In this document: positions 1 through 64,000 of the stretch, in pieces | Numbering within the stretch: the stretch's first letter is position 1 | Layout of the letters: each line of letters opens with the position of its first letter | IMG/VR virus record: IMGVR_UViG_3300047472_000134 | Location: 1-64,000 of that record | Direction: 5' to 3' (one strand) | DNA length: 64,000 nucleotides | Origin: a virus | Program-made: the position numbers and the translations under genes | The notes under the pieces: model-generated | Seen by the model: the letters and a program-made list of their open reading frames with translations, nothing else | Database searches by the model: none | What the model was told of the DNA's origin: nothing

Positions 1-98
1 ATGGGATTTCCTCACGTTTGGGACAATGGTTATTCCCTTGTTAAATGAGGAGAAAACCCCATATATGCTACGTTCAAAAACATTCAAAACGGTGGGAA

Positions 99-302
99 AT
101 GCGTCGCTTATCAACCAGTCTTCCAGACGAACTTTTCGAGCTTCTTTCGAGCCGAGCAGAATTCAATCGGCGTTCGATGAACGGCGAACTAATCTTCCTC
201 TTGGAGGCTGCACTTGCGGCTGAACACGGGGACAACCTGGGCATCATTCGAACGATGATGATTGCCCAGGGTGGCTTATCTCAGCTCAGCCCACAGCAGT
301 AA
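99..302 (+). CDS. Arc-family ribbon-helix-helix DNA-binding protein
   Basis: MRRLSTSLPDELFELLSSRAEFNRRSMNGELIFLL matches the Arc pattern (LP.EL...L...A..N.RSMN.E); start taken at ATG 99. Confidence 0.8.
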   Translation: MRRLSTSLPDELFELLSSRAEFNRRSMNGELIFLLEAALAAEHGDNLGIIRTMMIAQGGLSQLSPQQ

Positions 303-738
303 GTGGGTCGAGGATAAATTGGCATTGTACGAATTGAAGAGGGCGGGCATCCGCCCTCGTTACTGGCAAGATCGTCGTTCCATCGACAATGTTGAACCAG
401 CCCTTCTGCTCGAGCGTCTCATGATCGTAGAAGGCAACCTTGCTCCCCGGCCGCAGCCGGTTGAAGATCTCCCCCACATAATTCCGCAGCCTGAATAGAT
501 TCTTGTCATCCGCGTAGGTGGACACGCCGATCGTGAACGAGCCGTGGAACATCTCAGGCGATTCCTCGGTGATCGTGATCGTCGTCGAGCCGATCAGGTC
601 GGTATCCGGAAGCTCGTTGATGTTGGCGTGGGCTTCCCAATCAACATACCCGATCTCGATGTTCGGGTATTTTGGCTGACGATCGTCGATGACGTTGTTC
701 GCAAAAGCTACGACCGATCCCCAAACGTTCTCGTACAT
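286..738 (-). CDS. Putative tail terminator/completion protein
   Basis: 150 aa; last of the connector genes, just before a gene that starts at the left window edge; positional inference. Confidence 0.5.
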   Translation of the reverse strand: MYENVWGSVVAFANNVIDDRQPKYPNIEIGYVDWEAHANINELPDTDLIGSTTITITEESPEMFHGSFTIGVSTYADDKNLFRLRNYVGEIFNRLRPGSKVAFYDHETLEQKGWFNIVDGTTILPVTRADARPLQFVQCQFILDPLTAVG

Positions 739-749
739 ATTAGTTCTCT

Positions 750-1634
750 CTACTTTAAACTGTTTTGAATCGTTGAAGCTACAATCCTGGGGATGCGGTT
801 GAGAGCCCAGAATGTGAACACGGGCTGGAGCAGTGGGCGGTGGTGGCCGTCGATGCCCCGAAGCTTCTTCAGAGACTCACGGGAGATGCCCAAGCTGCGC
901 TCGAACAGCACGTTGGGATCGAAGATCGAGGCCTCGGCCGTCATGACGCCAGGGAGATTTTTCAGGTTGGCTTTTGGCAGGAACGCTAGCTGAATCTTGC
1001 CCGTCTTGATGACGGCCGGAAGGTTCTTGGCCGACCGGTAGGTCTTCGCGTTGCCCTTCATGTAGCCGACCGTCACGGTGCCAGTCTTGGTTGTGATCGT
1101 CTTTGCGAGCCGGCGCAGCTCCATCTGCAGGGCGCCAGTGTGGATGTAGAACTGACGCGCTTGCTCCCGCGGGGTCTTGTCGCTGATCTTCTTCTTGAAC
1201 GGTCCCAAGCGGTCGGGCTCGGTCTTCGACTTCTTCATGATGGTCTTGCGGCTAAGCGCATTCCAGTAGAGTTGGTCGAAGGTGCCGTTTGACTGCAGGG
1301 TTTCGATCCTACCCTTCCCCGCGTTGATGTCGGGCAAGCTGTTGTCGGTCCAATCCATGTGGATGCTGGTCTGCCCAGCCTTGCCGGTGGCCGAGGTCTT
1401 CGACATTGTGCCCACCATGGTGGTGGCGGCGAAGTTCACAGCGGCCTCGAGCGATCGCGCTACGCGATAGTTCAGTTTCTGGCGCAGCTGCTCCACACGG
1501 ACGCGGTCAACATTGGCGACCTGGTCGACGGTCTCAACGCCCGTGGCCGAGATGAACTGGTCGATGCCATCGCTCATCTCCGCGTTGCTGACCTTGCGGT
1601 TGCCCACTTTGAAGGAGACCTTGACGGCCATCAC
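750..1634 (-). CDS. Virion morphogenesis (neck/tail completion) protein
   Basis: Basic 294-aa ORF translationally coupled within the connector block; positional inference. Confidence 0.45.
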   Translation of the reverse strand: MMAVKVSFKVGNRKVSNAEMSDGIDQFISATGVETVDQVANVDRVRVEQLRQKLNYRVARSLEAAVNFAATTMVGTMSKTSATGKAGQTSIHMDWTDNSLPDINAGKGRIETLQSNGTFDQLYWNALSRKTIMKKSKTEPDRLGPFKKKISDKTPREQARQFYIHTGALQMELRRLAKTITTKTGTVTVGYMKGNAKTYRSAKNLPAVIKTGKIQLAFLPKANLKNLPGVMTAEASIFDPNVLFERSLGISRESLKKLRGIDGHHRPLLQPVFTFWALNRIPRIVASTIQNSLK

Positions 1635-2176
1635 TGCACCTCGGCCAGGTAGACTCCCCGGAAGATGTTGACGCGCTTCACGACGAGACCGTCGAGAATG
1701 TCGTTGAGCTCGAGCTTGGCCGAGCTGAAGACGGTGAAGCCCTCTTCCTTCACACGGATGGTGCCATCGGCCTGCTCGCGGTTGATCCGCTCTTCCAGGA
1801 TCCAGATCTCTCCGATCAGGGTCTTGCCGGCCGACTTCGGAAGCCTGGTCAATGGATCAATGACCGACACTTCGCGCTCCCATGTCACCTTCTTGGTGAG
1901 CGGGATCAGCATGTGCGAGCGGTACTCGACGATGTTGCGTGTGAAGGAGCCATCGTGGTCGGCCACCAGGAAGTAGCGGTCCATGTCATCAACGATGACA
2001 TCGAGCGTTTTCACCAGGCAATCAGGCGAGACGCGAAGCAGCCGGCGGGGTGTGCTGAAATCGTAGCCGATCAGCTTGCCCTCGAGATCCTGTTCGATGG
2101 TCCCTTTGAAGGGCAGACCATCTACACGATACATCAGGCTGTTGAAGCGAAGTCCAGCGGTCTTCAGGCTAACCAT
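1631..2176 (-). CDS. Putative head closure/stopper protein
   Basis: Beta-rich 181-aa ORF following the adaptor gene. Confidence 0.5.
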   Translation of the reverse strand: MVSLKTAGLRFNSLMYRVDGLPFKGTIEQDLEGKLIGYDFSTPRRLLRVSPDCLVKTLDVIVDDMDRYFLVADHDGSFTRNIVEYRSHMLIPLTKKVTWEREVSVIDPLTRLPKSAGKTLIGEIWILEERINREQADGTIRVKEEGFTVFSSAKLELNDILDGLVVKRVNIFRGVYLAEVQ

Positions 2177-2179
2177 GCG

Positions 2180-2899
2180 TCACCCCGTGATGGCGTCAGT
2201 GTTCGTGGTGATGAGAAAGTACGTCGGCGTGACCTCGGTCTTGACGACCACTAGATCGAGCGCTTCCTGATATCGGCTCTCAGCTTCGGCCTTCAGCTTG
2301 TCGAGCTCCTTGAGATCGACGCGACTGAACTCCTTGACGCCATTCTTCTCGGACTGCGCCATCCGCTGCTTGGCGGACGGCAGCACATCGAGAACGGCTC
2401 GCATCGAAATCAGGGTGTTGGCTGCAATTTCCTCGGCCGTGCCAGAGGCCAGTGTGGATGCGAGAAGATCGGCGCCGACCTCCTTCTGCACGGTAAGGAA
2501 TGCGGAGAAGAGATCGATGTCTGCGTCGGGCAGCTCGTGGTCTTCAATACCGATGAAGGCACGGACCTGTTGAGCTGAGACGGAGTGGATGGGTTCAGGC
2601 ACCACGCGGTAGGCACGGTTGAGCTGCAGCTCCTGACCCTGGATGGTGAATTTCACGATGACGCTGCGGCGCTCAAAGACACGCGAGGAGTCGATTTGAT
2701 GTGCCGAGGACGGTACGAGGATGGTCATCTGGTATGTCGCCGCCGTCGTCACGTAGGCGATGTCTTCCAGGCCAGGCATTGCTGCGCCAGCCTGGTTGCG
2801 GATTGTGTACGTCACGGAGCCAACATCGGGGACAACCGGCTGGTTGCCGACGAGGAACGGAATGGTCAATGCAGACGGCGTGCCCCCGATGATGTCCAT
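2180..2899 (-). CDS. Putative head-tail adaptor protein
   Basis: Two genes downstream of the capsid gene; helical C-terminal region (VRAFIGIEDHELPDADI) resembles adaptors. Confidence 0.55.
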   Translation of the reverse strand: MDIIGGTPSALTIPFLVGNQPVVPDVGSVTYTIRNQAGAAMPGLEDIAYVTTAATYQMTILVPSSAHQIDSSRVFERRSVIVKFTIQGQELQLNRAYRVVPEPIHSVSAQQVRAFIGIEDHELPDADIDLFSAFLTVQKEVGADLLASTLASGTAEEIAANTLISMRAVLDVLPSAKQRMAQSEKNGVKEFSRVDLKELDKLKAEAESRYQEALDLVVVKTEVTPTYFLITTNTDAITG

Positions 2900-2901
2900 G
2901 A

Positions 2902-3183
2902 TTACTTGCCCTTCTTGGCGACAGGTGCGGCTGGTGCGAATTTGGACAGGAAGGAGTCGATCGCGAGATCGCGCTTGCCGTCGCTATCCCTCCAGAAGGC
3001 TTCGAACTCGGCGTCCGTGGCTTCATCCGGAACGTCTTCGACCTTACGGATCTGGTTGATCGCAATGCGGGATTCGATGAACGGCGACAGCTCGATGACG
3101 CCGGGGCGGCTCGAGTACAGGGCATCACCAGTGCTCAGATCGTTGATCATGAATTCACCAGTGGTCTCAGCGAGGATTTTCAT
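2902..3183 (-). CDS. Hypothetical virion-associated protein
   Basis: 93 aa with RBS (AGGAGA), directly after the capsid gene. Confidence 0.6.
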   Translation of the reverse strand: MKILAETTGEFMINDLSTGDALYSSRPGVIELSPFIESRIAINQIRKVEDVPDEATDAEFEAFWRDSDGKRDLAIDSFLSKFAPAAPVAKKGK

Positions 3184-3256
3184 TCCGGGATCTCCTAAAA
3201 AGAAGCCCGCCGTCCAGGGAGTTGAACGACGGGCGTTGATGGTGGCTGACTAGGGC

Positions 3257-4444
3257 TTAGCGGCCGAAGTCGAAGATCGAGCGGGTGTCACCGAAGTTCA
3301 TCTTGTAGCCAGCGTTCGTGGTCTTAACGACCGTGACCGACTGGTTGGCGATGGAGCGCTCGGACTCTTCGATGTCCGAACCGGCTTCGATCAGCTCTTC
3401 CATCGTGTCGCCCTTGGAGAGGCCGATGAGAGTGCCGGCCGCAGCCGTCGTGGAGATCGCGAAGTTGGCGATACCGCGGAGGATCGGAACGCCACCGAGC
3501 TGGAAGCCCTGTGCCGATGCGATCTCGGACTCGGTCTTGCCCTGGTTGCCAACGACAGGCAGAGCGAACAGTTCGAGCCACTCGAGGTAGGCGTCCCAGT
3601 TGCCGACGACGGTGTCGATCGGGGTGCCGGCCTTGGCGCGGGCGATCATCCACTTCACGAGAGCGCGGCGGTTGATCTTGCCAGCGGTTGCGCCGCTTTC
3701 CAGCGAGGACTGGAGGACGACGGGAGCCGCAGCGTTCACGCCGTCGCCGTTGACCAGAAGGGCCGTAGCGGCAGCAACCTTGGACATCTCAGCTTCGCGA
3801 AGCATGCGAACGAAGTACGGAGTCATCAGATCCAGGCGAGCGCGGCGACCGAACTCGTAGGAGTAACGCAGACCACCGCCGTGCTTGTAGATCGCGACCG
3901 AGGTCTGGCTCGTGCGGATCGTGCGAACCGGTACGCGGCCGAGTTCAGCGACGGCGCGGACGGTCTGGTAATCGTCGGCCTGGTCATTCACGACCGTCGA
4001 GATCATTTCCGTGCCCGAGATCGTGCGCGACTGCGACAGCATAGGCTGAACGCTTTCCAGCTGGTCCTGGCGGTACTTCCAGCGAACCATGTCGTCGACA
4101 ACTTCCGGGAACATCGCACGGGTACCGGCGTAGGTCTGGAAGGTGTCGGAAGCGGCGTCGAGAACGATGCCATTTGCGAAGTCGTCACGAACCGGGAGGT
4201 TCAGGAACGACAGGGCAGCTTCGTAGCCGGTGAGGTAGCCATTGCCGTCCTGGTAGCGCTCGCGGTGCTCGGAAGCCGAGGCATCGATCGCGAGGGTCAG
4301 GAAGTCACGCAGGTTGACGCCGTAGTTCTTGGCTTCAGCGATCAGCGCGTGGGCTGCAGACAAGCTTGCGGCCGGATTGACATCCAGCAGGCCGCTGAGC
4401 GTTTCAACTCCGCGGCGCTTGATCTTGGTGAGGGATTCGGTCAT
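3257..4444 (-). CDS. Major capsid protein (HK97 fold inferred)
   Basis: 395 aa, strongly biased codons, after protease and decoration genes; V.ELG..P...I and KHGG.L.YSYE segments typical of capsid E-loop/P-domain. Confidence 0.85.
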   Translation of the reverse strand: MTESLTKIKRRGVETLSGLLDVNPAASLSAAHALIAEAKNYGVNLRDFLTLAIDASASEHRERYQDGNGYLTGYEAALSFLNLPVRDDFANGIVLDAASDTFQTYAGTRAMFPEVVDDMVRWKYRQDQLESVQPMLSQSRTISGTEMISTVVNDQADDYQTVRAVAELGRVPVRTIRTSQTSVAIYKHGGGLRYSYEFGRRARLDLMTPYFVRMLREAEMSKVAAATALLVNGDGVNAAAPVVLQSSLESGATAGKINRRALVKWMIARAKAGTPIDTVVGNWDAYLEWLELFALPVVGNQGKTESEIASAQGFQLGGVPILRGIANFAISTTAAAGTLIGLSKGDTMEELIEAGSDIEESERSIANQSVTVVKTTNAGYKMNFGDTRSIFDFGR

Positions 4445-4477
4445 TTCAGAATTCTCCGTTAATCTTGTGCGCGGGGC

Positions 4478-4876
4478 TTAGATCTGGACGACGACAGCGT
4501 CGGTCCCGATGATCTCAGCAACCCAATTCTTGGTGTGATCGGCTGCAGTCGCCTTCTTGACCGTGCCGCCGCCGCCGCCGATGGCCGTGTCACCAACAGC
4601 GAGGGCATCGCCGTTCTTGATCGGCACGAGGTTGGCGAACTTCAGCTCAACGGCGCCTACCAGCTGGCCTTCGACCTTGCGATCTTCGACGGTCTGGAGA
4701 CGGCCGATGATCGTGTCGCCATCAGCTGCGAGCTTGGCCTTGTTCGGACCCGACGTGTCGACGGAAACAGCCTTGCCAGCGTCAGCTGCGGTGATGCCGG
4801 CTGCGAGCGTGAAGGTCAGGATGAAGTCTTCGAAGTGGAAACCACGAAGACTGACTTTGGTGTGGAAATTGGCCAT
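4478..4876 (-). CDS. Capsid decoration/cement protein
   Basis: 132 aa, Gly/Ala/Val-rich, between protease and capsid genes. Confidence 0.65.
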   Translation of the reverse strand: MANFHTKVSLRGFHFEDFILTFTLAAGITAADAGKAVSVDTSGPNKAKLAADGDTIIGRLQTVEDRKVEGQLVGAVELKFANLVPIKNGDALAVGDTAIGGGGGTVKKATAADHTKNWVAEIIGTDAVVVQI

Positions 4877-4903
4877 GGTTGGTTCTGTTCTCCGTGGGGT
4901 GGA

Positions 4904-6019
4904 TTAGCGGGCCGAGCGGAAGGCGCCGATGTGGCGAGCCGGCTGGGTTTCGAGATCGCCAGGGCGGTCGTCAGCATTGCCGCCGGCCTTGAGCACGAGC
5001 GTGTTGGAATGCTCAGCGATCAGAGCGGACAGCTCGGTGACCGTCTTAGGCAGTTCAACGTTGAGCTTGCCGACCTTTGTGAGGACGCCCTGGGCAACGG
5101 CCGAGAGAGCGGCTACGGCGGTATCGCGCTCGGCAGTAACAGCGGCGACGTCGACGGCCTTAGCAGCGGTGAGCTGCGTGCTGAGATCAGCGATCGAGGC
5201 ATCGCGTTCGACGATGGTGGCTTCCAGAGTGGCGACCTTGCCGGTTGCTTCCGTCACGTCGCGCTTGGCATTGGTGAGGTCGGCCGTCGTGGTCGTCAGG
5301 TTGGCGACGAGAGTTGCGAGATCCATAAGATTTTCCTTGGGTGCAGTTGCTGTTGCGAGCAGGACGAGGGAGTTCGGGTCCATCCCGGAAGCTGCGAGGC
5401 TTTCGAGGGACTGGCCGAAGTGCGACCGGTCGCGGGAAACGATCCGAGCATTTTGGGCGCCACCCTGGCCGACGAGGGACAGCTCGAAAAACTTGTCGAG
5501 GCCGACCATGCGTGCGTAGACGCCGTCCTTGCCAACCTGGTTTCCGTCGTTGTCCGTGCCTGACCAGATGTTCTCGCCCGAGGAGTCGGGACCGAAGTAA
5601 TCGAAGCCTGACTTGGAATTGAGCATCTGCTTCGCGAGCACCGACACAGAGACCTGGTCGACGCTGCCCGCTTCGATCTTCGTCGCCTCTGCATTGGCGG
5701 TGGGGTCGAGGAAGAACAGCACGCGGAGTTCGGATTCGACGCCTGTGTCCTTGACCTCGCCGTGGAAGACGCGGCCGATCGGAAGTGGGGAAGTGTTGTG
5801 CATGATCTGCACGGGGCGAGATTCACGCTTCAGTTCACCCGCCATCTCGAGCAGGAAGGCACGGTCGGCGCGAGCGCCCTTGTAAAGAGGGTGTTCTTTC
5901 CGGATCGGGAGGGTGTTAAAAGCAATCGCTTCGTAAACACGCAGCGCATCGACATCGACATCGCCCGCGGATGCGGCGAGAAGATCTCGGATAGCCTGTG
6001 TTTTTTCGATTTGCTTCAT
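4904..6019 (-). CDS. Prohead protease with C-terminal coiled-coil scaffold
   Basis: PVQIMH..., IGR, VSVS and ELSLV..G....A motifs of HK97-type proteases; Ala/Thr-rich heptads from MDLATLV onward. Confidence 0.75.
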   Translation of the reverse strand: MKQIEKTQAIRDLLAASAGDVDVDALRVYEAIAFNTLPIRKEHPLYKGARADRAFLLEMAGELKRESRPVQIMHNTSPLPIGRVFHGEVKDTGVESELRVLFFLDPTANAEATKIEAGSVDQVSVSVLAKQMLNSKSGFDYFGPDSSGENIWSGTDNDGNQVGKDGVYARMVGLDKFFELSLVGQGGAQNARIVSRDRSHFGQSLESLAASGMDPNSLVLLATATAPKENLMDLATLVANLTTTTADLTNAKRDVTEATGKVATLEATIVERDASIADLSTQLTAAKAVDVAAVTAERDTAVAALSAVAQGVLTKVGKLNVELPKTVTELSALIAEHSNTLVLKAGGNADDRPGDLETQPARHIGAFRSAR

Positions 6020-6095
6020 CAGTTCAGTGGTCCCGGTTGGTTCACTGAAAGATGGAAACTGATGCTCCTGAGTTCAATTAACCTATTGAATCACA

Positions 6096-6389
6096 ATGAT
6101 TAATGATGAACCAAAAGAACGCTACGCGCCGCGGTATGACTGGCGAGAGACGGTCGATTGCGAAGGGATGCAGGACTACTGCTCCTGGGATGACGGCGTG
6201 CAGTTCGGACGCATCCTGAAAGACTCAATCAACTACCAAAGGAAAGGCTACTGGAGGTGGGCGATGAACTATATCCCATGGCAGCGACAGTATTTGACGT
6301 CCCATAATGGTTGGGAGCCGAAGATGCGTGATGCAATTCAAAAAGTCGAAGAGCATTATGAAATGCTCAAGCAGCTACACGGGCGTTGA
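6096..6389 (+). CDS. Hypothetical protein (moron, opposite strand)
   Basis: 97 aa, Trp-rich, divergent from the protease gene, lower GC. Confidence 0.6.
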   Translation: MINDEPKERYAPRYDWRETVDCEGMQDYCSWDDGVQFGRILKDSINYQRKGYWRWAMNYIPWQRQYLTSHNGWEPKMRDAIQKVEEHYEMLKQLHGR

Positions 6390-7620
6390 GTGCCAGCTGT
6401 GGCGCGATGATCTGGGCAATGACGTTCGCCATGTAGCTGTTTGGATGGGTGCCATCTGCAGTGGGCACTGGAGGAGCCGGCCAGATGAGGCTGTCGCGAG
6501 CCGTCATGGATGCGTCTGCGACCTCGAGCACCTTGACGACGTTCGCTGGCTTGGCCCTGATCGACGCATTGAGAGGCACGAGGGAGGCCATGTTGCCATC
6601 TGTCTTGCCCGACTGGTTCGCGGTCGTGGCATATCCATCGGTCGAGGCAGAACGAGGTGTCAGCGTCGACTGGTAGATCGCCTTGCCTGCGAACAGTCCA
6701 TAGATGGTCTGATGATCGGCAAGGATCTGGGCTTGGGTGCGGGACAGCCGAAGATCGTTGATACCATGCTCGCTAATGACGTCACTGAACGACAGGAGGT
6801 TGATCAATGCAGTCGGGTAAGCGAGCGAGCTCACGAACTCACTGGCGAGCTGGCCTGGCTTCGCGATTTTGACATAAGGATAGCCGTAGACATCCAGGGC
6901 GCGAGCGATCCAGCCTGACCCCCGCTTTGCTCCTACGGTCGTGATGTCCCCCTCGCCAAAGGCGATACTGTCTCCAACGATCAGGAAGCTGCGAGCGTTG
7001 TCAGCCGCGATGTCGCCAATCATGGCCGTTGCGCCGAACGTGGTGACCACGCTCGTCGCTGCGATCGTCCCGCTATTGCCAAGATCAGATGCTGAGTTTC
7101 CGTCTGGGATGCCCAAGGCCTGCGAGGAAGCAGGCGTCGCCTGGCAGGGGAACAGCGAGACCTGGCCATTGAGATTGACCGTTCGTTCCCAGAACTCAGC
7201 GCCCTTCGGGATAGTCAGATTGATGGCGTCTGAAACTACGTTCTCCCCGGAGATCGTGACGGATGGTTGCCCACCCCAGGTGACCTGGGTGAAGACACCT
7301 GCTGGGTACTCGATGAACCGCTTGATGGTACGGGTCGCTGCGAGCGAGGGTGTGTTGCCGACAATGACGAAATTGGCGTCGATCGTCCGGAAGTTCGACA
7401 CATCGCCATCCGGGTGGGCGAAGTGAGACCGCCGAGATGTGTAATTAGCGGGGATAGAGACCGTCGAGGTCGGCGCTTGGAAGCGGCTACCGATGATGCC
7501 TACCGTCTTCGCAGGTGTTGGTGGCACGACGACGACAGGGGGTCGCTTGATTACAACAGATGCACCCAGGCGAAGCTTGAGGCCCCGGAGGCCCCCGATG
7601 GAGGTCCGGAGGCCCCGCAT
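6367..7620 (-). CDS. SGNH/GDSL hydrolase-domain protein (probable virion esterase)
   Basis: GDSIAFG (block I), GINDL (block III) and DGTHP (block V) motifs. Confidence 0.8.
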   Translation of the reverse strand: MRGLRTSIGGLRGLKLRLGASVVIKRPPVVVVPPTPAKTVGIIGSRFQAPTSTVSIPANYTSRRSHFAHPDGDVSNFRTIDANFVIVGNTPSLAATRTIKRFIEYPAGVFTQVTWGGQPSVTISGENVVSDAINLTIPKGAEFWERTVNLNGQVSLFPCQATPASSQALGIPDGNSASDLGNSGTIAATSVVTTFGATAMIGDIAADNARSFLIVGDSIAFGEGDITTVGAKRGSGWIARALDVYGYPYVKIAKPGQLASEFVSSLAYPTALINLLSFSDVISEHGINDLRLSRTQAQILADHQTIYGLFAGKAIYQSTLTPRSASTDGYATTANQSGKTDGNMASLVPLNASIRAKPANVVKVLEVADASMTARDSLIWPAPPVPTADGTHPNSYMANVIAQIIAPQLALNARVAA

Positions 7621-7967
7621 TAGGCAGCACTCACGACGTTGGCCTTGTCGCCAGCTTCGCAGGGGATGTCGCGGCTCTCGCCCGCGGCGATGTGAACACG
7701 GGTGTTGTCACGGTTGGTGCTGACCGCCTTCGAAGCGTCCGGAGCTTTACCACGGGCGACGTAGATCGGGCCGGTGGAAGGGGCGCGAACGCGAAACACA
7801 AAGGTTGACTTGACTGCAAGGTCACCCGGCGTGCCAACACCAGATGCGGCCTGACCCGTTGAACCGTTGACAGCGAGCGTCTCAGACCAGAGAGGAGAAA
7901 AGATCTCGCCACTTCCGGCCTTCAGGGCGACACCCATTTCGACGTGGGCACCTGTGAATTCAGCCAT
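7620..7967 (-). CDS. Hypothetical small beta-rich virion protein
   Basis: 115 aa, RBS GGAG, coupled to the SGNH gene. Confidence 0.6.
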   Translation of the reverse strand: MAEFTGAHVEMGVALKAGSGEIFSPLWSETLAVNGSTGQAASGVGTPGDLAVKSTFVFRVRAPSTGPIYVARGKAPDASKAVSTNRDNTRVHIAAGESRDIPCEAGDKANVVSAA

Positions 7968-8062
7968 AGTGGATCTCCGAAGGAAAAGCGTGGAAACGGG
8001 TTTTCTTAAAAATGACCCCTGCTCGGGGTTATTTCAATAAAGCATTGATTCGTAACGATTAA

Positions 8063-8758
8063 TTATGACGCGCTTTGAGGCCAATAGGATGGGTTGGTCG
8101 CGAAGTCAGCTGGCCGAGGGTTCTGCTGCTTCAGTAGAAAGCCCGCGAAGATGTGAGCTTCCTTGTGGCTCAGTGCGGTATACCCGAACCGCATTGCAGT
8201 CTGAGCGTCCATCGCCACGGTAGAGTTGTCTGCTGCAATCCAGCGGAACTCGGCCGGCGCAGTCGGGTCCAAGAGTTGGCGCCAGGCTAGATTACCTGGC
8301 TGAGCTCCGAAGATCGTGATGGCGTCGGACGCTGCAGCCTTGGCGCCTGCGATGTTCTCGCGGTCCTCCGGACGGGCCTGGAAGAGAGCGCCGTCGAAAT
8401 AGAAGCCCGCGTCGATCCTGCGATCGCGCTCGGCGTCGATCTCGGCCGAGGTAACGCCTGCGACCTTGACTACCGAGGCCGACGCCATGCTGTATTCGAA
8501 TGCTAATTGGTGTTCATGGAAAGAGAACAGTTCGTCGATCTGTGGCGACAGGGCATTCCAGATGGCTACTGAGATATCCGCGTGTTCAGCGTTGGCACCG
8601 AGGTTCGCGGCCACGATGTCCACCACACCAATATGTGTGCTCTCGACACCTGGTCGAGCTTCGTCGGTGAAAACCCAGATGAACTCGACCAAGTTGATGC
8701 GATCGGCATCAGTCGCCAGCCAGATCCTGGAAAACGACTCTTCGCGTGAAAGGCTCAC
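8063..8758 (-). CDS. DUF4376-like fibre-associated/assembly protein
   Basis: IDAERDRRI..GF.F.G..FQ...D.ENI and WIAADNS.V.MD motifs; start re-called at GTG overlapping the upstream TGA. Confidence 0.7.
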   Translation of the reverse strand: MSLSREESFSRIWLATDADRINLVEFIWVFTDEARPGVESTHIGVVDIVAANLGANAEHADISVAIWNALSPQIDELFSFHEHQLAFEYSMASASVVKVAGVTSAEIDAERDRRIDAGFYFDGALFQARPEDRENIAGAKAAASDAITIFGAQPGNLAWRQLLDPTAPAEFRWIAADNSTVAMDAQTAMRFGYTALSHKEAHIFAGFLLKQQNPRPADFATNPSYWPQSAS

Positions 8759-9819
8759 GTCATTGCTCCTTGAATTGTACCTGTGTTGTTGACGGTGCGA
8801 GCCACGCCCTGAATTGCAGCTCCCGCCGGGCCACCTACAGTGCCCGCCGTTCCCGCAGTTCCCGCTGTTGCGTTGCCGCTCGCGCCGGTACTGCCCGTCG
8901 CTCCGATAGTTCCTGCAGTGCCCCAATCACCACCCGCGCCGCCTGGTCCCCCAGTACCACCGGCGCCAGAGTTGCCCCCGTTGTTGCCGCCGGCCGCTCC
9001 CACGCCGCCTGCCACGTTGGAGTTTCCGAAGCCACGACCGCGTCCGCCTGAGCCGCCTACACCACCAGCTGCGCCTGCCATGCTTGCCGGATACTGTCTC
9101 GAAATGTAGTAGAAGACCTGCGATCCGGACTTCGATTGCTGCTGAGCGCGATAGTATGTGACATTACCCTGTGACGTTGATGTCAGCTTGGTATAATCGC
9201 CCGAATTGGACTCAATAACATCGCCGCCATTCCATCGTGCGTTGATTCCAACAGTTGAGCTCGCTGAGCCTGTTCTCCAACGATAAACGTTGACAGTGTA
9301 AAGCGGCCCCTCTGACACAGTATAGGAACCGTTGCCCCCCGTGCCGCCATTACCCCCAAGGCCGCCGCCACCGCCGCCACTGCGGATCGCGCCTGAGTTA
9401 TTTATTTCGACGGACGCGGTTGAGACTTGGATTGCTGGCCCGCCAGCTCCGCTATTCGCGGCTCCCGGAGCGCCTTGGATCTCACCCGCGTTTTCGACCG
9501 AAAGGATGCCACCAAGACCGGCCCCTGTTGTTAAAGCCGCAGTGGATACTGATGTCGCACCGATGATAACGCCTGCGACAATGACGACACGCTTCTTCGT
9601 GGTGGACGCCCAGTCCACAGAACTGAAGAGGGTGGAAACATTGAGATCGTTGATGTTGGCGGCGACTGTCGCAACAATCTCAGCCGCATAGAACTGGATC
9701 CAAGCGTCAGCCTGTTTGACGAAAGCCTTGGTGGCCGAGCGCCAAACACCCTGCGAGTCTCGGGCGAAGACAGACTTGACCTTCCCTTGGACATCGTCCT
9801 GCTTCGCCCAACCGGTCAC
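8755..9819 (-). CDS. Glycine-rich fibre/receptor-binding-like protein
   Basis: GGGGGG and GAGG-type repeats flanking an aromatic central domain. Confidence 0.65.
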
Positions 9820-10682
9820 GGCGCAGCCACCTGAAGCCAGAGGTCACCGTTCGCGCCGTCCGCGGCGGTCGGTGCAGCCGTCGAGACGAAGATGTCCCGG
9901 AAGGCGGCGTTCTTCAGGCCGGTAGGCATAGGTCCGGTATCACCTTTGACACCTTGGGCGCCTGTGTCGCCCTTCACGCCTTGAATGCCTTGATCACCCT
10001 TGATGCCCTGAATTCCCTGGTCACCCTTCGCGCCCGTGAGACCGATGTCGCCTTTGACGCCCTGAACACCTTGGATGCCCTGGTCACCTTTGGCTCCCTG
10101 CGCTCCCGTGTCCCCCTTCGGACCCGTCTCTCCGATGTCACCCTTCGGGCCGGCCACACCTTGGATACCCTGGTCACCTTGCGGTCCAGCTGGACCGATC
10201 GGCCCGACGACACCTTGGATGCCCTGGTCCCCCTTCGGACCCTGTATACCTTGCTCACCCTGCGGGCCGGCGGGGCCGACTGGACCGACCTCGCCCTTGG
10301 GACCAGCTACGCCTTGAATACCCTGATCACCTTGCGGGCCAGCTGGGCCGACAGGTCCACCGGATGGTCCGATCGGGCCTGTGTCTCCTTGGTCACCCTT
10401 GGGGCCGAGATCCCCTTTGATACCCTGAATACCCTGGTCGCCTTTCAGGCCCTGGATACCCTGATCACCCTTCGGACCCTGAATGCCCTGGATACCCTGA
10501 ATGCCTTGGATACCTTGATCGCCTTTGTCGCCCTTCGATCCCTGCGGTCCAACTGCGCCGCGTGGCCCCGGCACGCCTTCGGTGAATACCTCCACGATCT
10601 CGGGAGGCTGTTCGATCACCAGCTCGATCAGCTGCGTCGGATCGACGACGATCTCAATGACTTCAGTCATGGTTGACCCCAC
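9816..10682 (-). CDS. Collagen-like fibre protein
   Basis: Long Gly-X-Y array (GDQGIQG, GPKGD) and a C-terminal AP...GANGDLW motif; start could be ATG 10670. Confidence 0.9.
9930..10575 (-). repeat. Coding Gly-X-Y repeat tract
   Basis: 9-nt periodic degenerate repeats, e.g. ccctggataccctgatcaccc. Confidence 0.85.
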
Positions 10683-10995
10683 CCTTGACCAGGAGGTTGC
10701 CGTACATGACGGTCTTGATCTCTGCGCCCTTCACCCGCTGAATCTCGTAGTTCGGCATATGGTTCTTGGCGGTGAGATCCTTGGTGACAGCAGCGCTGAT
10801 GAAGACAGTGAACTCACCGGTCAGTGCCGAGGTGATCGTGGCCGGGATGGTGGTGAACACGTCGTCGGATTCGATGACGAAGTTCACGGTCTCACCGTTC
10901 AGGTTGGTATCAGTGCCGGCAGAGCTTTTCAGGTGGACGGAGAACGTCTCGGAGTTTCCGCGCCAGATAGGAATGTCGCGACGAGCAGGGTTCAT
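10663..10995 (-). CDS. Small Ig/BppU-like fibre adaptor
   Basis: DI.I.RG.S..F.V...N-L-G ... G.F.V.I.A..T..L ... YEIQ ... G...V pattern seen before collagen fibre genes. Confidence 0.6.
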
Positions 10996-11088
10996 GAGGT
11001 CAGCTCCCGACTGAAGGAAAGGACGCCCAGACGATGCTGAGACCGATGATTACGGAGAGGCCGATGGTGAAGTATGGAAGCTCATCCC

Positions 11089-12591
11089 TCATGCCGCCGC
11101 CTTCGGCTTGGAGGCAGGCTTTTTCACCTGCTTGCTCTTCGCCATTTTAGAGCCCTCTGGCGCGAGTCCGCGGCCGAGTGGGTCAGAGTTCGGGGAAACC
11201 TCGTCGGCGCGTCCACCGGCCTCCCCTGCGGGCGCAGGAGTCATAAATCCGGTACCGCTCAGCTCAGGTGCGCCATCCGGCGGAAGCCGGTGGTACATCT
11301 GCAGGTGATATTCGAGATCGGTGATCAGGCCGTGGGACAGATCGGTCAGCAAACGCGACTGGCGCATGGTGAGCTGGGGCTCGAGCTCGAGCTCCGGACG
11401 CAGCTCACCCTTCACGAAGGTGACTTCGGCAAACCCCTGGTAGCCATCCTGATGCAACATGAAGGAGAACACGTTGCTCAGGATGGCTGACACAGGCGCA
11501 TTGAGCTCGTCGGCATTCATCGCTGCAATACGAGCTTCCACCGAACCGGTGTTAACACCCGAGGCGCCGCGACCGATCACAGTAGCCATGGTCTTCAGAC
11601 CCGCTTGATTCTGTGCGTTAAGAGTCTCGATCACCTTGCTGATGTCGATCCCGGCGCCTGGGGATTTCTCGTTCATGATGCCGGGGGTCACCGAGTCCAT
11701 ATGGACGAAGGCGGTGTCTGCCCTGATATCCTGAACGCTGTTGCGGATCTCAGCCAGCCGGCTGTTGATCCACTCGGTCTGCTTTGCCTCGTCGGTCTTG
11801 ACGTTGAGAGGCATGTTCTTGCGGAGCACTTCTTCGACCACCGTCACCTCAAGGCGCGGATAGCCGGTGTACTGCATGATGCGGTAGAGATCGTTGATCA
11901 CCTGCTGGCGGGCGGCGATCGTGTTGATCGTGGAGACGAACGGGCTGTTCGAATAGATCTTGGTCGGGTTCTGCCGGTAGAAGGCGACGAAGAAAGTCGG
12001 GATATCGAGGTTGATACCATCTGTCTTGCCCGACACTTTCTGGCGCGGCTTGTACTCGCCAGGCTTCTTCTCGAACCACTCGACGGATACCAGGTCTACG
12101 TTCCGGAGGTCGGCCGGCATGAGTTTCTGATCGAAGATGAGTTCGATGCCAGCGCCGCCTCGGGCGAGCAGCATGTAACGGATTTCCTCGCACCACTGCT
12201 CGAGGTTCTGCTTCATCTGGAAGCCGAGCGTGTAGTCGGTCGGGACCGTCATGAACTTGATCTTCTGCATCAGCTGCTTGGTAGCTTCCGCGTCGATCTG
12301 GCCGTCCATGTCGCGGACGAGGATAATGGGCTGGGTGTTCGCCATCGTGAGGTAGGCGCTCAGCGCGGCCGACATGTCCGGATCGTTCTCGATCAGCGAC
12401 ATGATGAGCGTGCGAGCGTCGTCGGCCTGGCGAGTGGTGAAGATGTCGGTCAGGTGATCCTGGTACTGCGGCGCAGTCAGGACGTTCTGGCTCTGCTGAG
12501 GATTGAAGGTACCCGTGGCGGAAACACCACCCTTAGCAACCGCCTTTTTAGGCGCGATGATCGAGAGGATGGCTTTGCCCAAAGAGGCCAT
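11089..12591 (-). CDS. Portal protein
   Basis: 500 aa, directly downstream of the terminase gene; helical with a low-complexity basic C-terminus. Confidence 0.85.
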   Translation of the reverse strand: MASLGKAILSIIAPKKAVAKGGVSATGTFNPQQSQNVLTAPQYQDHLTDIFTTRQADDARTLIMSLIENDPDMSAALSAYLTMANTQPIILVRDMDGQIDAEATKQLMQKIKFMTVPTDYTLGFQMKQNLEQWCEEIRYMLLARGGAGIELIFDQKLMPADLRNVDLVSVEWFEKKPGEYKPRQKVSGKTDGINLDIPTFFVAFYRQNPTKIYSNSPFVSTINTIAARQQVINDLYRIMQYTGYPRLEVTVVEEVLRKNMPLNVKTDEAKQTEWINSRLAEIRNSVQDIRADTAFVHMDSVTPGIMNEKSPGAGIDISKVIETLNAQNQAGLKTMATVIGRGASGVNTGSVEARIAAMNADELNAPVSAILSNVFSFMLHQDGYQGFAEVTFVKGELRPELELEPQLTMRQSRLLTDLSHGLITDLEYHLQMYHRLPPDGAPELSGTGFMTPAPAGEAGGRADEVSPNSDPLGRGLAPEGSKMAKSKQVKKPASKPKAAA

Positions 12592-12600
12592 GCGGGGTTC

Positions 12601-14370
12601 CTAGATTCGTCCCAGTGATGTGGGTGTTCGCATTCCGCGCTGCACGCCCAAACGTGAACCGTTACCCATCGGAATGATTATATTTGAATGACTTACAGTC
12701 GTTCGGGGGTCTTCCTGCTGGTAGTCGATGGCGACGTTTACGCGGAGCGCGTAGAGCAGGTAGGCGAGTGAGTGGAAGAAGTGGTCGTTGCCCGTCAGCT
12801 TCTGCCAGCGGGCCGGGTTTTCTTCCTTGGTCTTTTCGTTGACCTCGGTCTCGATGCGGACCATGTCCTGCAGGTGGTCGAGCACGACACGCTGGTGCCG
12901 GCCGTAGCCGTAGAGTGCGATCTTGCGCTTGCGGACAGCACTGGCCACTGTGTCGATCATGGTCGTGCGGTTGCCCATGATGTGCGACAGCTGGTCGAGC
13001 TCGTCGGTGATCATGTTGACCGCAGCAGCTCCAGGAGCGCCAGAATATTGGACCGGCATGATGCGGCCCTGCGACATGTCGCGGATCTCGTTCGCGAGCG
13101 GAGTGTACGGATTTCTGTCCATGCATCCGCCGACGACGTTGTACGTCTCGAGGATGGTCTTGATTTCGTCGACGAGGTTGTCGGCCGACACTTGGCGGAA
13201 GCTGAAGACGACAGGCGTTGCCTGGCCAACCGCGGCGAGCGTGATGTGGCAGGTGAGACCAGCGTCGATCCCAACCATCACAGGCTCGTAGCTGTTGATC
13301 TCGGGACTGCCCTCACCCTTCATGACGGCCAGGATGTCGACCTCGCTCAGGCGGGCCGAGCTATCGTTGTAGGCCTCGCCAAGCACAGTGTTGTGGAAGC
13401 GGCGCAGCGCGTCCTTCTGCTTGTACTTGATCAGCTGGTCGACGATGTATTCCGGGTTCGCGATATGGTGGACGCAGAACGGACTTACGCGGTAACCGCG
13501 AACGCGACGGCCAGGGTAGCGAGGCACCCAAGAGCGCAGCGAAGGATCAGCGGTGTTAAGACGGCGAGAGCAGTTCTCACATCGAAGGTAGGAGGCTCCA
13601 AGGTCCAGCTTGTCAGCAAGTTCACTGTCGATTTCTGTGAGGTCATTGAGGTCTCCGGACAGGCCAGGGATGTGGATGAATTTCGGGTTGAAATACGGGA
13701 TGTTGTAGTGGTTGCAGCCCTCGCACTTGACCATGTACTCGTGCTGATCAGAGACCTGGAAACCAGCGTGGACGCCAAATCCCTCGAACGTCGGGGTCGA
13801 GAAGCTCTGCGTGATCTTGTGGGTCGAGCCCTGCAGACGCGACTGGTAGAGGGCCAGCATCTCCTGGTCGGCCAGGTCGATTTCGTCCTGGAACAGCGCG
13901 TCGGCGTTGATCGAGGTCGCGTCAGATTCCTTGCCACCGGTGAAGAAGCCGAAGGACTGGTTGATCTGGTAGAGGCCGACCGACCGGACAGGCTTCTCGT
14001 TCGCTGCCATGTTGAAGACTGGCTCGCCCTGGATCAGGGGGCCGAAGCGGGTCTGCGAGACGCGCTTGAACATCACGTCGGTCGGCAGGGAAAAGATCGC
14101 GTTCAATGCCGTGTTGCGAGTGAGGAAGCCCGCGAACTTGCGGAGCTGCACCTCGGTCAGGCCGATCTGCGAGCATTTGATGGTGAAGAGGTTCGGATGC
14201 ATGTCATCGACGATCTGCCTCTGAAACTCATAGCCCTTGAATGAGAACTGCTTTTTGCGGAGGTGAGTGTTCGCTTCGATCCACTCGGACATCGACATGT
14301 TGATGGAGTCTTCCGCAAATCGCTGGCGTAATTGGGCGCGGAAGTCAGACAAATAGTCGTTGCGAAACAT
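12601..14370 (-). CDS. Terminase large subunit (lambda gpA-like family)
   Basis: KCSQIGLTE Walker A variant, FQDEID Walker B, STPT motif III, two CxxC pairs, nuclease GIDAG and NDHFFH. Confidence 0.9.
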   Translation of the reverse strand: MFRNDYLSDFRAQLRQRFAEDSINMSMSEWIEANTHLRKKQFSFKGYEFQRQIVDDMHPNLFTIKCSQIGLTEVQLRKFAGFLTRNTALNAIFSLPTDVMFKRVSQTRFGPLIQGEPVFNMAANEKPVRSVGLYQINQSFGFFTGGKESDATSINADALFQDEIDLADQEMLALYQSRLQGSTHKITQSFSTPTFEGFGVHAGFQVSDQHEYMVKCEGCNHYNIPYFNPKFIHIPGLSGDLNDLTEIDSELADKLDLGASYLRCENCSRRLNTADPSLRSWVPRYPGRRVRGYRVSPFCVHHIANPEYIVDQLIKYKQKDALRRFHNTVLGEAYNDSSARLSEVDILAVMKGEGSPEINSYEPVMVGIDAGLTCHITLAAVGQATPVVFSFRQVSADNLVDEIKTILETYNVVGGCMDRNPYTPLANEIRDMSQGRIMPVQYSGAPGAAAVNMITDELDQLSHIMGNRTTMIDTVASAVRKRKIALYGYGRHQRVVLDHLQDMVRIETEVNEKTKEENPARWQKLTGNDHFFHSLAYLLYALRVNVAIDYQQEDPRTTVSHSNIIIPMGNGSRLGVQRGMRTPTSLGRI

Positions 14371-14463
14371 TGTGTTGGGTATATGGGATTGCCTGTCTAA
14401 GTTCGCAATAGATCACGGACTAAGCAAGAATATGCGAGCGGTGTTGTCTCGCACGGCGTGCTT

Positions 14464-14482
14464 GAGTAAGTCATACTCTCGC
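14464..14482. promoter_or_regulatory. GAGTA-N5-TACTC(TCGC) palindromic site
   Basis: GAGTAagtcaTACTCtcgc in the divergent terminase/replication intergenic region. Confidence 0.7.
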
Positions 14483-14546
14483 ACGCAGCGACTGGCTGAT
14501 TAGGTGTGCTCTCGCTACATGTGGTTCCGACAAACACGGAGCTTTC

Positions 14547-15008
14547 ATGAGCAAATATTTCCCCAACATCAGTGAGGAGCAAATTCTCCTCATCAACCGC
14601 GTGCTGCGGGGTCTCGCAGACAATCCCGACTACCTCGACGGCTCGTCCTACCCACAGACGGTTCTCGACTTCTTCAACAAGCAGCAGGCCCGCGCCGGCC
14701 AGGTGGAGGATCTCTTCGAAGGCGACCAAGTGGTTGCGATCGAGAAGCAGATCCAGTCACTGATCAACGATCTGGAAGCCTACGGCCGGAGCCTGAACGC
14801 CGACGATAGCTCCGAGAAGATCCAGTATTTCAAGACGAAGAACTCGCTCTTGGAAAAGCTCCTCAACAACCTCGAGCGAGCAGCCAACCTCAAGCAGATC
14901 AACGAGTTTCGATCGACCGTCATCACCTTCATGGACGAGGTTTTGGACAAGGATCAGATCACCAATTTCATGAAGCGTATCGACGGAGTGCTCACCAATG
15001 GCCGATAA
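14547..15008 (+). CDS. Hypothetical coiled-coil protein (possible small terminase)
   Basis: 153 aa, helical, RBS GGAG, overlaps the primase start. Confidence 0.6.
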   Translation: MSKYFPNISEEQILLINRVLRGLADNPDYLDGSSYPQTVLDFFNKQQARAGQVEDLFEGDQVVAIEKQIQSLINDLEAYGRSLNADDSSEKIQYFKTKNSLLEKLLNNLERAANLKQINEFRSTVITFMDEVLDKDQITNFMKRIDGVLTNGR

Positions 15009-17406
15009 GATTTTCGAAACCCACGCACCGCTCTATTGGGCCGCTGGCCTTCCGGCCATTCCGCTGATCGCTGAGAACAAGCGTCCTGCCATCCCTCGTT
15101 GGCAGATGTACTCCGACGCGTTCCCGAGCAAGGATGACCAGGCCGGCTGGCTGCAGGCGTTCGCCTACGGCAACATCGGTCTGCCGATGGGTCCAGCCTC
15201 TGGCCTCGTCGCGATCGACATCGATAGCGAGGATCCAGTCGTCCTCCAGGTTCTCGATCGCGTGCTGCCGCACTCCCCGTGGCACCGCGTCGGCCGCAAG
15301 GGTCGGGTGCAGATCTATCGTTGGTCGGGCGAGCGCACGGCTCGTATCAAGGCCGAAGATGGCTCGATGATCTGCGAAATCCTGTCGAAGGGCACGCAGT
15401 TCGTTCTGCCGCCGTCGATCCACCCTGATACCAAGATGCCCTACACGGCGAACGGCAATCTCTGGGAGATCGCCAAGCAGGCCCCGCCGCTTCCGCTCGA
15501 GTTCGAGAAGGTGCTCAAGGGCGCCCTTCGCGAGGCTGGCATCGCTGTCTCGTCTGGTGGCCAGTCCAAGACGCTGAACTTCGTCCCGGCCGGCGCCCGC
15601 GATGCAACGATGGTTTGGCATGCCGGTCTGTTGGCGCGTGCGGTTCTGCGTGGTGAGCGGTCGCTCATCCAGGTGTTGGGCGAAATGCAGGCCTGGGTCG
15701 AGAACTTCGTCGAGAAGGTGGTAGGCGATCCGCTCACCGTCGAGAAGGCCCAGGGTAAGGTGGTCGAGTTCCTCGTCAGCGACGTCACGGGCGCGGCTGG
15801 CAAGTCACTGCCACTTGGTTGGGACGAAGGTCTCACCGAGGAGGATCTCGTCCGCCTTGGGCTCACGTTCACGGACGACGACAAGACGTGGACCGCTCAG
15901 AAGATCATGGATTACGTCTCGACCGAGTTCGAGCGTTTCCTCGATCCGCGTTCCGAAGGTCGCACGACGGCGATCAACGTCGCCCTCGGCAAGATCTGCC
16001 GCGCCAATCCGCCACTCAGCCCGATCGACGAGGGTATGGTCCTGCGGATGATCGTCAGCTCGTCGGCCGGCGTGTGTGCGCTGACCGACCTGAAGAAGGC
16101 TCTCAACACGCTGCGTCGTGGCGACATCCTCGGTGAGACGCACTCGGAGCTGGCCGAAGCATGCCTCGGCTTCCTCGGCAAGTACGGTGAGGTCCGCTAT
16201 GACGCTTCCAACTTCTGGCAGTGGCGTGGCGCCGCCTGGACCAAGTGCCAGGAAGCTGAGCTGCTGAAGATCATCTCACAGACCTACGGCAACTACCCGG
16301 CGTGCAAGCGCCAGTCGGACCACTCAGGCATCCTGAAGGTCATGAAGGCGATCGCCACCGCTCCGCTGCGGACGTCCTATGTCAAGGGCGTGAACTTTGC
16401 GAACGGCTATCTGACCGAGAACCTCGAGCTGGTACCGCATGCGCCCGAGTTCGGCATGACCTACACCCTGCCCTACCGCTACACGCCTGAGAAGGCCGGC
16501 CACATGCCGATGTTCGACCAGTTCCTCAACGACAGCTGGGCGACCGACGCCGATTACGGTGACAAGCTGCTGGCTCTGCAGGAGATGCTTGGCGTCTCGC
16601 TGATGGGCAAGGCCCCGCAGTTCCAGATGGCGTTCCTTCTGTTCGGCCAGGCTGGTGCTGGCAAGTCGGTGCTCCAGGCCATCATGCGTGGTTTGATGCC
16701 GACCGGTTCCTCGTCGGCCATCTCACCTTCGGATTGGGCTGACCGGTTCCTGCCAGCCGAGATGTTCGGCAAGGTCATCAACTTCGCGGGCGAGCTGTCG
16801 GAGACGAAGACGATCCCAGGCGACATCTTCAAGAAGGTGGTGTCGGGCGAAGAGATGCAGGTGCAGCACAAGAACGGCCAGCCGTTCCTGATCGAGCCGC
16901 AGTGCGCCCATTGGTTCAACTCGAACCATCTGCCGAAGACGCGGGACAGCTCCGAGGGCTTCAATCGCCGCTGGCTGATCCTGGAGTTCAACAATCGTAT
17001 CCCGGCCGACAAGCGGGTGATCGATCTGGACGCTCAGATCCTCGAGCACGAGTGTGAGGCGATCGTCGCCTGGGCGATCCAGGGCTACAAGCGCCTCGTC
17101 GAGAAGGGCAACTACACTTTCCCGACCTCGCATCTGGCTCTGGTCGAGGCGATGGCAGCGGACAACAACTCGGTTCGTCACTTCCTGACCTCGACGGGTA
17201 CGGGTCTGAAGTGGGGTTCTGAACATGCGATCGCCCTGGCCGATCTGCACACGCAGTATTGGCAGTTCTCGATCGCGACGGGCAACGCCACTCGCGTCAA
17301 CGTCACAAAGTTCACGAAGCTGATGAAGGAACTGTCGGGCACGTTCCCGTTCGAGATCGACATCCGCGGCAAAAACGAAGTGTTCTATTTGGGAGTTGGT
17401 GTCTGA
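14998..17406 (+). CDS. Bifunctional prim-pol / D5-like SF3 helicase replication protein
   Basis: N-terminal NIGLPMG..SGLVAIDID and VLPPSIHPDT (Prim-Pol); D5_N-like F.NG; Walker A GQAGAGKS; N.LP...D.S.GF.RRW.I.EF. Confidence 0.92.
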   Translation: MADKIFETHAPLYWAAGLPAIPLIAENKRPAIPRWQMYSDAFPSKDDQAGWLQAFAYGNIGLPMGPASGLVAIDIDSEDPVVLQVLDRVLPHSPWHRVGRKGRVQIYRWSGERTARIKAEDGSMICEILSKGTQFVLPPSIHPDTKMPYTANGNLWEIAKQAPPLPLEFEKVLKGALREAGIAVSSGGQSKTLNFVPAGARDATMVWHAGLLARAVLRGERSLIQVLGEMQAWVENFVEKVVGDPLTVEKAQGKVVEFLVSDVTGAAGKSLPLGWDEGLTEEDLVRLGLTFTDDDKTWTAQKIMDYVSTEFERFLDPRSEGRTTAINVALGKICRANPPLSPIDEGMVLRMIVSSSAGVCALTDLKKALNTLRRGDILGETHSELAEACLGFLGKYGEVRYDASNFWQWRGAAWTKCQEAELLKIISQTYGNYPACKRQSDHSGILKVMKAIATAPLRTSYVKGVNFANGYLTENLELVPHAPEFGMTYTLPYRYTPEKAGHMPMFDQFLNDSWATDADYGDKLLALQEMLGVSLMGKAPQFQMAFLLFGQAGAGKSVLQAIMRGLMPTGSSSAISPSDWADRFLPAEMFGKVINFAGELSETKTIPGDIFKKVVSGEEMQVQHKNGQPFLIEPQCAHWFNSNHLPKTRDSSEGFNRRWLILEFNNRIPADKRVIDLDAQILEHECEAIVAWAIQGYKRLVEKGNYTFPTSHLALVEAMAADNNSVRHFLTSTGTGLKWGSEHAIALADLHTQYWQFSIATGNATRVNVTKFTKLMKELSGTFPFEIDIRGKNEVFYLGVGV

Positions 17407-17534
17407 TGAACGGACTTGGCAATTTTCTCTATTTCATCATGATTTGGGCAGGGATCGGCGCGATCCTGTCGTTCGGAGGTTCGATTTGGCTGCTTTATTG
17501 GGCTCTGAATCATGTTTCGCTGACGATCTCGTAG
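17406..17534 (+). CDS. Small membrane protein
   Basis: MNGLGNFLYFIMIWAGIGAILSFGGSIWLLYWAL..., ATG coupled to the primase stop. Confidence 0.5.
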   Translation: MNGLGNFLYFIMIWAGIGAILSFGGSIWLLYWALNHVSLTIS

Positions 17535-17625
17535 TCGTCAGGGTCAAAAATCGCCGGCCTCGGTCGGCGGTTCCCCTCATAAAAAGGGGTTCCAGACGTC
17601 GATTTTGGAGAATTTTTAGGGCGCT

Positions 17626-18195
17626 TTAGGCGCCCTTTTCTGTATATTTGAGCATGCGTTTCGTCCGGAAAGCCTGCTTTTCCGCTTCCGTCAAGGTTGG
17701 CTGGTTGAACAGCAGATTCGAAACTTCAATGGTCCATTTGTCCCGCTTCAGGTTCTTGGCGATGTTATCGAGTCCGCGGATTATGATGTAGATACCAGTC
17801 AGGAGCGGAAGGGCTTCCGGAACAGCTTCGGGGATCTTGTCCGCGGCATAGAAAATGGCCAATAGGCCAACAGCGATCTCGATTCCACCGTAGATCTTGG
17901 GGAAATAACCACGGATCGCGAAAAAGAGCAGTGCGGCTATAACCACATACAATTTCAAGATGAAGGGCGCAGGGACTGCGGCCAACTCCCTTACTGTCGT
18001 CTCGACTTTGTGTCTGAACCCCTCGTTTTTGAGAATGTGACCTGAAAGGTAGCCTGCCAGCACGCCAGCGAGGAGGGCCAAGACTAATGTGCCAATGGTG
18101 CCGATAGTTTTCCTAAAAATGGATTTTACTTTTGAATTGACTTCCGGTGGGATGAACTTTTGAACTAGCATTTCAGGCCTTCTGAGATTGGACAT
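17626..18195 (-). CDS. Multi-pass membrane protein (moron)
   Basis: About four hydrophobic segments, lower GC. Confidence 0.65.
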   Translation of the reverse strand: MSNLRRPEMLVQKFIPPEVNSKVKSIFRKTIGTIGTLVLALLAGVLAGYLSGHILKNEGFRHKVETTVRELAAVPAPFILKLYVVIAALLFFAIRGYFPKIYGGIEIAVGLLAIFYAADKIPEAVPEALPLLTGIYIIIRGLDNIAKNLKRDKWTIEVSNLLFNQPTLTEAEKQAFRTKRMLKYTEKGA

Positions 18196-18230
18196 ATATC
18201 GAGGGTTGTCCGGATCTGAGTGCTCGTCAA

Positions 18231-18650
18231 GTGCCGAAAATCGTGTATCTTCTGTCTATGTTCATTCAGATCAACCGACACACCACAGGTGAGCACGAAA
18301 CTGTCATAATCGGGCTCGTGGAGCTAAATGACGATGATGTCGGTGAATTCTATATTCAGCTCGACAATGAACATCGTGAAGCGGCTCAGATTGTGATCAC
18401 GATCGCCGGCTACGAGGATGGGGAATCTTATGACGTGGGCTTTATTGCGGAGCTCGTGGATGGAATTCCGAGGCTGGATCAGGTTCAGGTTCTGAAATTC
18501 AAGGCCGAGGAGAAGCCTGTTGCGGTCGATTTTGACGACGATGCGGTGGTTCAAATGGCCAGACTTGTTGCTCGAGAGATCGCTGTTGAGAACCATATGA
18601 ACCTGCATTATGCGGCTAAAATCGGCGTTAAGTCCTCGTATTTCCATTGA
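18231..18650 (+). CDS. Acidic hypothetical protein (moron)
   Basis: Open 139-aa ORF, divergent from the membrane gene; start may be ATG 18258. Confidence 0.55.
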   Translation: MPKIVYLLSMFIQINRHTTGEHETVIIGLVELNDDDVGEFYIQLDNEHREAAQIVITIAGYEDGESYDVGFIAELVDGIPRLDQVQVLKFKAEEKPVAVDFDDDAVVQMARLVAREIAVENHMNLHYAAKIGVKSSYFH

Positions 18651-18707
18651 AATTGCGGTTTTTGAGTTGTCAACGGGCGTCCGAGAGGGCGCCCGATTTT
18701 CGTTCAA

Positions 18708-18726
18708 GAGTATGCATTACTCTCGC
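18708..18726. promoter_or_regulatory. GAGTA-N5-TACTC(TCGC) palindromic site
   Basis: GAGTAtgcatTACTCtcgc, intergenic, upstream of the early region. Confidence 0.7.
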
Positions 18727-19067
18727 GTTTCGCCTCTAGCGCCAGGTGCTGGTTCGGATTTAGAGGTTGGGCATCAGAGAGGTTCCCTAGACCCCTATGA
18801 TAGCAGTCCGAAAAACGAAAAATTTCCCGGAGTTTGTCTGACCCTATTAAGCGAAAAAAGCTGAATAAGATCAGATAATTAGGTGGTACCCTTCGTTCGC
18901 TTTCGGTGATGATAGGCATTAGATTGATAACAGTTGATCAAACGGGTCAACGAGGGGATGGCCTTGGCCAGCCCCTTGGCGGGAGACGTGCGTCTTCCTC
19001 CTCACTTCCCCCACGGGGGAACGGATCAAACACTCTCCCCCACGGGGGAAACGAAAGGGACACGGAC

Positions 19068-19823
19068 ATGAGCACGACGACGGCGGTTAAGGAACAGACT
19101 AACATCCCAACGGGCTACACGGTAGCGTCGGTTATCTCTCGGATCATGGCGCTAGACGTCGATGCTTCGGGCAATGCCGAAAAGGCAGCATGGAAGCGTT
19201 ACATGAGCCTTTGCCTCCTGTCGCTGGCCAAGGGTTGGGACCTGAAGAAGGTTGCGGAACAGGTCTTTGGCGCCAATGCCAAGCCTTCCAAGACATTCCA
19301 GAACATGGCAAGCCTTGCCCGCAAGGTCCGCCACAATCCGGAATTGCTTGGCAATCATCAATGGGCCGACGTCAAGGTCATGGCCATTGAAGAGGCGCAG
19401 GACGCCACGATCGCCATGATCAATCGCCACATGGCGGTGCTCGATGTCTCGTCCAAAAACGAGTACGAAAAGTTCTGCGAATTCTCCGCTGTTGAGGCAG
19501 GGGAGAAGAGGCAGCAGGACGCGGACGAAAAGGCTGCTGCAGCCAAGGCGAAAGCCGAAGCCGATTTGGCCGAAAAGGTCGAAACGGACAAGAAGGAGAC
19601 GGACGCCAAAGCCAAGGCGGACGCCACTCCGGAGCGCACGCCAGCCGAGGCCGCGATTGCAGCCCTAGCGGATGCATCCTCCTCTGACTTGGTTCAAGTC
19701 GCCTTCCATTGCCTCAAGGGCAAGATTGATCTCTCGGATGCAATCGCCATCCGCGACTGGTTGGACAATGCCATCGCCATGGCCGCGACCCAGATCGAAG
19801 GCCCCGCTGCAGCCGCAGCGTAA
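19068..19823 (+). CDS. First early-region hypothetical protein (Ala/Lys/Glu-rich coiled C-half)
   Basis: Start re-called at ATG 19068 after RBS GAAAGGGA. Confidence 0.75.
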   Translation: MSTTTAVKEQTNIPTGYTVASVISRIMALDVDASGNAEKAAWKRYMSLCLLSLAKGWDLKKVAEQVFGANAKPSKTFQNMASLARKVRHNPELLGNHQWADVKVMAIEEAQDATIAMINRHMAVLDVSSKNEYEKFCEFSAVEAGEKRQQDADEKAAAAKAKAEADLAEKVETDKKETDAKAKADATPERTPAEAAIAALADASSSDLVQVAFHCLKGKIDLSDAIAIRDWLDNAIAMAATQIEGPAAAAA

Positions 19824-20354
19824 GGCCCCCACTCCCCACCCACGAAGCAACACCCAAGGCACAACCGTGCCTTGGTCCACAACCCTGCGTCGCATCACAT
19901 GACGCGAGAGACCAACTTAAAAGCGCGAAGGAAGGCGTTTGGAAATGATCCGCGAAACGACAAATCCGAAATACCAGCAGCCAGCTCAACATTCCGGAAA
20001 GGTCCGCATCCTCGCGAACCGCAACACCGAGTTCTACGAAGGCGACTTCGTATCGGCTAGCTCGCGGGACATGTCCAAAGGCATTCCACCACAGCCGAAC
20101 TTCGTGGATCGTAAGCCTCATGAGGCTCCGAGCCGCGAACCCGAGCCGAGAGACAGGCCGCTCGGGTCGAGCATGTGGATCTTGGATCAAGATTCAAGCG
20201 CCCCGCTCTGGTTCATCAAGGACCGGACCACGCATCACATCTTCGCTCAGGTTCGCGGCTCACTGCCGTGGATCGTGGACCAGATGAAACTGCTCGCCGA
20301 CCAGCTCGGAGGGCAGGTCAATGAACTGTATTATCAGAGGGCTAGGGACAACTG

Positions 20355-20573
20355 ATGTTTACGAACACATACCAACACGGATGGGATGATGCCATCCACA
20401 AGCGGCCGAAACCAGTCGGCATGTCAAGCGAGTATCGCGACGGCTACATGGCCGGCGAGCGCTACTGCATCAAGGAACGGACTGTGGAGCTGATTGCGGT
20501 CGGCGCCCTGGCCTTTACCATGGGTGGCGTGTTCCTTGCATGGGTCGCCCAGAGCGTGGTGCTGGCCGTATGA
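20355..20573 (+). CDS. Small hypothetical protein with C-terminal TM helix
   Basis: YQHGWDDA...EYRDGY.AG motif; hydrophobic tail. Confidence 0.55.
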   Translation: MFTNTYQHGWDDAIHKRPKPVGMSSEYRDGYMAGERYCIKERTVELIAVGALAFTMGGVFLAWVAQSVVLAV

Positions 20574-20879
20574 CGGAATTCTGGTACCTCGATTTATCGG
20601 GCCGGGTTCTCGGCTCGGTTCAGGCATTCTCGTTTCGAGATGCTCATGCATGGCTGACCATGCAGGGTGTCTCGTACCACACGGTCACCAAATTTCGGCC
20701 TCGCCAGCGCAAGTCTCGCGAGCGTCGGATCGAGAAGCGTACTCGCCGGTACGGGGAGTTGGCGTTGTGACGGCTATGATTGTCCCGGCTGGTCTATGTA
20801 CCGGCCGGGATCTTGGACGTGAACCAGAACCGCGACCCTTGTGTGGGTTGGGATTTTAAGAGTCGGGATTTGTGCTTTT

Positions 20880-21260
20880 CGGGTTTTCGGGTCGAGGTTC
20901 TGGTTCAGTTCTGGTTCAGTTCAGGCCAGTGGAGTGTTTCGACGCCGCTCGAGGACGAGAGTATTACTTACTCAAAAAATTTTCCCAGCAAACTAGGTAA
21001 CCCCTTTTCTATTATCTCTCTTTCTCTCTCTCTATTCTCTAGGGAGAAAAAAGAAAGTAAGTAATACTCTTGAAAGAGAAGGGTCATCAACTGCCCCCGA
21101 AAATGGGAATTTCCATCCCACCAGAATGGCCATAGACGAGCGTAAGCGCTGGCATGGTGCATTCCCTTCGACCACCCCTCCAATCGTGCTGGTGACTCGC
21201 CTCGTGGCGAGCTGAGCCTGTTTGGACCTGATCCAGATCCGAGATCCACGATCCATGAAC
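20880..21260. other. Candidate replication origin
   Basis: 15-bp inverted repeat (20958-20972 / 21056-21070) enclosing an AT-rich pyrimidine-then-purine tract, flanked by short GTTC/GATCC repeats. Confidence 0.55.
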
Positions 21261-21497
21261 ATTGAACGCATCAAACAGCTCGCGGAGCAGCATGGGCTCA
21301 TCACAGCCCAGCGTATCGTCGTCCGCGAAAAAGTCCGCGCAGCGATCCACCGAGCCCAAACCGTCGACGAGATCAAGGCGATCCTCCTCGACATGTATCC
21401 GGAGGTAAAACCGTGACAAGGCGCCACTTCCCCATCCACCAACCCATCACACGCCAGAGCCCGACAGATCGGAGCCTCTGGATCATCAAGGTGAACC

Positions 21498-21743
21498 ATG
21501 ACCAAGATTAAGCCCCTCGAATGGGACGCCCGCAATGAGGGCTTCGGCCACGGCCGGATCCACTATGGGTTCGGTGTCTTCAGGCACTGGTACGGCGTGA
21601 GGCGCATCAAGACAGGCTCTTGGGAATGCTTCTACCACCTCGGCGGGACCACGGTCCGACTGCCGCTCCAATCGAGCCTCGAGATCGCCAAGGCTGAAGC
21701 CCAGGCGGACTACGAAAAGCACATGCTGGGCGCCATAGCCTAA
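21498..21743 (+). CDS. Hypothetical protein
   Basis: KIKPLEW... SLEIAKAEAQADYE pattern common in phage early genes. Confidence 0.65.
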   Translation: MTKIKPLEWDARNEGFGHGRIHYGFGVFRHWYGVRRIKTGSWECFYHLGGTTVRLPLQSSLEIAKAEAQADYEKHMLGAIA

Positions 21744-21776
21744 TCCCACCACCCTCAATCTGAATCAGGATGAACC

Positions 21777-22109
21777 ATGTCGGTACTCGACTTGCTTACC
21801 CGTGCCCAAAATCTGATCCGCGATCCAGCCAACTGGACGCAGGACTTCATCGCTCGCGACAAGATAGGCAGACCTGTCAACGTCACAGATCCGGACGCAG
21901 TTTGCTTCTGCAGTCTCGGCGCTCTGGCACGAGCTGAACCTGATCCAGAAGCACGAGCCAAGGCCAAGATTTACCTCCATGACGCTGTCGACCACCTGAC
22001 GGGTGGCTGGGGCATCGCGACGTTCAACGACCGCGAAGGCCGCACCCACGCCGAGGTCATGGCCATGTGGGACAAGGCACGGGAGCTCGCCATTGCAAAC
22101 GCCGCTTGA
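21777..22109 (+). CDS. DUF6197-like protein, paralog 1
   Basis: LIRDP..WTQ...AR...G......DA.CFCSLGA...FND...THAEV..WDKA. Confidence 0.75.
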   Translation: MSVLDLLTRAQNLIRDPANWTQDFIARDKIGRPVNVTDPDAVCFCSLGALARAEPDPEARAKAKIYLHDAVDHLTGGWGIATFNDREGRTHAEVMAMWDKARELAIANAA

Positions 22110-22431
22110 GACCCTGACCCTCGCCCAGGATCTGATCCGCGATCCTCGCAAGTGGACCAAGGGCTACTTCGCTCGCAATGAGCGGGGAGCCATGGTCGAG
22201 GCCAACTCGCTGAACGCCAAGTGCTGGTGCGCCGTTGGTGCGGTGCTGAAGGTCTCGAACTACAGCCCCTATCTGGGGCTCAGCAACAACAGGGTGATCC
22301 GGCTGCTGAGCCAGGCCAGCAATGACGTGATCGTCCCTCATTTCAACGACAATCCCGACGTCACCCATGACGACATCATGGCGATGTTCAACCGTGCGAA
22401 AGGCCTGGCCCGTGAGCAACAAGCTGCTTGA
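22093..22431 (+). CDS. DUF6197-like protein, paralog 2
   Basis: Same motif (WTKG..ARN..G, CWCAVGA, FND...TH); TTG start after GGGAG. Confidence 0.75.
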   Translation: MQTPLETLTLAQDLIRDPRKWTKGYFARNERGAMVEANSLNAKCWCAVGAVLKVSNYSPYLGLSNNRVIRLLSQASNDVIVPHFNDNPDVTHDDIMAMFNRAKGLAREQQAA

Positions 22432-22738
22432 ACTGATAACCGCCGGTCAGGAGCTGATCCGTGATCCTGCCCACTGGACCCAGGGCATCTATGCCCGCAA
22501 CTCGGCCGGCGAAGCTGTCGGCATGCTGTCTGATCGCGCTTTTTGCTTCTGCAGCATCGGTGCTCTGCACCGTGCTCAACATAATCTCGATCTTGAATAC
22601 GAACTGATCGACCAAGCGCACGAGATTCTGGACAAGGCCACCGGCGAGATCGAGAGCGTGGTCAAGGCGAACGACAGCAACTCGCACGACTATGTCATGG
22701 GCATGTGGGACAGGGCGAAGGAGCTGGCCAGTGCCTGA
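22412..22738 (+). CDS. DUF6197-like protein, paralog 3
   Basis: Same motif (WTQG..ARN..G, CFCSIGA, ND..SH); GTG start. Confidence 0.75.
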   Translation: MSNKLLELITAGQELIRDPAHWTQGIYARNSAGEAVGMLSDRAFCFCSIGALHRAQHNLDLEYELIDQAHEILDKATGEIESVVKANDSNSHDYVMGMWDRAKELASA

Positions 22739-22988
22739 CATCGAAATCTCCATCGACGTCGACATCACCGCCGGGATCGCATTCTGGGTCGATCCAGAAC
22801 ACTGGCTCGAGCTCGATGAAGCAGGGAAGCGAGCCCACATCGCTGGCGTGATCGACGCCATCGCAGGGGACATGGCGAACGACGTGATCCGCTTCCGGGC
22901 CGGCAACCTGTCGGCCTCCATCACCGGACCAATCCAAGACACGATCTCCCTCGACGAGGTGCAGATCTATGATCCGAGGGAAACATGA
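22731..22988 (+). CDS. Hypothetical protein
   Basis: GTG start after AAGGAG; acidic. Confidence 0.6.
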   Translation: MPDIEISIDVDITAGIAFWVDPEHWLELDEAGKRAHIAGVIDAIAGDMANDVIRFRAGNLSASITGPIQDTISLDEVQIYDPRET

Positions 22989-23242
22989 ACCAGAGAATGA
23001 CCTTCAACACTGGCCGGCTCTACACAGCGCTCGGCCAGGTGATCACGTTCGAGAAGCACGACGATCACGTCCTGTTCAAGGACCACAGCCGCCTGATCTG
23101 CGGCCGGATCGACGATGTCCCTCCCCTGGGTGTCGAGATCCCGAAGTGGGTGATGAGCCACTACGACAAGAACAACTATCGCATGTCGACCGAGGCCATC
23201 GGCCTCGACCAGTCGGACACGATCCACAACGTGAGGCTCTAG
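22985..23242 (+). CDS. Hypothetical protein
   Basis: ATGA-coupled; FNTGRLYT..GQ.I motif. Confidence 0.65.
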   Translation: MNQRMTFNTGRLYTALGQVITFEKHDDHVLFKDHSRLICGRIDDVPPLGVEIPKWVMSHYDKNNYRMSTEAIGLDQSDTIHNVRL

Positions 23243-23499
23243 CGGGGCAACTGACCCAAGATCCACTTGTTGCCTAGTTTGTTGTTGCAGGATCTGCAGC
23301 GCAATCGAGACGTGAGCGATCCAAGGTAGGCACCCTTGCCATACCTCCGAGCCAGATCCCAGCGATCGAGCCACGCTTCACGCTCACACTTGGGGCAGCT
23401 GACCCCAATCGCCTGATACTCCGGGACATCGTCGAATGTGACGTGAATGGGCTCCTTGATTGGACCCAGATACGTGATGTCGCCTGACCGCTGTCTCAT
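23239..23499 (-). CDS. Small Zn-ribbon protein (CxxC...CxxC), LexA-boxed
   Basis: CPKC and CRSC; ATG at 23499 immediately follows a GAAC-N7-GAAC box. Confidence 0.75.
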   Translation of the reverse strand: MRQRSGDITYLGPIKEPIHVTFDDVPEYQAIGVSCPKCEREAWLDRWDLARRYGKGAYLGSLTSRLRCRSCNNKLGNKWILGQLPR

Positions 23500-23500
23500 C

Positions 23501-23515
23501 GTTCTTATTTCGTTC
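23501..23515 (-). promoter_or_regulatory. Alphaproteobacterial LexA (SOS) box
   Basis: GTTC-ttatttc-GTTC exact consensus; TTGACT -35-like hexamer on the minus strand at 23529-23534. Confidence 0.75.
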
Positions 23516-23535
23516 ACGCAATCGAAAGAGTCAAT

Positions 23536-23931
23536 ATGACCGATTTCGTCAAAAGCTCGGGGTGCATCTTCACCGATCTCGAACTGACGCCGCCTCTTAC
23601 CCTGTCCTACAAGAACTGGAAGGGTGAAGTGGCCGACCGCATGATCATGCCGACAACCGTTTGGTTCGGGACGACCGAATGGCACCCCAACCCACAATGG
23701 TTCCTCAAAGGCACGGACCTGGAGAAGCGTGAGGAGCGAGATTTCGCGATCGCTGACTTCGGGGCGAGCAAGGACCAGCTCATCGAACAGATGGCCGGCG
23801 CCCTCAACTTCATCCTGGCCTTCTACGAACCGGGCCAGAGCTACCTGGACACCAACGCATGGACCAGAGCCGAGGCCGGTGGCCGCAAAGCTTTGGCGGA
23901 CGCGAAAGCTGCGGGGTACTTCCGTGCCTGA
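23536..23931 (+). CDS. WYL-like domain protein
   Basis: Y.NWKGE...R.I.P.....G..EWHP..QWFL.G.D.EK...RDF pattern. Confidence 0.7.
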   Translation: MTDFVKSSGCIFTDLELTPPLTLSYKNWKGEVADRMIMPTTVWFGTTEWHPNPQWFLKGTDLEKREERDFAIADFGASKDQLIEQMAGALNFILAFYEPGQSYLDTNAWTRAEAGGRKALADAKAAGYFRA

Positions 23932-24011
23932 CGACGACTTCCCCTACCCCTACGACCTCAACGAGTTCGACGATGATGAAGACATCGACGAGCTGATCAG
24001 GAGCCTGAACC

Positions 24012-24347
24012 GTGACCATGACCCCGCTTGAAGTTCTCGTCGCCGGCCGTGACTTGCTGTCGGACCCTGACCGGTGGACGCAGCGTGCCCTTGCCCGAGA
24101 CAAGAAGGGCGAAGCCACGGACAATCCCTGGGACGCGAAGGCCACTTGCTTCTGCTCATTAGGCGCGGTCCACAAGGTGCTGGGCTCTGGTGAACTCGAG
24201 CTCAAGTTCGAGGTGAAGCAATACCTGTCACAGGCGGCTCCAACCCACAGTATCGTCCCCTACAACGACAACCACACTCACGCCGAGGTGCTTGCCGTCT
24301 GGGACGAGGCAATTAAGGCCGCGACCGCCGATGCACGTCACATCTGA
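24012..24347 (+). CDS. DUF6197-like protein, paralog 4
   Basis: WTQR..ARD..G, CFCSLGA, YND.HTHAEV..WD.A. Confidence 0.75.
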   Translation: MTMTPLEVLVAGRDLLSDPDRWTQRALARDKKGEATDNPWDAKATCFCSLGAVHKVLGSGELELKFEVKQYLSQAAPTHSIVPYNDNHTHAEVLAVWDEAIKAATADARHI

Positions 24348-24654
24348 CGGGACAGCGTTCGGCCAGGTCGATCCCGGTCTCCTAGCCGAAACCCGCCAGC
24401 AGCAGAGCCTCTTCAACACGGAGATGCTCAAGTACCGGGTCCGCGACGGACAGAAGCAACTGTCCATCGCCTTTCACACCAAGACCAGCATGCCGGCCAT
24501 CTTCCTCGCCGCCGGCACGTATCCGGGCCTCGCATCGATCGAGGTCCATTCGAAGAGCTTCGTCACTGTCCACACACCTTACCGGACACCTGAAGACGTG
24601 AAGCTGATGCGGAGCCACTTCCGCGATCTCTGGCAAATGACCAACACCCTCTAA
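24331..24654 (+). CDS. Hypothetical protein
   Basis: Phage-like codon use; coupled to the upstream gene. Confidence 0.55.
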   Translation: MHVTSDGTAFGQVDPGLLAETRQQQSLFNTEMLKYRVRDGQKQLSIAFHTKTSMPAIFLAAGTYPGLASIEVHSKSFVTVHTPYRTPEDVKLMRSHFRDLWQMTNTL

Positions 24655-24667
24655 GAGAGCGATCCCC

Positions 24668-26203
24668 ATGACTGCGAAACCTGCTGTGCAGACAGCGGGC
24701 AGCTTTGTGCTGCCTGCAGATATTGAACGCTATGACGACAAGGTCACCGTGACCCTGCCTCATGGCTCGCTGATGTTCGACACGGAATTCTCCAAGGGCT
24801 GGGGCTACCGCTCGATCACTGTCCTTTCCAACGACGGTGACATCACGGTCGACGGCCAGTCAGTAACTGGGCTCGCAGAAATCTCGCGGCTCTATGGCTC
24901 ATATGCCAAGGCGATCCACGTCCATCGCTCGGCAACCAACATGGCCACCGAGCTGCACCACAACGAGGTGCTGCCCTCACATGACAATAACCCTTGGCTG
25001 CGCCACCAGTGGTACCGCGACAACTTCCTTCGCTGGGTTGAGCTTATGCCGCGGCCGAGTGCAACGGTGCCTGGCGCCGTTGCCTACTACCAGAACCTGG
25101 ACAAGCGCACCCGCAACATCCTGACGCCGATCAAGCCTGGACGCTTCCTGAAGAAATTCTTCGGGGACATCCTTTCCGAAGAACAGATCCATAGCGCTGC
25201 CATGGAATGGGCATCTCGGAACGAGGGCATTCAGGTCCGCGTCACCCAGGACGCGGACGAGATCCAGACCATCTACCAGGCACACCACTTCGGCTCGTGC
25301 ATGTGGTTCCCAAGTGGTGGGTACGAGGGTCACGTCCACCCTGCCCGCGTCTATGCTGGGCCGGATCTGGGCATCGCGTACATCGGAACGGTGGATGATC
25401 CGATCGCTCGCTGCGTCGTCTATCCTCAGAAAAAGCTCTACGTCTCGATCTACGGTGACGAGACCCGCATGGAGCCCCTCCTCCGCGAGATGGGCTACCG
25501 AAATGGCCATGGCCACGAGTGGCATGGTGCTCGCATCCAGCGCATCGAGTATGGGAACGACAGGTTCATCCTGCCTTATCTCGACATGACCAGCGGTGTC
25601 GATGACCTCGGTGATTACCTGCGGCTGGGTGGCTCGATCGAGTACGACAGCGACAGCGGAGTCACTCATCGCGACGACCGCACGGCGTGTGATGAGTGCA
25701 ACGGTCGCTATGACAGGGAAGATATCACCTACATCGCGCACCTACAGCTCGATGTCTGCGATGACTGCTGCCACTCGAACTTCTTCTACTGCCATGGTGA
25801 CCAAGAGTACCATCGTGACAGTGATCAAGCCACCACTCCTGGCGCCGGCTATTCCTACTCTGAGCACTTCGTCGAGAAGAGCAACGACTGGTTCAAGTGC
25901 GAGGGTCGTGAGGAATGGTTCCAGAAGGACCGCGTCACCTACATCACCTGTGCAAGTGATATGACGTATTGCCTGAGCTACGCTCAGGACAACGGCTACT
26001 ACTGTGAGTATTCACAGAAGTGGTTCGTGGATGAAGGCTGGAATGCGAGAGTAGAACTCGCGAACGGCAAAGAGGTCAATATAAACGAGTTCGGCTCCAA
26101 GGAGGAGTTCGAAACCTTCGTTGAGACCGAAGGCACCACGATGGTGTGCCTCCCCTCCGACAATCAGCTCGAACTCGAGCTCCCCCTTCAGGAAGCAGCA
26201 TAA
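24668..26203 (+). CDS. Large hypothetical protein with Cys-rich C-terminal repeats
   Basis: KPGRFL, GSCM and PYLD motifs; repeated CxxC/FxC units. Confidence 0.75.
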   Translation: MTAKPAVQTAGSFVLPADIERYDDKVTVTLPHGSLMFDTEFSKGWGYRSITVLSNDGDITVDGQSVTGLAEISRLYGSYAKAIHVHRSATNMATELHHNEVLPSHDNNPWLRHQWYRDNFLRWVELMPRPSATVPGAVAYYQNLDKRTRNILTPIKPGRFLKKFFGDILSEEQIHSAAMEWASRNEGIQVRVTQDADEIQTIYQAHHFGSCMWFPSGGYEGHVHPARVYAGPDLGIAYIGTVDDPIARCVVYPQKKLYVSIYGDETRMEPLLREMGYRNGHGHEWHGARIQRIEYGNDRFILPYLDMTSGVDDLGDYLRLGGSIEYDSDSGVTHRDDRTACDECNGRYDREDITYIAHLQLDVCDDCCHSNFFYCHGDQEYHRDSDQATTPGAGYSYSEHFVEKSNDWFKCEGREEWFQKDRVTYITCASDMTYCLSYAQDNGYYCEYSQKWFVDEGWNARVELANGKEVNINEFGSKEEFETFVETEGTTMVCLPSDNQLELELPLQEAA

Positions 26204-27096
26204 TGATCGACACTCTGCTCGACATGTTCTCCTATCAGCGCCCCTGTGGGGGAGCGACGGAGAAACTTTTCATCGCCAAGTACCTCTCGGCCTTCCAGCC
26301 GGATGAATACGAGAACCTGGTCCTGACCGTGGGCAGCAACCCGCGGATCCTCTTCTCGAGCCACATGGACACAGTCCATCGCTTCGATGGGATCAACAAC
26401 ACCCTCAAGTTCGACGGCCAGTTCCTGTCACAGACCGGCTCGAACTGCCTTGGCGCCGACGACACAGCTGGCGTCTTCCTGATGCTGGAGATGATCAAGG
26501 CCGAGATCCCCGGCGTCTACGTGATCCACTTCGGTGAGGAATGTGGTGGCATCGGGTCGAAGAGCCTGGCGAAAGGTAATCCGGACTTCTTCCGGGATAT
26601 CGACATCGCGATCGCCTTCGACCGCATGGGTTATGAGGACATCATCACCCACCAATGCTTTCAGCAGACAGCCTCTGACGCCTTCGCTCTATCCTTTGCG
26701 GCCGAGCTGGGCGGCAGCTTCAAGCCGAGCGACGACGGCGTCTACACGGACACGGCCGAGTATGCCCACCTCGTTCCGGAATGCACCAACATCTCGGTCG
26801 GCTACTTCAACCAGCACAACAAGGGCGAAACGCAGGACGTCCGCTTCCTGCTGGCGCTACGCGAAGCGCTGCTCCAGGTCCGATGGGAGAACCTCGTCGT
26901 CGAGCGCGATCCGAGCGAGGTGGTGAAGAAGAAGTCGAGCTACTCCTACAAGTTCGAGAGGCGGCTTGAGGAGCGCAGCATGCGGGATCTCGTCTGGGAC
27001 TACCCGGATATCGCGGCTGACGTCATCCGCGCCATGGGCATTACGGTCGAGGATTTCGTGATCGCGATCGAGGAGCAGTACGGTGTCGCAGCCTAA
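26203..27096 (+). CDS. M20/M28-family zinc peptidase-like protein
   Basis: SHMDTV, GADDTAG, GEECGGIGS, AFDR, YTD and NISVGY..H metal-binding motifs. Confidence 0.85.
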   Translation: MIDTLLDMFSYQRPCGGATEKLFIAKYLSAFQPDEYENLVLTVGSNPRILFSSHMDTVHRFDGINNTLKFDGQFLSQTGSNCLGADDTAGVFLMLEMIKAEIPGVYVIHFGEECGGIGSKSLAKGNPDFFRDIDIAIAFDRMGYEDIITHQCFQQTASDAFALSFAAELGGSFKPSDDGVYTDTAEYAHLVPECTNISVGYFNQHNKGETQDVRFLLALREALLQVRWENLVVERDPSEVVKKKSSYSYKFERRLEERSMRDLVWDYPDIAADVIRAMGITVEDFVIAIEEQYGVAA

Positions 27097-27327
27097 CTTC
27101 ACCGTCAGCAAGACTGGTTCATGCTGGCTCGAGGGCGTGGGGCACTGCTCCTCACGCGACCTCCCTGCCCTCCTCTCAGTCCGATATGACGCAGTCGTCG
27201 AGCTCCAATGGGAGTTCATCGACACCTGCATCATCTGGCTGACCTTCGAAAAGATCCACGTCCTCAAAAACGGGGTGCAGAACTCTGCTCCTTGGTACAA
27301 CACGGATATACTTAGGAGTTACTGTCA

Positions 27328-27729
27328 GTGAATAAATCGAACCTGACGATACTTGCCGACTACCTCGACACCCTCCCCTCCCCTCAATTCGACATGACCT
27401 ACTTCGCCCGCGACGAACACGACGAGGTGCTCACCAGACCGGTGACCCACGAATGTGCGACCGTCGCATGCGCCGTAGGTTGGGGACCAGCTGCGGGAAT
27501 CCCGGTCAACGACGCCTCCTGCTGGACACAGTACAGCCGTGACGCGTTCGGCCTCGAGCCCAATCTCGACGCCTGGAACTGGTGCTTCGCTGGAGCCTGG
27601 TCTCACATCGACAACTCACCGGCCGGCGCCGCCAAGCGGATCCGCCACCTCATAGAGGTCGGTCTTCCGTGGGACGCGGAGAGGCAGCGCCATGGACTGA
27701 CACCGTACATTTTTGGAGTGAAGCATTGA
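27328..27729 (+). CDS. Hypothetical protein
   Basis: L..LADYL.....FDM..F...C.T.ACA.GW pattern; RBS AGGAG. Confidence 0.7.
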   Translation: MNKSNLTILADYLDTLPSPQFDMTYFARDEHDEVLTRPVTHECATVACAVGWGPAAGIPVNDASCWTQYSRDAFGLEPNLDAWNWCFAGAWSHIDNSPAGAAKRIRHLIEVGLPWDAERQRHGLTPYIFGVKH

Positions 27730-27926
27730 AATACATCATCCTCGCCCGCGACGGCTGCAGCTACTGCGACATGGCCAAGGCCATGCTGCCGGATGCGATC
27801 GTCTTGAACGACTACACGGCTCACCTGATCGTCAAGGAAGGCGGCTTCGGTACCTTCCCGCAGATCTTCCACAACGGCAAGCACATCGGAGGCTACACTG
27901 AGCTCCTCTCCTACCGACCAGACTGA
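27726..27926 (+). CDS. Glutaredoxin-like protein
   Basis: CSYC active site, TFPQIF..G.HIGG; TTG start overlapping the upstream TGA. Confidence 0.85.
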   Translation: MKYIILARDGCSYCDMAKAMLPDAIVLNDYTAHLIVKEGGFGTFPQIFHNGKHIGGYTELLSYRPD

Positions 27927-28134
27927 GTACCGGCTCGGATCGAGCGCAGCTATCTATGCGCCGGGGATCGTGAACTGGGCAATTCACGGCTACTGGAACA
28001 GGCCCGACCGCCCTCACCTCGAGAACACGATCGCCAACGGCTGGAAGATTCCCGTCGAGGCTGTCCGCGCCCTTCTGTCGAAGAAGGTGCCGTACACGAT
28101 CGAGGGCGAGACGGTGGTGTTCACCCATGGCTAG
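27898..28134 (+). CDS. Hypothetical protein with probable CTG start
   Basis: 78-codon ORF with phage-like codon use; GGAGG 5 nt before CTG; no upstream in-frame ATG. Confidence 0.5.
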   Translation: MSSSPTDQTEYRLGSSAAIYAPGIVNWAIHGYWNRPDRPHLENTIANGWKIPVEAVRALLSKKVPYTIEGETVVFTHG

Positions 28135-28369
28135 ACAGTATGTGATCACCGAGCCTGAATACCAGTCGCTCCTCGACAGGCTCGACTTGGTCAACCTGCG
28201 AATGTCGAATGTCTGCGACCCCTACCGCCACCTCGACGACGCTTGGCGCAACCTGACCGACAAGGAGAAGGAGAACTGCAAGGCAGCGATCGACAACATC
28301 CACCGTGGGTTCCACTTCGTCGTCGTGCGTTGGGCTCAGGAGATGGGCTTCGACGGGAGGCGCAAATGA
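28127..28369 (+). CDS. Hypothetical protein
   Basis: Overlap-coupled ORF. Confidence 0.6.
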   Translation: MARQYVITEPEYQSLLDRLDLVNLRMSNVCDPYRHLDDAWRNLTDKEKENCKAAIDNIHRGFHFVVVRWAQEMGFDGRRK

Positions 28370-28581
28370 AGATCGAGAGAACCTCACGCGGATTCGCGAT
28401 CGTCAAGTTCACCGATCGCTATGGCGTCGATTGCAGTCTGCAGAAAAGCAGCCTCGCATTCGAGGACGCCATCTGGCTGGGCACGTCGGATCGCATGCAC
28501 CTGACCCAGGACATGGTCCGCGATTTGCTGCCCCTCCTCACTCGCTTTGCTGAGACCGGCGAGATCCATGAGGACACCTGA
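28366..28581 (+). CDS. Hypothetical protein
   Basis: T.RGF....F.D.YG..CSLQ.SSLA...IWLG...RMHL motif, frequent in phages. Confidence 0.7.
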   Translation: MKIERTSRGFAIVKFTDRYGVDCSLQKSSLAFEDAIWLGTSDRMHLTQDMVRDLLPLLTRFAETGEIHEDT

Positions 28582-28818
28582 CAGTGTCCGCTACAGCTTA
28601 GGCTACGATGATTGGGGCAACCACCCTGCCCTTCTCCACCCGAATGACAAACTCGCCATTGACGGCGAGATCGACAACGGGCGCTACGGCAAGACCGGCG
28701 TGCCTCGAGCTGGTGGCGAGACGATCTGCAAGTGCGGCTTCTCGTTCTACCTTCACCCGCCGGTCCAAGGCGCTCTCTACTTCACCCGAACATGCGAAGG
28801 CATCGTCAAACTATAAAC

Positions 28819-28850
28819 TGCGTTGACGCACGTTAACGCACATCAACGCA
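28819..28850. repeat. 10-bp tandem repeats (centromere-like)
   Basis: CGTTGACGCA CGTTAACGCA CATCAACGCA. Confidence 0.75.
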
Positions 28851-28859
28851 GGAACATTA

Positions 28860-29075
28860 ATGAGCAGAAAGATTACCTCGGTCATCGGACCAGAACCGAT
28901 GCGAACAGGCGAAGATCCCGATTTCTACTCGGTCGGGCGTAACGACGTCACCAAGATCGATGAGTGGGAGCAGAATCTCGGCTCCTACGCCATCATCTGG
29001 TTTGAGGTCTACACCTCAAAAGGCCTGCTGGCGAAGATGAACGCGATGCATGTCGCCGCTGTGCGTTATGACTGA
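28860..29075 (+). CDS. Hypothetical protein
   Basis: 71 aa lying between two repeat clusters. Confidence 0.6.
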   Translation: MSRKITSVIGPEPMRTGEDPDFYSVGRNDVTKIDEWEQNLGSYAIIWFEVYTSKGLLAKMNAMHVAAVRYD

Positions 29076-29125
29076 CGCACGTTAACGCATGACGCATTGT
29101 GCAGCATTTTGAGGCATGTTAACGT
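29073..29125. repeat. Second cluster of the same repeat, upstream of parA
   Basis: TGACGCACGTTAACGCA-TGACGCA and GCATGTTAACG; TTGACA at 29137-29142. Confidence 0.75.
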
Positions 29126-29182
29126 CCTGTAAGGCATTGACATGCACTCTGCTGCTACAACAACAACGCTTAAAGGACGCAC

Positions 29183-29857
29183 ATGCCCGTAATTACGGTA
29201 GCGAACCCCAAGGGTGGGGCAGGGAAGTCGACCACGACTCTCGTCCTCGCCTCCACCCTGGCCTCCCGCGGCGCCAGTGTCATCATCCTGGACTGTGATC
29301 CGAACCAACCCATCACTGGATGGAGGGGAGGGGACTCAAAGAGCAAGGTCATCGTCGATGGCGACGTCAACGAGAGCAACGTCACATCGAAGCTCGACCA
29401 ATACCGGAAGGAATACCAGTTCGTGTTCGTCGATCTCGAGGGCACAGCCAGCCGGTTGATGTCGCGGGCTCTGGCTCGAGCCAACTTGGCCGTCATTCCG
29501 ATCCAAGCCAGCCCGACAGATGCAGAGCTGGCTGCGAAAGCTATTCGCCTGATCCAGGAAGAGGAGCAGGCATTCGAGAAGACGATCCCGTATCGGATCC
29601 TCTTCACCCGCACGAGCCCAGTCATCGCGACCAAGCTAGAGAAAGCCATCCTCGCCCAATTGAAGGGAGGGGAGGTGCCAACCTTCAGCAACCACCTGAA
29701 TGAGCGTGCGGCTTACAAGTCGCTCTTCTATCACCAGCTGGATCTGGACGAACTGGACTCGAATGAAGTTAATGGCCTCCCGCAGGCTAGAGAAAATGCA
29801 CTGCGCCTGGCTGAAGAGCTCATCGAGCTGGTCGTGCAGAAGAAAGAAGCAGCATGA
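29183..29857 (+). CDS. parA: ParA-family Walker ATPase (short, type Ib-like)
   Basis: KGGAGKST deviant Walker [13 protein letters not shown]; no N-terminal HTH. Confidence 0.92.
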
Positions 29858-30141
29858 CCGGCAAGAACCTTGGCTTCGGCCGTCTCGCAGAAATCAAGCC
29901 AGAGGCCGATGAGCCGGCGCCGATCCCTGACCGGAAGGTCGACGAAGTGGCCGAGAAGCATGGTTTCGTCAGCCGCGAGCCGGTCCAGAAAATTGTCCGC
30001 CGGAAAGAAGCGGAGCCTAGTGGGAACCTGAACATCCGCCCGCCGCTCTCGACCTACAATCGGTTCGTCCAGTGGGCGATCGACAACAACCTCAGCTACC
30101 CGCAGGCTCTGAAGGAGCTGATGGATAGGGCCAAAATCTGA
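29854..30141 (+). CDS. Putative RHH partition adaptor
   Basis: ATGA-coupled to parA; disordered N-terminus, then NLNIRP...YNRF..WA......Y...L beta-helix-helix. Confidence 0.7.
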
Positions 30142-31022
30142 TGCCTCAAGAGTTTCAATCTCACATCACCTTCAGATGCCCCAAGTGTCGTGAAGTCTCG
30201 TCTGGTCCCGTGACCATCCCAGAACCGGACTGGTCGGCCGCAGAGGAAATGTCAGACCTCAACTCCGAAGGCCAGATCTCTATCCAGTGCCAGTGGTGTG
30301 ACACTGCTTACGATGCCTATGTCATAAACAACGCCGGTTCAGTATCAATTACGTTGATCGATTTTGAAGAGGTCGTGGTCGACGCGGACCATGCCTTTTA
30401 CTCTTTCGATGAGGACTGGCCTGAACCTGAACTACCAACTGACCCTGCGGATATTTTCGAGGACCTTCAGTCGGAAGTTACTCATTGGCTGAAGCAGCAT
30501 GGCAATGGCGACGGAGGTGCTTTGATCAACCGAATGCTCTTTGCCTCGCTATTCAGTGGCCTCGAGTCATTCCTCAGCGATACTTTGATCAAAGCCGTCA
30601 CAGAGCGTCCCGAGGCTCTCGCCAATCTGCTTGAGCACGACAAAGACATCCTGACCGAGAAATTCACACTCCTTGAGATATCTAAACACCCCAACCTAGT
30701 GGTTGACACAGTAACAACCCATTTGCGGGAAATTCTCTACCACAATCTACCCAAGGTGAACGCTCTCTACCGCATTGCACTAGGCATTGACTTCTTCAAA
30801 ATGCTTGACAAGGAGGAGGTCAAAACGCTCAACAACGCGGTCCAGCTTCGCCATCACTGCGTTCACCGCAATGGCAAAGACATCGACGGAAATCGCCTTG
30901 ATGTTTTCACGCCAGAATATGTCTCATCGATCCTCGATCTCACAACTTGGCTGGTCAGAAAACTAGATGCTGCAGTGAGCGGGAAGCGACTCATTATAGA
31001 CGATGACGACCTCCCCTTTTGA
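30141..31022 (+). CDS. Zn-finger + HEPN-like domain protein
   Basis: CPKC/CQWC; NRMLFASLFSGLESFLSD helix; RHHCVH (RxxxxH) motif; lower GC. Confidence 0.7.
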   Translation: MPQEFQSHITFRCPKCREVSSGPVTIPEPDWSAAEEMSDLNSEGQISIQCQWCDTAYDAYVINNAGSVSITLIDFEEVVVDADHAFYSFDEDWPEPELPTDPADIFEDLQSEVTHWLKQHGNGDGGALINRMLFASLFSGLESFLSDTLIKAVTERPEALANLLEHDKDILTEKFTLLEISKHPNLVVDTVTTHLREILYHNLPKVNALYRIALGIDFFKMLDKEEVKTLNNAVQLRHHCVHRNGKDIDGNRLDVFTPEYVSSILDLTTWLVRKLDAAVSGKRLIIDDDDLPF

Positions 31023-31045
31023 CGCATCTGCGTTAACGCACGTCA
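31020..31045. repeat. Third copy of the repeat (palindromic)
   Basis: TGACGCA-tc-TGCGTTAACGCA-CGTCA at the end of the cassette. Confidence 0.7.
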
Positions 31046-31052
31046 TTCAATC

Positions 31053-31084
31053 AAAGCCTCGGCCCCGCCGGGGCTTTTTCTTTT
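31053..31084 (+). terminator. Rho-independent terminator
   Basis: aaagcctcgg/ccggggcttt stem followed by a T tract. Confidence 0.7.
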
Positions 31085-31526
31085 GGAGAACACAATGCTG
31101 CTCAGCCATAGCCAAGCCCGAGCAATCGCGGAAGCGACCTGGGGGAGGGGAGGGACGCACTCCTACGGCACCAACACAGCCGGCGCGTTCTACTTCTCCT
31201 GCTCCGGACATGGTGGCTTCGTCATCAGCCTCGACTCCTTGACCAATGAGGAGCTCGTCGAGATCAGCCCCTATATCAATATCGAGGAGGGAACGCTGTA
31301 TCGATGGGGCCGGCGAACCCGCTTCATGCATCCTTACCGAACGTCGGGCTTCAAGATCTCGTTCGACGCGACGATCGACAAGGTCAAGTTCTTCCTGCTC
31401 GAGGAGGACTGCGACTGGGCGCTGGCCTACGTCTTCACCGGAATCCGACACAAGACCGACCCGGTCACACCGATCCGGGCGCAAGAATCATTCGAGAGGT
31501 ACCATGTCAAAGAACAACGAGCCTAG
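31083..31526 (+). CDS. Hypothetical protein
   Basis: GHGGF and EEDCDWA motifs; start probably ATG 31095. Confidence 0.7.
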   Translation: MENTMLLSHSQARAIAEATWGRGGTHSYGTNTAGAFYFSCSGHGGFVISLDSLTNEELVEISPYINIEEGTLYRWGRRTRFMHPYRTSGFKISFDATIDKVKFFLLEEDCDWALAYVFTGIRHKTDPVTPIRAQESFERYHVKEQRA

Positions 31527-32064
31527 CGCCTGGCTGCACCCAGAAGCAGGGTGGGCGCACGCCAACTACGACGAGATCCGCAAGCATTGCCTGAACGACG
31601 GCCCTCTTCCAATTCCGCTCTATACCCACCCATCGCCCACTCATAATGTGAGCGGGCTGAGCGAAATATTAGCGCTTAACGACGCACTGATCTGGCTTCT
31701 CTGGATTTACCAAAAGAATGAGTTTGCGACCAGGCGGGAAATAGTAGAGGTCGCCTCCGGTCCTCAGGCTGGTTTGTCTGAGTTCGCCGCTGAACTCGTA
31801 GGCGACGTCGATGACGACGTCGTCTCCACCGCCATGGCGAGATTTAAGTACCTCTGCTTGCGCCTCTGCCCAGAGTTGGGCTCTTTTCGAATAGCGGAAT
31901 CCGTCGAGGATCAAGAGACCGATGATCCCCATCACAATGAGCCAGTGGACACCCCAGATCACCTCGCTACTCATTTGTCCATTGTGACATGCCTTCTTGG
32001 GGTGAGCAATCGCCCGCCCGTTGCCGCTCGGGCCCACCCCGCGCCCGTAACGAGGGAGGCCGAA

Positions 32065-32417
32065 TGACCAACGTCTACTCAATCGACGTCAAAGTCTGGG
32101 CGACCGCCTACATCAAAGCCGAAACGCCAGAAGCTGCGGCCGAGATCGTTCGCAAGCTGCGGCGCGAGTGCCTGCAGATGCCGGAAGACAACTATGATGT
32201 TGGCGACGACCGCGTTCCCGTCTGCGAGATGCGGTTCGATCATTCGGACTTTCCGGAACTGAGCCTAGCCACCAACATGACCGTCGACGCGACGTTCATC
32301 GACAATATCAAGGCCAATGAGCTAGAATTGGTCCACGAATCTGTTTTGAGGGCCGAAGCAGACGCACCGAGCTGCCAGCAGGTGCATCGGGAGGATGGTT
32401 CTCCCGACCAGGCGTAG
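32065..32417 (+). CDS. Hypothetical protein
   Basis: RBS GGGAGG, ATG 32065. Confidence 0.6.
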
Positions 32418-32444
32418 CCTGGCCCTCGAACTGGAGTCGACGCT

Positions 32445-32534
32445 ATGTGGTTCTTTCCACTCAGCATCACTCTTACGATACGAAAAACCCGCACAGGCTG
32501 GCAGGCTAGTGTGCGGGTCATCTTCGTAACATAA
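32445..32534 (+). CDS. 29-aa peptide, candidate type I toxin
   Basis: GGAG RBS; MWFFPLSITLTIRKTRTGWQASVRVIFVT; overlapped by an antisense unit. Confidence 0.55.
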   Translation: MWFFPLSITLTIRKTRTGWQASVRVIFVT

Positions 32535-32568
32535 GAGCGGGGGGCAGGATTTCGGTCCTGTCCCTTGC
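32483..32568 (-). ncRNA. Candidate cis-antisense RNA
   Basis: Minus-strand TTGTAT-N17-TATATT promoter (32603-32575), one hairpin, then a 9-bp stem terminator with U tract. Confidence 0.55.
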
Positions 32569-32604
32569 TCCAGCAATATATCCCCCAAATCACCGAGATA
32601 CAAG

Positions 32605-32841
32605 ATGACCCTGATCGAACGCTTGAAAAAGCGAGCGGCGGAAGACGCTGTCTGCGCCGCAAACAACGAGGCAGTCGCCTCGGCTCTTGATGGCCAGATG
32701 GCTTTATTCGAAGCCGGCAAGGGCGAGCACAACATCTACGCCGTCCGAATGGCCGTTGACCACCGCAATTGTGCAAAGCGCGATCGGCAATGGAGTGCCG
32801 ATCTGCTCGAGGCTATCGAGATGCTGGGGGCGAAGGCATGA
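32605..32841 (+). CDS. Hypothetical protein
   Basis: 78-aa ORF. Confidence 0.55.
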   Translation: MTLIERLKKRAAEDAVCAANNEAVASALDGQMALFEAGKGEHNIYAVRMAVDHRNCAKRDRQWSADLLEAIEMLGAKA

Positions 32842-33027
32842 CAGTCTGCCCACGCTGCGACGACACAGGCCAGGCTGACAGCGGCGGTTCGACGCCTTGG
32901 GGTGAGTGGATCACAATCCCCTGCGACTGCAAATCACAGCCCGAATGCTTCGACTGCATCGGAATGCTGTTCCCGACAGGGCTTTGCTACTGCGATGCCC
33001 AAGGCGTACCGAGGGGAGGACCAGACA

Positions 33028-33288
33028 ATGGGTGAATATGCCGACGCGATGATCGACCGCATGATCTTCGGCGTGGCTCACGACCACCGCCGCAGCCGTC
33101 GCCGGCCGACCTACCAGTCAGGGACCGGCGACTTCATGTGGCGATCGGGTGAGGGCCTGATCAACATGTACGACATGACGCCTGAGCATCGCGAGAACGC
33201 GATGGAAGTCTGCCGACGCAAGGGCAATTCCGGAAAACTCAAACAGCTGCAGCAGGTGCAGGCAGAAATGGCGAAGGTGAAACGATGA
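33028..33288 (+). CDS. Hypothetical protein
   Basis: MGEYAD..ID start motif; RBS GGAGGA. Confidence 0.65.
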   Translation: MGEYADAMIDRMIFGVAHDHRRSRRRPTYQSGTGDFMWRSGEGLINMYDMTPEHRENAMEVCRRKGNSGKLKQLQQVQAEMAKVKR

Positions 33289-33530
33289 CCAACTACCTCT
33301 CGCCCACAGGGGCAGAAATCATCGGTACGGCTGAAAGCGTTCCAGCTGTCGCCGTCATCTCCTCCATTGGTGCTGATGGAACCCCAGTCTATGAGGGGCG
33401 AACAGATCTCTTTTGGGACGCTCAGGTCACACACCGCCGCGACGGCAAGATCCTCTTCCTCGACTACGAGGGTGAGATGTGGACCTTCGACCAGCTCGTG
33501 CCCGAGGAACAATCGGACGCATCCGAGTAG
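33285..33530 (+). CDS. Hypothetical protein
   Basis: ATGA-coupled, acidic. Confidence 0.6.
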   Translation: MTNYLSPTGAEIIGTAESVPAVAVISSIGADGTPVYEGRTDLFWDAQVTHRRDGKILFLDYEGEMWTFDQLVPEEQSDASE

Positions 33531-33545
33531 ATCCTTGCTATTATA

Positions 33546-33642
33546 GAGGGTTAGCCACGCTGACCAGGAAGGAGGTGGTTCAACTGACCGTCCTCGACAC
33601 CGAAGTAGACTTGTAGCCAGGCCCGCGAAAGCGGGCCTTTTT
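33546..33642 (+). ncRNA. Candidate small RNA / micro-ORF transcript with extended Shine-Dalgarno
   Basis: TGnTATTAT extended -10 upstream, AGGAAGGAGGTGGTTCA at 33566-33582, terminator 33619-33642. Confidence 0.5.
33619..33642 (+). terminator. Rho-independent terminator
   Basis: aggcccgc-GAAA-gcgggcct followed by TTTT. Confidence 0.85.
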
Positions 33643-33648
33643 CGTTGA

Positions 33649-33667
33649 GAGTACGACTTACTCTCGC
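33649..33667. promoter_or_regulatory. GAGTA-N5-TACTC(TCGC) palindromic site
   Basis: GAGTAcgactTACTCtcgc upstream of the TAXI gene. Confidence 0.7.
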
Positions 33668-33733
33668 CTTTCACCAATTCTCGCCGCCGCCGAGCCGAGA
33701 TACCAAAATCCCGCAACCTGATCAGGAGATCAC

Positions 33734-34594
33734 ATGAAGAAATTCTTCCTCGCAGCCGCTTTTGCGCTGCTCGCAATTCCCGCCAATGCCGCCGCAATTC
33801 GCCTCTGCACTGGCGCCGCCGACCAGCCCTACGCCGCGGCTGGCGAACTCATCAAGGACGAAGCCAAGGGAAACGGCCTGGATGTCGAAGTCGTCAAGGA
33901 TACTGGTGGTAGCTGGGGAAACGTCCAGCTCTCTCTCCAGGGTAAGTGCGATGCGATTATCGGCCAGCCTGACGCTCTCGCTTACCTCAAGCGCACCGAG
34001 CCGGCGAACGCCGCCAAGTTCCTGCCGATCGCAGACCTTCACCGTGAATATGCCGCCGCAGTCTGCGGAAAGAATTCGGGCGTTACTGACATCGGGGATC
34101 TCGAAAACGACCCGGCCAAGTATTCCATCGCTCTTGGCGAGCGTGGCTCGGGCGCCTGGTTGATCTGGCAGAACTTCATCTCTGAAGACTCCGACTATTC
34201 AGGCGTCCGAACGACAGCCGAAAGCGGCGATGATGCTCTGTCGGCGGTGGCCAACGACCAGACGACGTGTGCCTTGGTACCAGCCGCTCTCGTCAACTCT
34301 GTGATGCGCTCGGCCGACGAGCTGTACAGCGACAACCTGATCCTCGTGGGCGTCAACGACAAGGACTTCGACGACGCTCCTGATGCCCAGGGCAAGCCAC
34401 TCTACACCTACAGCAAGATCCCCTCGGGCACTTACCCGAAGCTGCAGGGCTGGTTCAGCGGCAAGGCGACAATCAGCTGGCTCGCCAAGGTCTACGTCAA
34501 CAAGGACACGCTGACCGACCAGAACGTCCGAAAGGCTTTGATCCGCTCGGTCATGAAGGCCCGCCAGAACGTCGTCTCCAACTTCGGCTCCTAA
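33734..34594 (+). CDS. TAXI-type periplasmic solute-binding protein homologue
   Basis: Sec signal peptide; TG....Y, T.GS..N, Q.DAL, LHRE and G..GSG motifs. Confidence 0.8.
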   Translation: MKKFFLAAAFALLAIPANAAAIRLCTGAADQPYAAAGELIKDEAKGNGLDVEVVKDTGGSWGNVQLSLQGKCDAIIGQPDALAYLKRTEPANAAKFLPIADLHREYAAAVCGKNSGVTDIGDLENDPAKYSIALGERGSGAWLIWQNFISEDSDYSGVRTTAESGDDALSAVANDQTTCALVPAALVNSVMRSADELYSDNLILVGVNDKDFDDAPDAQGKPLYTYSKIPSGTYPKLQGWFSGKATISWLAKVYVNKDTLTDQNVRKALIRSVMKARQNVVSNFGS

Positions 34595-34672
34595 CAACCG
34601 TCTCTGCGAAGGCTCCCCTGCGGGGGAGCTTTCATAGAGCCTGTTGGCTCACATCATGAAAGGGCAAGCGCG

Positions 34673-34792
34673 ATGATGATCGCCGTATTCAATAACCTCC
34701 CCGAGTTGATCCTCGGGGTCACCTGGTCCGGTGTCGTCTTCGCCGCCGGCCGTCGTTTCGAGCGCTGGAAAGCCAGCCGGAACGCAATCTAA
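34673..34792 (+). CDS. Small single-TM protein
   Basis: MMIAVFNNLPELILGVTWSGVVFAAGRRFERWK...; RBS GAAAGGG. Confidence 0.5.
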   Translation: MMIAVFNNLPELILGVTWSGVVFAAGRRFERWKASRNAI

Positions 34793-34827
34793 CTCACCCC
34801 CTCACAAACATCATCAAGGAGATAAGC

Positions 34828-35283
34828 ATGTTTGGTCTGACTAAGAAAATCATCGGCGCTGCAGCAACCGAAATCAAGGGTGCGAACGGCGAGAACAGCG
34901 ATGCACTCGAGGCAGCTTGCGCCGCAGCAGCACTCGCAGCGGCCGGCGACGGTGACATTGGATCCTCGGAGCGCTCCAAGGCTCTCTCGCTTATCAAAAA
35001 CAACAAGCGTATCGGCGGCGTCTACAAGGAGTCGGACATCGAGCGTCTGCTGGACCTCTACTTCAAGAAGGCTGAAGACGGTTCTGGCCGCAATGAGCTG
35101 GCCCGCGAGCTGGGCGACCTGAAGTCCCATCCGAACGCCAAGGTGATGCAGGAAGACTGCTACCTGATTGCCAAGGATGTCTGCACCGACCCGAAGACGG
35201 GCGAGATCGACCCGAAGGAACAGGTGATGCTCGACAAGATCGCCAAGGTTCTCGGCGTCAACCCCGACGACTTCCTGTTCTGA
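34828..35283 (+). CDS. TerB-family protein
   Basis: LEAACAA.AL.A..DG.I...E and GEIDPKE...L.KIA..LG motifs. Confidence 0.85.
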   Translation: MFGLTKKIIGAAATEIKGANGENSDALEAACAAAALAAAGDGDIGSSERSKALSLIKNNKRIGGVYKESDIERLLDLYFKKAEDGSGRNELARELGDLKSHPNAKVMQEDCYLIAKDVCTDPKTGEIDPKEQVMLDKIAKVLGVNPDDFLF

Positions 35284-35307
35284 TCCTCCCAATCAGATGA
35301 CTGCAGC

Positions 35308-35340
35308 AGAGGCCACCCGATTGGGTGGCCTCTTTCATTT
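35308..35340 (+). terminator. Rho-independent terminator
   Basis: agaggccaccc/gggtggcctct stem with downstream T-rich tract. Confidence 0.75.
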
Positions 35341-35390
35341 CGAAGCATCGGTGAGAAGTACGACCTGACACCCGCAAACTAGGAGTCACC

Positions 35391-35744
35391 ATGACCCAAA
35401 AATTCCGAAAGGGTGACATCGTCACCGTCCGCGCCGTCGTAACGACCGTTTACGATCATCACGAGGATACAGTTCTCGCGGACCAAATTAAGATCGAGAT
35501 CGACGGCACCCACCAGGGTATCTTCTTGAAGCCGAGCCAGCTCACGATGGAGATCCCATTCTTCGCTCCAGGCGAGCGCGTCCGGACGAAGAGCAGCGTC
35601 AAGAACCCGGTCGATGGCACCGTCATGGCTAACGACGAGGGCCAGGTCTGGGTCAAGTTCGACCACGGCAAGCATGGCACGGTTTCAGCGCTCGAGCTCG
35701 AGCCTATCCCTGCGAAAGTGAGGCCACATGTGGTTGCGGCTTGA
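35391..35744 (+). CDS. Hypothetical protein (two SH3/KOW-like repeats)
   Basis: F.KGD.V and F.PGERV repeats; RBS AGGAG. Confidence 0.65.
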   Translation: MTQKFRKGDIVTVRAVVTTVYDHHEDTVLADQIKIEIDGTHQGIFLKPSQLTMEIPFFAPGERVRTKSSVKNPVDGTVMANDEGQVWVKFDHGKHGTVSALELEPIPAKVRPHVVAA

Positions 35745-36105
35745 AACCCTCGAGCTTGAACAGATCGTCACGTCGTTGAGGGTTTCCCTCAACGACAACC
35801 AGGACGAGGACAATCGCAGAGCGATCTACAACTTGATCGAAAAGATCAACGAGACGCCAGATCCCGACACCCACAGCTTCGCCAGCGCGGTCGAGACCAA
35901 CGATAACTTAGAGGTCGACGGTGATGTCGTGATCTCTCGTGGCGACGAAGGCGCTTTCGTCATGTCTTGGTCCTGGGTCTCTAACGAGGCAGCAGGCATC
36001 GAACCTGAAGCCGACGCCCAGTGTGAAAACTGCGGCTCCACGGACAACGACGGCTCTGATATCTGCACCGACTGCGGCGGCAAAATTACCAGCGAGGAAG
36101 AATGA
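35728..36105 (+). CDS. Hypothetical protein with C-terminal Zn ribbon
   Basis: CENCG...CTDCG. Confidence 0.65.
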   Translation: MWLRLETLELEQIVTSLRVSLNDNQDEDNRRAIYNLIEKINETPDPDTHSFASAVETNDNLEVDGDVVISRGDEGAFVMSWSWVSNEAAGIEPEADAQCENCGSTDNDGSDICTDCGGKITSEEE

Positions 36106-37493
36106 TTACCGGACACACGCTACTCGAATGGGGCTTCCCGAAAGGCCCCGCTTTCAGTGAGGCTCTGGCCTCGGCGCAGTTTATGGAACGGCAGGGCAGG
36201 GGGCTTGAGGATATCAAGTTCATCATCATGACGCAGGCACCAAAAGTACCCGACGTCATCGAGCTCCGCACCAACTCGATACCGTTCGCTCGCTTCCTGG
36301 AAGCCGAGACCGACGATGAGATGCTGAACAAGATCTCGGTCGTGACCCACATGGACGCTCTGCTGCGGACGCCCACGATTGAGCGTGCCGCGATCATGCC
36401 CGACGCCTGCCCAGCAGGAAGTGTCATGGGGACCATCCCTGTCGGTGGTGTCGTCGCCACGAAGGACGCAATCCACCCTGGCTTCCACTCGGCCGACATC
36501 TGCTGCTCGATGGCCATCTCGGTCTTCAGACGCAACGATGACGTGAGTAAGGTGCTGGATGCGGCCATGAAGGTCACTCACTTCGGACCTGGTGGCCGGC
36601 CGATCATGATTTGGCACGATCGACAGCTCAATCAGCTGATCGATAAGTTCGCCGCGAACCCGTTCCTTGCTGGTCTGGAGCGCTATGCCACCGAGCACTT
36701 CGGCACGTCTGGCGATGGGAATCATTTCCTATACGTTGGCGAAATCGAAAGCACTGGTGAGATGGCGGTCGTCACCCACCATGGCTCTCGCGGCCTCGGC
36801 GCTCAGCTCTACAAGCGAGGCAAGGCAGCTGCAGAACGCCACACCAAAATCCACGCTCCTCGGGTTCCGGCTCACAACGCCTGGATCAAGGCCGAGAGCA
36901 AGATGGGTGAGGACTACTGGGCGGCGCTCCAGATCATCCGCCAGTGGACGAAGCTGAGCCATGCTGCGATCCATCGCGAGCTTGGCCTGGAGATCGGTAA
37001 CGCGATCAAGGACCAGTTCTGGAACGAGCACAACTTTGTCTTCCAACGTACCGATGGTCTCTTCTACCACGCCAAGGGCGCCACGCCGAGTTTCAAGGGC
37101 TACGCCGCCGACGACGAGGGGATGACACTCATCCCCCTCAACATGTCCCAGCCGATCCTGATGACCCGCCACGCGAACAACGAGCAGGCTTTGGGCTTCG
37201 CACCACATGGCGCCGGCCGGAACCTCTCACGGACCAACCACATCAAGCGTCTGAGAGCAGAGTTTGGTGAACTCGGTCCTGGAGAGATCGCTGAAATCAT
37301 GGAACGCGAAACCAAGGGGCTCGACGTCCGCTTCTACACCGGCAAGCCGGATGTCTCGGAGCTACCATCTGCCTACAAGGACGCGGACCAGGTTCGTGCT
37401 CAGATCGAGAAGAACAACTTGGCTGAGATCGTCGACGTGATCCACCCGCGGGGCTCAATCATGGCCGGCAATACCGCTTGGAAGAGAAGATAG
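36102..37493 (+). CDS. rtcB: RtcB-family RNA ligase
   Basis: MPDAC, PVGG, DICC, G..GDGNHF, HHGSRG, HNF, H.KGATP, HGAGR and E.P.AYK motifs. Confidence 0.92.
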   Translation: MITGHTLLEWGFPKGPAFSEALASAQFMERQGRGLEDIKFIIMTQAPKVPDVIELRTNSIPFARFLEAETDDEMLNKISVVTHMDALLRTPTIERAAIMPDACPAGSVMGTIPVGGVVATKDAIHPGFHSADICCSMAISVFRRNDDVSKVLDAAMKVTHFGPGGRPIMIWHDRQLNQLIDKFAANPFLAGLERYATEHFGTSGDGNHFLYVGEIESTGEMAVVTHHGSRGLGAQLYKRGKAAAERHTKIHAPRVPAHNAWIKAESKMGEDYWAALQIIRQWTKLSHAAIHRELGLEIGNAIKDQFWNEHNFVFQRTDGLFYHAKGATPSFKGYAADDEGMTLIPLNMSQPILMTRHANNEQALGFAPHGAGRNLSRTNHIKRLRAEFGELGPGEIAEIMERETKGLDVRFYTGKPDVSELPSAYKDADQVRAQIEKNNLAEIVDVIHPRGSIMAGNTAWKRR

Positions 37494-38233
37494 CGATGGC
37501 CGAGACAAACGTTGAAATCCAACAACGAACGATTGTCGTCGAGACTACCAAGACAGTCTCGGTGTTGAGCGTGAGATATGACCCGGCAGAAGTCGACAAG
37601 ATCCTTCTGAATTACGCTCTCGCAAACGAGCTACCTAGACTCGGGTTGGAATCTCACGAGCAGCTGGAAACCAAAGTCGAGGCCCACGTCGACTACTACA
37701 ATGAAGAACACGAGGGCTTCACCGTCGAGATCGTCTTCGAAGGTCAATGACCGTTCTAGCCAACGGCTTCACCTTCTCGCAGGAGGTGGAGCTCTGCGAA
37801 CTCTACTGGCCTGGCCAGCTGGCGCGTAGGCGCACCGGCAAGTCCCGCCGCAATCTCCGAAAAGCAGCCGCCCACAAGTGCCTGACAGATTTCAATCTGC
37901 TTCGGGGGCTCACCTGTGGGAACTGCGTCCACCGCCGGGGCAACATCTGCGAACTGACCTCGGACTTCTACGGCAACACCACCATCAAGAAGGAAGACAC
38001 ATGTCTAGGCCACTCTCCGAGAGAATTGCCGACAAACTCAACACCATCCAGTTGAGACGGTTACGACCGGAGCCGCCAGAAGCGCGGCTGCTCGATCCTA
38101 TCCACGCCATTCAGTTCGCTATCCAGGCCGACGAGGGGATCGAGTTCCTCCGTAGCTGGAACCAAGGCGACTGGCAGACCTGTGCCCTTTACTGGCCCGA
38201 ATGGCTGACCTTCAATCCCTGAGAGGAAATCCC

Positions 38234-38488
38234 ATGAGAATTTCGATCGTCGCCACTCTGGCGACTGGCATGCTCGCGAGCTGCTGCACCCTTCCGTACT
38301 CGACCATCCAGAAGGGTGAGCATCAGATCCCAGGCCATCCTTACAAGACGGCCGATAACTGCGAGCGCCGAGCGCCGATCGGCAAGTTCGACGCCAAGTG
38401 TGACATCCCGCTTGTCGGTTTCCGCAACTTCGCTGAGCCGTCGATCTCGACCGGCGCCGGAAGTGTCGGGGGCTCGTTCAACTTCTGA
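38234..38488 (+). CDS. Putative lipoprotein
   Basis: MRISIVATLATGMLASC lipobox; RBS GAGG. Confidence 0.6.
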   Translation: MRISIVATLATGMLASCCTLPYSTIQKGEHQIPGHPYKTADNCERRAPIGKFDAKCDIPLVGFRNFAEPSISTGAGSVGGSFNF

Positions 38489-38987
38489 TGAGACGCAAAT
38501 CAAAGCTCTCCATCGACGAGCTGGAGGCCGACGAGATCAAGCTCAAGGTTCGGCTCGCTCGGATCAAGGATGAGTTGGAGGTGACGCAGGGTCTGCTTCA
38601 CCTCCACTACCGAGACCTCACCAAGCTGGTCGGGCGCACTGCCCGATCGGATCGCGTTCCAGGCGGGATCATCATCCAAGATGTGACCTTCAAGACCTGG
38701 GATCGCCGCACTCCACAGTCCGTGAGCGGTTACCGCCTAGACGGCGGCACCTCATGGACGACCATCCCCGTCACATCATCAGGGTACCAGGTCCATGACA
38801 CTCACCCAACGAGCCATGCTCCATTCCCGCCAGGGTTTCTTGGCCGAGCTGCGCCAAGCATCAGCAGCCCGTTACCTGCACGGTGACCGCCAAGGTCAGC
38901 AGCAGATTGGTCAAACCATCATCGGCTTAGAAGCCGGCCAGGAGATCGAGAATGATTGGACCCTGGCAATCGCGAAAAGGTTTCTGC

Positions 38988-39287
38988 ATGGCGTATCCTA
39001 AGCACATGTCGATTGTTGAACAGACGATCGTTTCAAAAATCATACTCTTGGCGCTCGAGAAAGCCTACACGGTCTCTGTCTTTGATGGCATGGCCTGGGC
39101 TCTCAAACGGTCAACCGACTTCGAAGCGATCACCGCTGAAGTCAACGCCACAGATCTGACGGAACTCATCTTCCACTCGGCTGCTGACCAGTCACGGATC
39201 GGGGGCGTGACGCTCATCCATGGCAACGACGAAGACGTCATTCACGACTACTCCGACAATCCCAGGACCACAGAGCTTTGTTCATGA
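38988..39287 (+). CDS. Hypothetical protein
   Basis: Y.VSVFDG ... LIHGN..DVI.DYS pattern. Confidence 0.65.
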   Translation: MAYPKHMSIVEQTIVSKIILLALEKAYTVSVFDGMAWALKRSTDFEAITAEVNATDLTELIFHSAADQSRIGGVTLIHGNDEDVIHDYSDNPRTTELCS

Positions 39288-39485
39288 TTTTCGTGATCGC
39301 TCCAGGTACTGGCGAACTTGTCCCAAAACGGGACGTAACTCAGATGCGCCTCCCCCTTCGAACAGGGTGGGACGGCTGGGCGGTCAAGGATAAGTCAACC
39401 GGCCAGCTCCACAAATTCCGCACTTACAGACGGCTGAAAGCCTTCCTGAAAGAGCACGTTTAACACGACCAAATCTCGTCAATTC

Positions 39486-39511
39486 AACCCGCCCCTGAGG
39501 CGGGTTTTTTT
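39486..39511 (+). terminator. Rho-independent terminator
   Basis: aacccgcc/ggcgggtt stem followed by a T tract. Confidence 0.8.
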
Positions 39512-39528
39512 ATGTCGATAGGATCTCG

Positions 39529-40266
39529 ATGAACTTCAGCCTGACGAAAATCAGCAGAAATCAAAAGCTTGGCCCTATGCCGGCCGCAACCTCAGCTCGA
39601 TCAACCTGCCCGACCTCTTGCCCACTTAAAGGGGCAGGCGGCTGCTACGCCGAGCATGGCCCAATGGCCATATTCTGGGGCAAGGTTGATCGTGGTGAGG
39701 CTGGCACTAACTTTGACGTCTTTGTTAAGGAAGTCGAGCAGCTGCCACGTCGCCAAATGTGGCGCTACGGTCAGGCTGGAGACCTTCCTGGCGAAGGAGA
39801 TTTGATCGACCGCGAGCAGATGTTAAGACTCGCAAAAGCAAACCGTGGTAGACCTGTCATAGCTTTCACGCATAAGCCTATAACAGACGAAAACCTTGAG
39901 ACACTGCAGCTCGCCCAGAGGTTAGGTTTCAGTGTCAACTTGTCGGCGAATAACGTTGATCACGCCGATGAACTGGCTGTCCACGGACTGAATGTTGTGG
40001 TTGTTTTGCCTAGTGAGTACGAAAAGCTTTCATCGGAAACGATGACAGAGTATCGGGCTAGATTGAACCAATTACCGAAACGAACACCAGCAGGGCAGAG
40101 GATCGCTGTCTGCCCCGCTACTTACACGGAGACCACATGCCATCAGTGCGGCGTCTGCGCGAGTACCGAGAAGAGGTCAGCTGTCATCGGGTTTCCAGCA
40201 CACGGGACCAAGAAGCGACAGGTCTCGACTATGGCCCGAAGGTTAGAACCTGTGCCGGCTGGATAA
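39529..40266 (+). CDS. Cys-rich gp88-like protein (radical-SAM-like/Fe-S)
   Basis: S.N.KLG, CPTSC......CYA, R...GD and CP......TC..C..C motifs. Confidence 0.65.
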   Translation: MNFSLTKISRNQKLGPMPAATSARSTCPTSCPLKGAGGCYAEHGPMAIFWGKVDRGEAGTNFDVFVKEVEQLPRRQMWRYGQAGDLPGEGDLIDREQMLRLAKANRGRPVIAFTHKPITDENLETLQLAQRLGFSVNLSANNVDHADELAVHGLNVVVVLPSEYEKLSSETMTEYRARLNQLPKRTPAGQRIAVCPATYTETTCHQCGVCASTEKRSAVIGFPAHGTKKRQVSTMARRLEPVPAG

Positions 40267-40282
40267 GAAGGAGATTAGGGGA

Positions 40283-40513
40283 ATGTTACACATGAGTGTC
40301 TTCATTCAGCCAGAGGTGGCCGCGGCCATACTGGACGTCATAGATGAGCTCTCGTCCGAGATCGACCTCTATTACGAAGACGACAACCTCGCAGCTGCAA
40401 CACCCGCCTTCACCAAAATGGAGAAGCTGGTGAAGATGCTGGAGTCCGCCGGCTACACCGCACCGGACAGCTACCATCACATCATAGGCCGATATCGAAA
40501 GTTTGTGAACTAG
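40283..40513 (+). CDS. Hypothetical protein
   Basis: 76-aa ORF with RBS. Confidence 0.55.
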   Translation: MLHMSVFIQPEVAAAILDVIDELSSEIDLYYEDDNLAAATPAFTKMEKLVKMLESAGYTAPDSYHHIIGRYRKFVN

Positions 40514-40814
40514 GAATTTATTCCTTGCTCGCTGCCCGCCTCCCATGTAGAACAAATCGTGTCCAACAGACAGGGGGTGGAAAAAATGTCGTCTAAGAAA
40601 AACCCACTATTGCATGATTTTCAAATCGCCGTTATAGAGCCGTTCGCCCCCAAGGTTACGAAATGTTAATCACTTCGGGACCGCTCATATCGGACTTCGT
40701 GATCGCTGCAATGACTAAAAACATCGAAGAATATCAACGTCGTAGCGTCGAACGTCTTGACCGACTTTTGTCGGAGGAGGCAAAGGGCATCTAAGAGCCC
40801 CCATTAGTTGGCCC

Positions 40815-41264
40815 TTGGCTAACGGCATTGATGAATGTGCTCGCTCTGCGGGTGATCAGGCCGTGAAGAAGGGAAAACGATTGGATTATAAACAACTCGA
40901 GCGACTGAACCTGGCGGTGGCACGGTTCCGGGAATTGTACCCGGACGCCCCATTACTCACGTTCCAAGTCTTTCTCGATGTCGCGTTACATCCAGGGACA
41001 TCGTCCGTGGATTTGATACGCAGAACAGGCGCGTCTCAATCCGCCATCAGTAGACATTTGGTCTTGCTTTCGACCTGGACTTGGCAGGGCACACGGCCGA
41101 GTCTTGAACTAATCGAAATGCGACCGAACACATCCGCGAGGAAGGTTCCTTTTCTGACGCAGAAAGGGGTCGGCTTGGCGTGTGCTTTGATGAAGACAGT
41201 AGAGCCTGAACTGACGATAACAGCAGCCGATTTCGCAACCCACTTAGCGAAGGCCGACCACTGA
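40815..41264 (+). CDS. MarR-like winged-helix regulator
   Basis: VFL.VA..PG....DL...TG.SQSAISRHL..L ... R....LT.KG; start uncertain. Confidence 0.8.
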   Translation: MANGIDECARSAGDQAVKKGKRLDYKQLERLNLAVARFRELYPDAPLLTFQVFLDVALHPGTSSVDLIRRTGASQSAISRHLVLLSTWTWQGTRPSLELIEMRPNTSARKVPFLTQKGVGLACALMKTVEPELTITAADFATHLAKADH

Positions 41265-41389
41265 GGAGGAGTTGAATGAAGCATTGATACCAATGAATTC
41301 AGACTGAGTTGAATCAGTCGAGGGGTGAAAAATCAATCATTCGTCGCCATCTCCAGGGTCAGGAACCGGATGGCTTACAAGGAACGTTT

Positions 41390-41827
41390 ATGACGACCAA
41401 TACCGCATGGCATGCCGCCGCCCTCTATGATATCGAGAACACCAGCCTAACGGTGGCCGAGATCGCAACGAAATATGGGCGGTCCAGCAGTACGATCGAT
41501 AAGCTCATCTTCACGAGCGGTGTCGTTCGCAAGTACCCAAATACCCGCCGCGGTCCAAAGCGCCGAGAGAATGGTCTCCCGCTCTCGCGTGAACACGTAG
41601 CGCTTGGCATTCGCCTTGGCATGGCTCGAGGGGTCGAGAAGCCACAGGTGTATGCTGATCGTCTAGGTGTCAGCCCGATCGTCTTGGCCAACATGGAAGC
41701 TGGCCTCCACGATTTTCAACTCAGCCAGATCCTCAAGATCTCGGCAATGATCGGCCAGCCGATTGGCGAGCTGATCCAATCCTTCGACAAGAACCTGTAT
41801 CAAGGGAGAACGAATGCCCGTAATTAA
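41390..41827 (+). CDS. Two-HTH regulator (C-terminal XRE-like)
   Basis: LTVAEIATKYGRS.STI and YADRLGVS...LANME.G.HDF.L..I.KI motifs. Confidence 0.75.
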   Translation: MTTNTAWHAAALYDIENTSLTVAEIATKYGRSSSTIDKLIFTSGVVRKYPNTRRGPKRRENGLPLSREHVALGIRLGMARGVEKPQVYADRLGVSPIVLANMEAGLHDFQLSQILKISAMIGQPIGELIQSFDKNLYQGRTNARN

Positions 41828-42029
41828 AAGTCACGAGGAATACTTCCAGATTGTGCGGGAGTTCAATTTAGCTCCCCAGTGGCGCCAGGAACTCCTGATC
41901 ACGGGGTTTCTGCTGACTAAGTGCAAAGACATGCAGCCGATGAATGTTCGGCTTCGACTTCAGCGATTTTGGGACAGACAGGCACATCGACTCGGCGTGA
42001 GCGTCGGGGAGTTGAAGACCTGGAGCTGA
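41814..42029 (+). CDS. Hypothetical protein
   Basis: Coupled ORF with RBS. Confidence 0.5.
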   Translation: MPVIKSHEEYFQIVREFNLAPQWRQELLITGFLLTKCKDMQPMNVRLRLQRFWDRQAHRLGVSVGELKTWS

Positions 42030-42230
42030 GCTCCCATATCTACCACTATGCAAACGAAAACACAATTTATACAACGCCGCGACGAGCTTCTAGCAGAGGC
42101 GAACCGCGACGGCGTTTGGGATTCCAAACGCTATGATGAGATCCAGGATCTCATGAAGAGGATCGACTTAGTCCCTGACGACCCGATCCCAGATCAGCAA
42201 GAGTTGGACCTCCCAGAGGTCAAGCCAAAG

Positions 42231-42266
42231 AAGGCCCGATAGAAGTTCTATCGGGCCTTTTCTTTT
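42231..42266 (+). terminator. Rho-independent terminator
   Basis: aaggcccgataga/tctatcgggcctt stem followed by a T tract. Confidence 0.8.
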
Positions 42267-42381
42267 GCCCAGCGGACGGTGGCACATAACATCCGCAACT
42301 AGGGTCGGGGTTTCGGACCTTTCTCCTGATGACCTGGTCGTCTAGCTCGGACGTGAAACGAGCTTTCTCTCTCTAAAGGAT

Positions 42382-42705
42382 ATGAAAATGAGAATACTCT
42401 TTGAGGTTCTCGAGCGCGATCGCTTTGAGATCTACGATCCTTGCATCCCCGCAGCAGCCGAAACGGCGAAGATCATTGCCGAGAGTGCGACATATGACAC
42501 TCTGCGGATCCTGAAATTCTGCCCTGCCACACTGGCGATCATAGATATGACCGCCGAGATGTACGAGGAGTACCGTGGCGACCACAGTGAGGACGCGCCA
42601 CTGTGGGTTAAGTTGCAGTCCGATTTTGATATCCGGGCTGCAGAAGAGGCCAAAGACGCACGCGACTGGCAGCGTCATGTGAAGAGCCTTAGTCGTGCAG
42701 CTTAG
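42382..42705 (+). CDS. Hypothetical protein
   Basis: RBS AAAGGA. Confidence 0.6.
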   Translation: MKMRILFEVLERDRFEIYDPCIPAAAETAKIIAESATYDTLRILKFCPATLAIIDMTAEMYEEYRGDHSEDAPLWVKLQSDFDIRAAEEAKDARDWQRHVKSLSRAA

Positions 42706-43018
42706 CGGCCTTGGACTTCAACTCGGAGACGGGCATCGTCCGACCTTTCGAGAGGTTGCCCCTCTTTTTGATGAACCGGCGAGGGTTCAATTTTCCCTCT
42801 TCGTCGGTGAGCGCATCAGCCAATCTAGTTGGCAAGAACCCAAGCGTGTTCAGTTTAAAAACGTCTTCGACAAGCCGATCGAAGATCTCAAGCGCTTCAT
42901 TCCGTTCTATCACAATCTGCTCCTGAATAGCGGCCTGCTCGAGCTCAGCTCTCTGCTGCTGAAGCACTGCGATCTTCTGATCGAGATCTACCAGCTTAGA
43001 CAAACTGTCTGGCTTCAT
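42689..43018 (-). CDS. Coiled-coil small protein with basic C-terminus
   Basis: Heptad N-terminus; RBS AGGAG on the minus strand. Confidence 0.6.
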   Translation of the reverse strand: MKPDSLSKLVDLDQKIAVLQQQRAELEQAAIQEQIVIERNEALEIFDRLVEDVFKLNTLGFLPTRLADALTDEEGKLNPRRFIKKRGNLSKGRTMPVSELKSKAAKLHD

Positions 43019-43019
43019 T

Positions 43020-44462
43020 ATGGAAACTCCTATGACTGATGCAACTTTACGAACCGACCAGGTGGCCGATCTTGCGTTTTACATGGCAAACCCAAAGTGC
43101 CTAAATTTATCGCACGCCGGGACTGGAAAAACACCGTCAGTCTGCGTCATGCAATACTTCATGTGGACGCAGAATGGTGTTGGGACTGTATGGGCACAAC
43201 CTAAATCCCTACTCAAGAAAAACAAGCGTGAACTGCTGCGTTTTACCGACTTTACTGACGCCGATGTGGCAATTGTAGACGGCACTCCGAAGCAGGTTGA
43301 GAAGGCCCTCAACTCAGGCGCGAAGGTTTTTCTAATGGGCTTCCGCCGGCTTACTCTCTGCTGGCGGCAGCTACCTAGCTATGTGAAAGCCGTCCACGTC
43401 GACGAATTTCACATGGGCTACAAGAGCGCAGACTCCCAGAACTCACTGGCGCTCTTCAAAATGTTTGACAGCGGGCGGATGACGCACTTCATCCCAATGA
43501 CCGGAACACTTATCGACGGCAAACTGACGTCAGCTTATCCGGCCATTCGCGTCGTCGAACCGCGATACTATATGTCCCATGAGAACTTTCTACTATACCA
43601 TGGGATTAAAGACTTAGACGGAAAGGTGGTCGCTTGGAAGAACCACGAGAAGCTGTCCAAGATCTTCGGCCGACACGCAATCCTTCGAACCTTTGCCAGT
43701 GTCCATGGTGAACAGGAGGTCGTCCATATTCCAGAGATGGTGGATATGGAGGACAAGCAGAGGTTTTACTACGACAAATTTCACGACGACGCTGTACTGG
43801 AACTCGAGAACTTCTACCTGGACGGGACACTGCCAGGCGTAGCGTTTACCCGAGCCCGCCAGCTCATGGAACACCCGATCGAGTTCCCAGACCTGGCCAA
43901 CCCTGGCCAGTTCATCGACATCCTGAAGGGCGAACCGACTGGCAAGGAAGAGCGGCTCAAGGTTCACTTCGAAGAGCACTATCTCAACGAGAAGCCGCTC
44001 ATCATCTTCACGCCTCTGATTCCGCAGCAGAACCGCGTAGCAAAGCTGCTTGAGCAAGCTGGCATCAGCTACGTGGTCATCAACGGCTCGATCACTCAGA
44101 AACAGCGTGACGCCAACAGCGATGCCTTCGAAGAGGGCAGGGTGCAGGCGGTCCTCGGAACGCCGATGACAGCGTCGTTCGGCTACAACTGGCAATTCAG
44201 CGGGAAGAAGGAGGTGGAGCACATGATCTTCACCTCGCTCGACTTCAGCGATGCCACTTTCGTCCAGGCTCGACAGCGAGCCATTCGTGGCAAGCGGTCC
44301 TCGCCGCTGCGGCTCACGACGCTGGAGTACATCAGCTCTCTCGACCAGCACATCTGCAGCATCATCTACCGGAAGAGCAAGGATGCCAACAAGGTCGATC
44401 CTTCTCGACCTGTTCTCCAACTGTCTGGCTTCGAAGAGAAGAAAGAAAAACTCGCTGCTTGA
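43020..44462 (+). CDS. SNF2-like superfamily 2 helicase
   Basis: GTGKT, DEFH, MTGT and QARQRAIR motifs; start may be ATG 43032. Confidence 0.88.
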   Translation: METPMTDATLRTDQVADLAFYMANPKCLNLSHAGTGKTPSVCVMQYFMWTQNGVGTVWAQPKSLLKKNKRELLRFTDFTDADVAIVDGTPKQVEKALNSGAKVFLMGFRRLTLCWRQLPSYVKAVHVDEFHMGYKSADSQNSLALFKMFDSGRMTHFIPMTGTLIDGKLTSAYPAIRVVEPRYYMSHENFLLYHGIKDLDGKVVAWKNHEKLSKIFGRHAILRTFASVHGEQEVVHIPEMVDMEDKQRFYYDKFHDDAVLELENFYLDGTLPGVAFTRARQLMEHPIEFPDLANPGQFIDILKGEPTGKEERLKVHFEEHYLNEKPLIIFTPLIPQQNRVAKLLEQAGISYVVINGSITQKQRDANSDAFEEGRVQAVLGTPMTASFGYNWQFSGKKEVEHMIFTSLDFSDATFVQARQRAIRGKRSSPLRLTTLEYISSLDQHICSIIYRKSKDANKVDPSRPVLQLSGFEEKKEKLAA

Positions 44463-44479
44463 GTATTACTTACTCTCGC
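44461..44479. promoter_or_regulatory. GAGTA-N5-TACTC(TCGC) palindromic site
   Basis: GAGTAttactTACTCtcgc; core identical to the origin-like copy at 20959. Confidence 0.7.
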
Positions 44480-44581
44480 ACGAGAGGGCTAAAATTCCGG
44501 ACTTAGACATGCCAAATAACCATCACCCACTGCGGTGGTGTGAGTGAAACTTAGACAGAAACAGAGACAGGAACTTAAAGA

Positions 44582-45292
44582 ATGAGCAATCAGTCAATCG
44601 CAGAAGCAATGGCAGCAGCACAGGCAGCAGCAGCGAACTACACCCCGCCGGCCAACGTTCCGGCCCAGGCGTCTGGTTCGACGGCTGTTGGCGCACCGGT
44701 CGCATCCGGCGCTCCTCTCGGCCTGGATGACATGCTGGGTGGCGGCGTATCCGTCGACGGCTGGATCAAGCTGACCGCGGACGGCATCAAGGTTGGTGAC
44801 AAGACCAAGCCCCTCGACACCATCGTCGTCTACCTCGACATGGCCTCGATCGCGTACAACTTCTCGATCAAGTACAATCTGAATGGCCAGGCCATTTACC
44901 ACAAGACGTACGATCGCGTGACGGACGCACAGGGTGGCCCGTGGATCTCCACGATCCAGAAGTCACAGTCTATCGACCCGAAGGCCTACGAGTACCGCTC
45001 CGCTGAGATCCCGCTCGTCGTTGCAGAAGCGATCCCGTCCAAGACGGCTGGCGAGAATGCCGCCGAACCGGGTGACAAGCTGGGCCTCGCGCTGTCCACC
45101 ACGGGCTGGGCGAAGTTCCAGGACTTCATCCGCAACCTCGGTCGCCAGCAGATCGATGCCAAGATCGGCGTCGTGAAGTTCACCCTCGGCTACGAGACAA
45201 AGAAGAAGGCTGGCGTGAACGACTGGGGCGTGCCGACCTTCCTCAATATCGAGGAAGTCGACGTGATCCCGGAACTGGGAACGGTTCACTAA
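44582..45292 (+). CDS. Putative ssDNA-binding/replication accessory protein
   Basis: Between helicase and exonuclease, strongly biased codons, low-complexity N-terminus; positional inference. Confidence 0.5.
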   Translation: MSNQSIAEAMAAAQAAAANYTPPANVPAQASGSTAVGAPVASGAPLGLDDMLGGGVSVDGWIKLTADGIKVGDKTKPLDTIVVYLDMASIAYNFSIKYNLNGQAIYHKTYDRVTDAQGGPWISTIQKSQSIDPKAYEYRSAEIPLVVAEAIPSKTAGENAAEPGDKLGLALSTTGWAKFQDFIRNLGRQQIDAKIGVVKFTLGYETKKKAGVNDWGVPTFLNIEEVDVIPELGTVH

Positions 45293-45306
45293 GGACCAAT
45301 CCAGAG

Positions 45307-45333
45307 AGGGCGGCGAGAGCCGCCCTTTTCTTT
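45307..45333 (+). terminator. Rho-independent terminator
   Basis: agggcggc-GAGA-gccgccct followed by a T tract. Confidence 0.8.
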
Positions 45334-45347
45334 GAGGAGATTTCCCA

Positions 45348-46088
45348 ATGCTGACCATCATTGATGGCAACAACTTCTTCCGCCGGCTGATCGAATTCGA
45401 CGGCAAAGACGCCCGCTCGGTCCTGAACGATTTCCTCACCCCCCGCAAAGAGACGATCGTCGTCTGGGATGGTGCCAAGGGGTCGCAGCGCCGACGAGCT
45501 GTCTACCCTCAATACAAGACGAACCGAGGGCCGCTCGACAAGGACATCAGCGTCCAGTTCAACATGATCGTCGCGATCCTCGCCTACTGCGACGTCATCC
45601 AGATCTTCCATCCGGAATACGAGGGTGACGATGTCGTAGCCATGCTGGCCCGAGACTACGCCAGCAAGGGACGCGAGGTTTACATCGACAGCACCGACCA
45701 GGACTTCCTGCAGATCGTCGGGGAGTATCCAAAGCTGGTCACAGCACGGGCCAACCCGAAGGTCGAGCCTCGGCTCACGAAGCTCTACAAAATCTGGATC
45801 GGTGACCAGTCGGACAAGATCTCAGGCATCCCTGGCTTTGGCCAGAAGACCTGGGACGAAACCGATATCTCGGAGCTTGAGCGGATGACCCGCAAGGCGA
45901 TCGAGACTGGCGAGATTGATGACATCGGCCTGCCAGGCCGCTGCAAACCCACTGCGGAGCTGCTCCGTACCCTCGACGAAATCATCTCGTTCTACCCCGT
46001 CCCGTTGGACGAGGTCATGCAGAACGTCGTGATCGGCAAGCCTGATTACCAGCGGGCCGACGCGTACCTGAAGGAATTCCTCCTGTGA
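45348..46088 (+). CDS. 5'-3' exonuclease (FEN/RNase H-like)
   Basis: IIDGNN, VVWDG, RR..YP.YK.NR, EGDD, S.DQD and GD.SD.I.GIPG.G.KT motifs. Confidence 0.92.
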   Translation: MLTIIDGNNFFRRLIEFDGKDARSVLNDFLTPRKETIVVWDGAKGSQRRRAVYPQYKTNRGPLDKDISVQFNMIVAILAYCDVIQIFHPEYEGDDVVAMLARDYASKGREVYIDSTDQDFLQIVGEYPKLVTARANPKVEPRLTKLYKIWIGDQSDKISGIPGFGQKTWDETDISELERMTRKAIETGEIDDIGLPGRCKPTAELLRTLDEIISFYPVPLDEVMQNVVIGKPDYQRADAYLKEFLL

Positions 46089-48832
46089 GCGAACTGCCTA
46101 TCAAAACCATTCTGATCGATGCCACCAACTTCGATCAGCACGCCTTCACTGTGATGCAGGCGATCAAGAACACGTCGTTCATTGGCATCGACGTGGAAAC
46201 ACAAGACAGCAACCGCCACGCCGGCCTGACGGCCCTGTGTGGCTACAAGGAGGACGGCACGAAGTCGAAGACAGCCAAGCTGGTCTTCGACATGAAGCGC
46301 ACGGTCATGACTGGCTTCTCGCTTTACCCCGAGGGCCATGACGCTGCCTACTACATCAACCTGAACCACGCCGACGTCGAGAACAGGCTCCCCTGGGAGC
46401 AGGCTCGCAAGCTGATCGACGTCAAGCCAGCTGGCTCGCACTGGATCGCTCACAACGCGCCCTACGAGTTGACCAGCTACAAGAACTGCTACGATCTGAC
46501 GCTCTCGGAAATCATCTGCACGATGCAGATGGCAGTCTCGGCCTTCGGCCCCGACGAATACGATCTCAGCAAGTTCATGGCAGCGGGGCAGGGTGGTATC
46601 GCCGCCCTCAAGAACCAGCTTCTGCAGGAATGCATGAAGTGGGATCCGAGCAAGAAGGGCATGCCCCCGGCGCTCGAGGAAGTCGTCGGCAAGATCATCG
46701 CCAAGGAGAGCAAGGCCGAGCATTCTTACATCGGCTTCGTCAAGAACGTCGCCTATGGCTACGGTCTGAAGGGCTTGGTGAAGAACTTCTTCGACTACCA
46801 GATGACCACCTTCGACCAGGTGCTGAACGGCAAGGCTCACATGGGCCAGCTGACCGGCGCCGAGACGGCCTCATATGGTGCGGAGGACGCCTACTGGGCG
46901 GTTCGCCTGTTCCGCCACCTGATGGATTACATGGCCAAGACCAACCCGGCCGTGATGGGCACGTTTTTCGATCAGGAAAACCCAATGATCCATGTGTTCT
47001 CGAACATCTGGGACGAGGGCATGAAGGTCAACACTGAAGCAGTCTTCGACCGTCGTGACAACGAGCGGGTGAACATGGCTCAGATCCTGCTTCGGCTGAA
47101 GGCCGAGGTGAAGAAGAAGCTGCCATTCAACGACGAACCACACGCCGGCCTGATGAAGGGAGAGAAGTGGTACCAGACCGGCTACAAGAAGTACCGAGCC
47201 CAGATCGAGCAGTGGGCAAACAGCGCCGACTGGGTCGAGAAGACCGAGGCTGACGAGGAGACTGGCGACTTCCCGCCACAGTCTGACGCTGCCACGTTCG
47301 CCCAGTGCCACCAGGCACGCGGTCCTGTGTCCAACGCTTGGTCAATCGAGACGGACAAGGCTGAACCAACTGGTCCCAACCTGTCGCACTACATGCCGAT
47401 CCGCGTGATCATGTACGATCTACTCGGTGAGGAACTGATCCGGTCGCAGGGCAAGGTTCAGAGCGACGGCGAGGCCCGCGGCAAGATGCTGGATCGGCTC
47501 GAGGACGACGTCTCTAAGGCGATCATCCAGGGGCTGAACGAGATCTCAGGCGTCGAGCAGCGCATGAAGCTCTACCTCACGCCGTACACCCAGCTGATGG
47601 ACCCGGAAACGGGATGCCTCTACCCGCTGGTGTCGTCGATGCTCGCCACCCGCCGCATGGGTGCCTCGGTTCCGAATCCGATGCAGCTCGCCAAGCGTGG
47701 TGCCTCGACTTACGTCCGTGGCTTCTTCGAAGCCGACCATGATGACCATGTCATCGTGTCTTGCGACTGGTCGGGCGTCGAGCTCGTCGAGATCGGTGAA
47801 TTCTCAGGCGACCCGGAGTTCATCAAGGCGTTTGGCCAGATCCCGCATGAGGATCTGCATGGGGGTGCTGCTGCTGACATTCTGTCCGTAGACGTGCCTG
47901 GCCTGACGGAAAAGGCCTTCAAGGCTCTGAAGGACTTCAAGACGGCCGACGACTACCGTGACCACTTCGGGCAGGAGATGACGAACTACAATCGTCTCTT
48001 CACCAACCTGAAGGGCCAGGAGCTGAAGGTCGGTGACGCCTACAAATACTGGCGTACCGAAGTCGGGAAGGGTGCCAACTTCAACTATTGGTACTCGGGC
48101 TTCCTGGGCACGATCGGTGACCGCATGGGCTGGCACGTCGACAAGACGGGTGATGCTACGAAGCGGTACCGTGAACGCTTCTCGGTAGCCGAGCAGTGGC
48201 GCGTCAATCTGATCGAGCAGGGCAAGCGTCTCGGCTATGTCGAGTTGCCTGATCATCACCGTCGCGTCCGCTTCGAAGCCACGCCCATGTGGGCCGAATA
48301 CTTCGGCTCCAAGTTCAAGCTGCCCACCGATGGCGCTGATGAGCTGGTCCACCGCTACAACGCGGTCTGGGACTATATCATCCGCAAGATCCAGGGCCGT
48401 GCGAACAACCAGCTGGTCAACGCCTTCATTCAAGGCAGCTGCGCCACGCTGGCCAAGCGGTCGATCATCAAGATCAATCGCCTTGCCCGCGAGCGTGGTT
48501 GGACCAGCCGTGAGTTCCGCTTCATGATGCCGATCCACGACGAACTTCTGTTCTCGGTCCATCGGTCCATCGTCGTCGAAGCGATCAAGCTCATTCGCGA
48601 CACCATGATCGACCATCCGGACATGTTCAAGCTCACGAAGCTCGATGCATCTCCATCGGTCGGCCTCACCTTCGAACCCTACAGCGCCAAGAAGGGCGTG
48701 CTCCTCGGACAGGTCGAACTGTTCGAGCTGCCTGAAGCTGTGGGGGTTGGCAACGTAAACGGACGCGCCACGGACGATCAGACCCGTGGTGTTGTCGACT
48801 ACCTCTTCGAACAACGGAAGCTTGCAGCATGA
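46085..48832 (+). CDS. Family A DNA polymerase with 3'-5' exonuclease
   Basis: DVET exo I, HNA.YE exo II, Y..EDA exo III; DWSGVEL motif A, K.ANF..WY motif B, HDE motif C. Confidence 0.95.
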   Translation: MSELPIKTILIDATNFDQHAFTVMQAIKNTSFIGIDVETQDSNRHAGLTALCGYKEDGTKSKTAKLVFDMKRTVMTGFSLYPEGHDAAYYINLNHADVENRLPWEQARKLIDVKPAGSHWIAHNAPYELTSYKNCYDLTLSEIICTMQMAVSAFGPDEYDLSKFMAAGQGGIAALKNQLLQECMKWDPSKKGMPPALEEVVGKIIAKESKAEHSYIGFVKNVAYGYGLKGLVKNFFDYQMTTFDQVLNGKAHMGQLTGAETASYGAEDAYWAVRLFRHLMDYMAKTNPAVMGTFFDQENPMIHVFSNIWDEGMKVNTEAVFDRRDNERVNMAQILLRLKAEVKKKLPFNDEPHAGLMKGEKWYQTGYKKYRAQIEQWANSADWVEKTEADEETGDFPPQSDAATFAQCHQARGPVSNAWSIETDKAEPTGPNLSHYMPIRVIMYDLLGEELIRSQGKVQSDGEARGKMLDRLEDDVSKAIIQGLNEISGVEQRMKLYLTPYTQLMDPETGCLYPLVSSMLATRRMGASVPNPMQLAKRGASTYVRGFFEADHDDHVIVSCDWSGVELVEIGEFSGDPEFIKAFGQIPHEDLHGGAAADILSVDVPGLTEKAFKALKDFKTADDYRDHFGQEMTNYNRLFTNLKGQELKVGDAYKYWRTEVGKGANFNYWYSGFLGTIGDRMGWHVDKTGDATKRYRERFSVAEQWRVNLIEQGKRLGYVELPDHHRRVRFEATPMWAEYFGSKFKLPTDGADELVHRYNAVWDYIIRKIQGRANNQLVNAFIQGSCATLAKRSIIKINRLARERGWTSREFRFMMPIHDELLFSVHRSIVVEAIKLIRDTMIDHPDMFKLTKLDASPSVGLTFEPYSAKKGVLLGQVELFELPEAVGVGNVNGRATDDQTRGVVDYLFEQRKLAA

Positions 48833-49353
48833 CGAACTTTGCACTGATGACAGACCGAGGTCTTATTGGCCTCGCTTTCCACACTGGACCTCGCGACCGC
48901 ACTGAGATCCAGACGCTCTACCTCGGCACCAGCTCCTGCCACCAGTGGCAGAAGCTCGACGACTTCAACGTCGTCTTTATCACGGCCGACAAGGCTTACG
49001 CGTTGGACTACGCCGGCCTTGAGAGCGTGATCATCTACCTGGCCGAGTATGATCTGGAGAGCCACCTGCGGCAGTATCTGATCCGGCTCCAGGGTGCGAT
49101 CAAGATCAAGCCGAAGCCGGAACCCGAGGTCGCAGCGGCCAAGCCACTGCCCACTGAGATGCTTGCTCCAGCGGCTCCGGTCGAAGACCGCAAGCGGTGG
49201 TCGGCTCGGGTCCGGACCAAGATGTGGAGCGGATACCTGGATGAGAAGGAGTACCTGATCGAAGAGGTCTCTGAGCTGCAGGACATCATCGAGAAGGGGG
49301 CGTCCTTCCCCGACATCCGGAACATCAAGATCAAGCTGGAGTACCGCCTCTGA
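48829..49353 (+). CDS. Hypothetical protein
   Basis: ATGA-coupled to the polymerase gene. Confidence 0.65.
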   Translation: MTNFALMTDRGLIGLAFHTGPRDRTEIQTLYLGTSSCHQWQKLDDFNVVFITADKAYALDYAGLESVIIYLAEYDLESHLRQYLIRLQGAIKIKPKPEPEVAAAKPLPTEMLAPAAPVEDRKRWSARVRTKMWSGYLDEKEYLIEEVSELQDIIEKGASFPDIRNIKIKLEYRL

Positions 49354-49592
49354 GCACAAAGATCACGCAGGACACCCGCAAAATCTACCGGAGGGCTCTC
49401 GAGCCCTTCGGAATATCGATCTTCGATTTCGTGTGGCGCGGCAAGCATCCCGCCCTCGTCTTCGAACTGAACGGGAAGGAGCACCGGATCGTGATGGCCG
49501 GGAGCCCGAGCGATCATCGCGCCCGAATGAACAACATCACCTTTCTCAAACGCTACATCAGGGGCATCAATGACCAGCAAACTCTCCACTGA
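49350..49592 (+). CDS. HicA-like small protein with probable CTG start
   Basis: RGKHP..., SPSDHR...N pattern; GGAG 8 nt before CTGA overlapping the upstream stop. Confidence 0.55.
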   Translation: MSTKITQDTRKIYRRALEPFGISIFDFVWRGKHPALVFELNGKEHRIVMAGSPSDHRARMNNITFLKRYIRGINDQQTLH

Positions 49593-50685
49593 AATCTACA
49601 AGCGCGACTCCAAGGGTAAGATCCGGACCTGGCAGTATGAAGTCCAAGGCGACAGCTGGCGCACGATCGCCGGCCTGCAGGATGGCAACAAGGTCGAAAG
49701 CGCCTGGACGGTCTGCGTACCGGCGAGCCAGCCCACGGCCGAGGCCCAGGCTCAGTTCGAAGCCGACGCTGAGCGGACCAAGAAGCTGAAGCGTGACTAC
49801 CATCTGACGATCGAAGGCACGGCGGTCGCCAAGTATTTCGCGCCTATGCTGGCCGAGAAGTACGACCGCGAATTGGTCGGTGAAGGTGACTTCGCCCAGC
49901 CCAAGCTGGATGGCATTCGGTGCATCGCCACGAAGGACACCCTGAAGACCCGCAAGGGTGAGCTGATCACCAGCTGCCCGCACATCCTCGAGCAGCTGCA
50001 GCCGGTCTTCGCTCGCCACCCTGACATCGTCCTCGACGGTGAACTCTACAACCACGAATTCAAGGACAACTTCAATGAGCTCGCTTCGATCATCCGTAAA
50101 AAAACTCCTGACGCAGACCAACTTGCCAGGGCTGGTCGTGATGTCGAGTTTCATGTTTACGATCTGGTTGACCCTCGCCAACCACACGCCACCACCCTTG
50201 ACCGTATCGCTGCACTGACGACGCGCCTCTACGACGCCGGCCTGTCGATCCAGATCGTACCGTCGCATGTCGTCGACGACCATGACGAGGTGCGGGCTCT
50301 GTTCCTCAAGTACGTCGCTCTTGGCTACGAGGGCCTCATGATCCGCCGCGGCACTGCTCCCTACGAGCACAAGCGGACGGACGCTCTCATGAAGTACAAG
50401 GAGTTCGTGACCGAGGAGTACGTAATCTCCGAAGTGCTCGAGGGTGTCGGGAACTGGGCCGGCTACGCGAAGGCGGTCGAGTTCATCATCCCCGGCGACG
50501 TCCGCACCGAGCAGGGTGATCGGCCGAAGGCAGGCATCAAGGGCAACCAGGCCTTCACCAGGGCTCTCCTCGCTCGCAAGGACCAGCTGGTTGGCAAGAC
50601 GGTCACTGTCCAGTTCTTTGAACTGACACCGGCCGGCATCCCACGCTTCCCGATCGCGATCGACTTCGACCGCCCCGACGCCTGA
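49570..50685 (+). CDS. ATP-dependent DNA ligase
   Basis: PMLA, KLDGIR (motif I), LDGELY, EGLMIR and K.K motifs. Confidence 0.95.
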   Translation: MTSKLSTEIYKRDSKGKIRTWQYEVQGDSWRTIAGLQDGNKVESAWTVCVPASQPTAEAQAQFEADAERTKKLKRDYHLTIEGTAVAKYFAPMLAEKYDRELVGEGDFAQPKLDGIRCIATKDTLKTRKGELITSCPHILEQLQPVFARHPDIVLDGELYNHEFKDNFNELASIIRKKTPDADQLARAGRDVEFHVYDLVDPRQPHATTLDRIAALTTRLYDAGLSIQIVPSHVVDDHDEVRALFLKYVALGYEGLMIRRGTAPYEHKRTDALMKYKEFVTEEYVISEVLEGVGNWAGYAKAVEFIIPGDVRTEQGDRPKAGIKGNQAFTRALLARKDQLVGKTVTVQFFELTPAGIPRFPIAIDFDRPDA

Positions 50686-50939
50686 TGGCTTTCGGAGCAC
50701 GCCAGGAGGCAGATGGCCGTTGGGTTCTCTGCCTCCGCAAGGGCCGCACAGTGGACGGATGGTCCCACACCGATGGCTCGCGGACCACTTTCGAGTTCGC
50801 ATCGCAGCGCCGAGCTAAGGCGTGCGCCGACGAACTGAACGAAACCTTCTGGGACCAATACCGAAAATACAAGCTGGGGGACGAACCCCCAGCCTTCGCC
50901 AACGACATGACTGATTGCATAAGGAAACACTGGAAATGA
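50685..50939 (+). CDS. Hypothetical protein
   Basis: Coupled ORF. Confidence 0.55.
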   Translation: MAFGARQEADGRWVLCLRKGRTVDGWSHTDGSRTTFEFASQRRAKACADELNETFWDQYRKYKLGDEPPAFANDMTDCIRKHWK

Positions 50940-51868
50940 CAATCACTGCCAAGATCATCGCGGACTCCATTAGCACCACTGGAGTGCGGCTGACCACTCT
51001 GCAGCTCCGCTACCCTCGCTTCATCCACGCCGAGGAGCTAACGCACCGTGTGCTCTCGAGCACGACCGAGGGTGTCCTCTACGAGATCATCCACGATGGT
51101 TTGATGTACGACGAGAACCTGAGCCGCAACGCTGGCAGCTCGCGAGCAACTCCGGTCCAGAAGCTGATCCAGGATATCATCGACGATACGGCTATGCCAA
51201 TGCACTGGGGCAAGAACCAGCCTGGGATGCAGGCTCGCGAAGAGCACGCCGCTCTGATCAACATCCACGATCGCGAAGGCGACGTTCTCGCTGAAGACCT
51301 GACCGCCAAGCAAGCATGGATCTTCGCCCGGGACCAGGCGATCGCAGTGGCTCAGTCGTTCGACGAGGCCGGCTATCACAAGCAGATCGTGAACCGGCTG
51401 CTCGAGCCCTACGCCCACATCAACGTCATCGTCACCGCGACTGAATGGGACAACTTCTTTACGCTCCGTGATCATCCGGACGCCCAGCCTGAGATCCAGG
51501 TTCTGGCTCAGCAGATCAAGGCAGCGATGGCCGACTCCAAGCCGAACAAGCTCTGGGAAGGCCAGTGGCATCTGCCCTACGTGGCGGACAACGACGAGGA
51601 AGTCTGGAACTACGCGATGGAGAACGACCTGGGCCTGGTCGACGTCGCCCGCAAGGTCTCGGTCGCCCGCTGCGCCCGTGTCAGCTACCTCGGCTTTGAC
51701 GGGAAGAAGACCAAGGTTGCGGCCGACGTCTCGCTCCACGACAAGCTGGTGGTGGCTGAACCGCTCCACGCTTCGCCGGCTGAGCACCAGGCTACGCCGA
51801 CGCCGGGGGAGAATGGTCGCAACTTCCGCGGCTGGACGCAGTACCGACAGGTGCTTGAAGGCTACTGA
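50936..51868 (+). CDS. thyX: ThyX-like flavin-dependent thymidylate synthase
   Basis: YPRFIHAE..THR, SRNA.SSRA, HKQ..NRLLEP, FF.LR....AQPE, CARVSY and HASP.EH motifs. Confidence 0.85.
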   Translation: MTITAKIIADSISTTGVRLTTLQLRYPRFIHAEELTHRVLSSTTEGVLYEIIHDGLMYDENLSRNAGSSRATPVQKLIQDIIDDTAMPMHWGKNQPGMQAREEHAALINIHDREGDVLAEDLTAKQAWIFARDQAIAVAQSFDEAGYHKQIVNRLLEPYAHINVIVTATEWDNFFTLRDHPDAQPEIQVLAQQIKAAMADSKPNKLWEGQWHLPYVADNDEEVWNYAMENDLGLVDVARKVSVARCARVSYLGFDGKKTKVAADVSLHDKLVVAEPLHASPAEHQATPTPGENGRNFRGWTQYRQVLEGY

Positions 51869-51890
51869 TTTTAAGACTTAGACATTGATT

Positions 51891-51923
51891 AAAGGGCGAG
51901 AGTACACATTACTCTCGCCCTTT
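51891..51923. promoter_or_regulatory. GAGTA-N5-TACTC site within a 14-bp perfect hairpin (also terminator-like)
   Basis: aaagggcgaGAGTA-cacat-TACTCtcgcccttt. Confidence 0.7.
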
Positions 51924-51965
51924 CTTTATTGAGATTAGACAGCGTTCAAATCATGTAGCTAGTGC

Positions 51966-52400
51966 ATGAAAAAGAACTCTGGAAAACCATCTGAAAGCCT
52001 TTTCGAAGGCGTCTGGCTTAGGCTCGGGAAACGGGCCTATTGCTATCGCATCGCTGATGCGGCCGAAGTTCGTGGCCGCACCGGCAAGATTGGCGTCACA
52101 CGCGCCACACCTTCCGACTACATCGTCAGCTTTGACGGCGAAACAATCTACGCCGAAGTCAAGTCGACCCAGGAGAAAACCTCCTTCCCATTCTCGCTCC
52201 TGAAGAAGGGGCAAAATGCAGCCGCCCCTCAAGTTGTGAGCGCGGGCGGCAGCTACATCGTCTTCGTGCATCACCTCATCACCGGCACTTGGTACGCACT
52301 CCCCTGGCAAGTCATCCAGGCAGTGAAGGATCTCGGCCGCGCCTCAATCCCTTGGACAGAACTGGATAATTTCAAATGGACGCACCAACCCACTTTCTAG
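51966..52400 (+). CDS. PD-(D/E)XK nuclease, RecU/Hjc-like resolvase
   Basis: E..F, PSDYI, AEVKS and Q motifs. Confidence 0.8.
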   Translation: MKKNSGKPSESLFEGVWLRLGKRAYCYRIADAAEVRGRTGKIGVTRATPSDYIVSFDGETIYAEVKSTQEKTSFPFSLLKKGQNAAAPQVVSAGGSYIVFVHHLITGTWYALPWQVIQAVKDLGRASIPWTELDNFKWTHQPTF

Positions 52401-52942
52401 ACATCATGGTCGACATCGAGACCACCGGAACCGTTGCAGACAGCAACAGCATGATCCAGCTCTCGGCTGTCAAATTCGACCTCGCCACCCAGTCGGTCCA
52501 ACCATTCCCGGAGTTCTTCGATCGCTGCCTTCTGCAGCCAAAGAACCGCTTCTTCGAAGAAGAGTGCCGCACCAAGTTCTGGGGCAAGCGTCCTCAGATC
52601 TACAATCAGATCCAGGCTCGTGCTGAAGACCCGGCGACCGTCATGCGGGACTTCGCTCAGTGGGTTGGTTTCAACAACCCGAAGCCGGTTCGCTTCTGGT
52701 CCAAGCCGACGACTTTCGACTGGTCCTTCGTCGCCTCGTATTTCCGCCAGTACGACGTCCAGAACCCGTTCCACTACCGCTGGGCGATCGACATGAACTC
52801 GTACATCAGGGGCCTGGCTCAGGATCCGACTGTCGAGAGCAACTACATCCCGTTCCAGGGTGAGGCGCACAACGCGATCTTCGACGTCCTCAATCAGATC
52901 AACCAAGTTTTCGATGCGGTGAACAAATATGGAAATCGTTGA
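52376..52942 (+). CDS. DEDDh 3'-5' exonuclease
   Basis: MVDIET, FDW and HNAIFD motifs. Confidence 0.85.
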   Translation: MDAPTHFLDIMVDIETTGTVADSNSMIQLSAVKFDLATQSVQPFPEFFDRCLLQPKNRFFEEECRTKFWGKRPQIYNQIQARAEDPATVMRDFAQWVGFNNPKPVRFWSKPTTFDWSFVASYFRQYDVQNPFHYRWAIDMNSYIRGLAQDPTVESNYIPFQGEAHNAIFDVLNQINQVFDAVNKYGNR

Positions 52943-53867
52943 GAATGGAAAGCGTCTTGTTCTTCTTGGAGACCCTCACCTGGGGCGGACTTTTCATAAC
53001 GGGGTGCCTCTCCACCGCCGAGGGATGCGAGAGAAGCTTGTATGGCAGGATTTTCAAGCGTCTCTGCATCGTCCAGCTGGTGATTTTGACTATCACGTTT
53101 GCCTGGGCGACCTGTTCGACAAGTGGCTCGTGTCATACGACCTCATCCTGGATGTGGCTGAGCTATATCGGGGAGCAGCTGCGGCTCATCCTGGTGCTCA
53201 TTTCCTCATCCTGAAGGGCAACCACGACTGGACCCGCGATCTCCAGCGTAAGTCGGCCTTCGACGTCCTCACCATTCTGGTGCGGGACATTCCGAACCTG
53301 ACCATTGTTTCGGACGTCGTCACCATGGACGGCTTTGTGTTCTACCCCTGGCATCCCCTTTGGGATGCCAGTGAGAAGCTGACCGGTGTCGAGGGCCACA
53401 TCCTCTTCGGTCACTTCGACATCGAGTTCGGTGACCACAACATGGTCCCGACCACGCTGCACTTCGAAAAGATCTACACTGGCCACGATCACAAAGCCCG
53501 CACGCTGAAGCGTCACGGGACCGAGGTCATCGTCGTCGGTTCGATGCAGCCTTTCGCCCACGGCGAAGAACCGGACGACAGTCTCTATATCACCGTCCGC
53601 GCCGAGGACATCACCGATCCTTCGATCTTCAAGGACAAGTGCCTCCGGATCATCGGCCGCTATGACGGCGATATCGACTGCCTCCAGATCACCTACAAGC
53701 AGGACAAAACCGATGGCGACGACAGCCCAATCGAGGCCGTCACCATGGGTGACTTCGATATGGAAAAGCTCTTTGCGGAGTCTTTCGCTGAAGCCGGCGT
53801 CTCTGCTGGCCTCACTGCTCAGGTTCTGGACCAGTATCACACAAAGCGGAACGCAAATGGCTCTTAA
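52929..53867 (+). CDS. Mre11/SbcD-like metallophosphoesterase
   Basis: GDPHLG, GDLFD, GNHD and GHDH motifs. Confidence 0.88.
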   Translation: MEIVENGKRLVLLGDPHLGRTFHNGVPLHRRGMREKLVWQDFQASLHRPAGDFDYHVCLGDLFDKWLVSYDLILDVAELYRGAAAAHPGAHFLILKGNHDWTRDLQRKSAFDVLTILVRDIPNLTIVSDVVTMDGFVFYPWHPLWDASEKLTGVEGHILFGHFDIEFGDHNMVPTTLHFEKIYTGHDHKARTLKRHGTEVIVVGSMQPFAHGEEPDDSLYITVRAEDITDPSIFKDKCLRIIGRYDGDIDCLQITYKQDKTDGDDSPIEAVTMGDFDMEKLFAESFAEAGVSAGLTAQVLDQYHTKRNANGS

Positions 53868-54129
53868 AGACCTCGACCGATCGCCCGCCGAATATCTCTG
53901 GGTCATGGACACATGGCTCGGAGTACCGGGCCTGTCGGCGCCCGAAGTGGCGATGATTCAGACGTTCAAAACCAGTGTTGAAAAAGGCCTCGCAGACTTC
54001 GACCAGCTGCGTCGCATCGCCTCCCAACCAGCTTTCAAGCCAGTGCTTCGCTCAGCCATGTTCAAGGCGGCGATGGCCGGCGTCCTCTTCAATTGGAGTG
54101 AATACCCCTACCATGATCAAGCAGCTTAA
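53857..54129 (+). CDS. Hypothetical protein
   Basis: Coupled between the SbcD-like and SbcC-like genes. Confidence 0.6.
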   Translation: MALKDLDRSPAEYLWVMDTWLGVPGLSAPEVAMIQTFKTSVEKGLADFDQLRRIASQPAFKPVLRSAMFKAAMAGVLFNWSEYPYHDQAA

Positions 54130-56191
54130 TTATTCGGTCACGTTCCCGTCGACCGGCCGCACCCTGTCCGAAGCCGTCCTGTTCCAGGGCGGCTTTGGTG
54201 CTATTGTAGGTCCGAACGAATCCGGCAAGACCATGATCGTTGAGATGGTCCGCTTCTGCCTCTTCGGCTCGGCAGCTCTCCGAGGCAAGGCCGAGGACTA
54301 CAAGAACCTGAAAGCCTCGCTCGACTTCGTGATCCGGAACCAGGATTACACCGTCGATCGCACCGGGACCAAGGCTCAGCTCAAGGAAAATGGTGAAGTC
54401 GTCGCGGTCGGCATCACCCCGGTCAATGTTAAGATCGCCCAGATCCTGGGCTTCGGCCTGACCGTGTTCGACATGGCCTGCGTGGCGAACCAGAACCAGC
54501 TCCTGGCGCTGGGTGAGATGAAGCCGGCCGAGCGCCGCCGCGCCGTCGATAGCGTGATCGGTGTTTCCGTCCTCGACGACCTCGCGAAGTCGGCCGGCGT
54601 CGAAGCTCTGGCCCAGAAGCGGGCAGGGGACGATCTCGCCTCGAACAACCGCCTGCCTATCGAGCCGGTGCTGCACGACGGCTACCGCGAAAGCTCGGAA
54701 CTGTCCGAGGAGAAGGCTCAGCTGGACAGCATCCGCTCGCAGGCGGACCAGCTCCGCGGCTGGCTCGCGAACGAGAAGAAGAAGCCTGTGGCGCCGGTTG
54801 CGCCACACGGTCTCGGCTCAGCCGTCGTCCAGACGATGCTCGATGCTCAGAACGAGCGCAAGATTCAGCGTCAGGTTCTGGAAGGCGAGCTCGCTCGCAT
54901 TCCGGCTGCATCCGGCATCACCATGGACGAACTTGCGGCCGATCGCGAGAACCACAAGCTGGCTCAGGCTCATCGCGCCCGCCGGCAGTTCCTGGCCTTC
55001 AACAAGTTCCCGGATTTGGATCAGGACCAGATCAAAAGTATCCGCCGCGCCTGGGACGCTCACCACGACTGGCAGAAGGTTCAGCATCTGAAGAAGCAGA
55101 AGGCCGACCTGCTTTCCAAGGGCGAGCACACTTGCCCCAGCTGCACCCATCAGTGGCCAGTTGCGGGTGACGCGATCGAAAGCGTGGACCGGGAACTCGA
55201 GGTCTATTCCAAGTCCGTCCTGCTTCCGGAGAGGCCCTCGACTACGGAAGCAGAACTCGATCGTCATCAGCGCGAGCTCAACAACTGGCTCTCGGTCAAG
55301 GATGAGTGGAACGACGTCCACAGCAAGGCTCCGGAGACACCGCCGTCCGTCCGCTGGACGCTGGACCAGATCGCCAGCCTTGAGCACGGTATCCAGCTGC
55401 AGGACCGCCGCGCCGAGCTCGTCGCAGAGATCGAGAAGCTGAAGCCGGCCGACAAGGAACCGGACTACGCTACGATGCTGCGCCAGGCCCAGCAGCACGA
55501 GGCCCAGGTTGCGGCTTGGTCTACCCAGATGGATGAGTTCCGCGCCTGGGAGGCCGAGAAGAGCCAGAAGATGGTTCAGCTCGCGATGCTCGAGGTGGAT
55601 CTGCAGGGCTACGACCAGCTGGTTGCTGAACTGAACCAGGCTCTCGCTTACGAGCAGGCCTACAAGGTCTGGTTCCGCGAGTTCCAGATCTACAACGAGC
55701 GGCTCGACAAATGCACGACCTACTGGCTCGAAGCCGACGACTGGAACAAGGTCAAGGACGCTCTCCAGATCCTCCGTTCGAAGATTAAACAATATCTGGT
55801 TCCCTCACTTAATCGTGTCGCAAGCAGCTTGATTAGTCACATGACCGGAGGCGAACGACAGGCAATCAACGTGGACGAGGAATTCAATATTCTCGTCGAC
55901 GGACAAACGATCGATACCCTTTCCGGATCTGGCAAGGCAGTCGCTAACTTGGCGCTGCGTATTGGTCTGGGTCAGGTGCTGACGAACAATATCTTTTCTC
56001 TGTTCATGGGCGATGAAATCGACGAGTCCATGGATAAGAATAGAGCAGATAAAACCGCCGGAGTAATGCATACTCTGAAAGGTCGTATCTCGCAGCTTTT
56101 GCTCGTCTCACATAAATCTCCATCAGCGGATTACTTCATCGCTGTAGGAGAAAATAGTGAATACCAACTCAGCAACGACCAGCCTGATTAA
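54113..56191 (+). CDS. Rad50/SbcC-like ATPase
   Basis: GPNESGKT, Q-loop, CPSC zinc hook, LSGSG signature, DEID and SH motifs. Confidence 0.9.
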   Translation: MIKQLNYSVTFPSTGRTLSEAVLFQGGFGAIVGPNESGKTMIVEMVRFCLFGSAALRGKAEDYKNLKASLDFVIRNQDYTVDRTGTKAQLKENGEVVAVGITPVNVKIAQILGFGLTVFDMACVANQNQLLALGEMKPAERRRAVDSVIGVSVLDDLAKSAGVEALAQKRAGDDLASNNRLPIEPVLHDGYRESSELSEEKAQLDSIRSQADQLRGWLANEKKKPVAPVAPHGLGSAVVQTMLDAQNERKIQRQVLEGELARIPAASGITMDELAADRENHKLAQAHRARRQFLAFNKFPDLDQDQIKSIRRAWDAHHDWQKVQHLKKQKADLLSKGEHTCPSCTHQWPVAGDAIESVDRELEVYSKSVLLPERPSTTEAELDRHQRELNNWLSVKDEWNDVHSKAPETPPSVRWTLDQIASLEHGIQLQDRRAELVAEIEKLKPADKEPDYATMLRQAQQHEAQVAAWSTQMDEFRAWEAEKSQKMVQLAMLEVDLQGYDQLVAELNQALAYEQAYKVWFREFQIYNERLDKCTTYWLEADDWNKVKDALQILRSKIKQYLVPSLNRVASSLISHMTGGERQAINVDEEFNILVDGQTIDTLSGSGKAVANLALRIGLGQVLTNNIFSLFMGDEIDESMDKNRADKTAGVMHTLKGRISQLLLVSHKSPSADYFIAVGENSEYQLSNDQPD

Positions 56192-56573
56192 GGAAGAGAT
56201 CAAGCGCACGGGCGGCAACCTTTCCAAGGTCGCCCGTGCCCTCGGACTCGACTATTACGCCTTGCTCGACCAGCGCAAGCGCGAGATGTCCACCCGTCGG
56301 GTCGGCATCACTCCGGTCTCCGGACCAATCCCGGACGATTTCCGGACCCTCGGCCGCGAAGGCCACCAGCACAACGTCATCGCTGTAAAGCGCCAGGGCG
56401 AGGGCTGGCCAGAACGTTTCACCGCAGCCATTGCGGAAGCTCGCGAAAAGTATGACGCGGGCACACATGAAATGTGCCAGACGACGGAATTCGGTTGGGT
56501 AGTCCAATACCTGATCCCGCGCCTGAAGCCGGCTCCGCGCCGGAAGTTCTTCTCCGAAATGGTGGTCATGTAA
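56157..56573 (+). CDS. Fis-type HTH protein
   Basis: GGNLSKVARALGL motif. Confidence 0.7.
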   Translation: MNTNSATTSLIKEEIKRTGGNLSKVARALGLDYYALLDQRKREMSTRRVGITPVSGPIPDDFRTLGREGHQHNVIAVKRQGEGWPERFTAAIAEAREKYDAGTHEMCQTTEFGWVVQYLIPRLKPAPRRKFFSEMVVM

Positions 56574-56574
56574 A

Positions 56575-57087
56575 ATGACCAGTATCCTTCTCTCTTCGGG
56601 TCGCCGCGTCGATCCTTTCAATCTCGATGGCGTCAAGCTCACGCTCGACGAACTCATCCCACCGCTCGCCAAGCTGTGCCGTTACACCGGCCACACCTCT
56701 GGCCATTACTCGGTCGCTGAACACACGGTCCACCTGATCAACAAGGTGCCTGTGGGTCTGAAGCGTGCCGCAGCTTTGCACGACCTGAACGAGGGTCTGA
56801 CCAATGATCTGCCGCATCCCTTCAAAGCCGCGCTGCCCGACTACGGACAGTTCGAGAAGGGCGTCCAGCAACACATCTTTCGTCAGTTCGATGAGCCATG
56901 GGAAAACATGGAACTCGTCACTCACTACGATCGCCGGATTTGCGCGGATGAAATGGAAGAGCTGTTTAGCCCTCCGTACATCATCCCCGGTCTCGCCCCC
57001 TTGGGCGGCATCAAGTTCGAGTGCTGGGAGTGGCGCGAAGCCGAACAGAAACTCCGTCAATCCTTCAAATTCCTGGGACTGCTCTGA
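56575..57087 (+). CDS. HD-domain phosphohydrolase (YfbR-like)
   Basis: RY.GH...YSVAEH, LHD..E and D...P.K motifs. Confidence 0.85.
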   Translation: MTSILLSSGRRVDPFNLDGVKLTLDELIPPLAKLCRYTGHTSGHYSVAEHTVHLINKVPVGLKRAAALHDLNEGLTNDLPHPFKAALPDYGQFEKGVQQHIFRQFDEPWENMELVTHYDRRICADEMEELFSPPYIIPGLAPLGGIKFECWEWREAEQKLRQSFKFLGLL

Positions 57088-57713
57088 TGACCATGCTCCG
57101 TTACAACGAGGGCAAGAACCCTCTTTCGCTCATCCCATCCAGCTTCATCGAAGCGATCTTCAGCAACGCGATGGAGTGCCACTCCGTCGTTCCGACGAAG
57201 CTGATCTGGCTGACCGGCCAGGTGCTCGATTTCGGCGCCAAGAAATACAGCGCCCACAACTGGCGCAAGGGTGGCAGCTGGTCGTCTGTGATGAACAGCG
57301 CCCTTCGTCATCTGCTGAAGATGATCGATGGCCAGAAGATCGATCCGGAGAGCAATCTTTCGGAGGCTGGCCACCTCGGCTGCAACATCGCGTTCCTGCT
57401 CGAGTTCGCCAGCCAGAGTGTTGGTGATGACGATCGCTACGTCTCGCTGGCTGCTCCGGAGGGCATCGACGCAGAACCACAGCCGAGTCTGATCTGGGTT
57501 CTGAACGAGCTGCTCGCCTGGCGCGATGGTGGCCCGCTGCATCACCTGCAGATCGCCGCCTGGGAGCTGGCCCGCTGGGTCGAGTGGGACAGCCACGACC
57601 CACAGCCGGTTCCGGACAACGTCATCAAGTTCCCGGCCGCTCCCCGAATCCCGACCTCCGTCCTCCCTTTCGGCTTCCCTGCCTTCGACGGCTCCAACGT
57701 CGTCTTCCATTAA
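57087..57713 (+). CDS. dATP/dGTP diphosphohydrolase-like protein (DUF5664-type)
   Basis: GK..LSLIP, FGA.KY..HNWRKG, ALRH, DPES.L and H..CN motifs. Confidence 0.8.
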   Translation: MTMLRYNEGKNPLSLIPSSFIEAIFSNAMECHSVVPTKLIWLTGQVLDFGAKKYSAHNWRKGGSWSSVMNSALRHLLKMIDGQKIDPESNLSEAGHLGCNIAFLLEFASQSVGDDDRYVSLAAPEGIDAEPQPSLIWVLNELLAWRDGGPLHHLQIAAWELARWVEWDSHDPQPVPDNVIKFPAAPRIPTSVLPFGFPAFDGSNVVFH

Positions 57714-57719
57714 GGATCA

Positions 57720-58268
57720 TTGAACATGCAAGCTTCTGAATACCAGGCCAAGTTCGGCCGCACCCGCGCTCCTGTCTTCTTCCCGCATAACGTCCATCCG
57801 GCCTTCGTCGGCCAGCTGATGGACGCCCGCAAGAAGTCGGCTGACCTGATCGACGCCGTGAAGCGGGCGCTGATCTATGGCAATACTGAGCGCCTGAAGA
57901 ACACCGACTACGCCAAGGTGGCCGAGAACCCGCTCGATCTCCCGTTCTTCATGGACGTCGATGAGCTGCATGCCATCCTCGGAATGGAAGGGGAGGTCGG
58001 TGAGATCTCCGAAGCCGTTCTGTCCGAGGAACCCCGCGATGTGATCCGCGCCCGTATCGTCGATGAGGCCGGTGACTTCCTCTGGTACCTGGCTCTGCTT
58101 TGCGACAAGTTCGACATCAAGTTCGAGGAGCTGTTCGCCGGCAACATCGCCAAGCTGGCCAAGCGCTATCCGGACAAGTTCACCACTGAGTTGGCGGTCA
58201 ACCGTGATCTCGAGGCGGAAGCTGAAGTGTTCCAGCCAGGCCACCTCGAGGCGAAGACTCTGCACTGA
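57720..58268 (+). CDS. MazG-like NTP pyrophosphohydrolase
   Basis: HAILG..GEVGE, DEAGD..WY and NIAKL.KRYP motifs. Confidence 0.85.
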   Translation: MNMQASEYQAKFGRTRAPVFFPHNVHPAFVGQLMDARKKSADLIDAVKRALIYGNTERLKNTDYAKVAENPLDLPFFMDVDELHAILGMEGEVGEISEAVLSEEPRDVIRARIVDEAGDFLWYLALLCDKFDIKFEELFAGNIAKLAKRYPDKFTTELAVNRDLEAEAEVFQPGHLEAKTLH

Positions 58269-58355
58269 TCCAGCACGGTTCACAGTGCTTCAGCCCCGCC
58301 ATGGCAACGGCCGGCGGGGCTTATTACCTGAGACATCCAACAAGGAAATCCCCCC

Positions 58356-59330
58356 ATGCTTTTCAACGAGCAAGTTGCGCGTAAGCCCAACCTGTACCCG
58401 TGGACCGACGACTATATCCACGCCATTACCTCGTCCCCTTGGACGGTCAACGAATTCAATTTCCAGAGCGACTTCGACCAGTTCAAGACTGAGCTGTCCG
58501 ACCAAGAGCGCCAGGTTGTTGTCCGCACGCTCTCCGCGATCGGCCAGATCGAGATCGCCGTGAAGGACTTCTGGGCGAACCTGGGCCGGAACCTGCGCCA
58601 CCCAGCGATCAAGGATCTCGGCTACGTCATGGCGTACACCGAAGTGATCCACAATCAGGCCTACGAGCGTCTGCTCGAGGTGCTCGGTCTCGAGGACGTC
58701 TTCGCTGAGAACCTGAAGGAAGATGTTGTCCGCAACCGCGTCAACTATCTCCGCAAGCATGCCCAGCGTGTCTACGAAGATGATCGCAAGCAGTACATCT
58801 ATTCGATCATCCTGTTCACGCTTTTCGTCGAGAACGTCAGCCTCTTCAGCCAGTTCTATACCATCCTGTGGTTCAACCGCTGGCGCGAGGGTGTCCGTGT
58901 CCTGAAGGATACGGCTCAGCAGGTGCAGTACACCAAGAATGAAGAGACGCTTCATGCCCAGGTCGGCATGAAGATCATCAACACGCTGCGCCAGGAATAT
59001 CCGGAGCTCTTCGACGCCGAGCTGATCACCCGCATCCAGGAAGAGTGCCTCGAGGCGTACAAGGCCGAGAGCAAGCTCATCGACTGGATGATTGGGGACT
59101 TCTCTGGTCAGAACATCTCGGCCGACATCCTCAAGACCTTCATCGCCAACCGGCTGCAGGACAGCCTCGAGGCGATTGGCATCTCCTCCCCACTCAACAT
59201 GCCTCGCATCCCGGAGACAACCTGGATGGATGAGGAGGTCTTCGGCACCAACAAGACCGATCACTTCCACAAGAACTCTGTGGACTACTCCGAAAACGAC
59301 CGCGCATTCGACGCCAAGGAACTCTTCTGA
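58356..59330 (+). CDS. nrdB: Ribonucleotide reductase class I, beta subunit
   Basis: E..H..AY, FVENVSLFSQF and EE.LH di-metal motifs. Confidence 0.93.
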   Translation: MLFNEQVARKPNLYPWTDDYIHAITSSPWTVNEFNFQSDFDQFKTELSDQERQVVVRTLSAIGQIEIAVKDFWANLGRNLRHPAIKDLGYVMAYTEVIHNQAYERLLEVLGLEDVFAENLKEDVVRNRVNYLRKHAQRVYEDDRKQYIYSIILFTLFVENVSLFSQFYTILWFNRWREGVRVLKDTAQQVQYTKNEETLHAQVGMKIINTLRQEYPELFDAELITRIQEECLEAYKAESKLIDWMIGDFSGQNISADILKTFIANRLQDSLEAIGISSPLNMPRIPETTWMDEEVFGTNKTDHFHKNSVDYSENDRAFDAKELF

Positions 59331-60970
59331 TGACCAACTGGATTACCGACGACACCCGCAAATTCCTCGCAACTGACTACCTGAAGCCAGGTGTGTCGGT
59401 GGAAGGCCGCATCCGCCAAGTGGCTCAGCGTGCCGGCTTCATCATGGACAAGCCCAAGCTGGCCAAGGATCTCGAGGAGTTTCTGCTCGCGGGCGATATG
59501 AGCCTTTCGTCTCCAATCTGGTCCAACTTCGGTGAAGAGCATGGCCTGCCGATCAGCTGCAACAACGTGGTGATCGACGACAACATGGACAGCATTCTCA
59601 TGAAGCTGGCCGAGGTTGGCAAGCAGACGCAGCTCGGCGCTGGTACCAGTGGTTACTTCGGCAAGGTGCGCCATCGTGGTGCCAGCATCTCTGGTGGTGG
59701 CAAGTCCTTCGGCGCCGTTCATTTCATGCAGCTGTACGACACGGCGACGTCCGTAGTGAGCCAGCGGAGTGTCCGCCGTGGCGCGTTCGCCAGCTATCTG
59801 CCGGCCGATCACGCGGACATCGACGAGCATCTCACCATCCGTCAGAAGAATAGCCCGCTGCAGAACATCCACCCTGGTGTTTGCGTGACGGACAAGTTCC
59901 TTGAAGACGCTGAGAACGGTAGCGAGCGTAACCAGCAGATCTGGGCTAGGATCATGGAGCGCCGCTCGAACAACGGTCGTCCATATATCTTCTTCCACGA
60001 CAACGCCAACCGCTTCGCGGCCGACGTCTATCGTGATCAGAAGCGGACGATCTGGTCTTCGAACCTCTGCACCGAGATCATGTTGCCGTCGAGCCAGTAC
60101 GAGTCGTTCGTGTGCAATCTGCTGTCGCTCAACGCTTTGACCTATGACCGCTGGAAGGACACCAACATCGTTGAGTGCGCCATGTTCCTGCTCGACGCGG
60201 TGATGTCCGAGTACATCGAGAAGACCAAGGACATGCCGCTGATGAAGGCGTCCTACAACTTCGCCATTCGTCATCGCGCTCTTGGCCTGGGTGTTCTCGG
60301 CCTGCACTCACTGTTCCAGTCCAAGATGATCGCCTTCGAAAGCCCCGAAGCGGCCATCCTCGAGCTGCGGATGTTCCAGCAGATCCAGGCCCAGAGCCTT
60401 GAAGCTTCGCAGAAGCTGGGCAAGGAATATGGCGTCCCGGAGATGCTCCTGAACTACAAGCGCCGCAACACCACCACCATGGCTGTGGCGCCGACGAAGT
60501 CCTCGGCCTTTATCCTCGGCCAGGTGTCGGAATCGATCCAGCCGGAAGAGAGCAACTACTTCGTCAAGGATCTGCAGAAGGGCAAGTTCTCGCACCGTAA
60601 TCCGTACCTGCAGAAGCTGCTGGCGAGCAAGGGCCAGGATAACGAGACTGTCTGGCGCTCGATCCTCATGAAGGGCGGCTCAGTTCAGCACCTCGACATC
60701 CTGTCGGGCCAGGAGAAGGACGTGTTCCGCACGTTCAGCGAGACGTCCATGGACGTCGTCATCGAACGTGCAGCCGCCCGCGGACGCTTCATCGATCAGG
60801 GCCAGAGCCTGAACCTGAAGATCAATCCGTCCGCGACTCCTCGCGAGATCTCGACGCTTCATCGCAAGGCGCACCGTCTCGGCCTGAAGTCGCTGTACTA
60901 TCAGGAGTCGACGAACCCGAGCCAGGCTCTGGCTCGCGAGAACGCAGACTGCGCCGCATGTGAAGCGTAA
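59330..60970 (+). CDS. nrdA: Ribonucleotide reductase class I, alpha subunit (no ATP cone)
   Basis: ISC, RRGA, SNLCTE, APT.SS, DQGQS, LKSLYY and C-terminal CAAC motifs. Confidence 0.95.
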   Translation: MTNWITDDTRKFLATDYLKPGVSVEGRIRQVAQRAGFIMDKPKLAKDLEEFLLAGDMSLSSPIWSNFGEEHGLPISCNNVVIDDNMDSILMKLAEVGKQTQLGAGTSGYFGKVRHRGASISGGGKSFGAVHFMQLYDTATSVVSQRSVRRGAFASYLPADHADIDEHLTIRQKNSPLQNIHPGVCVTDKFLEDAENGSERNQQIWARIMERRSNNGRPYIFFHDNANRFAADVYRDQKRTIWSSNLCTEIMLPSSQYESFVCNLLSLNALTYDRWKDTNIVECAMFLLDAVMSEYIEKTKDMPLMKASYNFAIRHRALGLGVLGLHSLFQSKMIAFESPEAAILELRMFQQIQAQSLEASQKLGKEYGVPEMLLNYKRRNTTTMAVAPTKSSAFILGQVSESIQPEESNYFVKDLQKGKFSHRNPYLQKLLASKGQDNETVWRSILMKGGSVQHLDILSGQEKDVFRTFSETSMDVVIERAAARGRFIDQGQSLNLKINPSATPREISTLHRKAHRLGLKSLYYQESTNPSQALARENADCAACEA

Positions 60971-60974
60971 GATC

Positions 60975-61000
60975 AGGCCCCTCACGGGGCCTTTTCTTTT
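60975..61000 (+). terminator. Rho-independent terminator
   Basis: aggcccc-tcac-ggggcct followed by a T tract. Confidence 0.8.
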
Positions 61001-61167
61001 GCCTTGTAGTCCAACGCGATCGACCCAGCACTCAAAATGAGACGCTCAGGGTCTTTGACTATGATGAAGGCGTAGGTGAGAGGAACGAGAAGAAGGCTAA
61101 GGCCCAGAACGAGACTTGACACCTTCAACTTAGAACCTCGAACCCCGCCGGAACGCATATGCTCCAC
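60982..61167 (-). CDS. Small single-TM peptide, candidate Hok-like type I toxin
   Basis: GGAG RBS; VSSLVLGLSLLLVPLTYAFIIV helix; start region buried in a long stem. Confidence 0.5.
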   Translation of the reverse strand: MEHMRSGGVRGSKLKVSSLVLGLSLLLVPLTYAFIIVKDPERLILSAGSIALDYKAKEKAP

Positions 61168-61449
61168 GGGTATTCTCCATTCAGAGTTAAAGGCGTTGTC
61201 TCGTTTCGACTGCTCTGGAAGAGTCCTCTACCGGTGGTCCCTAGCCAGTGCTGCCTATTGAAACGGCCAACACCAAATTCATGCACTGCAGCTCACCAAG
61301 GGTCCGGAGCCCCTGTAGGTGGTAAAGCTAACCAAACCTTCTCTAGTCTCGGTTAGCGGCCAACTCGAACAGCCCCCTCACGGGGCGATCGACATGCTTA
61401 ATAACTCATGAATTGTGGAGTTGGTCAAGAAGAAGGCCCCGATCGGAGC

Positions 61450-61728
61450 CTAATTTTTTCCTGCTCTCCAGAGATCTTCGCGGGCGATGAGCCGCCGGCC
61501 GCACGAAGACTTCTTGTCGTCGAGCACGATGAACTCACCGAACTTGTCGTAGACCTGGCCCTTGGACAAGCGCTTGCCTTTCACTGGAGGTGAGACGAGC
61601 TCGTCGAAGCAGATCCTGAGATCAGCGGGCAGGGGAGGCGGCAGGCTTCGGCCAGACAGAGAGCAGCTGGTCAACATCATCAGGCTCAAAGCAAGTGTCG
61701 TCAGGGCGGGTGATTTTCGAACGGGCAT
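61450..61728 (-). CDS. o-spanin (lipoprotein)
   Basis: LTSC lipobox, Pro-rich, overlaps the i-spanin gene. Confidence 0.7.
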   Translation of the reverse strand: MPVRKSPALTTLALSLMMLTSCSLSGRSLPPPLPADLRICFDELVSPPVKGKRLSKGQVYDKFGEFIVLDDKKSSCGRRLIAREDLWRAGKN

Positions 61729-61966
61729 CAGCCAGCTCCTTCTTCAATGCATCAATTCGCTGGTACTGCTCGACCAGCTTGGATTGGTCGGCCGCTGTAA
61801 TGGCGATACCTAGATTCAGATCCCGAACCTGCTGGACGAGAGCGGCCTGGGCGTGCTTCTCGTTCGCGACGTGTTGTCCGTAGAGATAGGCCACATAGAG
61901 CAGAGCCGCAGCTGCGGCTCCGATCATCAACCACTTCTTGAGTGGCGCGAGGAGGAGGGCGATCAA
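61622..61966 (-). CDS. i-spanin
   Basis: N-terminal TM plus coiled coil; TTG start overlapping the lysozyme stop. Confidence 0.7.
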   Translation of the reverse strand: MIALLLAPLKKWLMIGAAAAALLYVAYLYGQHVANEKHAQAALVQQVRDLNLGIAITAADQSKLVEQYQRIDALKKELADARSKITRPDDTCFEPDDVDQLLSVWPKPAASPAR

Positions 61967-62454
61967 ACCGCGCCCCTCATGCACATCGTCCGCTCGATCG
62001 CCCGACGCTTGGCAAGTCCAGGCAAGATCACCTTCTTGCCCTTCACGGTACCTTTGTTCCAAGGCAGCATTGCGTTGCAGGCGGCGACGATGTTGCCGGT
62101 CCTCAAGTACCGAGCGGCGCTCGAGCCACAGAAGCCCCCAATTCCGATGTTGTAGGTGAAGCTGTCGAAGGCTCCCTTTGTCTCGGCGGGGAGGGCTTCC
62201 CAGTTCTGGACGCATGACGCATTACCCTGATCGTAGTGGGCCATGCGCTTAACCAGGAGAGTGTGACACTCTTCCCTGGAAAATTGCCGGCCCTGCATGG
62301 ACTTCGCATTCTCGGTTTCTCCCATGCAGTAGGTCAGCACGCCGACCGCGTCCTTGTAGACGTAGCCGACGTAACCCTCTGCCGGTTCAGCAATGGAAAC
62401 GGCGATCGCAATAGCAGCGCTGGCGATCGTCGTGGTGATCGTCTTCTTAGCCAT
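61963..62454 (-). CDS. GH24 lysozyme (SAR-type endolysin)
   Basis: E-x8-D-x5-T triad (EGYVGYVYKDAVGVLT), YNIG, GL..RR..E; Ala-rich N-terminal anchor. Confidence 0.92.
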   Translation of the reverse strand: MAKKTITTTIASAAIAIAVSIAEPAEGYVGYVYKDAVGVLTYCMGETENAKSMQGRQFSREECHTLLVKRMAHYDQGNASCVQNWEALPAETKGAFDSFTYNIGIGGFCGSSAARYLRTGNIVAACNAMLPWNKGTVKGKKVILPGLAKRRAIERTMCMRGAV

Positions 62455-62686
62455 TCTTGGCTCCTGAGATTTTCTTTTGGGGAATGAGGCGTCCGTAGAT
62501 CGCGCCAAAACCAACCAGGCCGTCGAGGACGGAGAAGGCGAGCCGGAGCTTAGGTGGGCTCTGGTCCATCATGGACAGGATGGTGTTGCAGATCGGTTCG
62601 AAGACGACGAGGAACAGGAAGAAGTAGACGCACCACAGCGACCAGGAATGACGGAGGATGGTTTTCCAGTCTTGGTGCAGCCGCAT
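62447..62686 (-). CDS. Holin
   Basis: 79 aa, two TM segments, W....HSWS and RL..Q pattern, upstream of the endolysin gene. Confidence 0.75.
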   Translation of the reverse strand: MRLHQDWKTILRHSWSLWCVYFFLFLVVFEPICNTILSMMDQSPPKLRLAFSVLDGLVGFGAIYGRLIPQKKISGAKNG

Positions 62687-63015
62687 CAGAGCCCCGCGAA
62701 CTTCTTGAGGAGCATCGGAGCGACCGTGGTGATGACGGCTGTGGACACAGAGCAGAGCGTGACAAGTCGCAGAACCTTTTCGTTGAGCGCCGTGTACTTG
62801 GCGGACAACTCGGACTGCTCCTTCTTCACCTCACCGATGGCTTCCTTGAACCCATCTTTCACTTCCCGCACCTGGCTGGCGACGAAGCTATTACGCTCCT
62901 CGAGCACGACCAGGCGCTCCATGAAATCAGCCAGCGCGACAACGCGATCGGACATCAGGCGGACAGCAGTTTCCAGGCTGTCGAGCCGGGTGTGAAGTGC
63001 GTCGTTCATAGGCAT
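62686..63015 (-). CDS. Coiled-coil protein with C-terminal TM (lysis-associated)
   Basis: RLVVLEER heptads plus hydrophobic tail. Confidence 0.6.
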   Translation of the reverse strand: MPMNDALHTRLDSLETAVRLMSDRVVALADFMERLVVLEERNSFVASQVREVKDGFKEAIGEVKKEQSELSAKYTALNEKVLRLVTLCSVSTAVITTVAPMLLKKFAGL

Positions 63016-63118
63016 ACGGAAACTCCAATTGGTTCCCGTAGATATGGTGATTCAGCCCTTGCGGTGCGCCCTGCGGTTGGTGCAGAGTGGTTCAGTTTGA
63101 ATAACTTAGGGGTGTGTG

Positions 63119-63430
63119 ATGAGGGGCATGCTTGCTGTTGTTTTGGGCCTGGCGATCGCCACGCCAGCGTCGGCCAGTTTCATGAATGGAAACGACCTAA
63201 TGAAAGTTTGCTCGTCAGACGACAGGCTCGATAAGGGACAGTGCCTTGGCTACATCAAGGGTGTAGTAGATGTTGCTCCGAGGAAAGACACCTGCGTGCC
63301 CGCGGAGGCAACAGTGGGGCAAATAAGAGATATTTTCCTCAAATCTATGAAAGAAAACCCAGAGGACCGAGACCTATTGGCATCAGCGCTGCTTGCCGTT
63401 GCTTTACACGAAGCGTTCTGTGGCCGATGA
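63119..63430 (+). CDS. Rap1a/Tai-family immunity-like exported protein
   Basis: Signal peptide; GNDL...C......C.GYI.GV.D...C.P...T.GQ.......NPE.R...A......AL..AF pattern. Confidence 0.8.
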   Translation: MRGMLAVVLGLAIATPASASFMNGNDLMKVCSSDDRLDKGQCLGYIKGVVDVAPRKDTCVPAEATVGQIRDIFLKSMKENPEDRDLLASALLAVALHEAFCGR

Positions 63431-63444
63431 TCGGATAATGTATT

Positions 63445-63615
63445 TTATGGAACTAACGCATTGATATCATTGCCGAATAGCTGATCAAACCTATCCCGGA
63501 TCATCTTCACGATCAACTCAGATCCAGACAGTCCGTAGGTGTCAGCCAGGACCGCGAGTTTCTTGCGATCCTCCTCAGTGCCATAGGCGATTATGCCGGC
63601 GTTGCGTTTCTTCAT
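63445..63615 (-). CDS. Small RHH/CopG-like protein
   Basis: 56 aa, MKKRNAGIIAYGTEEDRKKLAVLADTYGLSGSELIVKMIRDRF...; ATGA-coupled; absent from the ORF track. Confidence 0.6.
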   Translation of the reverse strand: MKKRNAGIIAYGTEEDRKKLAVLADTYGLSGSELIVKMIRDRFDQLFGNDINALVP

Positions 63616-63995
63616 GGCCAGGCTACCTGCACAGCAGCCTCGATCTCGGCCGGCGTGCTCGCACCACGGACAAGAGCCTTGGCCTGGCGCTCAGACCGCT
63701 CGATAGCCGGTGCGACAACGCGCCAGTGTTGGGCCATAGTGAGGATGACGACCGCAGCGTCGAACACGGTCTCGTCCGTGCCTTCAGCTTCCTCGACGAT
63801 CAACGGAATCTGGGCTAGATCCACATTCGGGTTCGCCATGACCAGTTCGGCCTGGCGTTCCTTCTCCATGTAGACCATGGCCTTGCCAGAGCCCAGCGTG
63901 ATGTAGGCGCCGCGGCGTTGCTCGGCCGCTACGCTGATGTTGGCGATCGCCGCCTCACGAAGCGGCTCCAGGTTCTTGGTCAGTTTAAGCTGCAT
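63612..63995 (-). CDS. Tail fibre assembly-like protein
   Basis: AE..R..YIT.G.G..M.Y..K..QA ... IE..R..AK..V..A....I pattern. Confidence 0.7.
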   Translation of the reverse strand: MQLKLTKNLEPLREAAIANISVAAEQRRGAYITLGSGKAMVYMEKERQAELVMANPNVDLAQIPLIVEEAEGTDETVFDAAVVILTMAQHWRVVAPAIERSERQAKALVRGASTPAEIEAAVQVAWP

Positions 63996-64000
63996 GGACT

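Follow-up and report, generated by a model that had tools for sequence, protein, structure and literature searches.

On balance, positions 33536–33642 of the phage DNA analysed here probably hold a compact cassette for a small mRNA resembling those of the rre genes of α-proteobacteria, whose sequence would allow docking on the 30S subunit by a seed-then-melt pairing with the 3′ tail of 16S rRNA, followed by weak translation. The evidence that we present consists of the sequence features of this element, its rarity and its conservation in one distant copy. The window (64,000 nucleotides) comprises the first 64 kb of an IMG/VR record of 81,516 bp with direct terminal repeats and a G+C content of about 58%. 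DNA-level relatives were few when the sequence was compared against phages by blastn, comprising Agrobacterium and Sinorhizobium phages, and the carrier is a temperate-looking Rhizobium phage. The element occupies an 88-nt gap between an 81-codon gene, for which neither Pfam nor PHROG gave a match, and a strong intrinsic terminator, beyond which lie a gene for a secreted binding protein (the SBP gene) and a TerB-like gene (Table 1). The closest protein homologues of the 81-aa product include one on an 82.6-kb contig of Rhizobium ruizarguesonis (locus tag ACCS91_33740) and another on a 5.9-kb contig. Directly 3′ of the element's terminator is the palindrome GAGAGTA-N5-TACTCTC, which occurs 7 times in the window against 0.19 copies expected, mostly in intergenic gaps ahead of genes. 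Because this palindrome, repeated phage-wide, heads the SBP–TerB unit, the unit probably has its own phage-specific control region.

Table 1. Coordinates of the element, its parts and the neighbouring genes, numbered from the first nucleotide of the window.
Feature	Position	Strand	Remarks
81-codon gene (81 aa), family unassigned	33285-33530		upstream of the element
Inverted repeat TCGGA-CGCA-TCCGA	33513..33526	+	within the last codons of the 81-aa gene
Extended −10-like box TGCTATTAT	33536..33544	+	no good −35
HP1, 5′-proximal hairpin GGUUAGC-CAC-GCUGACC	33549..33565	+	7 bp; predicted fold
17-nt complement of the 16S rRNA 3′ tail, AGGAAGGAGGTGGTTCA	33566..33582	+	14 Watson-Crick and 3 G-U pairs
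HP2, SD core and GGUU paired with GACCG-U-CCUC inside the mini-ORF	33572..33595	+	predicted fold
Mini-ORF CTG ACC GTC CTC GAC ACC GAA GTA GAC TTG TAG	33584..33616	+	10 codons and stop
Conserved box TAGACTTGT	33606..33614	+	last mini-ORF codons and single-stranded linker before the terminator
Intrinsic terminator AGGCCCGC-GAAA-GCGGGCCU, then U run	33619..33642	+	stem 33619-33638
SBP gene, secreted NMT1/TAXI-like binding protein, phrog_6856	33734-34594		downstream of the terminator
TerB-like gene			after the SBP gene; SBP–TerB unit ends at a second terminator, 35308

A preliminary description of this DNA had pointed to an extended −10-like box and a strong terminator enclosing the motif, and both are there, the one in the sequence and the other in a terminator scan. 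Sites of the form TGnTATWWT occur just twice in the 81.5 kb, at 9189 and 33536. A strict two-hexamer promoter scan made no call at the box, to which promoter activity is ascribed here on the strength of its sequence. The inverted repeat at the end of the 81-codon gene sits at the −35 position relative to the box and is a possible operator or RNA hairpin; its pattern occurs in the window about as often as expected (5 matches versus 4.3). When the RNA from 33546 to 33645 was folded, HP1, HP2 and the terminator formed, with an energy of −39.3 kcal/mol and a z-score of −2.5. The long-range stem proposed earlier (GGTTAG/CTGACC with CCAC/GTGG) was not part of the minimum-energy structure, its place being taken by the local hairpin 33549-33565, then by 33572-33595 and the terminator. 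In the predicted fold, HP1 would lie at or adjoin the predicted transcript start, and HP2 buries the core of the Shine-Dalgarno (SD) stretch while leaving the 5′ AGGAAG of the complement mostly unpaired. As had been described, ATG is absent between the 16S-complement motif and the terminator, and the CTG at 33584 opens a 10-codon frame (LTVLDTEVDL) closed by the TAG at 33614-33616. The spacing from the SD core to this CTG is 8 nt, equal to that of the phage's strong ribosome-binding site (RBS) at 44205. Two nucleotides separate the stop codon from the stem of the terminator, which follows the SD at a distance of 37 nt. The linker at 33596-33620, including TAGACTTGT, was also compared with the phage genome for trans-targets, where complementary matches occurred at chance level only. 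An Infernal/Rfam search, one of the checks named in the preliminary description, returned no family above its gathering score: a permissive cmscan of 32500-34500 produced three Rfam matches, all far under the gathering scores and none on the + strand of the element.

The feature that sets the element apart is the extent of its pairing with 16S rRNA. The 16S gene of Rhizobium sp. 2YAF20 carries the tail TGGATCACCTCCTTTCT (...CTGGATCACCTCCTTTCT) at its 3′ end, and 33566-33582 pairs with this tail at 17 of 17 positions, three of them G-U, exactly as had been claimed before any host sequence was consulted. The last bases of the tail, which the preliminary description had singled out for checking in the host, are present in the Rhizobium gene, but the final CT is perhaps outside the mature rRNA; because the Rfam 16S model ends ...CCTTT, we count the usable pairs as 15 to 17. 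The longest run of complement formed by Watson-Crick pairs only is 9 nt. On both strands of the 81,516 bp no other site exceeds 12 contiguous pairs with the tail, the runners-up having 12 and 11. The computed duplex energy of the element with the tail is −27.3 kcal/mol, compared with −18.5 kcal/mol for the strongest ordinary RBS of the window, −8.4 kcal/mol for the RBS of the SBP gene and −33.0 kcal/mol for rreB of Bradyrhizobium. Judged by this pairing, the RNA of the element should grip the 30S subunit unusually tightly.

A blastn search of plasmids revealed a single independent homologue, located at 129.6 kb on plasmid pRapFH23b of Rhizobium acidisoli FH23. This copy is a decayed prophage fragment next to an IS66 element, in which the 81-codon gene is cut to its last codons and the SBP gene is reduced to ten codons fused to a homologue of the window gene at 35391. 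Between the phage and the plasmid, the flanking gene shows 44% amino-acid identity and 38% identity at third codon positions, and unconstrained sites are therefore near saturation. Several blocks were nonetheless identical in the two copies: the inverted repeat TTCGGACGCATCCG at 14 of 14 positions, synonymous sites included, CTTGCTATTAT, which spans the −10 box, at 11 of 11, and TAGACTTGT at 9 of 9. The footprint also includes AGGGTT and CCAG.AAGG.GGTG, the terminator and the palindrome after it are kept, and co-conservation covers the whole interval between the −10 box and the start of the SBP gene. In HP1, 7 of the 18 positions differ, yet a 7-bp hairpin forms again with its register shifted by one; a hairpin of at least 7 bp survived random substitution in 0.7–1.1% of simulated trials. 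On the predicted folds, HP1 is retained via compensatory changes (P about 0.01, post hoc and from two sequences). The homologous 16S complement, AGAAAGGGGGTGAT, makes 14 contiguous pairs including one G-U, and all three substitutions within these 14 positions preserve pairing, an outcome seen in 0.2–1.6% of cases under random substitution. Where one copy departs from a perfect complement, the ideal base is present in the other at five of the six positions, a pattern that fits a near-perfect 17-nt complement in a presumed ancestor.

The mini-ORF was conserved in its frame and not in its peptide. At the equivalent place the homologue has TTG-GGC-CCG-ATC-GAA-CCT-CTA-GAC-TTG-TGA (GPIEPLDL after TTG), that is, 9 codons and a stop, so that CTG is matched by TTG, TAG by TGA at the same spot, and the difference in length is 3 nt, in frame. 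The start codon lies 8 nt after the SD core in the phage and 9 nt after it in the homologue, and the gap between the end of the stop and the terminator stem is 2 nt in both. Such an ORF arose in 1.3–2.0% of simulated random spacers. Part of the mini-ORF is about 58% identical with an indel, whereas the surrounding blocks are identical. An ATG frame in the homologue (MPLGPDRTSRLVTRPA) was considered as the counterpart and rejected, the TTG frame being the one that matches the mini-ORF. The suggestion of a CUG-initiated micropeptide thus gains support for its frame from the UUG homologue, the in-frame indel and the TAG-to-TGA change, but not for its peptide: we dropped the idea of a micropeptide conserved in sequence, since only a loose hydrophobic-acidic...(V/L)DL pattern is common to the copies. 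In the fold of the homologue, the SD core pairs with a downstream CCUCU at a non-homologous position and the 5′ AGAA is largely free; the overall fold is no more stable than shuffles (z = −0.95), and conservation of the SD-burying hairpin HP2 is a tentative proposal from predicted structures. RNAalifold was uninformative on a MAFFT alignment of the two copies, because the ORF part was misaligned. All of these conservation probabilities are post hoc and come from n = 2 sequences. The features were retained through near-saturated divergence, and the compensatory changes are unlike drift.

Apart from these two copies and a close population variant described below, the element was not found in the sequences searched. 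It was absent upstream of the SBP homologue in all 17 viral loci that carry one. The closest of these, L001 and L010 (92% SBP identity), lack both the 81-codon gene and the element, and there the same terminator directly adjoins the stop codon of the preceding gene, which makes the terminator older than the element. Downstream of the 81-aa gene homologue, none of the 31 other loci had the element, and the best run of pairs to the 16S tail was 5–9. Neither the phage genome nor any of the first 17 loci contained a second copy; among viral contigs neither the exact 17-mer nor the box-to-terminator pattern had a match, and the two matches to that pattern in metagenome contigs were both unrelated coding DNA. 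Blastn against phages matched the SBP gene or the terminator only, and when the R. acidisoli copy was used to search plasmids by blastn, it returned itself and matches confined to the terminator. Short matches occurred in 56 of 401 Rhizobiaceae genomes, mostly to the terminator and in no case spanning the element, and in 4 of 173 Rhizobium genomes, where the sole real one was the same R. acidisoli plasmid. A degenerate pattern for the super-SD gave 3 matches in 28 related phage records and 3 in the reversed control. Conservation of the extended SD among relatives, the lack of which the preliminary description had counted among its refuting conditions, therefore holds for the 14 pairs of the R. 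acidisoli copy but not for the other relatives examined, all of which lack the element. The element is rare and dispensable.

Within populations, a variant about 97% identical to the phage (17 differences in 590 nt) was present in two rhizosphere metagenomes (X2 record 9 and X3 record 16). Three of its changes fall in 33531-33642, none of them in the −10 box, a hairpin stem or the SD, and the single change within the mini-ORF, 33598 C>T, is synonymous. Variants and bridging forms were read from the contigs of four of six DNA rhizosphere metagenome runs. Other contigs from these samples span the region with different sequence, so that forms carrying the cassette coexist with forms that lack it.

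The design recalls a class of small mRNAs named rre, described as rreB in Bradyrhizobiaceae and rreR in Rhodobacterales (Hahn et al. 2016, RNA Biol 14:1353, PMC5711450). In that account, these RNAs are conserved in several α-proteobacterial orders, with analogues reported in Rhizobiales and on a plasmid of Azospirillum. The same source describes rreB as a 165-nt mRNA with an RpoD-like promoter, which contains a perfect 17-nt complement of the 16S 3′ end with just its five 5′ nucleotides single-stranded, and in which a GUG overlapping the end of the complement opens a 14-codon sORF (PMC5711450). The RNA co-sediments with the 30S subunit, where it is mainly found, and it is weakly translated, the low translation being due to both the long SD and the GUG start (PMC5711450). 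Its start codon lowers RNA stability, and the RNA became more stable when a stop codon replaced it (PMC5711450). Overexpression of rreB left growth unaffected, and the authors argued that ribosomes far outnumber the RNA (PMC5711450).

Measured against this published description, the element shares an α-proteobacterial setting, a tiny promoter–RNA–terminator unit (its transcript here being predicted from sequence), a stretch of about 17 nt whose pairing potential takes in the entire single-stranded 16S tail, and a non-AUG start to a very short sORF. In the predicted folds of both the phage copy and the homologue, only the 5′ few nucleotides of the complement are free and the rest is in a hairpin, as in rre. 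A plasmid-borne rre analogue has been reported, and the homologue of the phage cassette is likewise on a plasmid. The differences are equally clear. G-U accounts for three of the 17 pairs of the element, and pairing in the homologue is limited to 14; counted in Watson-Crick pairs, the element falls short of the published rre threshold (at least 16 nt, by BLASTN) because its longest such run is 9 nt, whereas it has 17 contiguous pairs if G-U is allowed and the homologue has 14 including one G-U. Whereas the GUG of rreB and rreR takes in the final base of the complement, the start codon of the element copies, CUG or UUG, lies 2–6 nt beyond it. The sORF has 9–10 codons in the element copies versus 14 in rreB and 18 in rreR, the RNA would be about 93 nt long versus 165 nt for rreB, with the stop of the element abutting the terminator, and the peptide LTVLDTEVDL is unrelated to the rreB peptide VSFTKRCHLAGIAR. 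Finally, the element is carried by a phage and a prophage remnant and does not occupy a conserved chromosomal site.

A pattern search yielded the rreB genes of two Bradyrhizobium genomes, whose sORF reads VSFTKRCHLAGIAR, together with a Bosea analogue. These copies have in common with the element only the SD stretch and the general layout, with the −10 box 20–27 nt upstream, and for this reason we regard the element as the same kind of device and not as a homologue. Taken together, the likenesses in sequence and layout make it reasonably probable that the element is a phage-borne rre-like variant, one that is not a member of the class by homology. A signature for canonical rre genes in Rhizobium, AAGGAGGTGATCCAGTG, matched 17 of 173 genomes with at most one mismatch, but the fetched loci were coding: of the 12, 11 lay within one conserved protein gene (...ERREEVIQW...) and one in another coding region. 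The signature was also seen in nine viral contigs, several times at locus or contig ends that are perhaps host flank, and we do not claim a phage-borne canonical rre. A literature search for 30S decoy sRNAs found nothing pertinent, and one on rreB and Shine-Dalgarno found, within the collection of papers searched, only the original paper (PMC5711450).

Transcription of the cassette, binding of its RNA to the 30S subunit, translation and any physiological role are inferred here from sequence; the earlier idea of a self-contained promoter–RNA–terminator unit whose RNA should bind 30S is supported in outline. Transcription from the extended −10 promoter would begin near 33550 and give an RNA of about 93 nt, or the RNA could be processed from the upstream operon transcript, and a protective hairpin would form at its 5′ end. 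The free 5′ purines AGGAAG of the maximal SD would seed pairing with the 16S 3′ tail, whereupon HP2 would melt and a duplex of 12–17 bp (about −27 kcal/mol) would hold the 30S subunit. A weak start (CUG, or UUG in the homologue) located 8–9 nt after the SD core would then open the frame of 9–10 codons. CUG is a very poor start codon in bacteria. If the cassette behaves like rreB, the excessive length of its SD and its non-AUG start should combine tight 30S binding with weak translation, and the expression and stability of the RNA may be set at the ribosome. Against this rre-like reading stand the existence of just two independent copies and the absence of the element from the other relatives examined, together with the poor start codon, its position clear of the complement, the short Watson-Crick run, the unrelated peptide, the lack of a −35 and the weak fold of the homologue.

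Other explanations can be offered for the same features. The mini-ORF might gate the terminator: a ribosome stopping 2 nt before the stem would cover its 5′ arm and let transcription continue into SBP–TerB, while the untranslated RNA would end at 33642. In the pyrBI and rph-pyrE attenuators, translation of a leader near an intrinsic terminator suppresses termination, and in the element, too, the ORF ends at the foot of such a terminator, where a terminating ribosome could block the hairpin. The position of the stop in both copies agrees with this, as do the stop codon of the upstream gene abutting the same terminator in the two element-free loci, the lack of any σ70-like promoter between the terminator and the SBP gene in a promoter scan and a reading of the sequence, and the co-conservation in R. 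acidisoli from the −10 box to the SBP start. However, the palindrome after the terminator makes it probable that the SBP unit has a control region of its own, and its dependence on read-through is therefore doubtful; no alternative antiterminator pairing is evident, the codons of the mini-ORF point to no sensed amino acid, and a CUG start with a buried SD is ill-suited to the fast ribosome loading that coupling needs. Unlike the pyrBI leader and rph-pyrE, moreover, the element has no evident U-rich pause region or nucleotide logic, and it is absent from close relatives that retain the terminator and the downstream genes. We consider gating, the foremost of the alternatives, unlikely. It is also rather unlikely that the element is a non-functional relic or an ordinary 3′-UTR, with an SD left from a deleted gene start and a similarity to R. 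acidisoli that reflects a recently shared mosaic segment. Phage genomes are mosaics, and the flanking gene that served as the yardstick may be older than this segment; the element is missing from all other relatives examined, and the terminator predates it, as L001 and L010 indicate. Recent sharing accords poorly with a mini-ORF part that is about 58% identical with an indel while the adjoining blocks are identical, and drift does not predict the compensatory changes in HP1, the SD and the stop codon. Since the R. acidisoli copy lies in a decaying remnant, its features date from a functional phage ancestor.

Among its readings the preliminary description had named a 30S decoy and a sponge for host sRNAs bearing an anti-SD; in such a purely non-coding role, or as a mask of the anti-SD, the RNA would act by pairing only and its ORF would be incidental. 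Anti-SD-bearing sRNAs have CCUCC-type motifs, whereas the complement extends into GGUGGU/GGUGAU, so that its 3′ part matches the 16S-specific AUCACC and would speak against a sponge. The pairing potential is maximal and kept in both copies, and the finding of rreB RNA mainly on 30S (PMC5711450) is in line with a decoy; yet the ORF is conserved in its frame, start position and stop, and a bulk decoy is hard to reconcile with the report that the analogous rreB RNA, outnumbered by ribosomes, had no growth effect when overexpressed in Bradyrhizobium (PMC5711450). A purely non-coding role thus appears quite improbable. Least probable of all, in our view, is a stabiliser similar to STAB-SD, in which a parked 30S subunit would shield the RNA, or a read-through mRNA, from 5′–3′ decay by RNase J, an enzyme present in rhizobia. 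In the cry3A leader of Bacillus thuringiensis, as described in PMC4113751, STAB-SD obstructs RNase J1 and binds 30S, yet does not direct initiation; there as in the element, the 16S 3′ end would be the partner of an SD-like stretch that serves to retain a 30S subunit more than to drive protein output. RNase J is reported in Sinorhizobium meliloti (a reference in PMC5711450), and stabilisers classically combine a 5′ hairpin with an SD close to the 5′ end. STAB-SD, which is known in Firmicutes, belongs to a large gene, where it sits in a long 5′ UTR with no separate ORF attached to it (PMC4113751), whereas the element has a conserved start and ORF at proper spacing and a strong terminator 37 nt after the SD, which leaves little downstream message to protect and places it outside STAB-SD as described. 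The start codon of rreB, furthermore, lowers stability and does not raise it (PMC5711450). The relic, the pure decoy or sponge and the STAB-SD-like stabiliser are each less likely than the rre-like reading.

The design of the cassette has already been published for rre; what would be new, on the present sequences, is its phage carrier, its tolerance of wobble pairs and its different start geometry. The evidence suggests conservation of the contact between RNA and ribosome and of the frame, but not of the peptide sequence. Because the design is kept when the peptide changes, the comparison points to the RNA–ribosome contact or the act of translation, and not a particular peptide, as the selected feature. 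The element may thus represent a diverged, independently evolving phage version of rre, which would mean that the combination of super-SD, weak start and tiny ORF is mobile, tolerates wobble pairs and is kept by selection despite peptide change. The phage cassette offers a dispensable, testable copy of the class, with relatives that have it and relatives that do not coexisting in rhizosphere samples. It is conceivable, although distinctly unlikely, that the phage employs this rre-type RNA as a ribosome-directed tool, which, by holding the anti-SD tail of host 30S subunits, would either retune initiation, for example in favour of weak-SD or leaderless mRNAs of phage or moron genes, or read ribosome availability to set its own stability and terminator read-through. 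If this were true, the cassette would provide the first functional context for rre genes, as mobile ribosome-docking regulators.

The form of the locus found in the window coexists in rhizosphere metagenomes with relatives lacking the 81-aa gene and/or the putative rre-like small-mRNA cassette. In contigs from these metagenomes, 214 other nucleotides bridge one interval and 184 bridge a shorter one. In L001 and L010, the closest viral loci by SBP gene, the gene upstream of the conserved terminator ends in a stop codon that immediately precedes the terminator stem (ATC TAG GCCCGC...). Because stop codon and stem abut, the geometry of these loci, as well as that of the window, would permit interference between ribosome and terminator.

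The palindrome GAGAGTA-N5-TACTCTC (core GAGTA-N5-TACTC) occurs seven times in the window against 0.19 expected, and the majority of matches are intergenic, in gaps 5′ of genes. The copies at 18706 and 33647 are each preceded by a terminator plus TTTTCGTT. The palindrome probably serves a phage regulator as its operator or promoter motif. It is retained in the Rhizobium acidisoli plasmid pRapFH23b, where a related phage has left a decayed remnant that adjoins an IS66 element, lies beside a SIR2-family gene and carries truncated 81-aa and SBP genes together with the palindrome. L001 and L010 instead have another palindrome, GAGTTCT-C-AGAACTC, at the equivalent position. Copies of TTAGACA cluster close to some GAGAGTA-N5-TACTCTC sites; this motif may act as a promoter element for the units that those palindromes head. 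Besides the box of the cassette, the genome has a single extended −10 match, TGGTATAAT, which is likely to be a real promoter.

Feature coordinates
Feature	Sequence	Position
GAGAGTA-N5-TACTCTC	window	14462, 18706, 20957, 21053, 33647, 44459, 51898
GAGAGTA-N5-TACTCTC	genome	56061
TTAGACA	window	42996, 44503, 44551, 51878, 51935; 14400 (−)
TGGTATAAT	window	9189-9197
Interval bridged by 214 nucleotides	window	33270-33786
Interval bridged by 184 nucleotides	window	33497-33786
Stop codon abutting terminator stem	L001/L010	about 2850-2870
Phage fragment (L018)	NZ_CP035000.1	126.6-132.8 kb

The exact rre signature GAAAGGAGGTGATCCAGTG was present in nine IMG/VR contigs (L097-L105). Several are rreB-type (VSY(S/P)KRCHLA...) with matches close to locus or contig ends, and may represent host flank adjoining a tRNA integration site. 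In L100, an 11-codon sORF (VSAGKKPKPKC) directly follows the stop of a gene. In the Rhizobium loci L081-L092, GAGGAGGTGATCCAGTG was rejected as an rre-type gene. It matches the 16S complement over 16 nt from within coding DNA, and many Rhizobium genomes carry it in a conserved protein gene, where it encodes ...ERREEVIQW.... This coding match is a trap for rre-type searches.
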